Part shown: positions 1 through 32,750 of the stretch, one piece after another
Numbering within the stretch: position 1 is the stretch's first letter
Layout of the letters: every line of letters starts with the position of its first letter
NCBI GenBank assembly: GCA_043814055.1
Contig: JBDRKL010000011.1
Coordinates: 1 to 32,750 of the forward strand
Source of the DNA: an archaeon
GTDB taxonomy: Archaea > Undinarchaeota > Undinarchaeia > Undinarchaeales > JBDRKL01
Length of the DNA: 32,750 bases
Direction of reading: 5' to 3'
Made by a program: the position numbers and the translations under genes
Notes under the pieces: model-generated
Told to the model about the DNA's origin: nothing
Seen by the model: only the letters and a program-made list of their open reading frames with translations
Databases searched by the model: none

Positions 1-846
1 CAGCCCCAGACCAAGGAGCACTTGATGGCTCTTGAAATCATAGGGGTAAATAACATTGTAATTGTGCAGACCAAGATTGACGTTGTTTCTGAGGAAAAAG
101 CCATTGCGAATTACAAGGAAATCCAAAAATTCGTCAAGGGCACAATCGCGGAAAAAGCCCCAATCATCCCGATTTCGGGAATGCACGGCACGAATATTGA
201 TGTTCTCATAAAAACCATACAGGACGTGATAAAATCGCCTGAACCTGCAGAAGGGCAAGACCCGCTAATGCTCATTGCGCGCTCATTTGACATAAACAAG
301 CCAGGAACTTTAATACAAAAGCTCAAGGGCGGGGTGGTCGGAGGTGCAATAGTTAAGGGTCAGCTCAAGTCAGGCATTGAAATTGAAATCCGGCCGGGAG
401 TTAATGGCGCTGAGAGCCTAAAAACTAAAATCGCTAGCATAGTCTGCGGCGGCTCTGAAGTTCAATGCGTCCAATGCGGCGGAACCTTTGGAATTGAAAC
501 CACGCTTGACCCTTACTTGACAAAATCAGACAAGCTATCCGGCCGCGTTCTTGGACTGCCTGGAAAACTTCCGCCAGTGCTGAGCCAGCTCAGCCTTGAA
601 GTTCACCTCTTGGAGCGTGTCGTGGGCTCAGAAGATGAGTTAAAAATTGAAAAGCTTGCTAATGGAGAGAACCTTATGCTTAATGTCGGCACTTCAACAA
701 CCCTTGGGACAGTCGCGGCAGGAAAAGGCGTCACTTCCACCTTAAACTTGAAGATGCCTGTGTGCATAAACAAGGGCAGCCGAGTCACAATCGCGCGCCG
801 CTATGGGACCAGATGGCGGCTAATCGGCTACGGCGTTGTGCAGTAA
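1..846 (+). CDS. eif2g: Translation initiation factor 2 subunit gamma (5' end outside window)
   Basis: Frame open from base 1 (QPQTKEHL...). Motifs QTKID, ARSFDINKPG, GGVVGG, RWRLIGYG are typical of aIF2-gamma. Confidence 0.97.
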   Translation, partial: QPQTKEHLMALEIIGVNNIVIVQTKIDVVSEEKAIANYKEIQKFVKGTIAEKAPIIPISGMHGTNIDVLIKTIQDVIKSPEPAEGQDPLMLIARSFDINKPGTLIQKLKGGVVGGAIVKGQLKSGIEIEIRPGVNGAESLKTKIASIVCGGSEVQCVQCGGTFGIETTLDPYLTKSDKLSGRVLGLPGKLPPVLSQLSLEVHLLERVVGSEDELKIEKLANGENLMLNVGTSTTLGTVAAGKGVTSTLNLKMPVCINKGSRVTIARRYGTRWRLIGYGVVQ

Positions 847-877
847 GATTTTTAAACTCTGTCGCTTTATTTCAGCC

Positions 878-1489
878 ATGAACCTAAAACTAGTCACAGC
901 ACTTCTTGTTCTAGTCGTGCTTTTCTCTGGCTGCATTGATTACCAACAATACCTCGGCGGTTCTGAACCTGAGGTCTCTGTAGATGAAAATGGCTCTGCC
1001 GCGCCAGAGGAAGAGCAGAGTGCAAAGGAACTTCTGGATGAACTGCACAAAGAGGCCGGGATAGGCAAGGATGATGTTGTGAAATACCTCCAGGACAACC
1101 CAGTTGCAATGTTTGATGGTCTTGACAGCCGCATAGACTTTGTTGTTGACTCTGGAACAAATGTCTCTCTCAAATACACTGTAAGCACGAACGACCCTGG
1201 CGCTGAATCCATGTATCTCGCTGGCGTGCTCTTCATGGTGTATGATGATGCAATCTATGTTGAAGTCAAGGGTTACAATGCTGAGGGCAAGCACATAACC
1301 GCATCGCACAAGTACCCAACCCGGGACAGCTACAACTTCAACCAGTACCCAACCTGGTTCCCAAACTATGTGTATAACGAGTGCACCGAGAACGAGGACT
1401 GCGACGATAACGACATTTGCACGAACAACATCTGTGCCAATAACCGTTGCTCAAACCCAAGGGTTTTCAAAGAAGGCTGTGAAGTTTAA
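878..1489 (+). CDS. Putative lipoprotein/secreted protein with C-terminal Cys-rich repeat
   Basis: ATG 878 gives MNLKLVTALLVLVVLFSGC (signal plus lipobox-like SGC). C-terminus has CTENEDCDDNDICTNNIC. TTTTTAAA at 849-856 is a plausible TATA box. Confidence 0.8.
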   Translation: MNLKLVTALLVLVVLFSGCIDYQQYLGGSEPEVSVDENGSAAPEEEQSAKELLDELHKEAGIGKDDVVKYLQDNPVAMFDGLDSRIDFVVDSGTNVSLKYTVSTNDPGAESMYLAGVLFMVYDDAIYVEVKGYNAEGKHITASHKYPTRDSYNFNQYPTWFPNYVYNECTENEDCDDNDICTNNICANNRCSNPRVFKEGCEV

Positions 1490-1824
1490 ACTCCGAGGAG
1501 TTTCTTGCGCTCGTACCGCTCAAACGCGAAGTAATTAACAAGTTCAAATCCTACTGCAGTGAACAGCATCAGCAGAGCAATGTTTATGAAAATGCCCGCA
1601 CTGTACGCAGCGATGTTCACGTACAGGAAATAAACGAGCAGGCCAAGGATGTAAACCGTAGTGAGCGCGTTGAATATGTATGCCATCTCAACCTTGTGCA
1701 AAACTCTCCAGCGTTCCTCCTTCTTGATTCCGCGCTGCGGAATCAGTACCCCCCAATAATAATAGTAAATCATTGCGGGAATTCCTCCTGCAAGTTCCAG
1801 TATTACGAAAGTTATGAAATCCAT
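1486..1824 (-). CDS. Hypothetical membrane protein (about 3 TM)
   Basis: 112-aa ORF with three hydrophobic stretches; starts 1 nt after the stop of the upstream minus-strand ORF. Confidence 0.75.
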   Translation of the reverse strand: MDFITFVILELAGGIPAMIYYYYWGVLIPQRGIKKEERWRVLHKVEMAYIFNALTTVYILGLLVYFLYVNIAAYSAGIFINIALLMLFTAVGFELVNYFAFERYERKKLLGV

Positions 1825-1825
1825 T

Positions 1826-2167
1826 TTATCCGTACGAGTTCTTTTGCACTGGCATTGACGGAGTTGCAGTGCTTTTCCTGTTCTTGTTGAACTCCTTGTA
1901 CTCGCTCCAGGTCTTCTCCGCCACCTTGCCCTTGAGTATCTTGGTTATGGTCATCCTAGGGACTGGTGAGTTTGGCACAGTCGGGGTATAATCAACAAGC
2001 ACTACGTTTCCTTCCTTAACTTTTCCCTGCAATGCTGTCTCCACAGAAACCGTAATCAAGTTCTCGTCCCACATCTCAACAAGCGCCTGCTCTGTCTCGT
2101 CAGCACTTTTCACATTCTTGTCTTCAGGAGAGTAAATCTGCAGCACCTTTCCTGGGTGATATTTCAT
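1826..2167 (-). CDS. Hypothetical protein, possible small beta-barrel/OB-like fold
   Basis: 113-aa ORF with normal composition; HPGKVL...VKEGNVVLVDY pattern. Fold is a guess. Confidence 0.75.
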   Translation of the reverse strand: MKYHPGKVLQIYSPEDKNVKSADETEQALVEMWDENLITVSVETALQGKVKEGNVVLVDYTPTVPNSPVPRMTITKILKGKVAEKTWSEYKEFNKNRKSTATPSMPVQKNSYG

Positions 2168-2217
2168 AGAAGGGAGTTATGCAAACTTATATTTAAGTTA
2201 GCCCCTAAGTTTTATTC

Positions 2218-2679
2218 ATGCAAGTGAACAATTTGGTTTTAGACACCAGCGTGCTAATGACGCAGGGCAAGGAATCGCATCGCGACGTGTTTGAAGAGCT
2301 CCAGAAGCTTAGGGGCAGCTACACCGCGCTAGTGCCTAGCTTCGTGATTGATGAATTGGACGGGCTTGCAACTGTAAAACCAGGTCAAAAGCGCGGAGAA
2401 GTTCAAAGAGCAGCGCGCACAGCGCTTGCTATTTTGGATGAATACGCGGTTCACACTGAAGTTGGGAAAACAACAGGGGATTCACCAATTTACAAAGTGG
2501 AAATTATTAAATCCGTCAAGGGTGCAAAAACTGTTGATGTTGCGCTCGTTGAGTTCGCGCAGAAATTCAACGCGGAGATTTGCACAGTGGACAAGGGTTT
2601 GAAAGCGAGCGCGGAGTCCCTTGGTTTGCACGTTCTTTACCTGGGGCAGTATCCTAAAAAAACGCGTCACTGTGAATAA
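2218..2679 (+). CDS. PIN-domain ribonuclease (archaeal Fcf1/Utp24-like)
   Basis: VLDTSVL, VPSFVIDEL, VD..L, TVDKGL acidic PIN motifs; PIN genes commonly follow eif2g in archaea. Confidence 0.85.
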   Translation: MQVNNLVLDTSVLMTQGKESHRDVFEELQKLRGSYTALVPSFVIDELDGLATVKPGQKRGEVQRAARTALAILDEYAVHTEVGKTTGDSPIYKVEIIKSVKGAKTVDVALVEFAQKFNAEICTVDKGLKASAESLGLHVLYLGQYPKKTRHCE

Positions 2680-4100
2680 TTCGGCGCCTCGCCTGTAATC
2701 GTTATGTCATGCGGATGGCTCTCCCGCAATCCGCCTGAAGTTATCTTGATGAACTTGCTCTTCTTTTTCATTTCATTAATGTTCTTTGCGCCGCAGTAGC
2801 CCATTGAGCTCCTCAATCCACCGATGAGCTGGTAAACATTCTCAGAAACTGTGCCGCGGTACGGAACAATTCCCTCAACGCCTTCAGCAACCAGCTTGCC
2901 CGCGGTCTTTACATTGCCCTGCGCATACCTTTCCTTTGAGCCCTGCATCATTGCGCCGATTGACCCCATTCCGCGGTACCTCTTATACTTCCTTCCGCCC
3001 ATTATGACCTCATCTCCTGGAGCTTCATCAGTTCCGCCAAACATGCTTCCTGCCATTACGCAGGATGCGCCCGCAGCAATCGCCTTTGCAATATCCCCTG
3101 AGTATCTTACCCCGCCGTCTGAAATAACTGGGACATCTCCTGCTCCTTCAACTGCATCCAGTATTGCAGTAACTTGCGGAACTCCAACACCTGCAATAAT
3201 TCTGGTTGTGCATATTGAACCAGGGCCAACTCCGACTTTCACAGCGTCCGCGCCAGCAGAAACCAAATCCTTCGCTGCGTCCGCAGTTGCGATGTTTCCT
3301 GCAATAACTGGAAAATCAAATTCTTTCTTTATTGCTTTCACGCCCTCAATAACATTGCTTGAGTGGCCGTGCGCAGTATCAATAACAAGAATGTCAACAC
3401 CTGCGTCAATAAGTGCCTTCGCCCGCTCAGTATCATTGGGTCCAATCGCAGCTCCAACCCTAAGCCTCGCCTCTGAGTCCTTGCACGCGTTCGGGTATTT
3501 CCTTCCCTTTTCAATATCAGTAACAGTAATTAACCCGAGCAGCTTGCCGTTTTCAACAATCGGCAGCTTCTCAATCCTGTTGTCATCAAGCACTTTTCGC
3601 GCCTTTTCCTGCGTGATATTCTTGTCTGCGATTATTAGGTCCTTGGTCATGATATCCTTTATCCTGATTTTTGGGTCATCCTTGAATCTCAAGTCCCTAT
3701 TCGTGACTATGCCAACGAGTTTGCCTCCCAAAATAATCGGGAAGCAGGATATGCCGCGTTCCTCTTGAATCTGAAGCGCTTTTTCAATCGTGTCCTCTGG
3801 CGAAAGCGTGATTGGGTCGCGGACTATGTAGCTCTCAGACTTCTTAACCCTTCTAACCTCATTCACCTGGGCCTCAATGCTAAAGTTCTTGTGAATAATT
3901 CCAAGGCCACCTTCCCGTGCCAAAGCGATAGCAAGCTTAGACTCGGTTACAGTATCCATCGCAGAACTCATAAGTGGGATGTTCAATTCTATATCTTTTG
4001 TAAGCCGTGTCTTCAGCTCAACCTCGTTCGGGAGAACATCAGACTTGGACGGCACTAAAAGTACGTCATCAAAACTAAGGCCAGTTTTTATTGTTTCCAT
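2667..4100 (-). CDS. guaB: IMP dehydrogenase with CBS pair
   Basis: [26 protein letters not shown], catalytic [23 protein letters not shown]. Confidence 0.98.
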
Positions 4101-4216
4101 ATCTTTCTATATACCAAGGTATATAAATGGATTTCGCTGGGCTCAACCTAACGTTTATATACCCATTTGCATTATTAAAACTTACTTCTAAGAATACTTT
4201 CGGGAGGAGATGGCAT

Positions 4217-6193
4217 ATGTTTGATATTACAACAATAAGCGTTGCTTGCAGCGTGTTAGCCCTCATATTCGCGGGCTACTTGGCAGTTAAGGTAAAGCGT
4301 GAGAGCCCAGGCACTCCAAAAATGCAGGAGCTCTCCACGATAATACACGACGGCGCAATTGCGTTCCTAAATAAGGAGTATCAGCCGCTCGTGGTTTTCA
4401 TATTAATTTTCGCTGGAGTAATATATTATTTCATAAATCCAATAATGGCTCTTGCGCTTCTCATAGGCGCTTTCAGCTCAGCGCTCGCCGGCAATATTGG
4501 AATGCGCATCGCGACAAGCGCGAACGCGCGCACTGCGAACGCGGCAAAGAAATCAATACGCGACGGGCTCATGGTGGCATTCTCAAGCGGCGCAGTCATG
4601 GGCTTGTGCGTGGTCGGCCTCGGACTCCTCGGAGTTACCGGGCTTTACATGTACTACGGCGACACCACAATTCTCTTTGGCTTCGGTTGCGGGGCAAGCG
4701 CAATCGCGCTCTTCGCAAGAGTCGGCGGCGGCATCTACACGAAATCAGCTGATGTCGGTGCGGATCTCGTGGGTAAAGTTGAAGCTGGAATCCCAGAGGA
4801 CGATCCAAGAAACCCTGCGGTAATCGCGGACAATGTTGGCGACAATGTTGGCGACGTAGCAGGAATGGGTGCAGACCTCTTTGAAAGTTATGTTGACTCA
4901 ATAATAGCTGCAATGGCGCTTGGTGCAATTGGTGCAGTGGCTGGCGCAGCAGTTACCCCGCTTCTCATAACACTTCCGCTCCTCCTAGCCGCAGTCGGCA
5001 TAATTTCCTCAATACTCGGCACATTAATTGTTCTTAATTTAAAAGGCAAAAACCCTGCAAAACTTTTGAACAATGGAATATTTGCAAGCGCGGGGATAAT
5101 GCTGGTTCTCTCCGGCACATTAATTTGGTTCCTTATGGGTTCATTAAATATTTTCTTCGCGCTCCTCGCCGGGCTCGCGGCTGGAATCATAATCGGCCTT
5201 TCAACTGAATACTACACGTCAGATCACTATGCTCCAACTCAGGGAATTGCGAAAGCCGCGAAGATGGGCTCTGCAACTGTGATAATTGAAGGACTTTCAG
5301 TTGGCATGATAAGCACAATCATCCCGGTTTTCGCAGTCAGCGCGGCGATACTCACGGCTTTCCACTTTGCAGGCCTCTACGGAATCGCAATCGCCGCGGT
5401 CGGCATGCTCTCAACTCTCGGCATAACTCTTGCAACAGACGCTTACGGCCCTGTTGCTGACAACGCAGCAGGAATCGCAGAGATGGCAAAGATGGGTCCT
5501 GCAGTGAGGAAGCGCGCAGAAGCTTTGGACGCAGTAGGCAACACAACCGCTGCAATCGGCAAGGGCTTTGCAATTGGCTCAGCAGCTCTAACCGCGCTCG
5601 CCCTATTCGCAACTTACTCAAGCGTGGTCGGGCTTGAAGCAATAAACCTGATAAATCCAGTCGTTGTTGTCGGTTTGTTCATCGGCGCATTCATGCCTTA
5701 TCTCTTCTCAGCTTTCGCAATGAACGCAGTAGGAAAAGCAGCGATGGAAATGGTTGAGGAAGTGCGCAGGCAATTCAAGCAAATCAAGGGCCTGATGGAG
5801 GGCAAGGCGCAGCCGGACTACAAGCGCTGCATCAACATCAGCACGTCCGCCGCGCTTAAGCAGATGATTTTGCCGAGCATTTTGGCTATAATTTCACCTA
5901 TCTTAGTGGGTGTTGTTTTGGGGCCAGAAGCGCTCGGCGGCATGCTCGCTGGGGTGACTGCTTCCGGTTTCCTAATGGCTGTTATGATGGCTAATTCAGG
6001 CGGCGCATGGGACAATGCAAAGAAATATATAGAGAGCGGGAAACTTGGTGGTAAGGGTTCGGACGCGCATAAGCAGGCAGTAGTGGGAGACACTGTTGGC
6101 GACCCGTTCAAGGACACAGCTGGTCCGTCCCTAAACATATTAATAAAGCTTATGTCCATAATAGCACTGGTATTTGTGCCATTATTCCTATAA
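4217..6193 (+). CDS. hppA: Membrane-bound K+-dependent pyrophosphatase (probably Na+-translocating)
   Basis: [35 protein letters not shown] (Ala form is K+-dependent), [14 protein letters not shown]. Start placed at ATG 4217 after GGGAGGAG (4202-4209). Confidence 0.96.
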
Positions 6194-6204
6194 GAGGCTA
6201 TAAA

Positions 6205-6810
6205 ATGTATCAAATAGTTGAAATACAAGACACAGTAAGGGTTCCGCCGAGCACGTTTGGCGAAGACTTGGATAAAGCGCTAAAGGCAATACTAGCGGAG
6301 ACATACGAGGGCAAGCTTGACCGGGATGCAGGCGCCATAGTGTCAATCATAGAAGTCAAGACCGACGGAGTCGGCAAGGTAATACCTGGCGACGGCGCCG
6401 CGTACTACAACACGACTTTCAAGGCGCTCGCGTACCAGCCAGAGCTTCAGGAAATAGTTGACGGCGACGTGATTGAAATCGTTGAATTCGGCGCATTCGT
6501 GAGGCTAGGTCCGCTTGACGGTCTAGTACACGTATCGCAAATCACTGATGATTTCCTTAATTACGACGAGAAAGGTCAGAGGTTTGTTGGGAAGGAATCC
6601 AAGAAGACACTTGCGCAGGGCGATTTGGTTCGTGCTCGTGTTGTAACAATCAGCCTGAAGAAAGCCAAGGAGAACAAGATTGGACTCACAATGAGGCAGC
6701 CAGGGCTTGGCAAGTTTGAGTGGATAGCAGACAAGAAAACTGAGACGGTGGGCAAGGCAAAAGAAGAGAAAGAATCCAAGCCAAAGAAAGGCAAGAAGGG
6801 GAAGAAGTAA
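6205..6810 (+). CDS. rpoE1: RNA polymerase subunit E' (Rpo7)
   Basis: DTVRVPP, IPGDGAAY, S1 domain FGAFVRLGPLDGLVHVSQI, KIGLTMRQPGLGK. Confidence 0.97.
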   Translation: MYQIVEIQDTVRVPPSTFGEDLDKALKAILAETYEGKLDRDAGAIVSIIEVKTDGVGKVIPGDGAAYYNTTFKALAYQPELQEIVDGDVIEIVEFGAFVRLGPLDGLVHVSQITDDFLNYDEKGQRFVGKESKKTLAQGDLVRARVVTISLKKAKENKIGLTMRQPGLGKFEWIADKKTETVGKAKEEKESKPKKGKKGKK

Positions 6811-6812
6811 AA

Positions 6813-6942
6813 ATGAGACGCAAAGCAGTAAATTTGTCAAGCAACTTCGCGTTCATTCACAATGAAACTCCAGAGACTGTAAAAAATAATATTGCTGGAG
6901 ATTCATTGTGTTCAAAGCTGATGAAAGCGGTGAGGCTTTGAA
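6813..6942 (+). repeat. Structured intercistronic element copy 1 (hairpins A+C+B); 42-aa mini-ORF 6813-6941
   Basis: ATGAGACGCAAAG...CTTCGCGTTCAT (6813-6856); CACAATGAA/TTCATTGTG with CTCCAG/CTGGAG (6858-6910); TTCAAAGC/GCTTTGAA (6911-6942). Homologous to 9171-9246 and 10047-10108. Confidence 0.9.
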
Positions 6943-7128
6943 ATGGCTGACAAAGCGTGCAAAAAGTGCAACAGAATAACAGACAAGCATATCTGTCCAG
7001 TCTGCGGCAACGAGGATATGTCAAGCAGGTGGAGTGGATTGTTAATTATACTCAACCCAGAGACCTCTGAGGTTGCGAAAAAGCTAGGCATAACACAAAA
7101 AGGAGAATACGCACTCATAGTGCAGTGA
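6943..7128 (+). CDS. spt4: Transcription elongation factor Spt4 (RpoE'')
   Basis: KACKKC...CPVCG, WSGLLIILNPETSEVAKKLGI...GEYAL. Confidence 0.96.
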   Translation: MADKACKKCNRITDKHICPVCGNEDMSSRWSGLLIILNPETSEVAKKLGITQKGEYALIVQ

Positions 7129-7133
7129 TACAA

Positions 7134-7490
7134 ATGAAATTTGAGATTAAAAACCAAAAAGAAAACAAGCTGTTGAACCGGAAGGAACTCCGCATTGAGA
7201 TGACAGCGGAGAAGCAAACCCCTTCCAACGAAGAAGTTTTAGCCCAGGTTACAGCCCACACCGGCGCCAAGAAGGAGCTTGTGGTTATTGACAGCATTAA
7301 ACAAGCATTCGGCTTAACTAAAAGCGTTGCATATGTGAAGGTTTACGATTCTGAAGCTGATTTGAAAGCCGCAGAGCCATCTCCAAAGAAGAAGGCGGAT
7401 GCAAAGCCGTCTAATGTTCCAGACTCAAGTGGAGAGATATGCGTTCAGGTTGATGCGCCGGCTGAGGAAAAGAAAGAAGGTGAAGACTAA
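7134..7490 (+). CDS. rps24e: 30S ribosomal protein S24e with C-terminal extension
   Basis: [14 protein letters not shown]....[11 protein letters not shown] 7134 preferred over GTG 7125. Confidence 0.93.
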
Positions 7491-7747
7491 TGGCTGGCAA
7501 AGGCGGCGGAAAGGACAAGAAGAAGCAGTTCAACAAGTATTCTTATTACACGGTTTCAGGGGTCAAGGCAACCACGAGCAAGAAGTTCTGTCCGCGCTGC
7601 GGACCTGGAGTTTTCCTTGCAGACCACAAGTCGCGGGTTTCCTGCGGCAAGTGCGGCTACAGCGAGGTAATGAACGCAGTTAAGAAGGAAGAGCCAAAAG
7701 CTGAAGCGCCTAAAGAGAACGCAAAGCCTGAGGAAACAAAAGAATAA
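7490..7747 (+). CDS. rps27ae: 30S ribosomal protein S27ae
   Basis: [13 protein letters not shown]...CGKCGY zinc ribbon; follows rps24e. Confidence 0.96.
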
Positions 7748-8199
7748 TGACCCGCGTCCTTCTAAAAACCAACAAAGGCGACATAAAAATCGAGTTATTT
7801 TCTGACATGCCAATCACTGCTGGCAATTTTGAGAAATTAGTCAAGGAAGGTTTCTACAACGGAGTGATTTTCCACAGAGTTATTGACGGATTCATGCTGC
7901 AGGGCGGCGATCCAACCGGCACAGGCACAGGCGGACCCGGCTACAAGATTAAGGACGAGTTCACAGACCACAATCGCAACGAGCGCGGCACACTTTCAAT
8001 GGCAAACGCAGGTCCTAACACAGGCGGGAGCCAATTTTTCATCAATTTGGTTAACAACGACTTTCTGAATGACAAGCATCCTGTTTTTGGAAAAGTAATT
8101 GAAGGGATGGATGCTGTTGACGCGATAGCAAAAGTCAAGAAAGATTCTAACGATAAGCCGCTTGAGGCTGTAACAATAACTTCAGCAGAAGTTGTTTGA
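7747..8199 (+). CDS. ppiA: Cyclophilin-type peptidyl-prolyl isomerase
   Basis: FHRVIDGFMLQGGDPTGTGTGGPG, LSMANAGPNTGGSQFFI, HPVFGKV. Confidence 0.95.
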   Translation: MTRVLLKTNKGDIKIELFSDMPITAGNFEKLVKEGFYNGVIFHRVIDGFMLQGGDPTGTGTGGPGYKIKDEFTDHNRNERGTLSMANAGPNTGGSQFFINLVNNDFLNDKHPVFGKVIEGMDAVDAIAKVKKDSNDKPLEAVTITSAEVV

Positions 8200-8205
8200 G
8201 CTATT

Positions 8206-8442
8206 TTATTCAGCAGTCAGCTGAACAATCAAGGTTTCATCCGAAAGAACATCAGGATTTTCACGGATTTTATTCATTACTTCAGTATCAAACTTCTCCA
8301 GACTCTCAACATCAGCCCTGACCATAAAGTCATACTTACCCATAACGATTTTAGCGTCCGTAATCCCGTCAATGCTCTTAAGCTCAGCGAGGATTTCTTT
8401 ATCCTTCGCCGGTGTGATTTTTCCAAGTATGTAGATTTCCAT
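8206..8442 (-). CDS. Stand-alone Lrp/AsnC ligand-binding (RAM) domain protein
   Basis: 78 aa, IVMGKYDFMV...IRENPDVLSDETLIV pattern, no HTH; divergent from rpe. Confidence 0.85.
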   Translation of the reverse strand: MEIYILGKITPAKDKEILAELKSIDGITDAKIVMGKYDFMVRADVESLEKFDTEVMNKIRENPDVLSDETLIVQLTAE

Positions 8443-8542
8443 TTCTCCCAGACACTCCTTTTTGATTCAGGTTTATATAAGTTGCGTTCTGCTTCATATT
8501 ATTTATATAATACCTCTGCTTACTTGTTTCTTGGGAGAACGA

Positions 8543-9187
8543 ATGGATTACAAGATTTCACCATCAATATTGTCAGCAGACTTTGCAAAGCTGGGTGAGC
8601 AGATAAAACTCATTGAGCAAGAGGCAGAGCTTCTGCACATTGACGTTATGGACGGCCACTTCGTGCCGAACATAACCATTGGAGTTCCGGTTGTGGAGTC
8701 AATCCGCAAGATAACCAATATGCAGCTCGACGTTCATTTAATGATTGAAAATCCTGAAAATTTTGTTGAAGCTTTTGCAAAGGCCGGCTCAGACATAATC
8801 ACAGTGCATGTTGAAGCTATGAAAGATGGCGCAGTGCTGGACAAAATCAAGAAACTCGGCAAGAAATCCGGAATTGCGATAAACCCAGACACAAAACTTG
8901 ACACAATCGCGCCTTATTTAGAAAAAGTTGACATGGTTACAGTAATGTCCGTGAACCCAGGCTTCGGCGGGCAGGGTTTCATAGATGTTTCTGACAAAAT
9001 CAAGGAGCTTCGCGCAAAATACAGCGGAGACATTGAAGTTGACGGCGGAATAAAGCTGGAAAACATCAAGGAAGTTGCGGATGCAGGCGCGAATGTCTTT
9101 GTTTCAGGCTCCGGCATTTTTAAAACCAACGACCCTGCAGGCACAATAAAAAAGATGAAGGAGATTTTAAATGAGACACAAAGCTAG
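8543..9187 (+). CDS. rpe: Ribulose-phosphate 3-epimerase
   Basis: SPSILSADF, HIDVMDGHFVPN, DVHLMI, MSVNPGFGGQ, IEVDGG. ATG 8543 with TTTATATA at about 8502-8509. Confidence 0.97.
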   Translation: MDYKISPSILSADFAKLGEQIKLIEQEAELLHIDVMDGHFVPNITIGVPVVESIRKITNMQLDVHLMIENPENFVEAFAKAGSDIITVHVEAMKDGAVLDKIKKLGKKSGIAINPDTKLDTIAPYLEKVDMVTVMSVNPGFGGQGFIDVSDKIKELRAKYSGDIEVDGGIKLENIKEVADAGANVFVSGSGIFKTNDPAGTIKKMKEILNETQS

Positions 9188-9246
9188 AAATTTGTTAATC
9201 AGCTTCGTGTTCATTTCAAAGCTGATGAAATGGAGGAAACTTTGAA
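9171..9246 (+). repeat. Structured intercistronic element copy 2 (hairpins A+B); 24-aa mini-ORF 9171-9245
   Basis: ATGAGACACAAAGCT...AGCTTCGTGTTCAT (9171-9214), then TTCAAAG...CTTTGAA (9215-9246) directly before the transketolase ATG. Confidence 0.9.
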
Positions 9247-10050
9247 ATGGATAACTTGAACGAAACTGCAAAAACAATCAGAAAGCACATAATCGAGATG
9301 ACCGGAGCAGCAGGCTGCGGGCATCCAGGCGGCTCGCTATCAGCTACGGACATACTTACTGCGCTATACTTCTCAAAAATGAACATTGACCCAAAGAACC
9401 CTAAAAACCCAGACCGGGACAGGTTCATACTCTCAAAAGGCCACGCAGCTCCAGGGCTCTACGCAACTCTTGCAGAGCGCGGCTTCTTCCCAATTTCAGA
9501 TTTAAAAACCTTGCGAAAGCTTGGTTCGCACTTGCAAGGGCACCCAGTTCTCGGCTCAACACCAGGAGTTGAAGCATCAACTGGCTCGCTCGGGCAGGGG
9601 CTCGGAGTTGGGAACGGAATGGCGCTCGCCGCGAAGCTTGACAAAGCAAACTGGCGCATCTACGTGCTTTTAGGGGATGGGGAATGCCAGGAAGGTAGTG
9701 TTTGGGAAGCTGCAATGGCTGCAGCGCATTATAAATTGGACAATGTTACTGCAATTCTTGATTACAACGGCTTGCAAATTGACGGCTGCACAAAAGACGT
9801 GATGGATTTAGGTCAAATTTCTGAAAAGTGGACAGCTTTCGGCTGGAACGTAATAGAAGTGGACGGCCACAATATTGAAGAACTGCTTAAAGCGCTTGAT
9901 GAAGCTGAAAAAACCAAGGGAAAACCAACAATTTTAATCGCCAAAACCGTTAAGGGCAAAGGAGTTTCATTCATGGAAAACAACCCGAAGTGGCACGGGG
10001 TGACTCCGAATGAGGAAGAAGTGAAAAAGGCGTTGGAGGAGTTGAGATGA
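9247..10050 (+). CDS. tktA: Transketolase, N-terminal (TPP-binding) subunit
   Basis: [30 protein letters not shown]...DYN. Confidence 0.96.
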
Positions 10051-10108
10051 GACACAAAGCAAAGCTTCGTGTTCATTTCAAAGCTGGTGAAATGGAGGGA
10101 ACTTTGAA
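10047..10108 (+). repeat. Structured intercistronic element copy 3 (short hairpin A+B); 21-aa mini-ORF 10047-10112
   Basis: ATGAGACACAAAGCAAAGCTTCGTGTTCAT (10047-10076) plus TTCAAAGCTGGTGAAATGGAGGGAACTTTGAA (10077-10108). Confidence 0.9.
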
Positions 10109-11047
10109 ATGACTGAAAAAGAACCAATGCGCAAGGCATACGGAGAAGCGTTAGTCGAGCTCGGCAAGGAAAATGAGAACGTAGTAGTGCTTGACGCAGA
10201 TCTTTCCTGCTCAACCCAGACAAAAATCTTCGCAAAGGAATTCCCAGAGCGCTTTTTCAACCTTGGAATCGCAGAGCAGAACCTTGCGGTCACAGCTGCT
10301 GGGTTTGCAAGCGCTGGCAAAATCCCATTTATGAGCACTTTCTCAGTTTTCGCACCAGGAAGATGCTATGACCAAATCCGAGTCAGCATTTCATACTCAA
10401 ATCTGCCTGTGAAAATCGTTTCAACACACGGCGGAATCACAACTGGGGAAGACGGGCATACGCATCAGGCCTTGGAAGACATTGGAATGCTCCGCGCGCT
10501 CCCCAACTTTAAGATTATGGTTCCGGCAGATGCGCTTGAAGTGAAACAAATGGTCAAAGCCAGCGTTGACTACAAAGGCCCGGTCTATATCAGAGTCAGC
10601 AGGATGAGTGTTCCGCGAATTTACCCGGATGATTACAAATTCAAGGACAGCGCAGACGTTCTGCGCAAAGGAAAAGATGTTTCAATAATCGCGTGCGGCC
10701 TAATGGTTAAGAACGCGCTGGACGCTGCAGAACTCTTGGAGAAAGAAAATATTAGCGCAGAAGTTGTGAACATGCACGTAATCTCCCCAATTGATGAAAA
10801 ACAAATCCTAAAAAGCGCAAAAACTTGTGGCGCAATAGTCACAGCAGAAGAACACAGCGTAACAACTGGTCTCGGAGCTGCAGTAGCTGAGATTTTGGTT
10901 GAGAATAATCCTGTTCCAATGGAGCGAGTCGGGGTTAAAAACAGGTTCGGGCAGAGCGGAAAGCCCGACGAGCTAATGAAAGAGTACAACCTGACCGCCG
11001 AGGATATAGTAAAAGCGGCGAAGAAAGTTGTGGGGCGGAAAAAATGA
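10109..11047 (+). CDS. Transketolase, C-terminal subunit
   Basis: LDADLS, GIAEQN, GEDGHTHQALED, EEHS...GLG, FGQSG. Confidence 0.96.
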   Translation: MTEKEPMRKAYGEALVELGKENENVVVLDADLSCSTQTKIFAKEFPERFFNLGIAEQNLAVTAAGFASAGKIPFMSTFSVFAPGRCYDQIRVSISYSNLPVKIVSTHGGITTGEDGHTHQALEDIGMLRALPNFKIMVPADALEVKQMVKASVDYKGPVYIRVSRMSVPRIYPDDYKFKDSADVLRKGKDVSIIACGLMVKNALDAAELLEKENISAEVVNMHVISPIDEKQILKSAKTCGAIVTAEEHSVTTGLGAAVAEILVENNPVPMERVGVKNRFGQSGKPDELMKEYNLTAEDIVKAAKKVVGRKK

Positions 11048-11259
11048 GCAACGTAGTTCTATGTCACCTCTGTGATAATAAAGAGATGAGGTCAGTAAGA
11101 GAAGTTTTGCACTGTTTCAGTTGCGGCTTAACGGTTGAGAAAGGCTCTGATATAAACGAGCTAAAGCATTGTGAAGGTTGCGCTGGTGAGTTTAAACCGG
11201 GAGTTGAATGGCGCTGTGCAAAGTGCAAGCGAACACGTTATACTCAAGGGAGGAAATAA
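11044..11259 (+). CDS. Small Cys-rich zinc-finger protein
   Basis: Four CxxC pairs in 71 aa; ATGA overlap with the transketolase stop; ends 2 nt before the transaldolase ATG. Confidence 0.8.
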   Translation: MSNVVLCHLCDNKEMRSVREVLHCFSCGLTVEKGSDINELKHCEGCAGEFKPGVEWRCAKCKRTRYTQGRK

Positions 11260-11261
11260 AA

Positions 11262-11906
11262 ATGAAATTTTTTATTGACTCTGCTAATTTAGATGATATC
11301 AAAGAAGCCCTGGCAATGGGAATGTGCGACGGAGTAACAACAAACCCTAGTCTCTGCGCGAAAGAGGGCAGGCAAATTGAGCCCTGCGTGAAGGAAATCG
11401 CGCGAATCGTTGATGGTCCAATCTCTGGAGAGGTCATCTCAACCGATTACAAGGGAATGGTTAAGGAAGGCGAGAAGATTTCCCAGTGGGCTGAGAACAT
11501 GGTTGTCAAGATACCAATGACAGTTGACGGCCTCAAAGCAGTGAAAGAGCTCGAGGAGAAGGGCATCAAGACTAATTGCACTCTAATTTTTAGCGCAAAC
11601 CAAGCTTTAATGGCTGCAAAAGCAGGCGCATCCTACGTTAGCCCGTTCGTTGGCAGGCTTGATGATATCGGCGAGGACGGGATGAAGCTCATAGAGGACA
11701 TAGTGCAAATCTACAAGAACTACGGGTTTGAGACCGAGGTTATAGTTGCGAGCGTTCGCAGCGGAGAGCACGTGAGAAGGTCTGCAGTTGCCGGGGCTCA
11801 TATAGCTACAATCCCTCTAAAAGTTGTGAAAGAGCTTGCCCAGCACGACTTGACAGATAAGGGATTAGCCAAATTTTTAGAGGATTACAAGAAGGTCTCT
11901 AAGTAA
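11262..11906 (+). CDS. tal: Transaldolase (Fsa/TalC type)
   Basis: MKFFIDSA, GVTTNPS, VVKIP, NCTLIFS, YVSPFVGRLDD, ASVR; GGGAGG upstream. Confidence 0.95.
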   Translation: MKFFIDSANLDDIKEALAMGMCDGVTTNPSLCAKEGRQIEPCVKEIARIVDGPISGEVISTDYKGMVKEGEKISQWAENMVVKIPMTVDGLKAVKELEEKGIKTNCTLIFSANQALMAAKAGASYVSPFVGRLDDIGEDGMKLIEDIVQIYKNYGFETEVIVASVRSGEHVRRSAVAGAHIATIPLKVVKELAQHDLTDKGLAKFLEDYKKVSK

Positions 11907-11921
11907 GTCGGTTTTGAAACA

Positions 11922-12321
11922 CGTAGTGCAACAAATATGCAGTTCTCAAACTTGACCAAAGGCATTGGGCTTGCTCGGTAGCACTGTAGCCTCATCTATT
12001 TCATGCAGCGCAGCGCCCCTCCGCCGCTTGGCGGAGGTGTAGTGCAATTTTTCATCAAATAACAAGCTTTATATAGCACTCTTGCCCATTTTCCAATTAC
12101 TTCCAGGCAGTAAAACATTGTAGTGCAAAAACTCCGCGGCCAGGCGGAGTTGTAGTGCAACGGGCCCCAAAATGGTATACAAGAAATACGTAACTAGAGA
12201 CGGAAAGAGGCATGGTCCTTATTATTATACTACAGTGCGAGACAAGGAGGGGAAGGTAAAAACTGTTTATTTGGGCTCTGACTTATCAAAAATCAAGAAG
12301 CAGCAAGCCAATGTAGTGCAA
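11922..12321 (+). repeat. Five direct GTAGTGCAA motifs, two preceded by a CTCCGC-N6-GCGGAG hairpin
   Basis: GTAGTGCAA at 11923, 12039, 12120, 12152 and 12313; hairpins at 12018-12037 and 12130-12151. Confidence 0.92.
12068..12075 (+). promoter_or_regulatory. Probable TATA box of the giant surface-protein gene
   Basis: TTTATATA preceded by purine-rich AAATAACAAG, about 100 nt upstream of ATG 12172. Confidence 0.55.
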
Positions 12322-15300
12322 CGAAATCAACGTTCAAAAACTCCAAAATCTACCAGCCCGCAGCTGAAATATATGGCAATCCCAGTTGCTGTCCTGTTCA
12401 TTTTCGCAATTCTTGTTTTCTCGCTCTCTTTATCCGAGCCAACAGCGTTTGACTCGCTTATGCCTGGAAAGCTCATAAGCGGTTTTACAACTTTCGGTGA
12501 GGAGGGTTTTGACCCTGAAACTCCTATTATGGACAGCGGAACCATCTTGCCAGTGGAAGCGAATGAGACAGAATCACATCCTCCTGCGCCAGAAACTCCT
12601 CCAGCATCAATACCCAAAACCTCAGGGGACGCGGATAGCATTACTGCCCTAATAGATGATTTGCTTGCACTACCTGAACAGGAAGTTCCTGCTGAGGAAT
12701 TAGCACCCGAAGCTCCGGCTGAAGAACCAGTCGGACCATCGCTAATGATGACTGCAGAAGAGTCAGCATACTTGCCACCGCTCCCAGCTGGAATTGACGA
12801 GGTGCCGCCGAACGGCTCAGACCCGTATTACATAAACGAAAATACAATTCTAAGACACGACACATACAATATAAATGTTACATCACTTCCCACAGCTCAG
12901 GCTGCGCTCTGGATAAACGCCTCTGACATCTATCTTGACTGCAACGGCTCAACAATAATGGGCAACGGTACTGGCTATGGTGTATATATAAACAGTTCGT
13001 TTTCAAACGTTGTAATCCGGAATTGCATATTATACAATTACAGCTATGGCATATTCGCAGAATCAAATAACTATCACCTTATAGCCAACAATACAGTTGA
13101 CTCAAATGCGAATCAGGGCATTTATCTTTACAATTCAAACTACAGTAATGTTACCAACTGCACAGCTATAAATAATTCTGAGCGTAGCCTGCAGTTCACT
13201 TACAGTTATTTTGCAAATGCAACCAATATCAATTTAACAACCATCTACTCCGCTCAGCAATTATATTTTGAAGGGAGTCACAACTGTTCAGTTTTCAACG
13301 CAACTGTGACTGGAGGCACTGACGTAATATTTTTGTCTGGCAGTACAAACAACACTTTTTCCAACATAACTACAAGTGGTGGCAACTACGGCTTCTATCT
13401 GGTTGGTTCAAGCAACAATACAATAAAAAATAGTTACATTCTTAATCAGGGTGACTATGGAATATATGTTATGGATTCTAATTCTATGGACAATCTTTTC
13501 TACAATAATTATCTTGCAAGCAATGCTGCTGGTGCTTGGGACGCCGGTACAAATGATTGGAACACTTCTGAGCAGACTGGTCCTAACATAATCGGCGGTG
13601 ATGATATCGGTGGTAATTATTATGACAATTACACTGGCTATGATTTGGATGGTGATGGTATAGGGGATACCCTTGATTATCCAATACCAGAATTTGGTTT
13701 AAACATAGATTACCTCCCACTAACCAACAATGTTACGCCCTGTGTGAATTTGACAAACGGTACAAGTCCTTATTATGTGAACGAGAGCACAACGCTCTGC
13801 GAAGGCCAGAGCGTGAATATAAATGTTTCAAATAATCAGGGTGCGCTCTGGTTCAACGCCTCAAATATATATCTTGACTGCAACGGCTCTACAATATTCG
13901 GAAACAACTCCTCTGCAGGGTTCGGCGTCTGGATTAATCAAAGCTTTGAAAACATCACAGTAAAGAATTGCGTGCTGCTCTATTATGACTTTGGCATAAT
14001 CGCCCAGTCAAATCACCATAATATTACGAACAATACAGTTATGGACAGTCCCAGTTATGGCATGTACCTTGAAAATAGCAACATAAGCAACATCACAAAC
14101 AACACCCTAATTAGAAGTGGTATGTATGGATTTTATATAACTTCAAGCAGTAGCACCAATGTTATAGAGGGTAACAATATCAGCAACAACACGCTTGATG
14201 GTATTCATATTAATGGAGATTCCGATTGGAATAATTTAACTAAAAATTTGATTTCGTATAATGGCAATGATGGCATTTACGTCTCACAGTGGTTTTATAC
14301 TGCCTCACAGAGCTTTTATACTACAATAAGTAACAATACAGTGAGTTTCAATTCTCTGACTGGAATCTATCTAGGTCAAGTCTCCGATCCAACGAGCCTA
14401 TCTTTTCTGGTTGTCCGAAACAATACCGTGATAAATAACTCGCAGTACGGTATCTTCCTGGATTATATTGTCCAAACCACTCTGGCGAACAACACAATTC
14501 AGGAAAACGCAGTAGCGGATTTGGCTATAAACGCAAATTCTGATGCTATTTGCAAGCACCTCGTGGAGAACAATACGGGCTCTAGTGGCGGGCAAATCTG
14601 GTTCAATAACACTTCTGTAAACATCCAAAATGTTGAGCTATCTGAGCTTATACTCTGCAATGCGGATTATTCAACTGTGACTAATGTGAATGTCAGCGGT
14701 TCTGATACGCTTTACAACAATTACATATTTACTGCAAGAGCCGCGAGCCTCGCGTTTTCTAATGTAAATTCTTCCTATAATTATCATGGAATCTTCTCTA
14801 GCTCTGGGAATTCCAACAATCTCAGCAATCTTACATTGTTAAATAACAGCAATATCGGGCTTTACATAACTGGCAACTCATTCATTGTGAACAACAGTAA
14901 TATTAGCGGCAACACGATTAATGGACTTTACATAAACAATAGCAAAACTGGCAATTTGATTTACAACAATTACCTCGCCAACACAAACAACACCTGGGAT
15001 GACGGCACAAATGATTGGAACACTTCTGAGCAGACTGGTCCGAACATAATCGGCGGGGTGGACATCGGCGGCAATTACTACAGCAATTATACTGGAACTG
15101 ATAGCGATGGTGATGGTATAGGAGATACTTTGGATTACTACATACCTGGTGGTTCAAACATAGATTACCTGCCGCTAACTAACAATGTTATCCCCTGTGT
15201 GAATTTGATAAACGGCACAACTCCATACTACGTGAATTCAAACACAACGCTCTGCGAAGGCCAGAGTGTAAATATAAATGCTTCAGGGGGTGAGAGTGCT

Positions 15301-18300
15301 TTGTGGATAAACGCTTCAGATATCTACCTTGACTGCAATGGTTCAGTCATATTTGGTGATAATGCGAGTGCTCCAAATGCTGCGAGTGGTATTTACGTGA
15401 ATGGTTCATTTTCTAATATTACGATAAGGAATTGTGTTGTGCATAGCTATTCTTCGGGTGTGTATCTTAACATGACTGAGGATAATACTTTGCAGAATAA
15501 TACTGTGTATTATGCTTATGCTGGTTTTAGGTTGATAGCTGCGAACAGGAGTAATCTCACGAATAATAACGCTACGCTCAACCAATTGGGTTTCTACCTC
15601 TCGGGCAGCAGCTCAAACAACACGCTTTCAAACAACAACGCAAACTTTAACAATGTTGCGCCGAGCGGCTGGGGCTTCTTTGTGGGGTCAGGTAGTAATG
15701 AGAATAACCTAACTAATAATAACGCCAGCTCAAATTTGATCACTGGCTTTTACATATACTCAAATAACAACAATGTCCTTAACAACAACGCCAGCTCAAA
15801 CACCAATTACGGAGTGCAGCTTCTAGCCGTTCAGGGTAACAATATTTCGGATAATACACTTCAAGAAAACGCTATCTATGACCTAGTGTTATCTATAAAT
15901 ATCCCAACTCACTGCCAGAACTACATTTCAGGGAACACTGGTTCCGGTGGCCGCCCGATATGGTTCAACAACACTTCAATAACTGTGCAAGATGTAGAGC
16001 TCTCAGAACTCATACTCTGCAATGCGGATAACTCCATACTCCTCAATGTCAATATATCAGGCTCAGCAACTTTGAACAACAACAACATAGATGCGTCGTT
16101 TGTGGATAATTCTAATTTTACGAATGTAAATTCATCTGGCAACTATCGCGGAATAGAAATGTATCATAGTACGTTCAATAATATATCTGGGGGTAATTTC
16201 TCCAACAATTTGTGGGGCATCTACCTCTGGAATACAAATAACACTACAGTCTTTAACAATAATGTGAGCGACAATACCCAGGCTGGGATAAAGCTTTCCA
16301 ACGAGGCCACTGACAATACAATCTACAATAATTATTTCAACAACACTAAAAATACATATGATTCCGGCACAAATGATTGGAACACTACGCAGCAGACTGG
16401 TCCGAACATAATCGGCGGGGTGGACATCGGCGGAAACTTCTACAGCAATTACACTGGAACTGATGATGATGGCGATGGTATAGGTGACATTCTGGATTAC
16501 TACATACCTGGTGGTTCAAACATAGATTACCTGCCGATAACTAATGAGATCACTTCCTGCGTAAATCTTACGAACGGCACAACTCCATACTACGTGAATT
16601 CAAACACAACGCTCTGCGCTGGCCAGAGCGTGAATACAAATGTTTCAAATGGCGAAGGCGCTTTTACAATAAGTGCAAATTCAATCTATCTCGACTGCAA
16701 TGGTTCAACAATATTCGGAAACGGTTCAGGCAATGGAATCTTGTTAAGTGGCGTTTACACCGAGGTTATAATCCGAAACTGCATACTACACGACTACAAC
16801 TACAGTGCTTACATCTCAGCAAGCAGTTCAAACAGCTTCTACAACAACACGTTTTATAACAGCACTCTGGACAATGTTTACATAGAGGGCCTATCCGGCT
16901 CAAACAATTTCACGAACAACACGCTTCATTCCGGAGGCCAGCGCGGAATTATGCTGAGCTCCGTGATGGACGGCAACATGTTCTATGATAACTTGATTTA
17001 CAACCACACTTCCACTGGCATAGTCATTGGTTCAGGCACAGACAATAACATTGTCTCCGGCAATAATGTGAGTGAAAACAGCGGCAATGGAATTCAGGTT
17101 CAGGGCAGTAGCAATACGATAGGCAACAATTACGTGGCTTCAAACAGCATTCACGGCTTTAACATTTCATCTCCTGGCTCCTATAATATACTCTCAAATA
17201 ACACGGCATTCAACAATTCCCAGGTTGGTTTCTACATTAGCTCCTCAAATTTCAACAATCTGACCAACAATACAATCTACAATAACTTGGATTATGGAAT
17301 CTATGTTGAGTCTGCAAATACCATAAATATCTCCAACTGCACATTCTGGAATAACACGGATGATACCTATACTTACGCCACGGAAGGCGAGACCTGGTTC
17401 CAGTCATCTACAAGCATAACTTTCTGGAACAACACTGTGATTGACACTCACAATACAGGCGTTTATTACAATTCAAGCAACGATTCAATAGTGGCGTTCA
17501 ACACGTTTTCGTCAAATGATGGAACTCCTAGCGCTATTTCAGCCCGCGAAACTGACAATGTAACTATCCACAATAACACGTTTGTCAATTTCACAGGCGG
17601 CGGCGTGTATAACATAGTCACCCAGATTTCAACAAACATCAACGTGTCCCAGAACAACTTCTCAAGCTCCCGCTGGGCAGTTGACTACAGGCAAACCAAT
17701 GACAGCTATATTGAAAACAACTTATTCTACACAAATTCTCTTGTGGGCATAATGGTCAGAAACGCAGCAAACAATATCACAATCCGCTACAACACGTTCT
17801 ATGACAACCTTACCAATTTTGGAATAGTCCTGATTAATACCACCAACAATGATGTCTATAACAACACACTTGAAACCAACAATGGACTTGACATATACGA
17901 CGAAGCCCACGGCAACTTAATCCACGACAACATGGTGAAGTTCAGCAGCTACGGGTTCTGGTTTGAGCTCACTGATGCATCCTATACCAACCAGAACAAT
18001 ACAATTTACAACAACACGTTCTACGATGGTATCTCATGCTTCTACGCCGACCTGCTCCGCGGCTCGGGCAACATATTTGAGAACAACACGCTCACAAACT
18101 GCAGCTACGCGGTGCGCGCGAACAACATGACAAATGGAAGTGCTGTTCGCATCAGATGGAACAATATCACGCAAACAAACATCTCAGTGTTCTATGCGCA
18201 GGCTGGCTCAGAATTGATAGTATACGACATGAATATTGATAGCTCTAATAACATGTCAGCAATATCCCAGACCGCCAGCACAATCCATCTGGTAAATATG

Positions 18301-19437
18301 ACACTCAACCGGTCTACAACTAACATAACTGACACCTCAAACATAACAGCTAAGTGGTATAGCGTTGTCAGGGTTTATGATGCAGACAGTAGCGCCAATC
18401 TGAGCGCAAGCGTGACCTCAACCGCAAGCGACAGCAGTATTGAGTGGACTGCCACGTCCGCAAGCGCGACAGGCAGGACAACTAATTCCTGGCCATATAA
18501 TCTAGATACTGAATATGTTGAATACCAGCCAGGCAACCTTTCAAACATATCAAACATATCCACGCACGTATTCTCTGCCTCTGCAACCGGCTACACAGCC
18601 GGCACAACAACAAATTCAACGCTTTCAAATGAAATCGCCACTTATGACATAGCATTGTCAGTAACGCCCAACGGAACTTCTCCTCCTAGTGGCGGTGGCG
18701 GAGGTAGCTCAAGTGTATTTGTCCCACTTCCGCGGCTCAAGATAGAGCCGAGCAATATTGAGAACGGCAAATTCACGGTTTATGTTGAAAACATCGGTAA
18801 TGTTGACCTTGAGGGGATAAAGCTCAAGCTCAGCGACTTGCCTTCCAGAGTGCAGGCAAAGTTCAGCCCGAATTTGCTTGACCTAAAGGTTGGTGAAGGT
18901 GATGAATTTGAGGTCATGCTGGACGGCACTGAGAACTTGCCTGGCGGCTCTTATGACATAAATGTCCGCGTAAACGACATTGAGAACCAGGCCAGTGCAA
19001 CCGCAATGGTTACATTCGCAATTGAGGGTATGCAAAAACCGAAGAAGCCGGTTGAAATCCCGCCTATACTGATGAATATAATTAAAAAGCTCTTTGACCC
19101 GCGCATACTCGTCCTTGCAGCCATAATAACCTCATTGATAGTGCTCTTCATGGCATACCCAGTTGAAAAACTCAATCTGCCAAAGGCAATACGTAAGATA
19201 TTCAAGTTCCGGCTTGTTAAGAAAAAGATACCAGTGCCTATCGGAACTGTTCTTGACTCTGAAAAGATGCGCCTTGCCAGATACATAAGCTATGAGGTAA
19301 AGGGTGGCAAGAAAGTTCCTGAAATCCTGGAATCACTTGAAACCGACGGCTGGAAGAAAAAGGACCTTGACACAGTGGTCGGCTACCTTGAGGAGAACGA
19401 CTTTGAGCTAGAGGAAGTAGGCAAGAAAAAGAAGTAA
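12172..19437 (+). CDS. 2421-aa membrane-anchored surface protein: basic GPYYY N-terminal domain, TM, four NosD/CASH-like beta-helix modules, TM, C-terminal tail
   Basis: Repeated LDCNGS, GIYL..S.NN.I.NN, GPNIIGG.DIGGNYY and D.DGDGIGD motifs; many N-x-S/T sequons; SGGGGGSS linker; hydrophobic segments near both termini. Confidence 0.92.
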   Translation: MVYKKYVTRDGKRHGPYYYTTVRDKEGKVKTVYLGSDLSKIKKQQANVVQRNQRSKTPKSTSPQLKYMAIPVAVLFIFAILVFSLSLSEPTAFDSLMPGKLISGFTTFGEEGFDPETPIMDSGTILPVEANETESHPPAPETPPASIPKTSGDADSITALIDDLLALPEQEVPAEELAPEAPAEEPVGPSLMMTAEESAYLPPLPAGIDEVPPNGSDPYYINENTILRHDTYNINVTSLPTAQAALWINASDIYLDCNGSTIMGNGTGYGVYINSSFSNVVIRNCILYNYSYGIFAESNNYHLIANNTVDSNANQGIYLYNSNYSNVTNCTAINNSERSLQFTYSYFANATNINLTTIYSAQQLYFEGSHNCSVFNATVTGGTDVIFLSGSTNNTFSNITTSGGNYGFYLVGSSNNTIKNSYILNQGDYGIYVMDSNSMDNLFYNNYLASNAAGAWDAGTNDWNTSEQTGPNIIGGDDIGGNYYDNYTGYDLDGDGIGDTLDYPIPEFGLNIDYLPLTNNVTPCVNLTNGTSPYYVNESTTLCEGQSVNINVSNNQGALWFNASNIYLDCNGSTIFGNNSSAGFGVWINQSFENITVKNCVLLYYDFGIIAQSNHHNITNNTVMDSPSYGMYLENSNISNITNNTLIRSGMYGFYITSSSSTNVIEGNNISNNTLDGIHINGDSDWNNLTKNLISYNGNDGIYVSQWFYTASQSFYTTISNNTVSFNSLTGIYLGQVSDPTSLSFLVVRNNTVINNSQYGIFLDYIVQTTLANNTIQENAVADLAINANSDAICKHLVENNTGSSGGQIWFNNTSVNIQNVELSELILCNADYSTVTNVNVSGSDTLYNNYIFTARAASLAFSNVNSSYNYHGIFSSSGNSNNLSNLTLLNNSNIGLYITGNSFIVNNSNISGNTINGLYINNSKTGNLIYNNYLANTNNTWDDGTNDWNTSEQTGPNIIGGVDIGGNYYSNYTGTDSDGDGIGDTLDYYIPGGSNIDYLPLTNNVIPCVNLINGTTPYYVNSNTTLCEGQSVNINASGGESALWINASDIYLDCNGSVIFGDNASAPNAASGIYVNGSFSNITIRNCVVHSYSSGVYLNMTEDNTLQNNTVYYAYAGFRLIAANRSNLTNNNATLNQLGFYLSGSSSNNTLSNNNANFNNVAPSGWGFFVGSGSNENNLTNNNASSNLITGFYIYSNNNNVLNNNASSNTNYGVQLLAVQGNNISDNTLQENAIYDLVLSINIPTHCQNYISGNTGSGGRPIWFNNTSITVQDVELSELILCNADNSILLNVNISGSATLNNNNIDASFVDNSNFTNVNSSGNYRGIEMYHSTFNNISGGNFSNNLWGIYLWNTNNTTVFNNNVSDNTQAGIKLSNEATDNTIYNNYFNNTKNTYDSGTNDWNTTQQTGPNIIGGVDIGGNFYSNYTGTDDDGDGIGDILDYYIPGGSNIDYLPITNEITSCVNLTNGTTPYYVNSNTTLCAGQSVNTNVSNGEGAFTISANSIYLDCNGSTIFGNGSGNGILLSGVYTEVIIRNCILHDYNYSAYISASSSNSFYNNTFYNSTLDNVYIEGLSGSNNFTNNTLHSGGQRGIMLSSVMDGNMFYDNLIYNHTSTGIVIGSGTDNNIVSGNNVSENSGNGIQVQGSSNTIGNNYVASNSIHGFNISSPGSYNILSNNTAFNNSQVGFYISSSNFNNLTNNTIYNNLDYGIYVESANTINISNCTFWNNTDDTYTYATEGETWFQSSTSITFWNNTVIDTHNTGVYYNSSNDSIVAFNTFSSNDGTPSAISARETDNVTIHNNTFVNFTGGGVYNIVTQISTNINVSQNNFSSSRWAVDYRQTNDSYIENNLFYTNSLVGIMVRNAANNITIRYNTFYDNLTNFGIVLINTTNNDVYNNTLETNNGLDIYDEAHGNLIHDNMVKFSSYGFWFELTDASYTNQNNTIYNNTFYDGISCFYADLLRGSGNIFENNTLTNCSYAVRANNMTNGSAVRIRWNNITQTNISVFYAQAGSELIVYDMNIDSSNNMSAISQTASTIHLVNMTLNRSTTNITDTSNITAKWYSVVRVYDADSSANLSASVTSTASDSSIEWTATSASATGRTTNSWPYNLDTEYVEYQPGNLSNISNISTHVFSASATGYTAGTTTNSTLSNEIATYDIALSVTPNGTSPPSGGGGGSSSVFVPLPRLKIEPSNIENGKFTVYVENIGNVDLEGIKLKLSDLPSRVQAKFSPNLLDLKVGEGDEFEVMLDGTENLPGGSYDINVRVNDIENQASATAMVTFAIEGMQKPKKPVEIPPILMNIIKKLFDPRILVLAAIITSLIVLFMAYPVEKLNLPKAIRKIFKFRLVKKKIPVPIGTVLDSEKMRLARYISYEVKGGKKVPEILESLETDGWKKKDLDTVVGYLEENDFELEEVGKKKK
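13551..16710 (+). repeat. Three highly similar ~340-bp intragenic inter-module repeats
   Basis: AAATGATTGGAACACT...CAGACTGGTCC.AACATAATCGGCGG begins at 13551, 15009 and 16371; similarity runs through to GACTGCAA(C/T)GG. Confidence 0.9.
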
Positions 19438-19454
19438 TCCCTAATGGGTTTGCT

Positions 19455-20240
19455 TTACTCAAAATCCTTTTCTATGGCTAGAACCTTCAATTCAAAAGTC
19501 AGGTTTTCGCCTGCGAGCGGATGATTCATATCCAATAATATGTTTTTCTCAGTGAAATCCAGCACAGTGCTGGACTGGCCGTCCCATATCTTCTGACCCA
19601 TCTTAATGTTCTCGTAACTAATTTCTATTTCATCGTCTGTAATTGAAATTATTTTCCAGGTCCACGGCAGTCCGACTTGGATTGGTATGTAAAGGCTGTT
19701 AAGCACTGGGTCATTCCTTATTATCGCTGTGCCATTTTTCTCGTCAATTTCCATAACTGTCACAGGCCAATATATGCCTCTTATCTTGAGGGTCTCATCA
19801 ACTCCTAACTCTCCATCTGTTATGGAATCTTTGAGCACGTCCAAATTAACTTCCTGCTCGCGCTCAAGTATCTTGACCCGTGATATTATTTTCATATTGT
19901 TCAGGCTGCGCTCTCCGTACGCATCCTCTGAAAGTATTTTTATGGTCTTTGTTTCTCCAGATATCATCCCAATAAGCGCGTTTTCAAAATCAGGCAAGTA
20001 ATCCCCTGAGCCAATTGTAACATTTACCACGCCGTAGTCAAACCTGCTGCCGTTGTCAAGCGTGCCGTAGTAGTCAACCTCTACAGTGTCCCCCAGCTCA
20101 GCAGGCACAACAGTCTCGCCTATCAGCATAATCCCAAAAAGTATGAGCGCTACGAGCATAAGCCCGCCTGCTATGAACTCCACCTCAGTCATTCTGAGTT
20201 TTTTAATCTTCTTTGTGGTTGAATCTTTCTTTTTTGCCAT
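19455..20240 (-). CDS. Membrane-anchored FKBP-type PPIase (SlyD-like, enlarged insert)
   Basis: GDTVEVDYYGTLDNGSRFD, FENALIGM, DAYG, DMNHPLAGENLTF; N-terminal TM. Start taken at MAKKK. Confidence 0.88.
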   Translation of the reverse strand: MAKKKDSTTKKIKKLRMTEVEFIAGGLMLVALILFGIMLIGETVVPAELGDTVEVDYYGTLDNGSRFDYGVVNVTIGSGDYLPDFENALIGMISGETKTIKILSEDAYGERSLNNMKIISRVKILEREQEVNLDVLKDSITDGELGVDETLKIRGIYWPVTVMEIDEKNGTAIIRNDPVLNSLYIPIQVGLPWTWKIISITDDEIEISYENIKMGQKIWDGQSSTVLDFTEKNILLDMNHPLAGENLTFELKVLAIEKDFE

Positions 20241-20297
20241 TTTAATTACTTCCCAATCTATAGAATACACATAAAACTAAGTGGTTTTTAAAAGTTT

Positions 20298-21635
20298 CTA
20301 CATTCCCTGCATCTTTCCCGCGCCCATCTGCTTCATGAGCTTGTTCATGTTGCGCTTGTTCTTGCCGAACTTTTTCACGAGCTTCTTGGTCATGTTGTAC
20401 TGCTTAATCAGCGCGCGAACCTCTTCAACGCTTCTTCCTGAGCCTGCTGCAACGCGTTGAACCCGTGCCCCATCAATCACGTCTGGCTCTTCAAGCTCCT
20501 GTGGGGTCATTGAGTCCATAATCCAAATGAATTTTTCCATCCGCTCCTGGGACAGGTTCATCTGGTCCTTTGGGATATTAACGCCCATCGGGAGCATTTC
20601 CATAACCTTGCTGAGCGGACCCATCTTTTTCATGCTTTGAATCTGCGCGTACAAGTCCTTCAGGTTGAAGCGGCCTTTCATCATTGCTTCCATTTGGTCC
20701 TTTGACGCGCCTTCAAAAATTTCCTGGGTTTTCTTCACGAGCGTTTCAAGGTCGCCCATTCCGAGAAGCTTTGAAACGAACTTTGTAGGGTTGAACTCCT
20801 CAAAGTCCCCGATGCGCTCGCCGAGCCCGACGAACTTAATTGGAACTTTAAGCTCAGCGCACGCGGAAAGAGCTCCGCCGCCCTTTGCGCTTGATTCTAA
20901 TTTTGTAAGTATGACACCATCAATGCCCACCATTTCCTCAAAGCCCTTCGCGACCTCAGCGGCTTTCTGCCCCAAGTCAGCTGGCACTACAAGAATCTTC
21001 TCGTCAGGATTTAGCTCCTTGTTCAGCTTCTTCAGCTCCGCTGTGAGCTCCTTGTCCACCGCGTCCCTGCCCGCAGAGTCAACTATCACAACATCCGCGT
21101 CCTTTGCCGCCTTCATCCCCTCTTTGAGCGCCTTCATCGCGTCCTTTCCGCCGCCGTAGACCTGCATATTCCCTTCCTCGCCGAGCTGCTTGAGCTGTTC
21201 AAACGCCGCTGGTCTCCAAATATCAGTTCCGATAAGCGCAACCTTGAGTCCTTTCTTTGTCAAATACTTGCCAAGCTTTGCTGTGGTTGTAGTTTTGCCT
21301 GAACCAAACAGGCCGCAGAGCATAATCTTGGTCTGTCCCTTGTCATTCAATTTCAGCCCATCTGACTCTCCTGCCAGCGCGTTTGTGAGCTCCTCGTAAA
21401 CAATATTTACTATGTGCTCGCGTTTGCTGAACCCTGCCTTGGGCTTCTCATCAGCCGCGCGCTTCTTGATGTTGTCAGAAATCTGCGAGACAAGCTTCAC
21501 GTTAACATCAGAGCTCAAAAGCGCCCGCTGTATCTCCTTCACAGTGCTCTCAAGCGTTTCCTTGTCAACATAGCCGGAGCGGGCTATTTTCCTTAGAGCG
21601 TCCCTCAGCGATGAGCCGAGCTTGTCCAGAACCAT
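20298..21635 (-). CDS. srp54: Signal recognition particle protein Srp54
   Basis: ALLSSDVN, GLFGSGKTTT, DSAGR, TKLE.SAKGGGALS, Met-rich M domain. Confidence 0.97.
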   Translation of the reverse strand: MVLDKLGSSLRDALRKIARSGYVDKETLESTVKEIQRALLSSDVNVKLVSQISDNIKKRAADEKPKAGFSKREHIVNIVYEELTNALAGESDGLKLNDKGQTKIMLCGLFGSGKTTTTAKLGKYLTKKGLKVALIGTDIWRPAAFEQLKQLGEEGNMQVYGGGKDAMKALKEGMKAAKDADVVIVDSAGRDAVDKELTAELKKLNKELNPDEKILVVPADLGQKAAEVAKGFEEMVGIDGVILTKLESSAKGGGALSACAELKVPIKFVGLGERIGDFEEFNPTKFVSKLLGMGDLETLVKKTQEIFEGASKDQMEAMMKGRFNLKDLYAQIQSMKKMGPLSKVMEMLPMGVNIPKDQMNLSQERMEKFIWIMDSMTPQELEEPDVIDGARVQRVAAGSGRSVEEVRALIKQYNMTKKLVKKFGKNKRNMNKLMKQMGAGKMQGM

Positions 21636-21715
21636 AGTAGTTTTATTGAGCTAGTTGGTTTTAATAGTTGCGCCTGAGCTAATATTTATATATGGAGCGT
21701 GACTATCAAAATAAA

Positions 21716-21856
21716 ATGGCAGGGCATCACGAGAAAGAACTTGGTGAAATGACCGGTCTGATGACCGGGGTAATGGGGCTTGTCCTAGTTTTTGGCATGC
21801 TTTTGCTCGTGTATGTTACTTTTTTGCCAGTGTTTAAAAGTTTTGGATTGTTTTGA
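21716..21856 (+). CDS. Small single-TM protein (46 aa), below the ORF-track cutoff
   Basis: MAGHHEKELGEMTGLMTGVMGLVLVFGMLLLVYVTFLPVFKSFGLF; TTTATATA at 21685-21692 ends 24 nt upstream (leaderless geometry). Confidence 0.65.
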   Translation: MAGHHEKELGEMTGLMTGVMGLVLVFGMLLLVYVTFLPVFKSFGLF

Positions 21857-23138
21857 GCAGTTCCTCGGCTTTTTCCTTGCTCTTCGCTTCAACAGTTATC
21901 CTTACCATAGGCTCTGTGCCTGAAGCCCTGACCAAAATCCACGAATCCTCAAAATCAACGCGCAGGCCGTCAATCTCATTAACTTCTCCGCCGAGCGACT
22001 TGAGCTTTTCAGAAAGTGAATTCACTTTTTCCTGTAGTTCTTCCTTTCCGCAAAGGATTGTCTCGCGAATCGTGTAATACTTCGGAAGCTCAGCAACCAG
22101 CTCAGACAATTTCTTCCCGCTCTTTGAGAGCAGTTCAAGAATCTTCAGCGAGCCCAGAATTCCATCCGGGCACAAGTGAACATCCGGGAATATGAAACAG
22201 CCGCTCGGCTCCCCACCGAACACTCCTTTGTGCTCCTTTAGCTTCGCCACGACATCAACATCCCCAACCCGCGTCATCAAAACAGATCCGCCATTCTGCT
22301 CAATAACATCCTCAACCATTTTTGAAGTATCAATTGGAACCGCGACCACGCCTTTCTTGTCCTGCAGCGCGTTCTTGGCAAAGAGCGCAAGCAACGCGTC
22401 CCGCTCAACAAAAGTCCCGGTTTCATCAACAACTCCAATTCTGTCCGCGTCCCCGTCGTGCGCAATTCCAATATCCGCGCCAACTTCCAGAACTTTCTTT
22501 TTCAGCTCGCCAAGATTTTCACCAGATGGCTCTGGCTTTCTCCCAGGAAAATCTCCATCTGCCTCGCAGAAAAGCTCAGTTACCTCGCCGTAATCCGCAA
22601 GCAGCTCTGGAGAAACTGGGCACGCTGCTCCATGCCCGCAGTCCAGCACGATTTTAAATTTCTTTTCAATCTGCACGGAGTTTTTCAAAGCTTCAGTGTA
22701 TTTTGGAATAATATTAATAGTATCAAAAGGCACACTCTCTAAATTTCCACTTTGTTTTTGAACTAATTTTTCAATCTCTCGCTCTTTTTCAGGCTCAAAC
22801 GCGCTTGAGTCTGAATTCCACAGCTTTATGCCGTTATATTCAGCAGGGTTGTGCGATGCTGTAATCATCACGCCTGCTTTTGCCTTAAGCTCCCGCGCTG
22901 CAAAAGCAACAGCAGGGGTTGGAACCATCCCCACACTCTTAATTTTAATTCCTTTCGCAGCTAATCCTGAGGCAGCTGCCTTCTCAAGCGATGGCGAGCT
23001 GTTCCTAGGGTCCCGTCCCAGCACGACAAGCCCCTCTTTCACGTATTCGCCGAGCGCCGAGCCAACTTTGGAGGCGAGCTCTTCTGTTATTTCCTCGCCA
23101 TAGATTCCGCGTATTCCTGAAGTTCCAAATAATTTCAT
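21834..23138 (-). CDS. glmM: Phosphoglucosamine/phosphomannomutase family enzyme
   Basis: LFGTSGIRG, TASHNP, DGDADR, GGEPSG, VRASGTEP. Confidence 0.9.
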   Translation of the reverse strand: MKLFGTSGIRGIYGEEITEELASKVGSALGEYVKEGLVVLGRDPRNSSPSLEKAAASGLAAKGIKIKSVGMVPTPAVAFAARELKAKAGVMITASHNPAEYNGIKLWNSDSSAFEPEKEREIEKLVQKQSGNLESVPFDTINIIPKYTEALKNSVQIEKKFKIVLDCGHGAACPVSPELLADYGEVTELFCEADGDFPGRKPEPSGENLGELKKKVLEVGADIGIAHDGDADRIGVVDETGTFVERDALLALFAKNALQDKKGVVAVPIDTSKMVEDVIEQNGGSVLMTRVGDVDVVAKLKEHKGVFGGEPSGCFIFPDVHLCPDGILGSLKILELLSKSGKKLSELVAELPKYYTIRETILCGKEELQEKVNSLSEKLKSLGGEVNEIDGLRVDFEDSWILVRASGTEPMVRITVEAKSKEKAEELLKTIQNF

Positions 23139-23384
23139 GCTACTTCCTTCTTTACCAGCTTATAAAAACCTTATTAAGGATTAATTCATAATAAGTGCCA
23201 ATGACTTCTAACAGTCACTTGACAAGCCCTTTTACATCCTCGCCAACTTCAATTTTGTAAGGCTCAACAACTCTGTAGCCCAAAGATTTCAAACTCATTA
23301 AACGATATTATAATTTGTTATTTAATTATTTTTGTATAAATACTTAAAACTTTAAATACCTCCTGAGATAATTCAATTATTATT

Positions 23385-24350
23385 ATGCATAAAAAAGTGG
23401 TGGTGAGAACTGTAAAGACTGTTGGGCGCAAACCACTTAACGATATTTTTAATAGTCTTGACGTTTTTGACAGCTTCAAGGGAAAAAAAGTTTTTATAAA
23501 GCCAAACCTTGTGTGCAGCGAAACATCTGATACCGGGGCAACCATAGACCCCAAATTGATATCCCTGCTTATAAAATCCTTCGTAGAGAAAGGTTATAAA
23601 GTAACAGTCGGTGAGGCAGGAGCAAATCATTTCATCAGCGAAGAGACATTTGACCAACTGAACATTTATTCCCTTTGTGAGGAAAACGGGGCTAAATTCG
23701 TTAATTTGAATACATGTCCGATGCAGAAGATGAAACTAGTTGACGGTTTTAGGCCGGTAAAATTCCCAAAGCCCGTGCTTGACGCAGACCACATTGTGAA
23801 TCTGCCAAAACTGAAAACACATAACGCAACGAGAGTGTCATTCTCGATAAAAAATCTGTACGGGCTACTACCGGGCGACGAGAAATGGGAAGGTCATAGG
23901 TTTGGCCTGAACAAATTTTTAATTGCGCTCGCAACAAAAGTGCCTGTTGATTTAATCATTGTAGATGCCCTGACTTCAATGCATGGTCTTGGTCCTACTT
24001 TAGGGCTCTCACTCAAGACAAATATGCTCATAGGCTCAAATGATATGATATCCTGCGATCATTTCTGCTCAAAATTGATGAAAGTAAATCCTATGACTGT
24101 GGGGCATTTAAGACCTCTGATGAAAGAACTGCCCCAGTATGAAACAGACGGCGAATACAAAGAGTATGACTTTAAGGTGCCGGGAAAGCAAACCGTTGCG
24201 CCGATGTACCTTGCTCAAAAGATTTTCTTTGGACATGCCAAGTATATGAAGCCGATTGGTATAGATATCAAGGCACTTATGCGAACTTTCATGACACAAG
24301 ACCGAATTAGCTTTATTAAAAGGGTTCAGAAAAAAATGTACAAACTTTGA
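23385..24350 (+). CDS. DUF362 family protein
   Basis: VFIKPN, IVNLPKLKTH, SIKNLYG, IVDA...G.GP. Confidence 0.88.
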   Translation: MHKKVVVRTVKTVGRKPLNDIFNSLDVFDSFKGKKVFIKPNLVCSETSDTGATIDPKLISLLIKSFVEKGYKVTVGEAGANHFISEETFDQLNIYSLCEENGAKFVNLNTCPMQKMKLVDGFRPVKFPKPVLDADHIVNLPKLKTHNATRVSFSIKNLYGLLPGDEKWEGHRFGLNKFLIALATKVPVDLIIVDALTSMHGLGPTLGLSLKTNMLIGSNDMISCDHFCSKLMKVNPMTVGHLRPLMKELPQYETDGEYKEYDFKVPGKQTVAPMYLAQKIFFGHAKYMKPIGIDIKALMRTFMTQDRISFIKRVQKKMYKL

Positions 24351-24368
24351 GAGCATTTAGGCGTCTTT

Positions 24369-24384
24369 AATTACACGTGTAATT
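24369..24384. other. Perfect 16-bp intergenic palindrome AATTACACGTGTAATT
   Basis: Read directly; lies just downstream of the DUF362 stop. Confidence 0.7.
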
Positions 24385-24614
24385 TGGGCGCTATTTAACT
24401 ACTTTTGTTTTTATTATTCCAAGGATATATCCTGAATTTCTTGTTTTTCTGTCCAAAAACACCATGTCCAGATTAGTAAAGCTCTCTGCTGGTTCCTGAA
24501 GCCTTTTTTTAATATCAACTTTTCCGCGGCGACTCATACCGGTATTCTCTTTTATGAGTTATTTAATCCTTTCTAAGGATAATTATATATAGCTCTTCTG
24601 GGCATTGAGTGCAT

Positions 24615-25217
24615 ATGGCAAAGATATCTATGCAGGGCAATAAACAGCAGAAGATATACGACAAATTTTACATCGTAAAGAACACGTTATTCAAGTTTCT
24701 GTTCAAACCACTCACAAAAATGGGAGTTACTCCCAATATGGTTTCTATGCTCTCTCTTTTATTCGGGGCTGTTGCTGCTGTCTTTTTGATGTACGATATG
24801 TTCATTGCTTTTTTCCTCCTCATGGTCAGCTACGTCATAGATGGCTTGGATGGCAGTCTTGCTCGCTATCAGAAGAAGGATTCTATTTTTGGGATCTTCG
24901 TTGACGCTGTAGTAGATCTTTTCATAAACCTCTTCGTGGTTATGGTTCTAGTCCATATGGGTCTGCTCATGGGCTCTCTGGGTGTGATGTATATGTTCCT
25001 GTACGCACTGATTTATGTTACATCTTACATGCGCAGTTTCTTTAACAAAACAAGCAACTGGACTGTTCTTCCACGGTTTTACTTCTATTTCATGATTCTG
25101 TTCTATGTGCTTGGTATCGCTAACCTCTTTGACTTCGCAGCTCTAGTGTTCTCACTGCTTATGGTGGTTATGGTCGTGCGCGACACTATAGTTCTGAGGG
25201 GTTGTTTAGACAAATGA
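24615..25217 (+). CDS. CDP-alcohol phosphatidyltransferase family protein
   Basis: GVTPN, DGLDGSLAR...G.FVD.VVD signature; multiple TMs. Confidence 0.92.
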   Translation: MAKISMQGNKQQKIYDKFYIVKNTLFKFLFKPLTKMGVTPNMVSMLSLLFGAVAAVFLMYDMFIAFFLLMVSYVIDGLDGSLARYQKKDSIFGIFVDAVVDLFINLFVVMVLVHMGLLMGSLGVMYMFLYALIYVTSYMRSFFNKTSNWTVLPRFYFYFMILFYVLGIANLFDFAALVFSLLMVVMVVRDTIVLRGCLDK

Positions 25218-25597
25218 TTATGGATATGCATATTCATCCACAGTATTCCCATTCCTCTTTTGGCGGTTCTTCTGTTTCAAAACCGAGTGACATAGTCGAC
25301 TTTGCCATAAAAAGAGGTTTTGGCGGAATTGCGATTACTGACCACGATTCGATAAAGGGCGCACTTGCTGCCCTTTACGTGTTCCTATACCTTGGGGATA
25401 GTGTGTTGGTATGCTTGAGAAACTCTCGGAATAAACCAATTATGTACTCATTCAGGCCAAGATTGTTTGTATACCTTGCATTTTTTCTTTATTCCCTGTT
25501 TAACATAAATTTCATAGAGCCATTAATGCTGATTTTAACCATTATTCTTGTGCTCTCTTTCACCAAAAACTATGTGATTGTACAGCGGGTGATTTAA
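25214..25597 (+). pseudogene. Chimeric ORF: PHP N-terminus fused to a CDP-alcohol phosphatidyltransferase-like C-terminus
   Basis: DMHIH...GIAITDHDSIKGA switches abruptly at about 25360 to hydrophobic LAALYVFLY...RPRLFVY, resembling the C-terminal half of 24615-25217. Confidence 0.75.
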
Positions 25598-25598
25598 A

Positions 25599-26255
25599 AT
25601 GCAGGCTGACCTTCACGTGCATTCAAGTCATTCTATAAATAAAATTTGGGGCTCTGCGTGTGAGTCCGACCCAGAAGCAATCATAAAAGAATGCATTAAA
25701 AAAAATATAGGCGCAGTAGCCATAACAGACCATGATTCTGTGCAGGGTTTAACGTCTGGAAAAAAGAGCGCAAAAAAACACGGCATACTATTTATTCCAG
25801 GCATTGAGGTGTCAACAAATAATGGGCATATGCTTGCATATGGAGTTGAGGAGCTCATACCACATAACAGGACGGCAGAGGAAACCATAGACCTTATTCA
25901 TGGCGCAGGCGGGATAGCAGTAGCATCCCACCCATTCAACAGCATGTACGCCCTCAAGTCAAAAATATACTCACTCAAACTTGATGGCATAGAGGTGTTC
26001 AACAGCCGCTGTGGTGGAAATGCAAAGTCTCTAAAAGCTGCAGAAGAGCTTGGGCTTGGCATGACTGCTGGAAGTGATGCTCACTCACTCAAGGAAATCG
26101 GAAATTCACTAACCATATTCAACAAAAACATTGACTCAGTAGACTCTGCCCTAAATGCAATTAAAAAAGGAAAAACCTCATGGAAAGGCGCGTCAACCCC
26201 CTACTCAGATATCTTTAGAGCCTCTTTTAATCTGCTCCTTTCAAAGTTCAGGTAG
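25599..26255 (+). CDS. PHP-domain metal-dependent phosphoesterase
   Basis: DLHVHS, AITDHD, GIEVST..GH, SHPF, IEVFN, GSDAH. Confidence 0.93.
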   Translation: MQADLHVHSSHSINKIWGSACESDPEAIIKECIKKNIGAVAITDHDSVQGLTSGKKSAKKHGILFIPGIEVSTNNGHMLAYGVEELIPHNRTAEETIDLIHGAGGIAVASHPFNSMYALKSKIYSLKLDGIEVFNSRCGGNAKSLKAAEELGLGMTAGSDAHSLKEIGNSLTIFNKNIDSVDSALNAIKKGKTSWKGASTPYSDIFRASFNLLLSKFR

Positions 26256-26312
26256 TTATGGTTCCCATGGAAATGAAAAGTTTATAAGTGAACATTTCAT
26301 AATAAGTGCGAT

Positions 26313-26546
26313 ATGGTTTCTAAAAAATCCAACCCATTAACTCCGCTGGCAAAGCGGCTTGCGAAATACTATACTCCTAAAGCGCTATCCTGGCGGGCAT
26401 TTACGTTTTTAATTGTTGCAGTGCTTGGCTTTTATGTTAGAACTACACTAACTCTGGCGCTAGCTGTGATTTGTCTATGTGTCAGTTGCCTCTATTTTGT
26501 TCTAGTTGGAATGGTCAAGAAAATTCAGGAAAAAAAGAAGGCCTAA
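26313..26546 (+). CDS. Small 2-TM hypothetical protein
   Basis: 77 aa, two hydrophobic helices with basic termini; TTTATAA at 26281-26287. Confidence 0.7.
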   Translation: MVSKKSNPLTPLAKRLAKYYTPKALSWRAFTFLIVAVLGFYVRTTLTLALAVICLCVSCLYFVLVGMVKKIQEKKKA

Positions 26547-26622
26547 ACCAAGTAATAAGTTTATTAATTGATTACTTTTATTCCATGGAAAACTTATTAA
26601 GCATCGGGTGTTATTTTGTTCT

Positions 26623-27189
26623 ATGAATCTCTCCAATAAGCTGACATCGCTGAGACTGGTTCTTTGCGGTCCTCTCTTCTTCCTCCTCTATCAGACTTCT
26701 TTTGAGTTGCGAATCGCTGTGCTATTTCTATTTGTGTTCATGATACTAACCGACATCTATGACGGCCTAATTGCAAGAGATCGCAATCTTAAGACCCTAT
26801 TTGGGAACTTTCTTGACCCTGTCTCAGACAAAATAATGATAGCACTGCCTTTGATAGTGTTTGTTGACTTTGGCTTCATACCGCCCTGGATTGCAGTAAT
26901 AGTTGTTGCCAGAGAGTTCATAGTGACTGGCATTAGAAGTGTTGCAATGTCCTCAAAGAAAGTTGTTGGTTCAAATATTTTCGGAAAGGCAAAGTTCTCT
27001 CTGCAGGCAATTGCCATCATATTCATGCTGCTCTACCTTGTTTTTGAGCTCTCAGCTGTCTGGACTGCACCGCTTGGCAAAATGTTCTTTAAAATAACTC
27101 TTGGTTCTATGTACCTAATGGCAGTAGTAACTGTGTTGTCAATCTACAGAATATTAAAAGACAATTTCTGGATATTCAAGGAAAGCTAA
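26623..27189 (+). CDS. pgsA: CDP-diacylglycerol--glycerol-3-phosphate 3-phosphatidyltransferase-like (PgsA type)
   Basis: NLSNKLTSLR, TDIYDGLIAR...FG.FLDPVSDK, AREF.VTG.R, FGKAK. Confidence 0.85.
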   Translation: MNLSNKLTSLRLVLCGPLFFLLYQTSFELRIAVLFLFVFMILTDIYDGLIARDRNLKTLFGNFLDPVSDKIMIALPLIVFVDFGFIPPWIAVIVVAREFIVTGIRSVAMSSKKVVGSNIFGKAKFSLQAIAIIFMLLYLVFELSAVWTAPLGKMFFKITLGSMYLMAVVTVLSIYRILKDNFWIFKES

Positions 27190-27212
27190 TTAAGTGCACG
27201 TTGGTTTTCTCA

Positions 27213-28394
27213 CTACCGGGTCTTCAGGGATTCGTAAACTATTTCTCTTATCTCCTTTTCTCCCATCTCAGACGGGCTTCTTTTTATACTGCCCATCCTA
27301 TATCCAAGCGTATCGCTTATTATTAGGTCAAGGTCAGCATCATTGAGTGCCACAACTGGCTTGTCTAGACCAAGCTCCCTTACAAGGCTGTTCAGCGTAT
27401 CTGCGCAGTTTTCCGCACCCCCAAGAATTTCAGAAGCCTTTCTAAACCTTGCATTGACTGCTTCATCTCCGTCCCTCATGTGGACTTCAACTGTTTTTGG
27501 CATAATATATGCTAGCGCCTGCCCGTGGGTTATTTCTGGGAATCGGCCGCTCATTGGATGTGCTATTGCATGTGCTGCGTGGGTTCCAAGTATGGCAAGC
27601 GCTATTCCAGCGTAAACATCAGCATAGGCCATACCAGTTTTATGTTCAATCCCATTGTTGTTAAAAGAGTTCACAAGGTGTGTTTTTATAAGCTCAAGCG
27701 ACCTGAGCGCAAACTCTTCGGCAATTTTTGTGCAGTCGCTTCTTGTGTAGACCTCCAAGGCGTGACACAGCACGTCAAAGCCGGTTGTTGCAACCAAATA
27801 AGGCGGGGCGTGCTTTGTTATATCAATATCAATTATGGACAATTTTGGGAGCAGGCGGTCATCTTTCAGGGTCTTCTTCTCAAATGTCCTGGAATTTGTG
27901 ATTACCGCATATGGAGTTACATGGCTGCCTGTTCCTGAGGTAGTTGAATTTGCCACAATTGGCAGTGCATTTTTTATTGTTGCTCTTTTCTCAACAAAGT
28001 CCCAAACGCTCCCGAAAATTCCAACTGATATCGCCTTTGCAGTATCTATTATGGAGCCGCCCCCCAGTGCCAGCAGGAAATCAATCTGCTCTTCTTTTGC
28101 TTTTTTAACTCCGTCCTCAATCTGCTCCAGAGTTGGATTCGCTTTTATCCCTGAGTGCTCAACAACTTCAATTCCAGCTCTATCAAATAGCTCAATATAC
28201 CTGTCATAGAACCCAAGCCGCTTCATGGAGCCTGAGCCAGTGCAGAACAGAACTTTTTTTCCAAGTCCTGCAATTTTGTCAAAGGAGGAATCAAGTATGC
28301 CTTGCCCAATTTCTATGTTCAGTGCAGCCAAGTAATCTGATTCTGGCTTGTACTTGTCTATGAGGCCAAACAGATGCTTTTTCTCTTCATCCAT
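27213..28394 (-). CDS. Iron-containing alcohol dehydrogenase family protein
   Basis: ANPT, LGGGSIIDTAK, TTSGTGS, DVLCHALE, HAIAH, HGQA. Start taken at MDEEKK. Confidence 0.92.
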   Translation of the reverse strand: MDEEKKHLFGLIDKYKPESDYLAALNIEIGQGILDSSFDKIAGLGKKVLFCTGSGSMKRLGFYDRYIELFDRAGIEVVEHSGIKANPTLEQIEDGVKKAKEEQIDFLLALGGGSIIDTAKAISVGIFGSVWDFVEKRATIKNALPIVANSTTSGTGSHVTPYAVITNSRTFEKKTLKDDRLLPKLSIIDIDITKHAPPYLVATTGFDVLCHALEVYTRSDCTKIAEEFALRSLELIKTHLVNSFNNNGIEHKTGMAYADVYAGIALAILGTHAAHAIAHPMSGRFPEITHGQALAYIMPKTVEVHMRDGDEAVNARFRKASEILGGAENCADTLNSLVRELGLDKPVVALNDADLDLIISDTLGYRMGSIKRSPSEMGEKEIREIVYESLKTR

Positions 28395-28453
28395 GCGCGC
28401 TAAATTAGTTTTATTGCATATAAGCATTGCGATTGTGTCAGAGCCTCACTATT

Positions 28454-29332
28454 TTACGTGTCCTTAATTATGTGCGTGTTCGTTACTAACCCAAGCCTGT
28501 ATTTGTGACCCCCTCTCCAAGACCTGTATCTATGCAAGGCAAATGGCATGACCCACATTTTATTTCCATGTGGCTGGTCCCTGAATATGGCAGTCAGGTA
28601 ATTCCCAGTGTTAAAGTCTAATTGTTCTCTGAACATTTGCATATAAATCAATTGCGCCCCCCAGCAGTAATAATCCGCTATGTTTATAGGGCCCTCCAAT
28701 CCAGTTGGCCTCCCTTTCCCTACCAGCAGGGAAACGAGCTCAATAGGCGGTATCAAATGCCTTGGCTGAAGGGGTATGTGCGTATGCGTGTGGAACGAGC
28801 CAAAAAATTGCATTCCATTCTTCCTGAGCTTTTCCCCCTTCTTCCACAAAAAGGTGTTCTTTTTCTTTCTGCCTTCGATTACCTGCTCTTTAAGCCTTGT
28901 CCAGTAATAGCGGTTTTTGGCTCTCCATACTTTTGCGTATTCCTCAAGGCTGAATCCTGATTGTATAAGGTCTTTCATAATCATGTTTACATCACCTACT
29001 CGTTCCTTTCCACTGCTCAGCTTTCCCGGGACATTTTGCTCCCCTGATGCCAGGAACAATCTCTTGACCTTATTGCTATCAAAGCCGCAAATGCCTTCAA
29101 TGGTCCAGACCTTCTTTTTGCCGTCTTGCCTAAATCTTCCATATAGCATTCCTTCCCGCTCCTCATTAGACTTCCAGTGGCCAATCAGCTCGTCATAAAC
29201 GCTCTTCCTTATCTCACACAGGTGGGTGTTCTCAAATAAAAAAGTTAGTGGTAGCCTCACTTGGGGCCAGCCTCCATTATCCCGCGGGGCATCCTTTAAG
29301 TCATGTTTTTCTAATGGGGGGTTCTCTTTCAT
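28454..29332 (-). CDS. Hypothetical protein, possible divergent JAB/MPN domain
   Basis: EREGMLYG...FFGSFHTH...IAD resembles the JAMM pattern; spacing is atypical. Confidence 0.6.
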   Translation of the reverse strand: MKENPPLEKHDLKDAPRDNGGWPQVRLPLTFLFENTHLCEIRKSVYDELIGHWKSNEEREGMLYGRFRQDGKKKVWTIEGICGFDSNKVKRLFLASGEQNVPGKLSSGKERVGDVNMIMKDLIQSGFSLEEYAKVWRAKNRYYWTRLKEQVIEGRKKKNTFLWKKGEKLRKNGMQFFGSFHTHTHIPLQPRHLIPPIELVSLLVGKGRPTGLEGPINIADYYCWGAQLIYMQMFREQLDFNTGNYLTAIFRDQPHGNKMWVMPFALHRYRSWRGGHKYRLGLVTNTHIIKDT

Positions 29333-29469
29333 TATTTTATATGATACTCCGTGTTGTTGTTTATAAAACTTCTGTTTCAGTTGCCGTGGCTGCAGAACTC
29401 CTTGGAAAAAATAATATATTATGCAGTTTCTGCACAATCTTTATGTAGTTCTCCGCTAAATCAGTATTG

Positions 29470-30282
29470 ATGAACCTCCGCACCGCAATCCTCCTAACAG
29501 ACGAAAATGCCCTGCTCAAGGTGCACGGCGACACGCTCCTGGAGATTTCATTCTACAAATTGCGCGAGGTTTTTGACAAGATTTTCGTAATCACCAGTTC
29601 GCCAGAGGCGCAGGCAAAGTATTCAAAAATCATAATGGAAGATGTGCTCTGCGATTACTCAGAACGAAGCCACCCGATTACGCAGTTCTTCACAGGTTTG
29701 AAAGCCTGCCAGTGCGACAAGGTTTTCCTTGCAGCGTCCAATATGCCTTTCCTTAACCCAAAAGCAATCAAGCTGATGGGGTCACAGGAGTGGAACCGCG
29801 CGATAGTCCCGCGTTACGTGAACGGCGCCCTGGAGCCCACGCACGCCTTCTACAAGGTCAAGCCTACCCTTCAGGCTGTGGCTGGCGCGATAAATGACGA
29901 GCGCTACTCTTTTGAAGCTGCGTTGCTCAATATGGACAAGGTAAATTATCTTCCTGTGGGCGAGCTGATGAAAGTGGATCCTCAGCTTCTAACGTTTTTC
30001 AAAGTGCGCTCAGCGGTTGATTTTGACACTGCAAAGGCAAAGCTGAACCAGAAAGTTTACAAGGGTCGGCTCGCGAAAGCGCAAACACTTAAATCCTCAG
30101 TGCAAATAGAGTGCCAGAGCGAAACCGCGGTTTACTACAAGGTCCCTGGAACTGAAGAGGAGCACGAAGTGCGGTTTGACAAGCGCAAGAACTCGTGGAC
30201 CTGCGACTGCACGTACTTCGCGATGAAAGGAAGCTACTGCTCGCACATAATCGCAGCCAAGGAGGCACAGGATGATATCTGA
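29470..30282 (+). CDS. MobA-like nucleotidyltransferase-fold protein fused to a SWIM zinc finger
   Basis: FLAASNMPFL, AIVP....LEP.HAFY (MobA-like); C-terminal WTCDC-x8-CSH (SWIM). Confidence 0.85.
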   Translation: MNLRTAILLTDENALLKVHGDTLLEISFYKLREVFDKIFVITSSPEAQAKYSKIIMEDVLCDYSERSHPITQFFTGLKACQCDKVFLAASNMPFLNPKAIKLMGSQEWNRAIVPRYVNGALEPTHAFYKVKPTLQAVAGAINDERYSFEAALLNMDKVNYLPVGELMKVDPQLLTFFKVRSAVDFDTAKAKLNQKVYKGRLAKAQTLKSSVQIECQSETAVYYKVPGTEEEHEVRFDKRKNSWTCDCTYFAMKGSYCSHIIAAKEAQDDI

Positions 30283-31732
30283 TTTCACACTTGCAAAAGA
30301 AGCCCTTGCGGAATTCAAGAAGCCGCAGGGCAATTTCATAAAGGATACAGGGCTCAAAAACCTGATTCCAGAGCGCTTAATCGCAGTAGGGGATGAAACA
30401 AACCTCAAACTCGCCCAAGTTGGAATCACTCCTGCGCTCGCGATTTTTGACTACAAGATAAAACGCGGAGAAATTTCCAAAGAAGTTCAGGAAAAGCTCG
30501 GCGAGCCAGACCTGCGCGTGAAAAATCCAGCTGGGGTAATCTCGCTTGGAGCCTGGAACGCGATAAAGCAGGCTCTTAGCACGCAAAGCTCAAGAATTTT
30601 AGTTGATGGGGAAGAGGATTTGCTCGCAATTGCTACTTATTTCCTTGCGCCAAGCGGATTCAAAATACTCTACGGCCAGCCGAACAAGGGCCTGATCTGC
30701 TGGGAAGTGTCTGACAAAAAGAAGCAGGAATACGCTGAGCTCTTAATAGCAACAAGCGCCCGTGAATTCATTTCAAAACTCAAGGGCAAAACCGTTGTTC
30801 TGCACCACGACGATCCGGATGGCTGCACAAGCGCGGTATTAATGCTCAAAAAAGTCAAGGCAGTTCCCATCGTAACCAATGATGTCACAATCCACGCGAA
30901 CCTGCGCCGAGAAATTGAAAAAGAAAATGCCAAAAACCTGATAATTGTGGACTTGGGTGGTGAAGCCCGCAGTGATATAGTGGAAATGTCCCAGAAAATG
31001 AACGTAATGGTCGTGGACCACCACCAAGTCTGGGGCGATGCTCCGTTCGGAAACGCACTCTTGCTCAACCCGCACCTCTTTGAAGTCCCAGACACGCACA
31101 TCGCACCAGCATCATACCTCTGCTACAAGATAACCCAGGACAATGACTGGATCGCAGCAATAGGTGTAATAGGCGACAAAGGCCAGCCGCAATGCGCTGA
31201 TTTCCTTAAAAAAACCAAGTCACATTACAAAGTTGACTTTGATGAACTCACAGAGCTCGCTTCTGCAGCTGACGTGGTTGGTGAGTCAGATTCCCTGGTT
31301 CAAATCCTGCTCAAAGCTAATGGTCCAGGCGACCTTTTAAAATCCAAAGAGCTCGTTGAATATGGAAAAACAGTTGCTTCAGAGCTCAACTTGCTCCTTG
31401 CCGCGCACAAAAAAGAGGCAAAACTCCTCGCAGGAGGCAAACTGCTTGTTTACGAAATGAAATCCGAGCTTGAGATGCGCGGCGCAGTGGCTAATCAGCT
31501 CCAAACTCATTACCCAGACAAGGTAATAATAATTGCAGAAGCCGAGGATGATGAATTCTCAATGAGCTTGCGCACAATGCGCGATGATTTTGACCTTGTT
31601 CCTGCGATAAAAGCTTCAATTGCAGGTCTTAAGAGTGCTCAAGGCGGTGGGCACGCGCACGCGTCAGGGGCAAAAGTGCTCTTGAAAGACAAGGAAACGT
31701 TTTTGCAGAGATTTGCAGAGCAAATCAAGTGA
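30272..31732 (+). CDS. Fusion of GTP-dependent dephospho-CoA kinase (DUF359) and DHH/DHHA1 phosphoesterase
   Basis: AVGD, D.KIKR, NPAG.I, VDGEEDLL, LYGQPNKG (DUF359), then HDDPDG, VDLG, VDHH, SLR, GGGH..ASG (DHH). Confidence 0.9.
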   Translation: MISDFTLAKEALAEFKKPQGNFIKDTGLKNLIPERLIAVGDETNLKLAQVGITPALAIFDYKIKRGEISKEVQEKLGEPDLRVKNPAGVISLGAWNAIKQALSTQSSRILVDGEEDLLAIATYFLAPSGFKILYGQPNKGLICWEVSDKKKQEYAELLIATSAREFISKLKGKTVVLHHDDPDGCTSAVLMLKKVKAVPIVTNDVTIHANLRREIEKENAKNLIIVDLGGEARSDIVEMSQKMNVMVVDHHQVWGDAPFGNALLLNPHLFEVPDTHIAPASYLCYKITQDNDWIAAIGVIGDKGQPQCADFLKKTKSHYKVDFDELTELASAADVVGESDSLVQILLKANGPGDLLKSKELVEYGKTVASELNLLLAAHKKEAKLLAGGKLLVYEMKSELEMRGAVANQLQTHYPDKVIIIAEAEDDEFSMSLRTMRDDFDLVPAIKASIAGLKSAQGGGHAHASGAKVLLKDKETFLQRFAEQIK

Positions 31733-31765
31733 CTGTAGAGCAGTAGAAACATATAAATAATCTTT

Positions 31766-31834
31766 TTACACTACATTTTTAACTGTTGAAAAGACCTTTG
31801 CTATTTTTTAGGTCTTAAAAATCTTTACACTACA
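31766..31834 (-). repeat. Two TGTAGTGTAA motifs (minus strand) flanking a 7-bp inverted repeat
   Basis: TTACACTACA at 31766-31775 and 31825-31834; AAGACCT (31791-31797) / AGGTCTT (31810-31816). Confidence 0.8.
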
Positions 31835-31853
31835 CGTTAAACAAGGAATCAAA

Positions 31854-32750
31854 ATGGTTTACAAGCGATATGTCTACATAAACGGCAAAAAATATGGTCC
31901 CTACTACTACAAAAGTGTTAGGGGCAAAAATGGAAAAGTTAATGCAGTGTATGTTGGCAACGCGTCCTCACCTAAAGTTGTTGCAAAAGTGAGGCAGGAT
32001 TACCATCTAGGCATATCAATTCCTTCTTTAATCTTTATGCTGGCTTTCTGCGTGCTATCCATGTCATTAGTTTTAAACTCCGGCGGTGCTCTTGCCGGAT
32101 ATACAACTATTATGGGTGGTGAAACCGGGTATGAATCAGTTGTTGAGCCAGAACCTCAACCCGGACCTAAGTTCAGCGAGGAAATAGCAAAAGAAGTCGG
32201 AGATTTGCTCGCTCTGCCTGAAGCACCGGCTCCTGAGCCTCCAGCAGCCTCACTCTCTGAAGAGCTTGTTCAGCTTCCTGCCACAGTGGGCCAGCCCGTC
32301 CGCTGGGTTAGGACAGTCCAGCTTGACTCTGGCGCAACCAGCGCAGCGGTTGAAGTGCCGAATGAGGCAACAGTTGTGGCAGTGCGAAAAGTTGAAGGCG
32401 AAATAAAAACAGACATCTCATCAGATAAGGTTCAGCTTCCTGCGCCTGGAATGCTTGCCGCAAGCGCTGAGCCAGGGAATAAAGTAATCACGGTTCAGGA
32501 ATCTGCGGATTTGATTGAGGTTGAGTATGAGACTCCTGCGCCGCAGATGTCTGAAGAAACAGTTTCTGACAGCAAAAAGCGTGTTACAATTTATTCAGAT
32601 TTTCATTACACTAACATTTCGGCCTTTGTGAATATTCCTGAGAGTCCGCAGGGTTTGATAACTCTATATCATATTAATTCCAGCGCAAGAACTCCAGCTC
32701 AAATTTCAAATTACATTGACTCTAATCAGGATGGTCTCATTGACCGTATT
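31854..32750 (+). CDS. Second GPYYY-domain membrane-anchored surface protein (3' end outside window; absent from the ORF track)
   Basis: Manual translation gives 299 stop-free codons: MVYKRYVYINGKKYGPYYYKSVRGKNGKVNAVYVG, TM LGISIPSLIFMLAFCVLSMSLVL, Pro/Glu linker with DLLALPE, then ...GQPVRW...EYETPAP...DSNQDGLIDRI. Confidence 0.92.
   Translation, partial: MVYKRYVYINGKKYGPYYYKSVRGKNGKVNAVYVGNASSPKVVAKVRQDYHLGISIPSLIFMLAFCVLSMSLVLNSGGALAGYTTIMGGETGYESVVEPEPQPGPKFSEEIAKEVGDLLALPEAPAPEPPAASLSEELVQLPATVGQPVRWVRTVQLDSGATSAAVEVPNEATVVAVRKVEGEIKTDISSDKVQLPAPGMLAASAEPGNKVITVQESADLIEVEYETPAPQMSEETVSDSKKRVTIYSDFHYTNISAFVNIPESPQGLITLYHINSSARTPAQISNYIDSNQDGLIDRI

Follow-up and report, generated by a model that had tools for sequence, protein, structure and literature searches.

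The window, a stretch of 32,750 nt of archaeal DNA from an assembly of ~1 Mb that is 82% complete, contains three homologous elements on the plus strand, each lying between two genes. Element 1 (6813–6945, 133 nt, long form; nhmmer E = 2.4e-18) runs from an old ATG at 6813 to a new ATG at 6943 and separates an rpoE/Rpo7-like gene (6205–6810; Pfam SHS2_Rpb7-N and S1) from spt4 (6943–7128; Pfam Spt4). Element 2 (9171–9249, 79 nt), the top match of both models, lies between rpe and tktN (Pfam Ribul_P_3_epim and Transketolase_N), and element 3 (10047–10111, 65 nt, short form) lies between tktN and tktC, with its new ATG at 10109. The 5' motif ATGAGACRCAAAGC occurred at exactly three sites in the window (6813, 9171 and 10047, plus strand), with 0.54 matches expected at ≤2 mismatches, and a 21-nt middle motif occurred at three sites versus 0.00 expected. 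The first-pass annotation had placed homologous elements at these same junctions. Its statement that they begin at or near the upstream stop was correct in general; the exception is rpe, whose frame continues 14 nt into element 2 and stops at a TAG (9185–9187) in the loop of hairpin A.

Each element comprises two hairpins, A and B. Hairpin A of element 1 (6813–6856), seen in both folds and covariation, pairs a 5' arm at 6813–6826 with a 3' arm at 6844–6856; the folds place hairpin A of elements 2 and 3 at 9171–9184 with 9202–9214 and at 10047–10060 with 10064–10076. Hairpin B has arms at 6911–6917 and 6936–6942 in element 1 (hairpin 6911–6945), at 9215–9221 and 9240–9246 in element 2, and, by folding, at 10077–10083 and 10102–10108 in element 3. 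Its loop carries the SD-like sequence GCGGTGAGG in element 1, where the new start is the ATG at 6943–6945, and GGAGG in element 2, where the new ATG is at 9247. Element 1 also holds a nested 54-nt hairpin (6857–6910), a member of a separate hairpin-repeat family with free-standing copies at C10:139291-139337 and C12:9101-9153 (blastn). Each element is bridged by a mini-ORF, as previously reported: 42 codons in element 1 (6813–6941; stop TGA at 6939–6941, one base 5' of the spt4 ATG), 24 codons in element 2 (9171–9245; stop TGA one base 5' of the tktN ATG), and 21 codons in element 3 (10047–10112), where ATGA overlaps join the mini-ORF to the tktN stop at its start and to the tktC start at its end. 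The nested hairpin has a length that is a multiple of three and is open in the frame of mini-ORF 1.

These elements belong to a repeat family that numbers at least 33 copies genome-wide, 31 found by nhmmer (E < 1e-3) and two degenerate ones by the covariance model, with lengths from 62 to 136 nt. The copies were not placed at random: all 31 lay on the same strand as, and adjoined, a gene start or another unit. The 3' end was an ATG opening an ORF of 47–729 aa in 27 of the 31, and two were the first units of tandem pairs. In the remaining two, at purD and an HTH gene, the gene start was an in-frame TTG within the end of the element; for purD, the Pfam GARS_N alignment begins at residue 1 from this start. 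Only two dimers were seen (C7:65142-65291 and C10:34923-35065), a count from one genome rather than a population sample. Subunit-pair junctions holding copies included tktN/C, porA/B, top6B/A, pyrB/I, mrp subunits, ABC permease/ATPase, and ribosomal protein pairs, and the genes downstream of the copies had no common pathway. Very short direct repeats (ATG, ATGA, or AAATG) were present at the ends of the copies. Element 1 and the copy at C10:26384-26516, which lies at an unrelated locus between porA and porB, differed at 2 of 133 nt. Rfam yielded no family for these repeats: there were no matches in the window at gathering score, the sole match with E up to 10 for positions 6700–10300 was a chance snoRNA elsewhere, and three further loci gave nothing. 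Two sequence patterns searched against viral contigs gave no matches.

Could the repeats have arisen in place, by slippage or gene conversion of each junction without insertion of foreign DNA? The two tandem pairs would fit such a local duplication, as would the purD and HTH copies, which resemble the loss of one unit of a TGAAA-TGAAA repeat. However, the same repeat sequence, not derived from local genes, occurs at 31 unrelated junctions whose flanks have only ATG(A) in common, and we regard this origin as scarcely credible.

Hairpins A and B were maintained by compensatory change. In an alignment of copies related by descent and fitted to the covariance model, 12 of the 20 pairs had changed on both sides and 92.5% of cells were paired; this level of covariation was reached by none of 500 shuffles, and all slid controls fell below it, with only 25–50% of cells paired. 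The G bulge, A.C mismatch, and ACGC/GCGT versus ACAC/GTGT change that the first-pass annotation described in hairpin A were present in alignments and minimum-energy folds. The fold z-scores of the three window elements were -3.2, -2.4, and -1.9 (element 2: -2.4). Hairpin A pairs the old (5') ATG, and hairpin B, whose loop holds the SD run, pairs the new AUG within a stem that reaches 10 bp in the folds. In some copies the 5' ATG is replaced by ATC, and the base pair is kept as C-G (pair 6-51). It should be noted that RNAalifold on a plain MAFFT alignment of the 31 copies recovered only five hairpin B pairs because the 5' arms of a second subfamily were misaligned, and a hand-written structure and the covariance model were therefore used in its place. 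G.U cells (19) and A.C cells (18) were about equally frequent, so these counts do not distinguish the acting strand, or whether the hairpins act as RNA or DNA.

Several other structures were considered and rejected. An alternative hairpin C, formed by the 3' arm of A and the 5' arm of B, was paired in 76.8% of cells versus 74.8% in shuffles, with 2 double changes versus 1.8; we ascribe it to the recurrence of the CAAAGC/GCTTYG core. On visual inspection, the CAAAG and CTTTG segments, which are complementary, were internal hairpin arms rather than termini. Inspection by eye also disfavored an archaeal bulge-helix-bulge intron, since the variable flanks cannot form exon helices; an integron attC site, whose core motifs did not fit and whose flanks were housekeeping operons; and a K-turn in the CUGAUGA loop, in which the GA positions were not conserved.

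The openness of the mini-ORFs extended to the whole family, with 24 of the 25 copies that have a 5' start remaining open. Among ATG-started mini-ORFs, 22/23 were open up to the downstream start, with the stop ≤4 nt from it in 21, and so were two others, the purD copy with its GTG start and the degenerate copy at pgk; the copy at C7:65288 had an early stop. The mini-ORFs were 21–46 codons long and usually ended in TGA-A-ATG or ATGA, and nested inserts of 54 and 45 nt preserved their frame. Interior stop triplets numbered 0, 29, and 22 per frame, and shuffling of the hairpin A loop predicted 13.4 of 19 open copies versus 19 of 19 observed, figures that overstate independence because the copies are related by descent. 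In addition, two frames of the family consensus are themselves free of stops, and the openness is therefore partly a matter of inheritance and not of selection.

An SD core at -18 to -4 preceded 20 of the 23 5' ATGs, compared with 18% of all ATG triplets; the 16S 3' end was not found in the assembly by a short-motif search. The upstream stop overlapped the 5' ATG in 8 copies and lay ≤12 nt upstream of it in 10 more. At the other end, the base after the 3' ATG was A in 6/6 copies whose 5' ATG is overlapped by the upstream stop as ATGA, versus 5/15 others (p = 0.0085, Fisher test). In 23 of 27 copies the frame of the downstream gene was closed by a stop ≤36 nt 5' of the new ATG, and none of the 27 showed an N-terminal fusion to the downstream ORF.

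The open frames, their SD sequences, and the conserved peptide starts MR(R/H)K or M(T/A)QQ might suggest that the mini-ORFs encode a family of functional micropeptides. We consider this very improbable: the copies read the conserved 3' half in two different frames (13 in one, 7 in the other), the resulting tails are unrelated (...SFVFISKL... versus ...FKAGE.GETLK), the lengths spread over the range given above, and conservation tracks base pairing rather than codons. The earlier view was that the peptides are conserved only at their ends; beyond the divergence of their middles, they differ because the family uses two frames.

Relatives of the same order provided empty sites, as would be expected had the repeat been inserted. 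A bare ATGA overlap, aligned with the 5' ATG of this genome, was found at pyrB|pyrI in 10 of 12 relatives; ATGA was also found at rpoE|spt4 in 7/10 and, as a bare overlap, at tktN|tktC in 3/10, and at top6B|top6A all 10 relatives had spacers of 2–14 nt without the element. The C-terminus of tktN and the ATGA overlap of three same-order relatives align with the 5' ATG at 10047. Virtual excision of the elements also produced natural-looking gene junctions. A model search of 60 further genomes, among them the 16 remaining ones of the phylum, found no member of the family. A metagenome search returned four loci, with convincing related units at L138 only; a metagenomic relative carried two units 5' of thyX, and the thyX of this genome (78% identical) had none. 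The TktN-based search for relatives returned only distant matches (≤68% identity, mostly Bacillota), too distant for synteny, and the order-level genome search was therefore used.

The same structures may be read as a cis-regulatory leader built by the host, a translational gate with its SD in a loop and its AUG in a stem that was recruited to tune subunit ratios, spread by selection for its function, and responsive to temperature, to a protein, or to translation of the upstream gene for its opening. The siting of copies at subunit pairs of complexes, the compensatory changes, the length of the stem that holds the new AUG, and the C-G pair retained in the ATC copies all accord with such a gate. 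However, the family was missing from 16/16 other genomes of the phylum searched, where the same junctions are simple overlaps; near-identical copies sit at unrelated loci; tandem units and copies with nested repeats occur; the downstream genes share no pathway; and no Rfam family matches the element. A primarily regulatory leader therefore seems unlikely, although it would be compatible with an origin by insertion.

The first option of the first-pass annotation was a MITE/REP-like element inserting at operon junctions while preserving translational coupling. This option is supported: the positions of the copies, the openness of the mini-ORFs, the covariation, the lack of an Rfam match, and the empty sites all agree with it. 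PF01797 (Y1_Tnp) had no match in the 82%-complete assembly, while controls matched in 6 of 14 genomes; PF13358 (DDE_3) and PF01609 (DDE_Tnp_1) had none in this assembly either; and PF07282 (TnpB zinc ribbon) had one sub-threshold match, within a 638-aa frame. No clear terminal inverted repeats of the classical kind were seen by eye. With no transposase of these four families and no clear terminal inverted repeats, we infer mobility from the distribution of the copies alone. 'MITE' is thus a likeness and not a membership: the elements lack the terminal inverted repeats matching a genomic transposase-bearing IS that define a classical MITE, as well as the associated Y1/HUH transposase of REP/BIME-RAYT or IS200/IS605-derived PATE elements, and they match no Rfam cis-regulatory family.

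The hairpins might instead act as single-stranded DNA, the repeat being a protein-less passenger of an HUH/Y1 enzyme (IS200/IS605 or REP/RAYT-like) or of another hairpin-recognizing enzyme, with the RNA effects as tolerated by-products. In keeping with this, the subterminal hairpins are imperfect, having a bulge and a mismatch, the orientation is fixed, and the terminal direct repeats are very short, and the G.U and A.C counts give no strand signal. On the other side stand the absence of Y1_Tnp and the sub-threshold TnpB match in the 82%-complete assembly, and the frame-specific avoidance of stops together with the 3' SD and ATG, which argue for selection at the level of RNA or translation too. 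We consider a purely DNA-level role possible but somewhat doubtful.

Taken together, it is likely that the family is a lineage-specific, non-coding, probably selfish repeat that inserted on start codons, mostly within operons, with translational coupling surviving the insertion. Its best reading is as an archaeal analogue of MIRUs, the mycobacterial interspersed repetitive units reportedly introduced by Supply et al. in 1997, which insert at start codons and preserve coupling. With the insert, the gene retains its old ribosome-binding site and ATG and gains hairpin A, hairpin B with a new SD in the loop, and a new ATG, the present start. Ribosomes would either initiate at the old ATG or come in from the preceding gene by way of the old ATGA overlap, and would then read the mini-ORF through the element, melting hairpin B, which would otherwise pair the new AUG. 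Termination at a UGA one base before, or overlapping, the new AUG would then lead to re-initiation there, so that the coupling of the two genes would outlive the insertion. The 5' start codon is absent in 7/31 copies, so this relay would not be universal.

More speculatively, start-codon-homing hairpin DNA may form a general class of selfish elements, as yet undescribed, among reduced DPANN archaea, spreading without an enzyme of its own by ATG/TGAAA microhomology, of which the purD and HTH junctions give a hint, bringing a complete translation patch (SD, new AUG, stops in all three frames, and an AUG-masking hairpin), and possibly co-opted by hosts for subunit ratio; we put this forward only tentatively. 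If the MIRU-like reading is correct, the design in which a repeat settles on start codons and offsets its cost through a relay mini-ORF would have arisen independently in Archaea, here accompanied by an RNA-structure signature of unusual clarity and by ~30 natural replicates within a single genome. The family offers ready material for testing how archaea use termination-reinitiation and coupling that depends on structure, and it may account for a group of short ORFs labeled "hypothetical" and of odd operon spacers in DPANN MAGs that are prone to annotation miscalls. It would also add to the evidence that small repeats are active even in 1-Mb host-dependent archaeal genomes.

Among known systems, Rickettsia palindromic elements are selfish repeats that form hairpins, inhabit a reduced genome, and persist because they keep frames open. 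They are inserted in frame within protein-coding genes and are translated as a segment of the product, whereas no copy of the archaeal family was fused to its downstream ORF. Both archaea and bacteria show termination-reinitiation coupling at -4/+1 spacing (Huber et al. 2019, 2023, cited in PMC12548453), which shares with the family its stop/start geometries (an NTGA overlap, or a start that follows the stop after 1 nt) and its enrichment where genes encode subunits of heteromeric complexes. Unlike ordinary coupling, that of the present family, which shows the -4 or +1 geometry, would pass two times in succession through a mini-cistron that was inserted and is not a gene. For Neisseria REP2 and Borrelia inverted-repeat elements, a promoter is also reported, and the passage cited does not describe them as bridging two cistrons with a relay ORF (PMC3184786).

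The closest likeness is to MIRUs. In the portions of the published accounts drawn on here (PMC12548453, PMC3184786), these are dispersed 40–100 bp repeats with tens of copies, intercistronic in operons and co-oriented with the genes; they insert at start codons, carry an internal ORF coupled to the gene at -4 spacing, have short direct repeats flanking the filled sites, with unoccupied sites known from a relative, and are thought to lower the cost of insertion. The archaeal family resembles them in all of these traits, with similar size and copy number, start-codon siting, empty sites, end repeats, and an internal ORF abutting both flanks, a likeness of kind based on published description rather than homology. 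The host here is an archaeon and the sequence is new, and in this one genome only two dimers were seen rather than variable-number tandem arrays. Unlike MIRUs, the archaeal family has two hairpins kept by compensatory changes, its own SD in a loop, a paired new AUG, and two stop arrangements, UGA-A-AUG and AUGA.

The three homologous elements reported in the window by the first-pass annotation, at the rpoE|spt4 (6813..6945), rpe|tktN (9171..9249) and tktN|tktC (10047..10111) junctions of the forward strand, proved real. In the window, the 14-nt 5' motif was confined to positions 6813, 9171 and 10047, and a 21-nt middle motif was found at the same three sites, with 0.00 occurrences expected. 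Each element folds into a 5' hairpin A and a 3' hairpin B (z = -3.2, -2.4 and -1.9 for elements 1-3, relative to dinucleotide shuffles). Hairpin A, which spans ATGAGACRCAAAGC to GCTTCGYGTTCAT, carries the bulged G and the A.C mismatch described previously; in hairpin B, (CAT)TTCAAAG and CTTTGAA(ATG) form the stem that closes an 18-nt loop. The mini-ORFs of 42, 24 and 21 codons, read from the 5' ATG through each element, are present in the window's ORF list. The rpe stop had been placed ahead of element 2; rpe terminates within it. An ORF of 2421 codons lies 3' of the tkt cluster (12172-19437, +).

Searches with nhmmer and a covariance model confirmed the three-element observation and extended it to a genome-wide family. 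Iterated nhmmer (E<1e-3) found 31 copies in the assembly containing the window (G000; 979,685 bases, 14 contigs, 82% complete; the window is contig C11). The covariance model, based on 14 copies and a hand-written structure, recovered the nhmmer copies and added two degenerate ones, before pgk and at C9:268-334. Every copy has the orientation of the next gene, and in 27/31 the terminal ATG opens an ORF of 47-729 aa. Two others each lead a tandem pair, and the remaining two, which precede purD and an HTH gene, terminate in ATC or ATT. Both of these genes use as their start codon the in-frame TTG within the element's CTTTGAA (C10:112087-112163 for the HTH-gene copy). At the purF|purD copy (G000:C9:38007-38088) the mini-ORF stop and this TTG form a TTGA overlap, and the Pfam GARS_N alignment of the resulting PurD begins at residue 1. 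Two origins would fit the purD and HTH junctions: joining within TGAAA(T) microhomology, or slippage that removed one unit of a TGAAA-TGAAA repeat. Common housekeeping gene pairs flank the copies: besides the three junctions in the window, copies occupy porA|porB, top6B|top6A, pyrB|pyrI, mrp subunits, ABC permease|ATPase, S7|EF-2, L7Ae|S28e, L24e|NDK, L39e|L31e|LX, proteasome-alpha|SBDS, rfbA|rfbB|aminotransferase and purF|purD. The rpoE|spt4 and porA|porB copies, from unrelated operons, differ at 2/133 positions.

Covariation was borne out in an alignment of 26 copies: none of five measures was reached in any shuffle (0/500), although this alignment was fitted to the model and leans towards it, and the copies are kin. 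Standard pairs filled 92.5% of its cells, and 12/20 pairs had changed on both sides (33 cells). When the 3' partners were slid by 1-3 columns, pairing fell to 25-50%. Variants of hairpin A included ACGC/GCGT, ACAC/GTGT and GTAC/GTAC, as well as ATC/GAT replacing ATG/CAT; those of hairpin B included TTCAAAC/GTTTGAA and TTTAAAG/CTTTAAA. G.U cells (19) and A.C cells (18) were balanced, and the pairing therefore gives no indication of strand, nor of RNA versus DNA. An alternative pairing, of the 3' arm of A with the 5' arm of B, received no more support than the repeated core yields.

The mini-ORF is kept open. A 5' ATG is present in 23 copies. In 13 of these the mini-ORF stopped at a TGA located 4 nt ahead of the new ATG, and in seven at ATGA; in one copy each it continued across a second tandem unit as far as the gene's ATGA, stopped 13 nt into the gene, or closed after 5 codons. 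The purD copy (GTG start) and the degenerate pgk copy likewise have open mini-ORFs, which end in TTGA and ATGA overlaps, respectively. Interior stop triplets numbered 0, 29 and 22 by frame, and 0, 16 and 4 when only hairpin A's variable loop was counted. Shuffles of this loop predicted 13.4/19 open copies versus 19/19 observed; the product of probabilities, 8e-4, is overstated since the loops share ancestry. In no copy was the mini-ORF in the downstream gene's frame, which itself had a stop no more than 36 nt from the new ATG in 23/27 copies, so that all three frames are closed near the start. Because the conserved half is read in either of two frames, the peptide is not the thing conserved.

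The element has been inserted onto the downstream gene's start codon. The model had no match in 16 genomes of the phylum (12 of the same order) or in 44 more distant archaea, and empty orthologous junctions, which the annotation had proposed as a check, were found. At pyrB|pyrI, 10/12 relatives have a bare ATGA overlap; their ...GGGGGTGGAA..ATGA aligns with ...GGGGGTGGAGGTAAAATGA here, that is, with the element's 5' ATG, and pyrI of G000 starts at the 3' ATG. At tktN|tktC, 3/10 relatives have a bare ATGA with the same A(M/L)EEL(K/R)-stop alignment, and the other 7/10 have unrelated spacers or N-terminal differences. The rpoE|spt4 junction is ATGA in 7/10 relatives, and top6B and top6A are spaced by 2-14 nt in 10/10. 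In silico excision of each element, with the 5' ATG retained, gave natural junctions, such as the 8-nt overlaps ATGGATAA (rpe/tktN) and ATGATTAA (mnhB/mrpC). Among copies whose 5' ATG is overlapped by the upstream stop, 6/6 have an A after the 3' ATG, as an original ATGA requires, versus 5/15 others (p=0.0085). A Shine-Dalgarno (SD) core lies at -18..-4 of the 5' ATG in 20/23 copies, compared with 18% of ATG triplets genome-wide. On a 1.6-kb metagenomic contig of a related uncultured organism (L138), two tandem related units, with a different but compensated hairpin A, precede thyX (L138:1366-1480, -); the G000 thyX protein is 78% identical, and its gene lacks the units. In the second L138 unit, a C-to-T change (TTCAAAG to TTTAAAG) provides the mini-ORF stop.

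Some copies carry nested inserts of 54 nt or 45 nt; both lengths are divisible by three, and both inserts are open. The 54-nt hairpin within element 1 (6857-6910) belongs to a separate small hairpin-repeat family, with further sites at G000:C10:139291-139337, C12:9101-9153, C4:~940-1010 and C10:112077-112132; one free-standing copy lies directly 3' of an apparent tRNA 3' end. The 45-nt G+C-rich insert, which lies in frame and separates hairpin A from hairpin B in the L39e|L31e copy (G000:C9:28239-28356), has arms CTCGGACGC.../...GCGTCCGAAG and differs from the 54-nt hairpin. In the copy at C12:143449-143600, hairpin A is replaced by sequence related to this insert. The copy at C12:97273 resembles a long-form element with an internal deletion.

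In this order, the tktN|tktC junction has apparently been invaded repeatedly. Two same-order relatives (L144 of G009, L145 of G001) have an unrelated ~94-nt spacer there, about 95 nt upstream of tktC, with a zinc-ribbon-like mini-ORF of ~30 codons (CxxC...CxxC) whose start overlaps tktN as ATGA and whose end adjoins the tktC ATG. A third (L143 of G005) has a 50-nt spacer upstream of tktC with the short direct repeat caagcgtc twice.

Overall, these results support the annotation's first option, a MITE/REP-like insert at operon junctions that preserves coupling. Ribosomes would load onto the mini-ORF via the old SD and ATG, or from the upstream gene via the old overlap. Hairpin B, which would otherwise pair the new AUG and show the new SD in its loop, may be unwound by these ribosomes, which would terminate 1-4 nt from the new AUG and restart translation at that codon. 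Such a relay would preserve the coupling of the two genes, a point of importance given how many of the junctions separate subunit pairs. The seven copies without a 5' start would depend on the element's own SD. No transposases of four families were found in the 82%-complete assembly, and the element ends have in common only ATG, ATGA or AAATG.

Mycobacterial interspersed repetitive units (MIRUs) are described as 40-100 bp repeats in 40-50 copies with tetranucleotide direct repeats, with empty sites in M. leprae and ORFs that overlap their neighbours; the same account describes Neisseria REP2 and Borrelia repeats with an RBS, an ATG and two stem-loops (Delihas 2011, PMC3184786). Full-text searches of the literature for archaeal equivalents found nothing specific. 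The present family is a MIRU-like relay repeat, well documented by about 30 natural replicates, whose translation is predicted from sequence. It has the same design as MIRUs as these are described (PMC12548453, PMC3184786); set against those descriptions, it differs in being archaeal, in its new sequence and in its added covarying structure.

Follow-up and report, generated by a model that had tools for sequence, protein, structure and literature searches.

The stretch of DNA analyzed here (the window, 32,750 nucleotides) carries two genes, which we call W1 and W2, whose products begin with the same short domain, the GPYYY head. W2 lies at the contig end, and the following features were found in the gene and in the region upstream of it:

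31734–31743, plus strand: weak reversed box TGTAGAGCAG, the mirror of box copy 1 about the TATA-like octamer, at 7 nt on each side
31751–31758, plus strand: TATA-like octamer ATATAAAT, read from the sequence, 7 nt 5' of box copy 1
31766–31775, plus strand: W2 box copy 1, TTACACTACA, within the 19-nt repeat D1 (84% identity with copy 2)
31791–31816, no strand: inverted repeat I9, 7 bp with a 12-nt loop, arms AAGACCT (31791–31797) and AGGTCTT (31810–31816)
31815–31822, plus strand: A/T octamer TTAAAAAT, read from the sequence, 2 nt 5' of box copy 2
31825–31834, plus strand: W2 box copy 2, TTACACTACA, with the ATG 19 nt downstream
31854–32750, plus strand: W2, the first 299 codons of a gene that the contig end truncates, for a head-bearing surface protein with a predicted membrane anchor
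31854–31961, plus strand: GPYYY head, residues 1–36 of W2, net charge +8, 8 Tyr
32019–32075, plus strand: hydrophobic helix, residues 56–74 of W2, Kyte-Doolittle window mean 2.43

The frame that starts with the ATG at 31854 stays open to 32750, giving 299 amino acids. The earlier note had placed a second head gene here that was missing from the open reading frame track, and both statements hold: the frame is listed only when open ends are allowed, and the heads of W2 and W1 are 51% identical over 45 amino acids. The W2 protein has a single entry in the protein database. Its ectodomain (residues 90–299) has homologues at E values of 7e-14 and 9e-13, and one ectodomain homologue, P0153 (1287 amino acids), bears a GPYYY head too. 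The protein is laid out as a basic, Tyr-rich head of 36 residues, a linker of 20 residues, a transmembrane helix, and the ectodomain. Eleven Lys and Arg residues and a single Asp or Glu precede the helix, whereas the 25 residues that follow it contain no Lys or Arg and three Asp or Glu, a charge asymmetry suggesting, by the positive-inside rule, that the head faces the cytoplasm. By eye, the W2 helix is followed by a candidate cleavage site of the ALA|GY type. Judged from its sequence, W2 is a genuine, contig-truncated gene for a type-II (N-in) membrane-anchored surface protein.

A word-index search with the 45-residue head recovered only the window's own protein; an exhaustive HMMER search found 846 clusters at E ≤ 1e-3, and among the 150 clusters listed, 145 have the match beginning at one of their first nine residues. 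A hydrophobic stretch is present in the first 250 residues of 111 of the 114 head proteins that are at least 150 amino acids long, and the helix begins at residues 40–49 in 55 of the 114; the three members without such a stretch have a tail that is K-rich or a coiled coil, and appear soluble. Among 25 long members, 20 contain extracellular Pfam domains, and the ectodomains include beta-helix, LamG, Ig, and subtilase domains. The median net charge over the first 36 residues is +8 (151 head sequences), and Gly-15, Pro-16, Tyr-17, Tyr-18, Tyr-19, and Arg-23 are invariant in 35 sequences. W2 fits this family, with the head at residue 1, the GPYYY motif, an Arg four residues on, a K/R-rich linker, and the helix. 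The head is predicted to fold as a three-stranded antiparallel beta-sheet (strands 2–9, 12–23, and 29–35; mean pLDDT 80.6). A Foldseek search with this model gave no match at E ≤ 0.001, and the sole match in a PDB sequence search was a nanobody CDR3 that contains GPYYY (E 0.53), which we attribute to chance. On these sequence features, the head defines a large unnamed family common to hundreds of DPANN-type surface proteins.

The paralogue W1 is complete in the window and has a promoter region of its own:

12038–12160, minus strand: W1 promoter region with three exact boxes, a TATA box, and GC-rich hairpins
12172–19437, plus strand: W1, 2421 amino acids, with the head, a transmembrane helix (residues 69–87), and NosD/right-handed beta-helix repeats
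12312–12321, minus strand: fourth exact W1 box, intragenic, in codons 47–50, the linker after the head, oriented as the upstream W1 boxes

The three upstream boxes (12038–12047, 12119–12128, and 12151–12160) read TTGCACTACA on the minus strand, the orientation opposite to that in W2 and in most relatives. A TATA box, TTTATATA, lies at 12067–12074, the GC-rich hairpins occupy 12018–12037 and 12130–12151, and a 29-nt unit of hairpin plus box is repeated with 86% identity. The fold z score is −2.87 for 11990–12065 and −1.44 for the W1 leader (12098–12180). The C/T difference between the two window boxes is G/A on the gene strand.

All features that the earlier note had listed between 31734 and 31854 are present where it had placed them; two of them, however, are at chance level. 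The W2 leader with the 31791–31816 hairpin has a fold z score of −0.13 (81 of 200 shuffles were as stable), and no hairpin is conserved between the paired boxes of L023 or L034, two of the related loci described below (by eye). As to TGTAGAGCAG at 31734, proposed as a third box, the box at two mismatches has 35 matches in the window compared with 35.3 expected, and therefore this copy is unsupported on its own. Reversed boxes like TGTAGAGCAG adjoin the TATA box in the related loci L022, L025, and L028 (by eye). The W2 layout had also been described as mirroring 12119–12172. The order of motif, hairpin, motif, and ATG is indeed shared, whereas the orientation of the boxes is opposite, their spacing is 59 nt in W2 and 32 nt in W1, and the stems are unrelated (7 bp and AT-rich in W2, 8 bp and GC-rich in W1). 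The repeat D4 (AATAATCTTT/AAAAATCTTT) precedes both W2 boxes, and TTAAAAAT together with box copy 2 may possibly form a second W2 promoter unit.

The box is strongly over-represented in the window. Nine matches to TTACACTACA at up to one mismatch were found against 1.31 expected, a number reached by none of 100 shuffles; TGTAGTGCAA gave nine matches at the same tolerance (2.84 expected; 1 of 100 shuffles), and the exact core CACTACA occurs eight times (2.77 expected; 0 of 100 shuffles), six of these copies being at 12038–12318 or 31769–31834. The box (TTACACTACA/TTGCACTACA) thus clusters in the window solely at the two head genes. It was found at no other promoter of the 29 scanned window ORFs, indicating that it is not a generic promoter element.

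We compared 38 related archaeal loci of DPANN type, with 11 kb of upstream sequence. The exact window-derived pattern TT[AG]CACTACA occurs 14 times within 300 nt upstream of a head gene, in 11 of the 38 loci, and five times in the approximately 173 kb outside those upstream regions. A widened box pattern gave 30 upstream matches against 0.39 expected (maximum of 3 in 200 shuffles) and 10 matches outside −300 to +400 against 3.9 ± 2.2; this pattern was refined on the same upstream regions, and its enrichment is partly circular, which does not apply to the window-derived pattern or the k-mer scans. Unbiased searches ranked the same element at the top: CACTAC in 12 of 35 loci (1.2 expected) and GTAGTGTA at up to one mismatch in 21 of 37 (5.1 expected). 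The counts for CACTAC, for GTAGTGTA, and for the head-box covariation described below leave out L010, L002 (a near-duplicate of L001), and L006 (41 nt of upstream sequence), all three of which were kept in the counts for TT[AG]CACTACA and the widened pattern. Many box-positive loci belong to one clade (L001–L014 and L038), so that the evidence amounts to about 6–7 independent lineages and not 20. The TTNNNCTACA box is absent from 14 of 37 upstream regions, some of which carry other variants by eye. Where present, the box forms a conserved block within an otherwise diverged upstream alignment. These data uphold the proposal of the earlier note that the box is a real element linked to this gene family, since it clusters at head genes and recurs in relatives; the motif proved neither to be lacking from relatives in other genomes nor to be a generic promoter element.

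The placement of the box relative to TATA-like sequences follows two patterns. In W2 (both copies), L013, L023, L024, L027, and L031–L034, the box lies 2–7 nt 3' of an A/T octamer (by eye); the octamers 7 and 2 nt before the W2 boxes and those before the boxes of relatives are TATA-like, and the TATA-then-box order of W2 is found again in these relatives. In L003–L014 and L038, tandem boxes with a 10–11-nt period follow a BRE/TATA by about 24 nt (by eye), which puts them near the expected start site. The fixed orientation and short, nearly fixed spacing (2–7 nt) behind the TATA-like octamer in W2 and about nine loci would suit a core-promoter element, read by the basal machinery (e.g. a TFB/TBP paralogue) and defining a promoter class for surface-protein genes, and a preprint reportedly offers promoter-class-specific TFB paralogues as a precedent (bioRxiv 10.64898/2026.09.06.749720). 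We consider this explanation improbable. The box is reversed and upstream of TATA in W1, L022, L025, and L028; the tandem boxes of the L003–L038 clade sit at the presumed start site, 24 nt past TATA; and boxes also occur inside coding regions, as in W1, at +148 in L006 and L008 and at +124 in L013. Such positional freedom is easier to reconcile with an operator than with a core element. For one simple operator, the variable position and the orientation in W1 are unusual. The box is found in either orientation and in palindromic pairs (W1 reversed, L008 at −347, inverted pairs in L005 and L011), which argues for recognition of double-stranded DNA.

The same observations bear on a role in RNA, where the box, hairpins included, would act in the mRNA 5' leader on structure, stability, localization, or translation. 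Judged from the TATA spacing, the boxes of the L003–L038 clade and of W1 would be transcribed, and the two W1 leader boxes flank a GC stem that they can extend. However, the orientation in W1 is opposite to the rest, so the RNAs would carry complementary sequences, and copy 1 in W2, L013, and L023–L034, placed past TATA but ahead of the expected start, would stay untranscribed. With fold z scores of only −0.13 (W2) and −1.44 (W1 leader) and no match in an Rfam search of the window, we rate this as the least probable of the explanations considered.

Alternatively, the box could be a recombination site for the exchange or inversion of a promoter-plus-head module, for which the mycoplasma vsa/vsp systems are a precedent, or the passive remnant of 5'-cassette duplication. 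Direct repeats bracket promoter and head in W1, L006/L008, L013, and L024/L031 (one box upstream and another copy at +124 to +249), the W1 boxes are inverted relative to those of W2, and the NYN gene of L021 begins with MAYKR right after its box, as if it had captured the 5' end of a head gene. Nevertheless, we hold this explanation to be very improbable. Among the 29 window ORFs, none matches a family of recombinases or integrases; W1 and W2 each possess a separate promoter and head, and no silent cassettes were seen. Inversion between the W1 and W2 boxes would, by reasoning, uncouple both genes from their promoters, and an inversion or shufflon reading was rejected for this unproductive geometry and the missing recombinase in the window. 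In addition, the retention of a 10-mer in diverged intergenic DNA over phylum-level distances points to selection and not to passive inheritance.

We think it probable, although by no means secure, that the boxes are an operator, bound by a sequence-specific protein that co-regulates the genes of head-bearing surface proteins. The element would be a 10-bp double-stranded DNA site with a consensus of about TT[AG][CT][AT]CTACA at head-family promoters, and a DNA-binding protein occupying it directly 3' of TATA or over the start site would control initiation. Archaeal repressors typically bind at these positions. From position, the likeliest mode would be repression by blocking polymerase recruitment, both this direction of control and the positions of the transcription starts being predictions from the DNA. 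As binder, a separate soluble factor would be our first choice and the head itself a minority candidate; no conserved transcription-factor gene was found beside the head genes in the inspected 3-kb flanks.

Were the head the binder, the cytoplasmic domain would recognize the box of its own gene, either tethered to the membrane (ToxR/CadC-like) or freed by signal-peptide processing. Every surface gene would then encode an autoregulator of its own, with promoter, operator, head, and transmembrane helix travelling as a module. The high positive charge of the head (median +8), its predicted three-stranded beta-sheet, the three soluble-looking members among 114, and the persistence of the box-head link across distant lineages and varied ectodomains are consistent with DNA binding. 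The head core (residues 12–42) is 52–55% identical to bacterial DUF6788 (PF20586), to which 18 of 35 heads give matches at E ≤ 0.1 (best 0.0016), none reaching threshold. L043 and L045 contain a 2.2-kb insertion sequence bounded by terminal inverted repeats, in which DUF6788 forms the upstream ORF and overlaps the ORF of a DDE transposase; in insertion sequences of this type, that place is usually taken by the end-binding domain. Structure leads from the Atlas include the N termini of IS1634 transposases and Int_N of tyrosine recombinases, and among the PDB matches, the DNA-binding protein UBP looked best, with 35% identity over 40 columns but an E value of about 1.

The earlier note had suggested that the C/T difference between the boxes may follow residue differences between the two heads, as a paralogue-specific recognition code; such a code would presuppose that the head binds DNA. 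Residue 22 is Val or Ile where box base 5 is A (12 of 12) and Tyr where it is T (8 of 8), which counts in favor of direct recognition, but the two types separate along the main phylogenetic split within the head family, so that shared ancestry explains the covariation equally well. A second pairing, of Lys-5/Arg-5 with G/A at box base 3, holds in V22-type heads (four versus two lineages) and fails in Y22-type heads. Codon mimicry, in which the box would copy or pair with the YYY codons, was considered too (W1 has TTATACTACA at +53) and rejected, as codon usage for GPYYYxx does not follow the box type in the 37 genes compared.

Other observations speak against the head as binder. There is no Foldseek match at E ≤ 0.001 and no meaningful PDB sequence match, all Pfam matches of the head fall below the gathering score, and in 55 of 114 members the helix starts at residues 40–49, close behind the head, which would press the head against the membrane. 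The unvarying place of the head at the N terminus, ahead of a transmembrane helix and combined with unrelated ectodomains, is typical of a signal for sorting or anchoring, and the headless gene of L021 (NYN domain) has a box 6 nt before its ATG. Altogether, we regard recognition of the box by the head as unlikely. A more specific version is rated lower again: the head may be a domesticated, DUF6788-like transposase-type beta-sheet binder of the box in its own promoter, in which residue 22 would read base 5, tethered or released during export and portable as a module.

DPANN archaea rely on touching the cells of their hosts, and large surface proteins are prime contact candidates; to our knowledge, almost nothing is known about the control of their genes or the targeting of the proteins. 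A compact N-terminal module marks hundreds of DPANN surface proteins, a 10-bp promoter box marks head genes across several DPANN lineages, and the two are a candidate pairing. If the box is an operator, it would give a first handle on the surface-proteome regulon of these uncultivated archaea, whose members could then be found by a simple sequence rule. With the head as binder, the arrangement would amount to a self-contained regulatory cassette of a new kind, with a transposase domain domesticated in archaea, and, were the DUF6788-like reading of the head true, each adhesin or enzyme gene would have a built-in, export-coupled autoregulator.

Among known domains, DUF6788 shares the HGPYYY...GK...(Y)LG beta-hairpin core with the head, the sub-threshold HMM matches falling at profile positions 43–80. 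The gathering cut-off of 27.2 bits was missed by the heads of W2 (12.3 bits, E 0.2) and W1 (20.5 bits, E 5.4e-4), whereas a true member, the ORF in L043, scores 82.3 bits. In the bacterial ORFs, the core is preceded by CGKxSCxCH and there are about 50 additional residues, whereas the archaeal heads lack Cys and the helical tail, are 36 residues long, start at Met-1 with MVYKKY, and are followed by a transmembrane helix. No mention of DUF6788 was found in the literature searched. DUF1678 (PF07913; cut-off 25 bits) gave sub-threshold scores of 12.5 and 14.5 bits for the two window heads and E ≤ 0.1 for 9 of 35 heads. UBP of Sulfolobus (PDB entries 9EFD–9EFF) is a small, basic, soluble, ucm-binding nucleoid-associated protein of 111 amino acids that reads a specific double-stranded DNA motif of approximately 11 bp through beta-hairpins in the major groove (PMC12141716). 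As a structural relative of the head, it was rejected, the Foldseek match being not significant (E about 1.1, probability 0.4–0.5, TM 0.43–0.48).

In architecture, W2 resembles ToxR, CadC, and TcpP, which also combine a small cytoplasmic N-terminal domain, one transmembrane helix, and a large outside part, and, as with these regulators, a short DNA box is repeated in the promoter of the gene itself. In contrast to these regulators, the outside part of W2 and W1 is adhesin- or enzyme-like and not a sensor, the tether is often 5–10 residues long, and DNA binding is only putative; no match to Trans_reg_C or another DNA-binding Pfam family was found on W1 or W2, indicating that the head is not a winged helix. 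The ESPR of autotransporters and the YSIRK and KxYKxGKxW signals (which we take to be PF13018, PF04650, and TIGR03715, respectively) are likewise basic, aromatic-rich N-terminal extensions before a hydrophobic region and are common to very large, diverse surface proteins, whereas the head here is archaeal and a predicted 36-residue beta-sheet. None of the three signals matched the heads at E ≤ 10 (Pfam) or E ≤ 1 (NCBIfam), and we know of none that is associated with a promoter box. On the DNA side, the sites of the MDR1, Phr, and TrmB-family repressors come closest in form, being short, sometimes palindromic or tandem, and located 3' of TATA or over the start, although the box sequence matches no archaeal operator site that we can name. 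Unlike these sites, the box goes with a single family of protein architecture in several DPANN lineages, and its sequence and distribution suggest a control element that is specific to this gene family and, as far as we know, undescribed.

The earlier note had proposed that a second gene with a GPYYY head, a basic, Tyr-rich N-terminal module of 36 residues, lies at the end of the window and is missing from the ORF track. The frame (W2), a TATA-like octamer, two copies of a 10-base promoter element (the box), an inverted repeat, and a weaker box were all found where it had placed them. The gene itself was confirmed, as over the first 45 residues its product shares 51% identity with W1, the 2421-aa NosD/beta-helix protein encoded at 12172–19437, and the ectodomain has homologues. 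The features at these two genes, with their counterparts in related loci, are as follows.

31854 to the last window base, + strand: W2 open frame from its ATG, 299 codons, seen on listing open-ended ORFs only
12018–12047 and 12130–12160, at W1: hairpin+box unit of 29 nt, a GC-rich 8-bp hairpin followed directly by a box; 86% repeat identity, stems kept, loops differing
12312–12321 (W1 +140), with counterparts at L006 and L008 (+148) and L013 (+124): intragenic box, in the same orientation as the upstream boxes of its own gene

The W2 protein has a single database entry, from a 32750-nt contig, and the gene is therefore cut by the contig end. Its likeness to W1 continues beyond the hydrophobic helix as far as residue ~142 (BLASTP, E = 5e-16), and residues 90–299 have the homologues P0152 (E = 7e-14) and P0153 (E = 9e-13). 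P0153 (1287 aa) starts with a head and helix and has the blocks around EYETPAP and SDFHYTNI in common with W2. These comparisons indicate that W2 is a genuine gene. K+R outnumber D+E by 11 to 1 before the helix (residues 56–74), and an acidic stretch follows it, as in W1; from this charge asymmetry and the positive-inside rule, we infer a cytoplasmic head.

The ORFs of the window are archaeal (eIF2-gamma, RpoE/Rpb7, S24e, S27ae, SRP54, a split transketolase, and others; 29 scanned). Directly 5' of W2, the gene at 30272–31732 fuses DUF359 with DHH/DHHA1 phosphoesterase domains, and a 121-nt spacer separates its stop (31732) from the W2 ATG. In the gene preceding it, an NTP_transf_3 domain is joined to a SWIM zinc finger. 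Two adjoining same-strand ORFs at 25202–25597 (131 aa) and 25599–26255 (218 aa, PHP with PHP_C), both PHP matches with a stop codon alone between them, could be one gene, split or interrupted, or a pair of paralogues.

A two-sequence head profile searched against 1.84 billion representatives returned 846 clusters at E ≤ 1e-3; among the matches listed, 145 of 150 begin within the first 9 residues. Head proteins are 43 to 4246 aa long. A hydrophobic 19-residue window lies in the first 250 residues of 111 of the 114 proteins of at least 150 aa, a set that includes three window sequences, and starts at residues 40–49 in 55. Extracellular Pfam families (Beta_helix/NosD, Laminin_G_3, Ig-like, Peptidase_S8, FG-GAP, DUF11) were found in 20 of 25 long members and in none of the other five. 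A genome scan yielded 49 loci: 38 archaeal-type, titled as Woese-, Pace-, Nano-, Aenigmat-, and Undinarchaeota, Parvarchaeum, and some "Methanosarcinales" bins; 10 bacterial DUF6788-type; and one spurious 10-residue match. Across 35 aligned heads, G15, P16, Y17, Y18, Y19, and R23 are invariant. Many head genes apparently start with TTG (L001–L014, L023, L038) or GTG (L019, L026, L029), and L013 with ATA, each non-ATG start lying a few nt 3' of a strong GGTGG-type ribosome site. Literature on GPYYY, DUF6788, DUF1678, and DPANN surface or giant proteins yielded no account of the head module.

The box (consensus about TT[AG][CT][AT]CTACA) lies at 31766–31775 and 31825–31834 before W2. At up to one mismatch, the window holds 9 copies of TTACACTACA (1.3 expected) and 9 of TGTAGTGCAA (2.8 expected), and 6 of its 8 exact CACTACA cores are at the W1 and W2 head genes. 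In relatives' loci, surveyed with 3-kb flanks, the window-derived TT[AG]CACTACA has 14 occurrences up to 300 nt 5' of a head gene, at 11 of 38 loci, and 5 elsewhere. The widened TT[AG][CT][AT]CTAC[AG] has 30 matches across 11,141 bases of upstream sequence, where 0.39 would be expected (200 shuffles, maximum 3), an enrichment that is partly circular because the pattern was fitted to these upstream sequences themselves; beyond −300 to +400 it occurs 10 times in 158,385 bases (3.9 ± 2.2 expected). An unbiased scan ranked CACTAC and ACTACA as the top two 6-mers (12 of 35 loci versus 1.2), above Shine-Dalgarno and TATA words, and the leading 8-mers at up to one mismatch were all box variants, among them GTAGTGTA (21 of 37 versus 5.1). 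Many box-positive loci come from one clade (L001–L014, L038), and independent lineages number about 6–7. The earlier note had named two findings that would count against it, paralogues lacking the motif and a generic promoter element; we found the box in relatives and in no promoter of the other ORFs among the 29 scanned. On sequence evidence, the box is real and specific to the head gene family. No account of it was found in the literature searched.

At W2 (both copies), L013, L023, L024, L027, and L031–L034, an A/T octamer is followed by 2–7 nt and then a box in gene orientation, these and the spacings that follow being by-eye readings. Paired boxes are 59 (W2), 64 (L023), and 53 nt (L034) apart. 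The clade L003–L014/L038 has a clear BRE/TATA, about 24 nt, and then two or three boxes in tandem (period 10–12 nt), often with an inverted half-site ahead of them; an additional box stands 26 nt 5' of the start codon at four of these loci. Nine aligned upstream regions of this type (mean column identity 44%) conserve the BRE/TATA, the tandem boxes, the Shine-Dalgarno, and an A-rich GAGGTG block. W1 is the exception, with every box reversed and the TATA between its two hairpin+box units. Because boxes occur in both orientations and as palindromes, their arrangement argues for recognition as double-stranded DNA rather than in RNA. The intragenic boxes lie in the linker, 12–16 codons past the head, and encode differing peptides (NVVQ, VALR, VVLQ); they could be auxiliary operators for looping or in part reflect a conserved peptide.

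Long leaders of L001, L003–L014, and L038 (about −200 to −30) carry one to three conserved, Shine-Dalgarno-like A-rich GAGGTG blocks and small hairpins, well 5' of the real start, which may represent upstream ORFs, decoy ribosome sites, or further promoters. At L019, L026, and L030, where residue 22 of the head is K or E, a different inverted pair of the TGTAAGAGAAC / GTTCTCTTACA type flanks the head-gene TATA and may be a further box variant.

Two details of the W2 promoter proposed earlier fared less well. The inverted repeat is no more stable as a hairpin than shuffled sequence (z −0.13), and L023 and L034 have no conserved hairpin between their paired boxes. The weak box TGTAGAGCAG at 31734 is a two-mismatch match, of which the window holds 35 against 35.3 expected by chance; its symmetry with the first W2 box across the TATA octamer and comparable reversed boxes adjoining the TATA in L022, L025, and L028 make a real box possible. 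The W1 hairpin at 12018–12037 folds significantly (z −2.87), and with the T-run after the first hairpin+box unit, it may terminate the upstream transaldolase gene.

We read the box as a putative operator for a separate trans-acting factor. The earlier note had instead proposed that the head itself binds the box through a paralogue-specific code, which we consider unlikely. The head's charge and predicted fold would suit such a role (AlphaFold2: three-stranded antiparallel sheet, strands 2–9, 12–23, and 29–35; mean pLDDT 80.6), and the Atlas structure leads are N-termini of transposases and integrases. Yet every structural and family match is below significance, with no Pfam or NCBIfam family at threshold (DUF6788 and DUF1678 as weak matches) and no PDB structure at E ≤ 0.001. 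Residues 12–42 are 52–55% identical to bacterial DUF6788 proteins, of which we take the head to be a remote, shortened relative. A DUF6788 gene (82 bits, 135 aa) is also the first ORF, overlapping a 513-aa DDE_Tnp_1 ORF, of a 2.2-kb bacterial insertion sequence with ~17-bp terminal inverted repeats, present at two sites of one genome (L043 2678–4877 and L045 2678–4877, 99.5% identical). In two-ORF insertion sequences, the end-binding domain is usually in the first ORF. This element gives DUF6788 a mobile-element context; its relatives occur in 2–3 copies in other deltaproteobacterial MAGs (L039, L041, L042).

Counted with the strict TTNNNCTACA pattern, which 7 of 15 Y-type and 1 of 15 V/I-type loci lack, head residue 22 separates without exception by box base 5: it is V/I at all 12 loci with A and Y at all 8 with T. 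This covariation, however, falls on the main division within the head family, and Lys5/Arg5 follows G/A at base 3 in V-type heads only. Moreover, the head always stands at residue 1 before a helix, joined to unrelated ectodomains by a tether of often 5–10 residues, and looks like a sorting or anchoring signal. An exact copy of TTACACTACA also lies 6 nt ahead of the ATG of a headless NYN-domain gene (PF01936, E = 7.8e-23; L021, about 2348–2909, box −653 from the head gene). The protein of this NYN gene has a head-like MAYKR start and then diverges, as if the gene had picked up a head gene's 5' end. Because of the sub-threshold matches, the resemblance to a sorting signal, the kinship split, and the NYN gene, we prefer a putative operator with a trans-acting binder.

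What stands out most is that a promoter box and an N-terminal protein module are tightly coupled across lineages. In its presumed mode of action the box is likened to an archaeal promoter-proximal operator, and the architecture of the head proteins is as much like that of bacterial membrane-tethered regulators as like that of giant surface proteins with extended signal peptides. Membership tests placed the head proteins outside both of these protein families.
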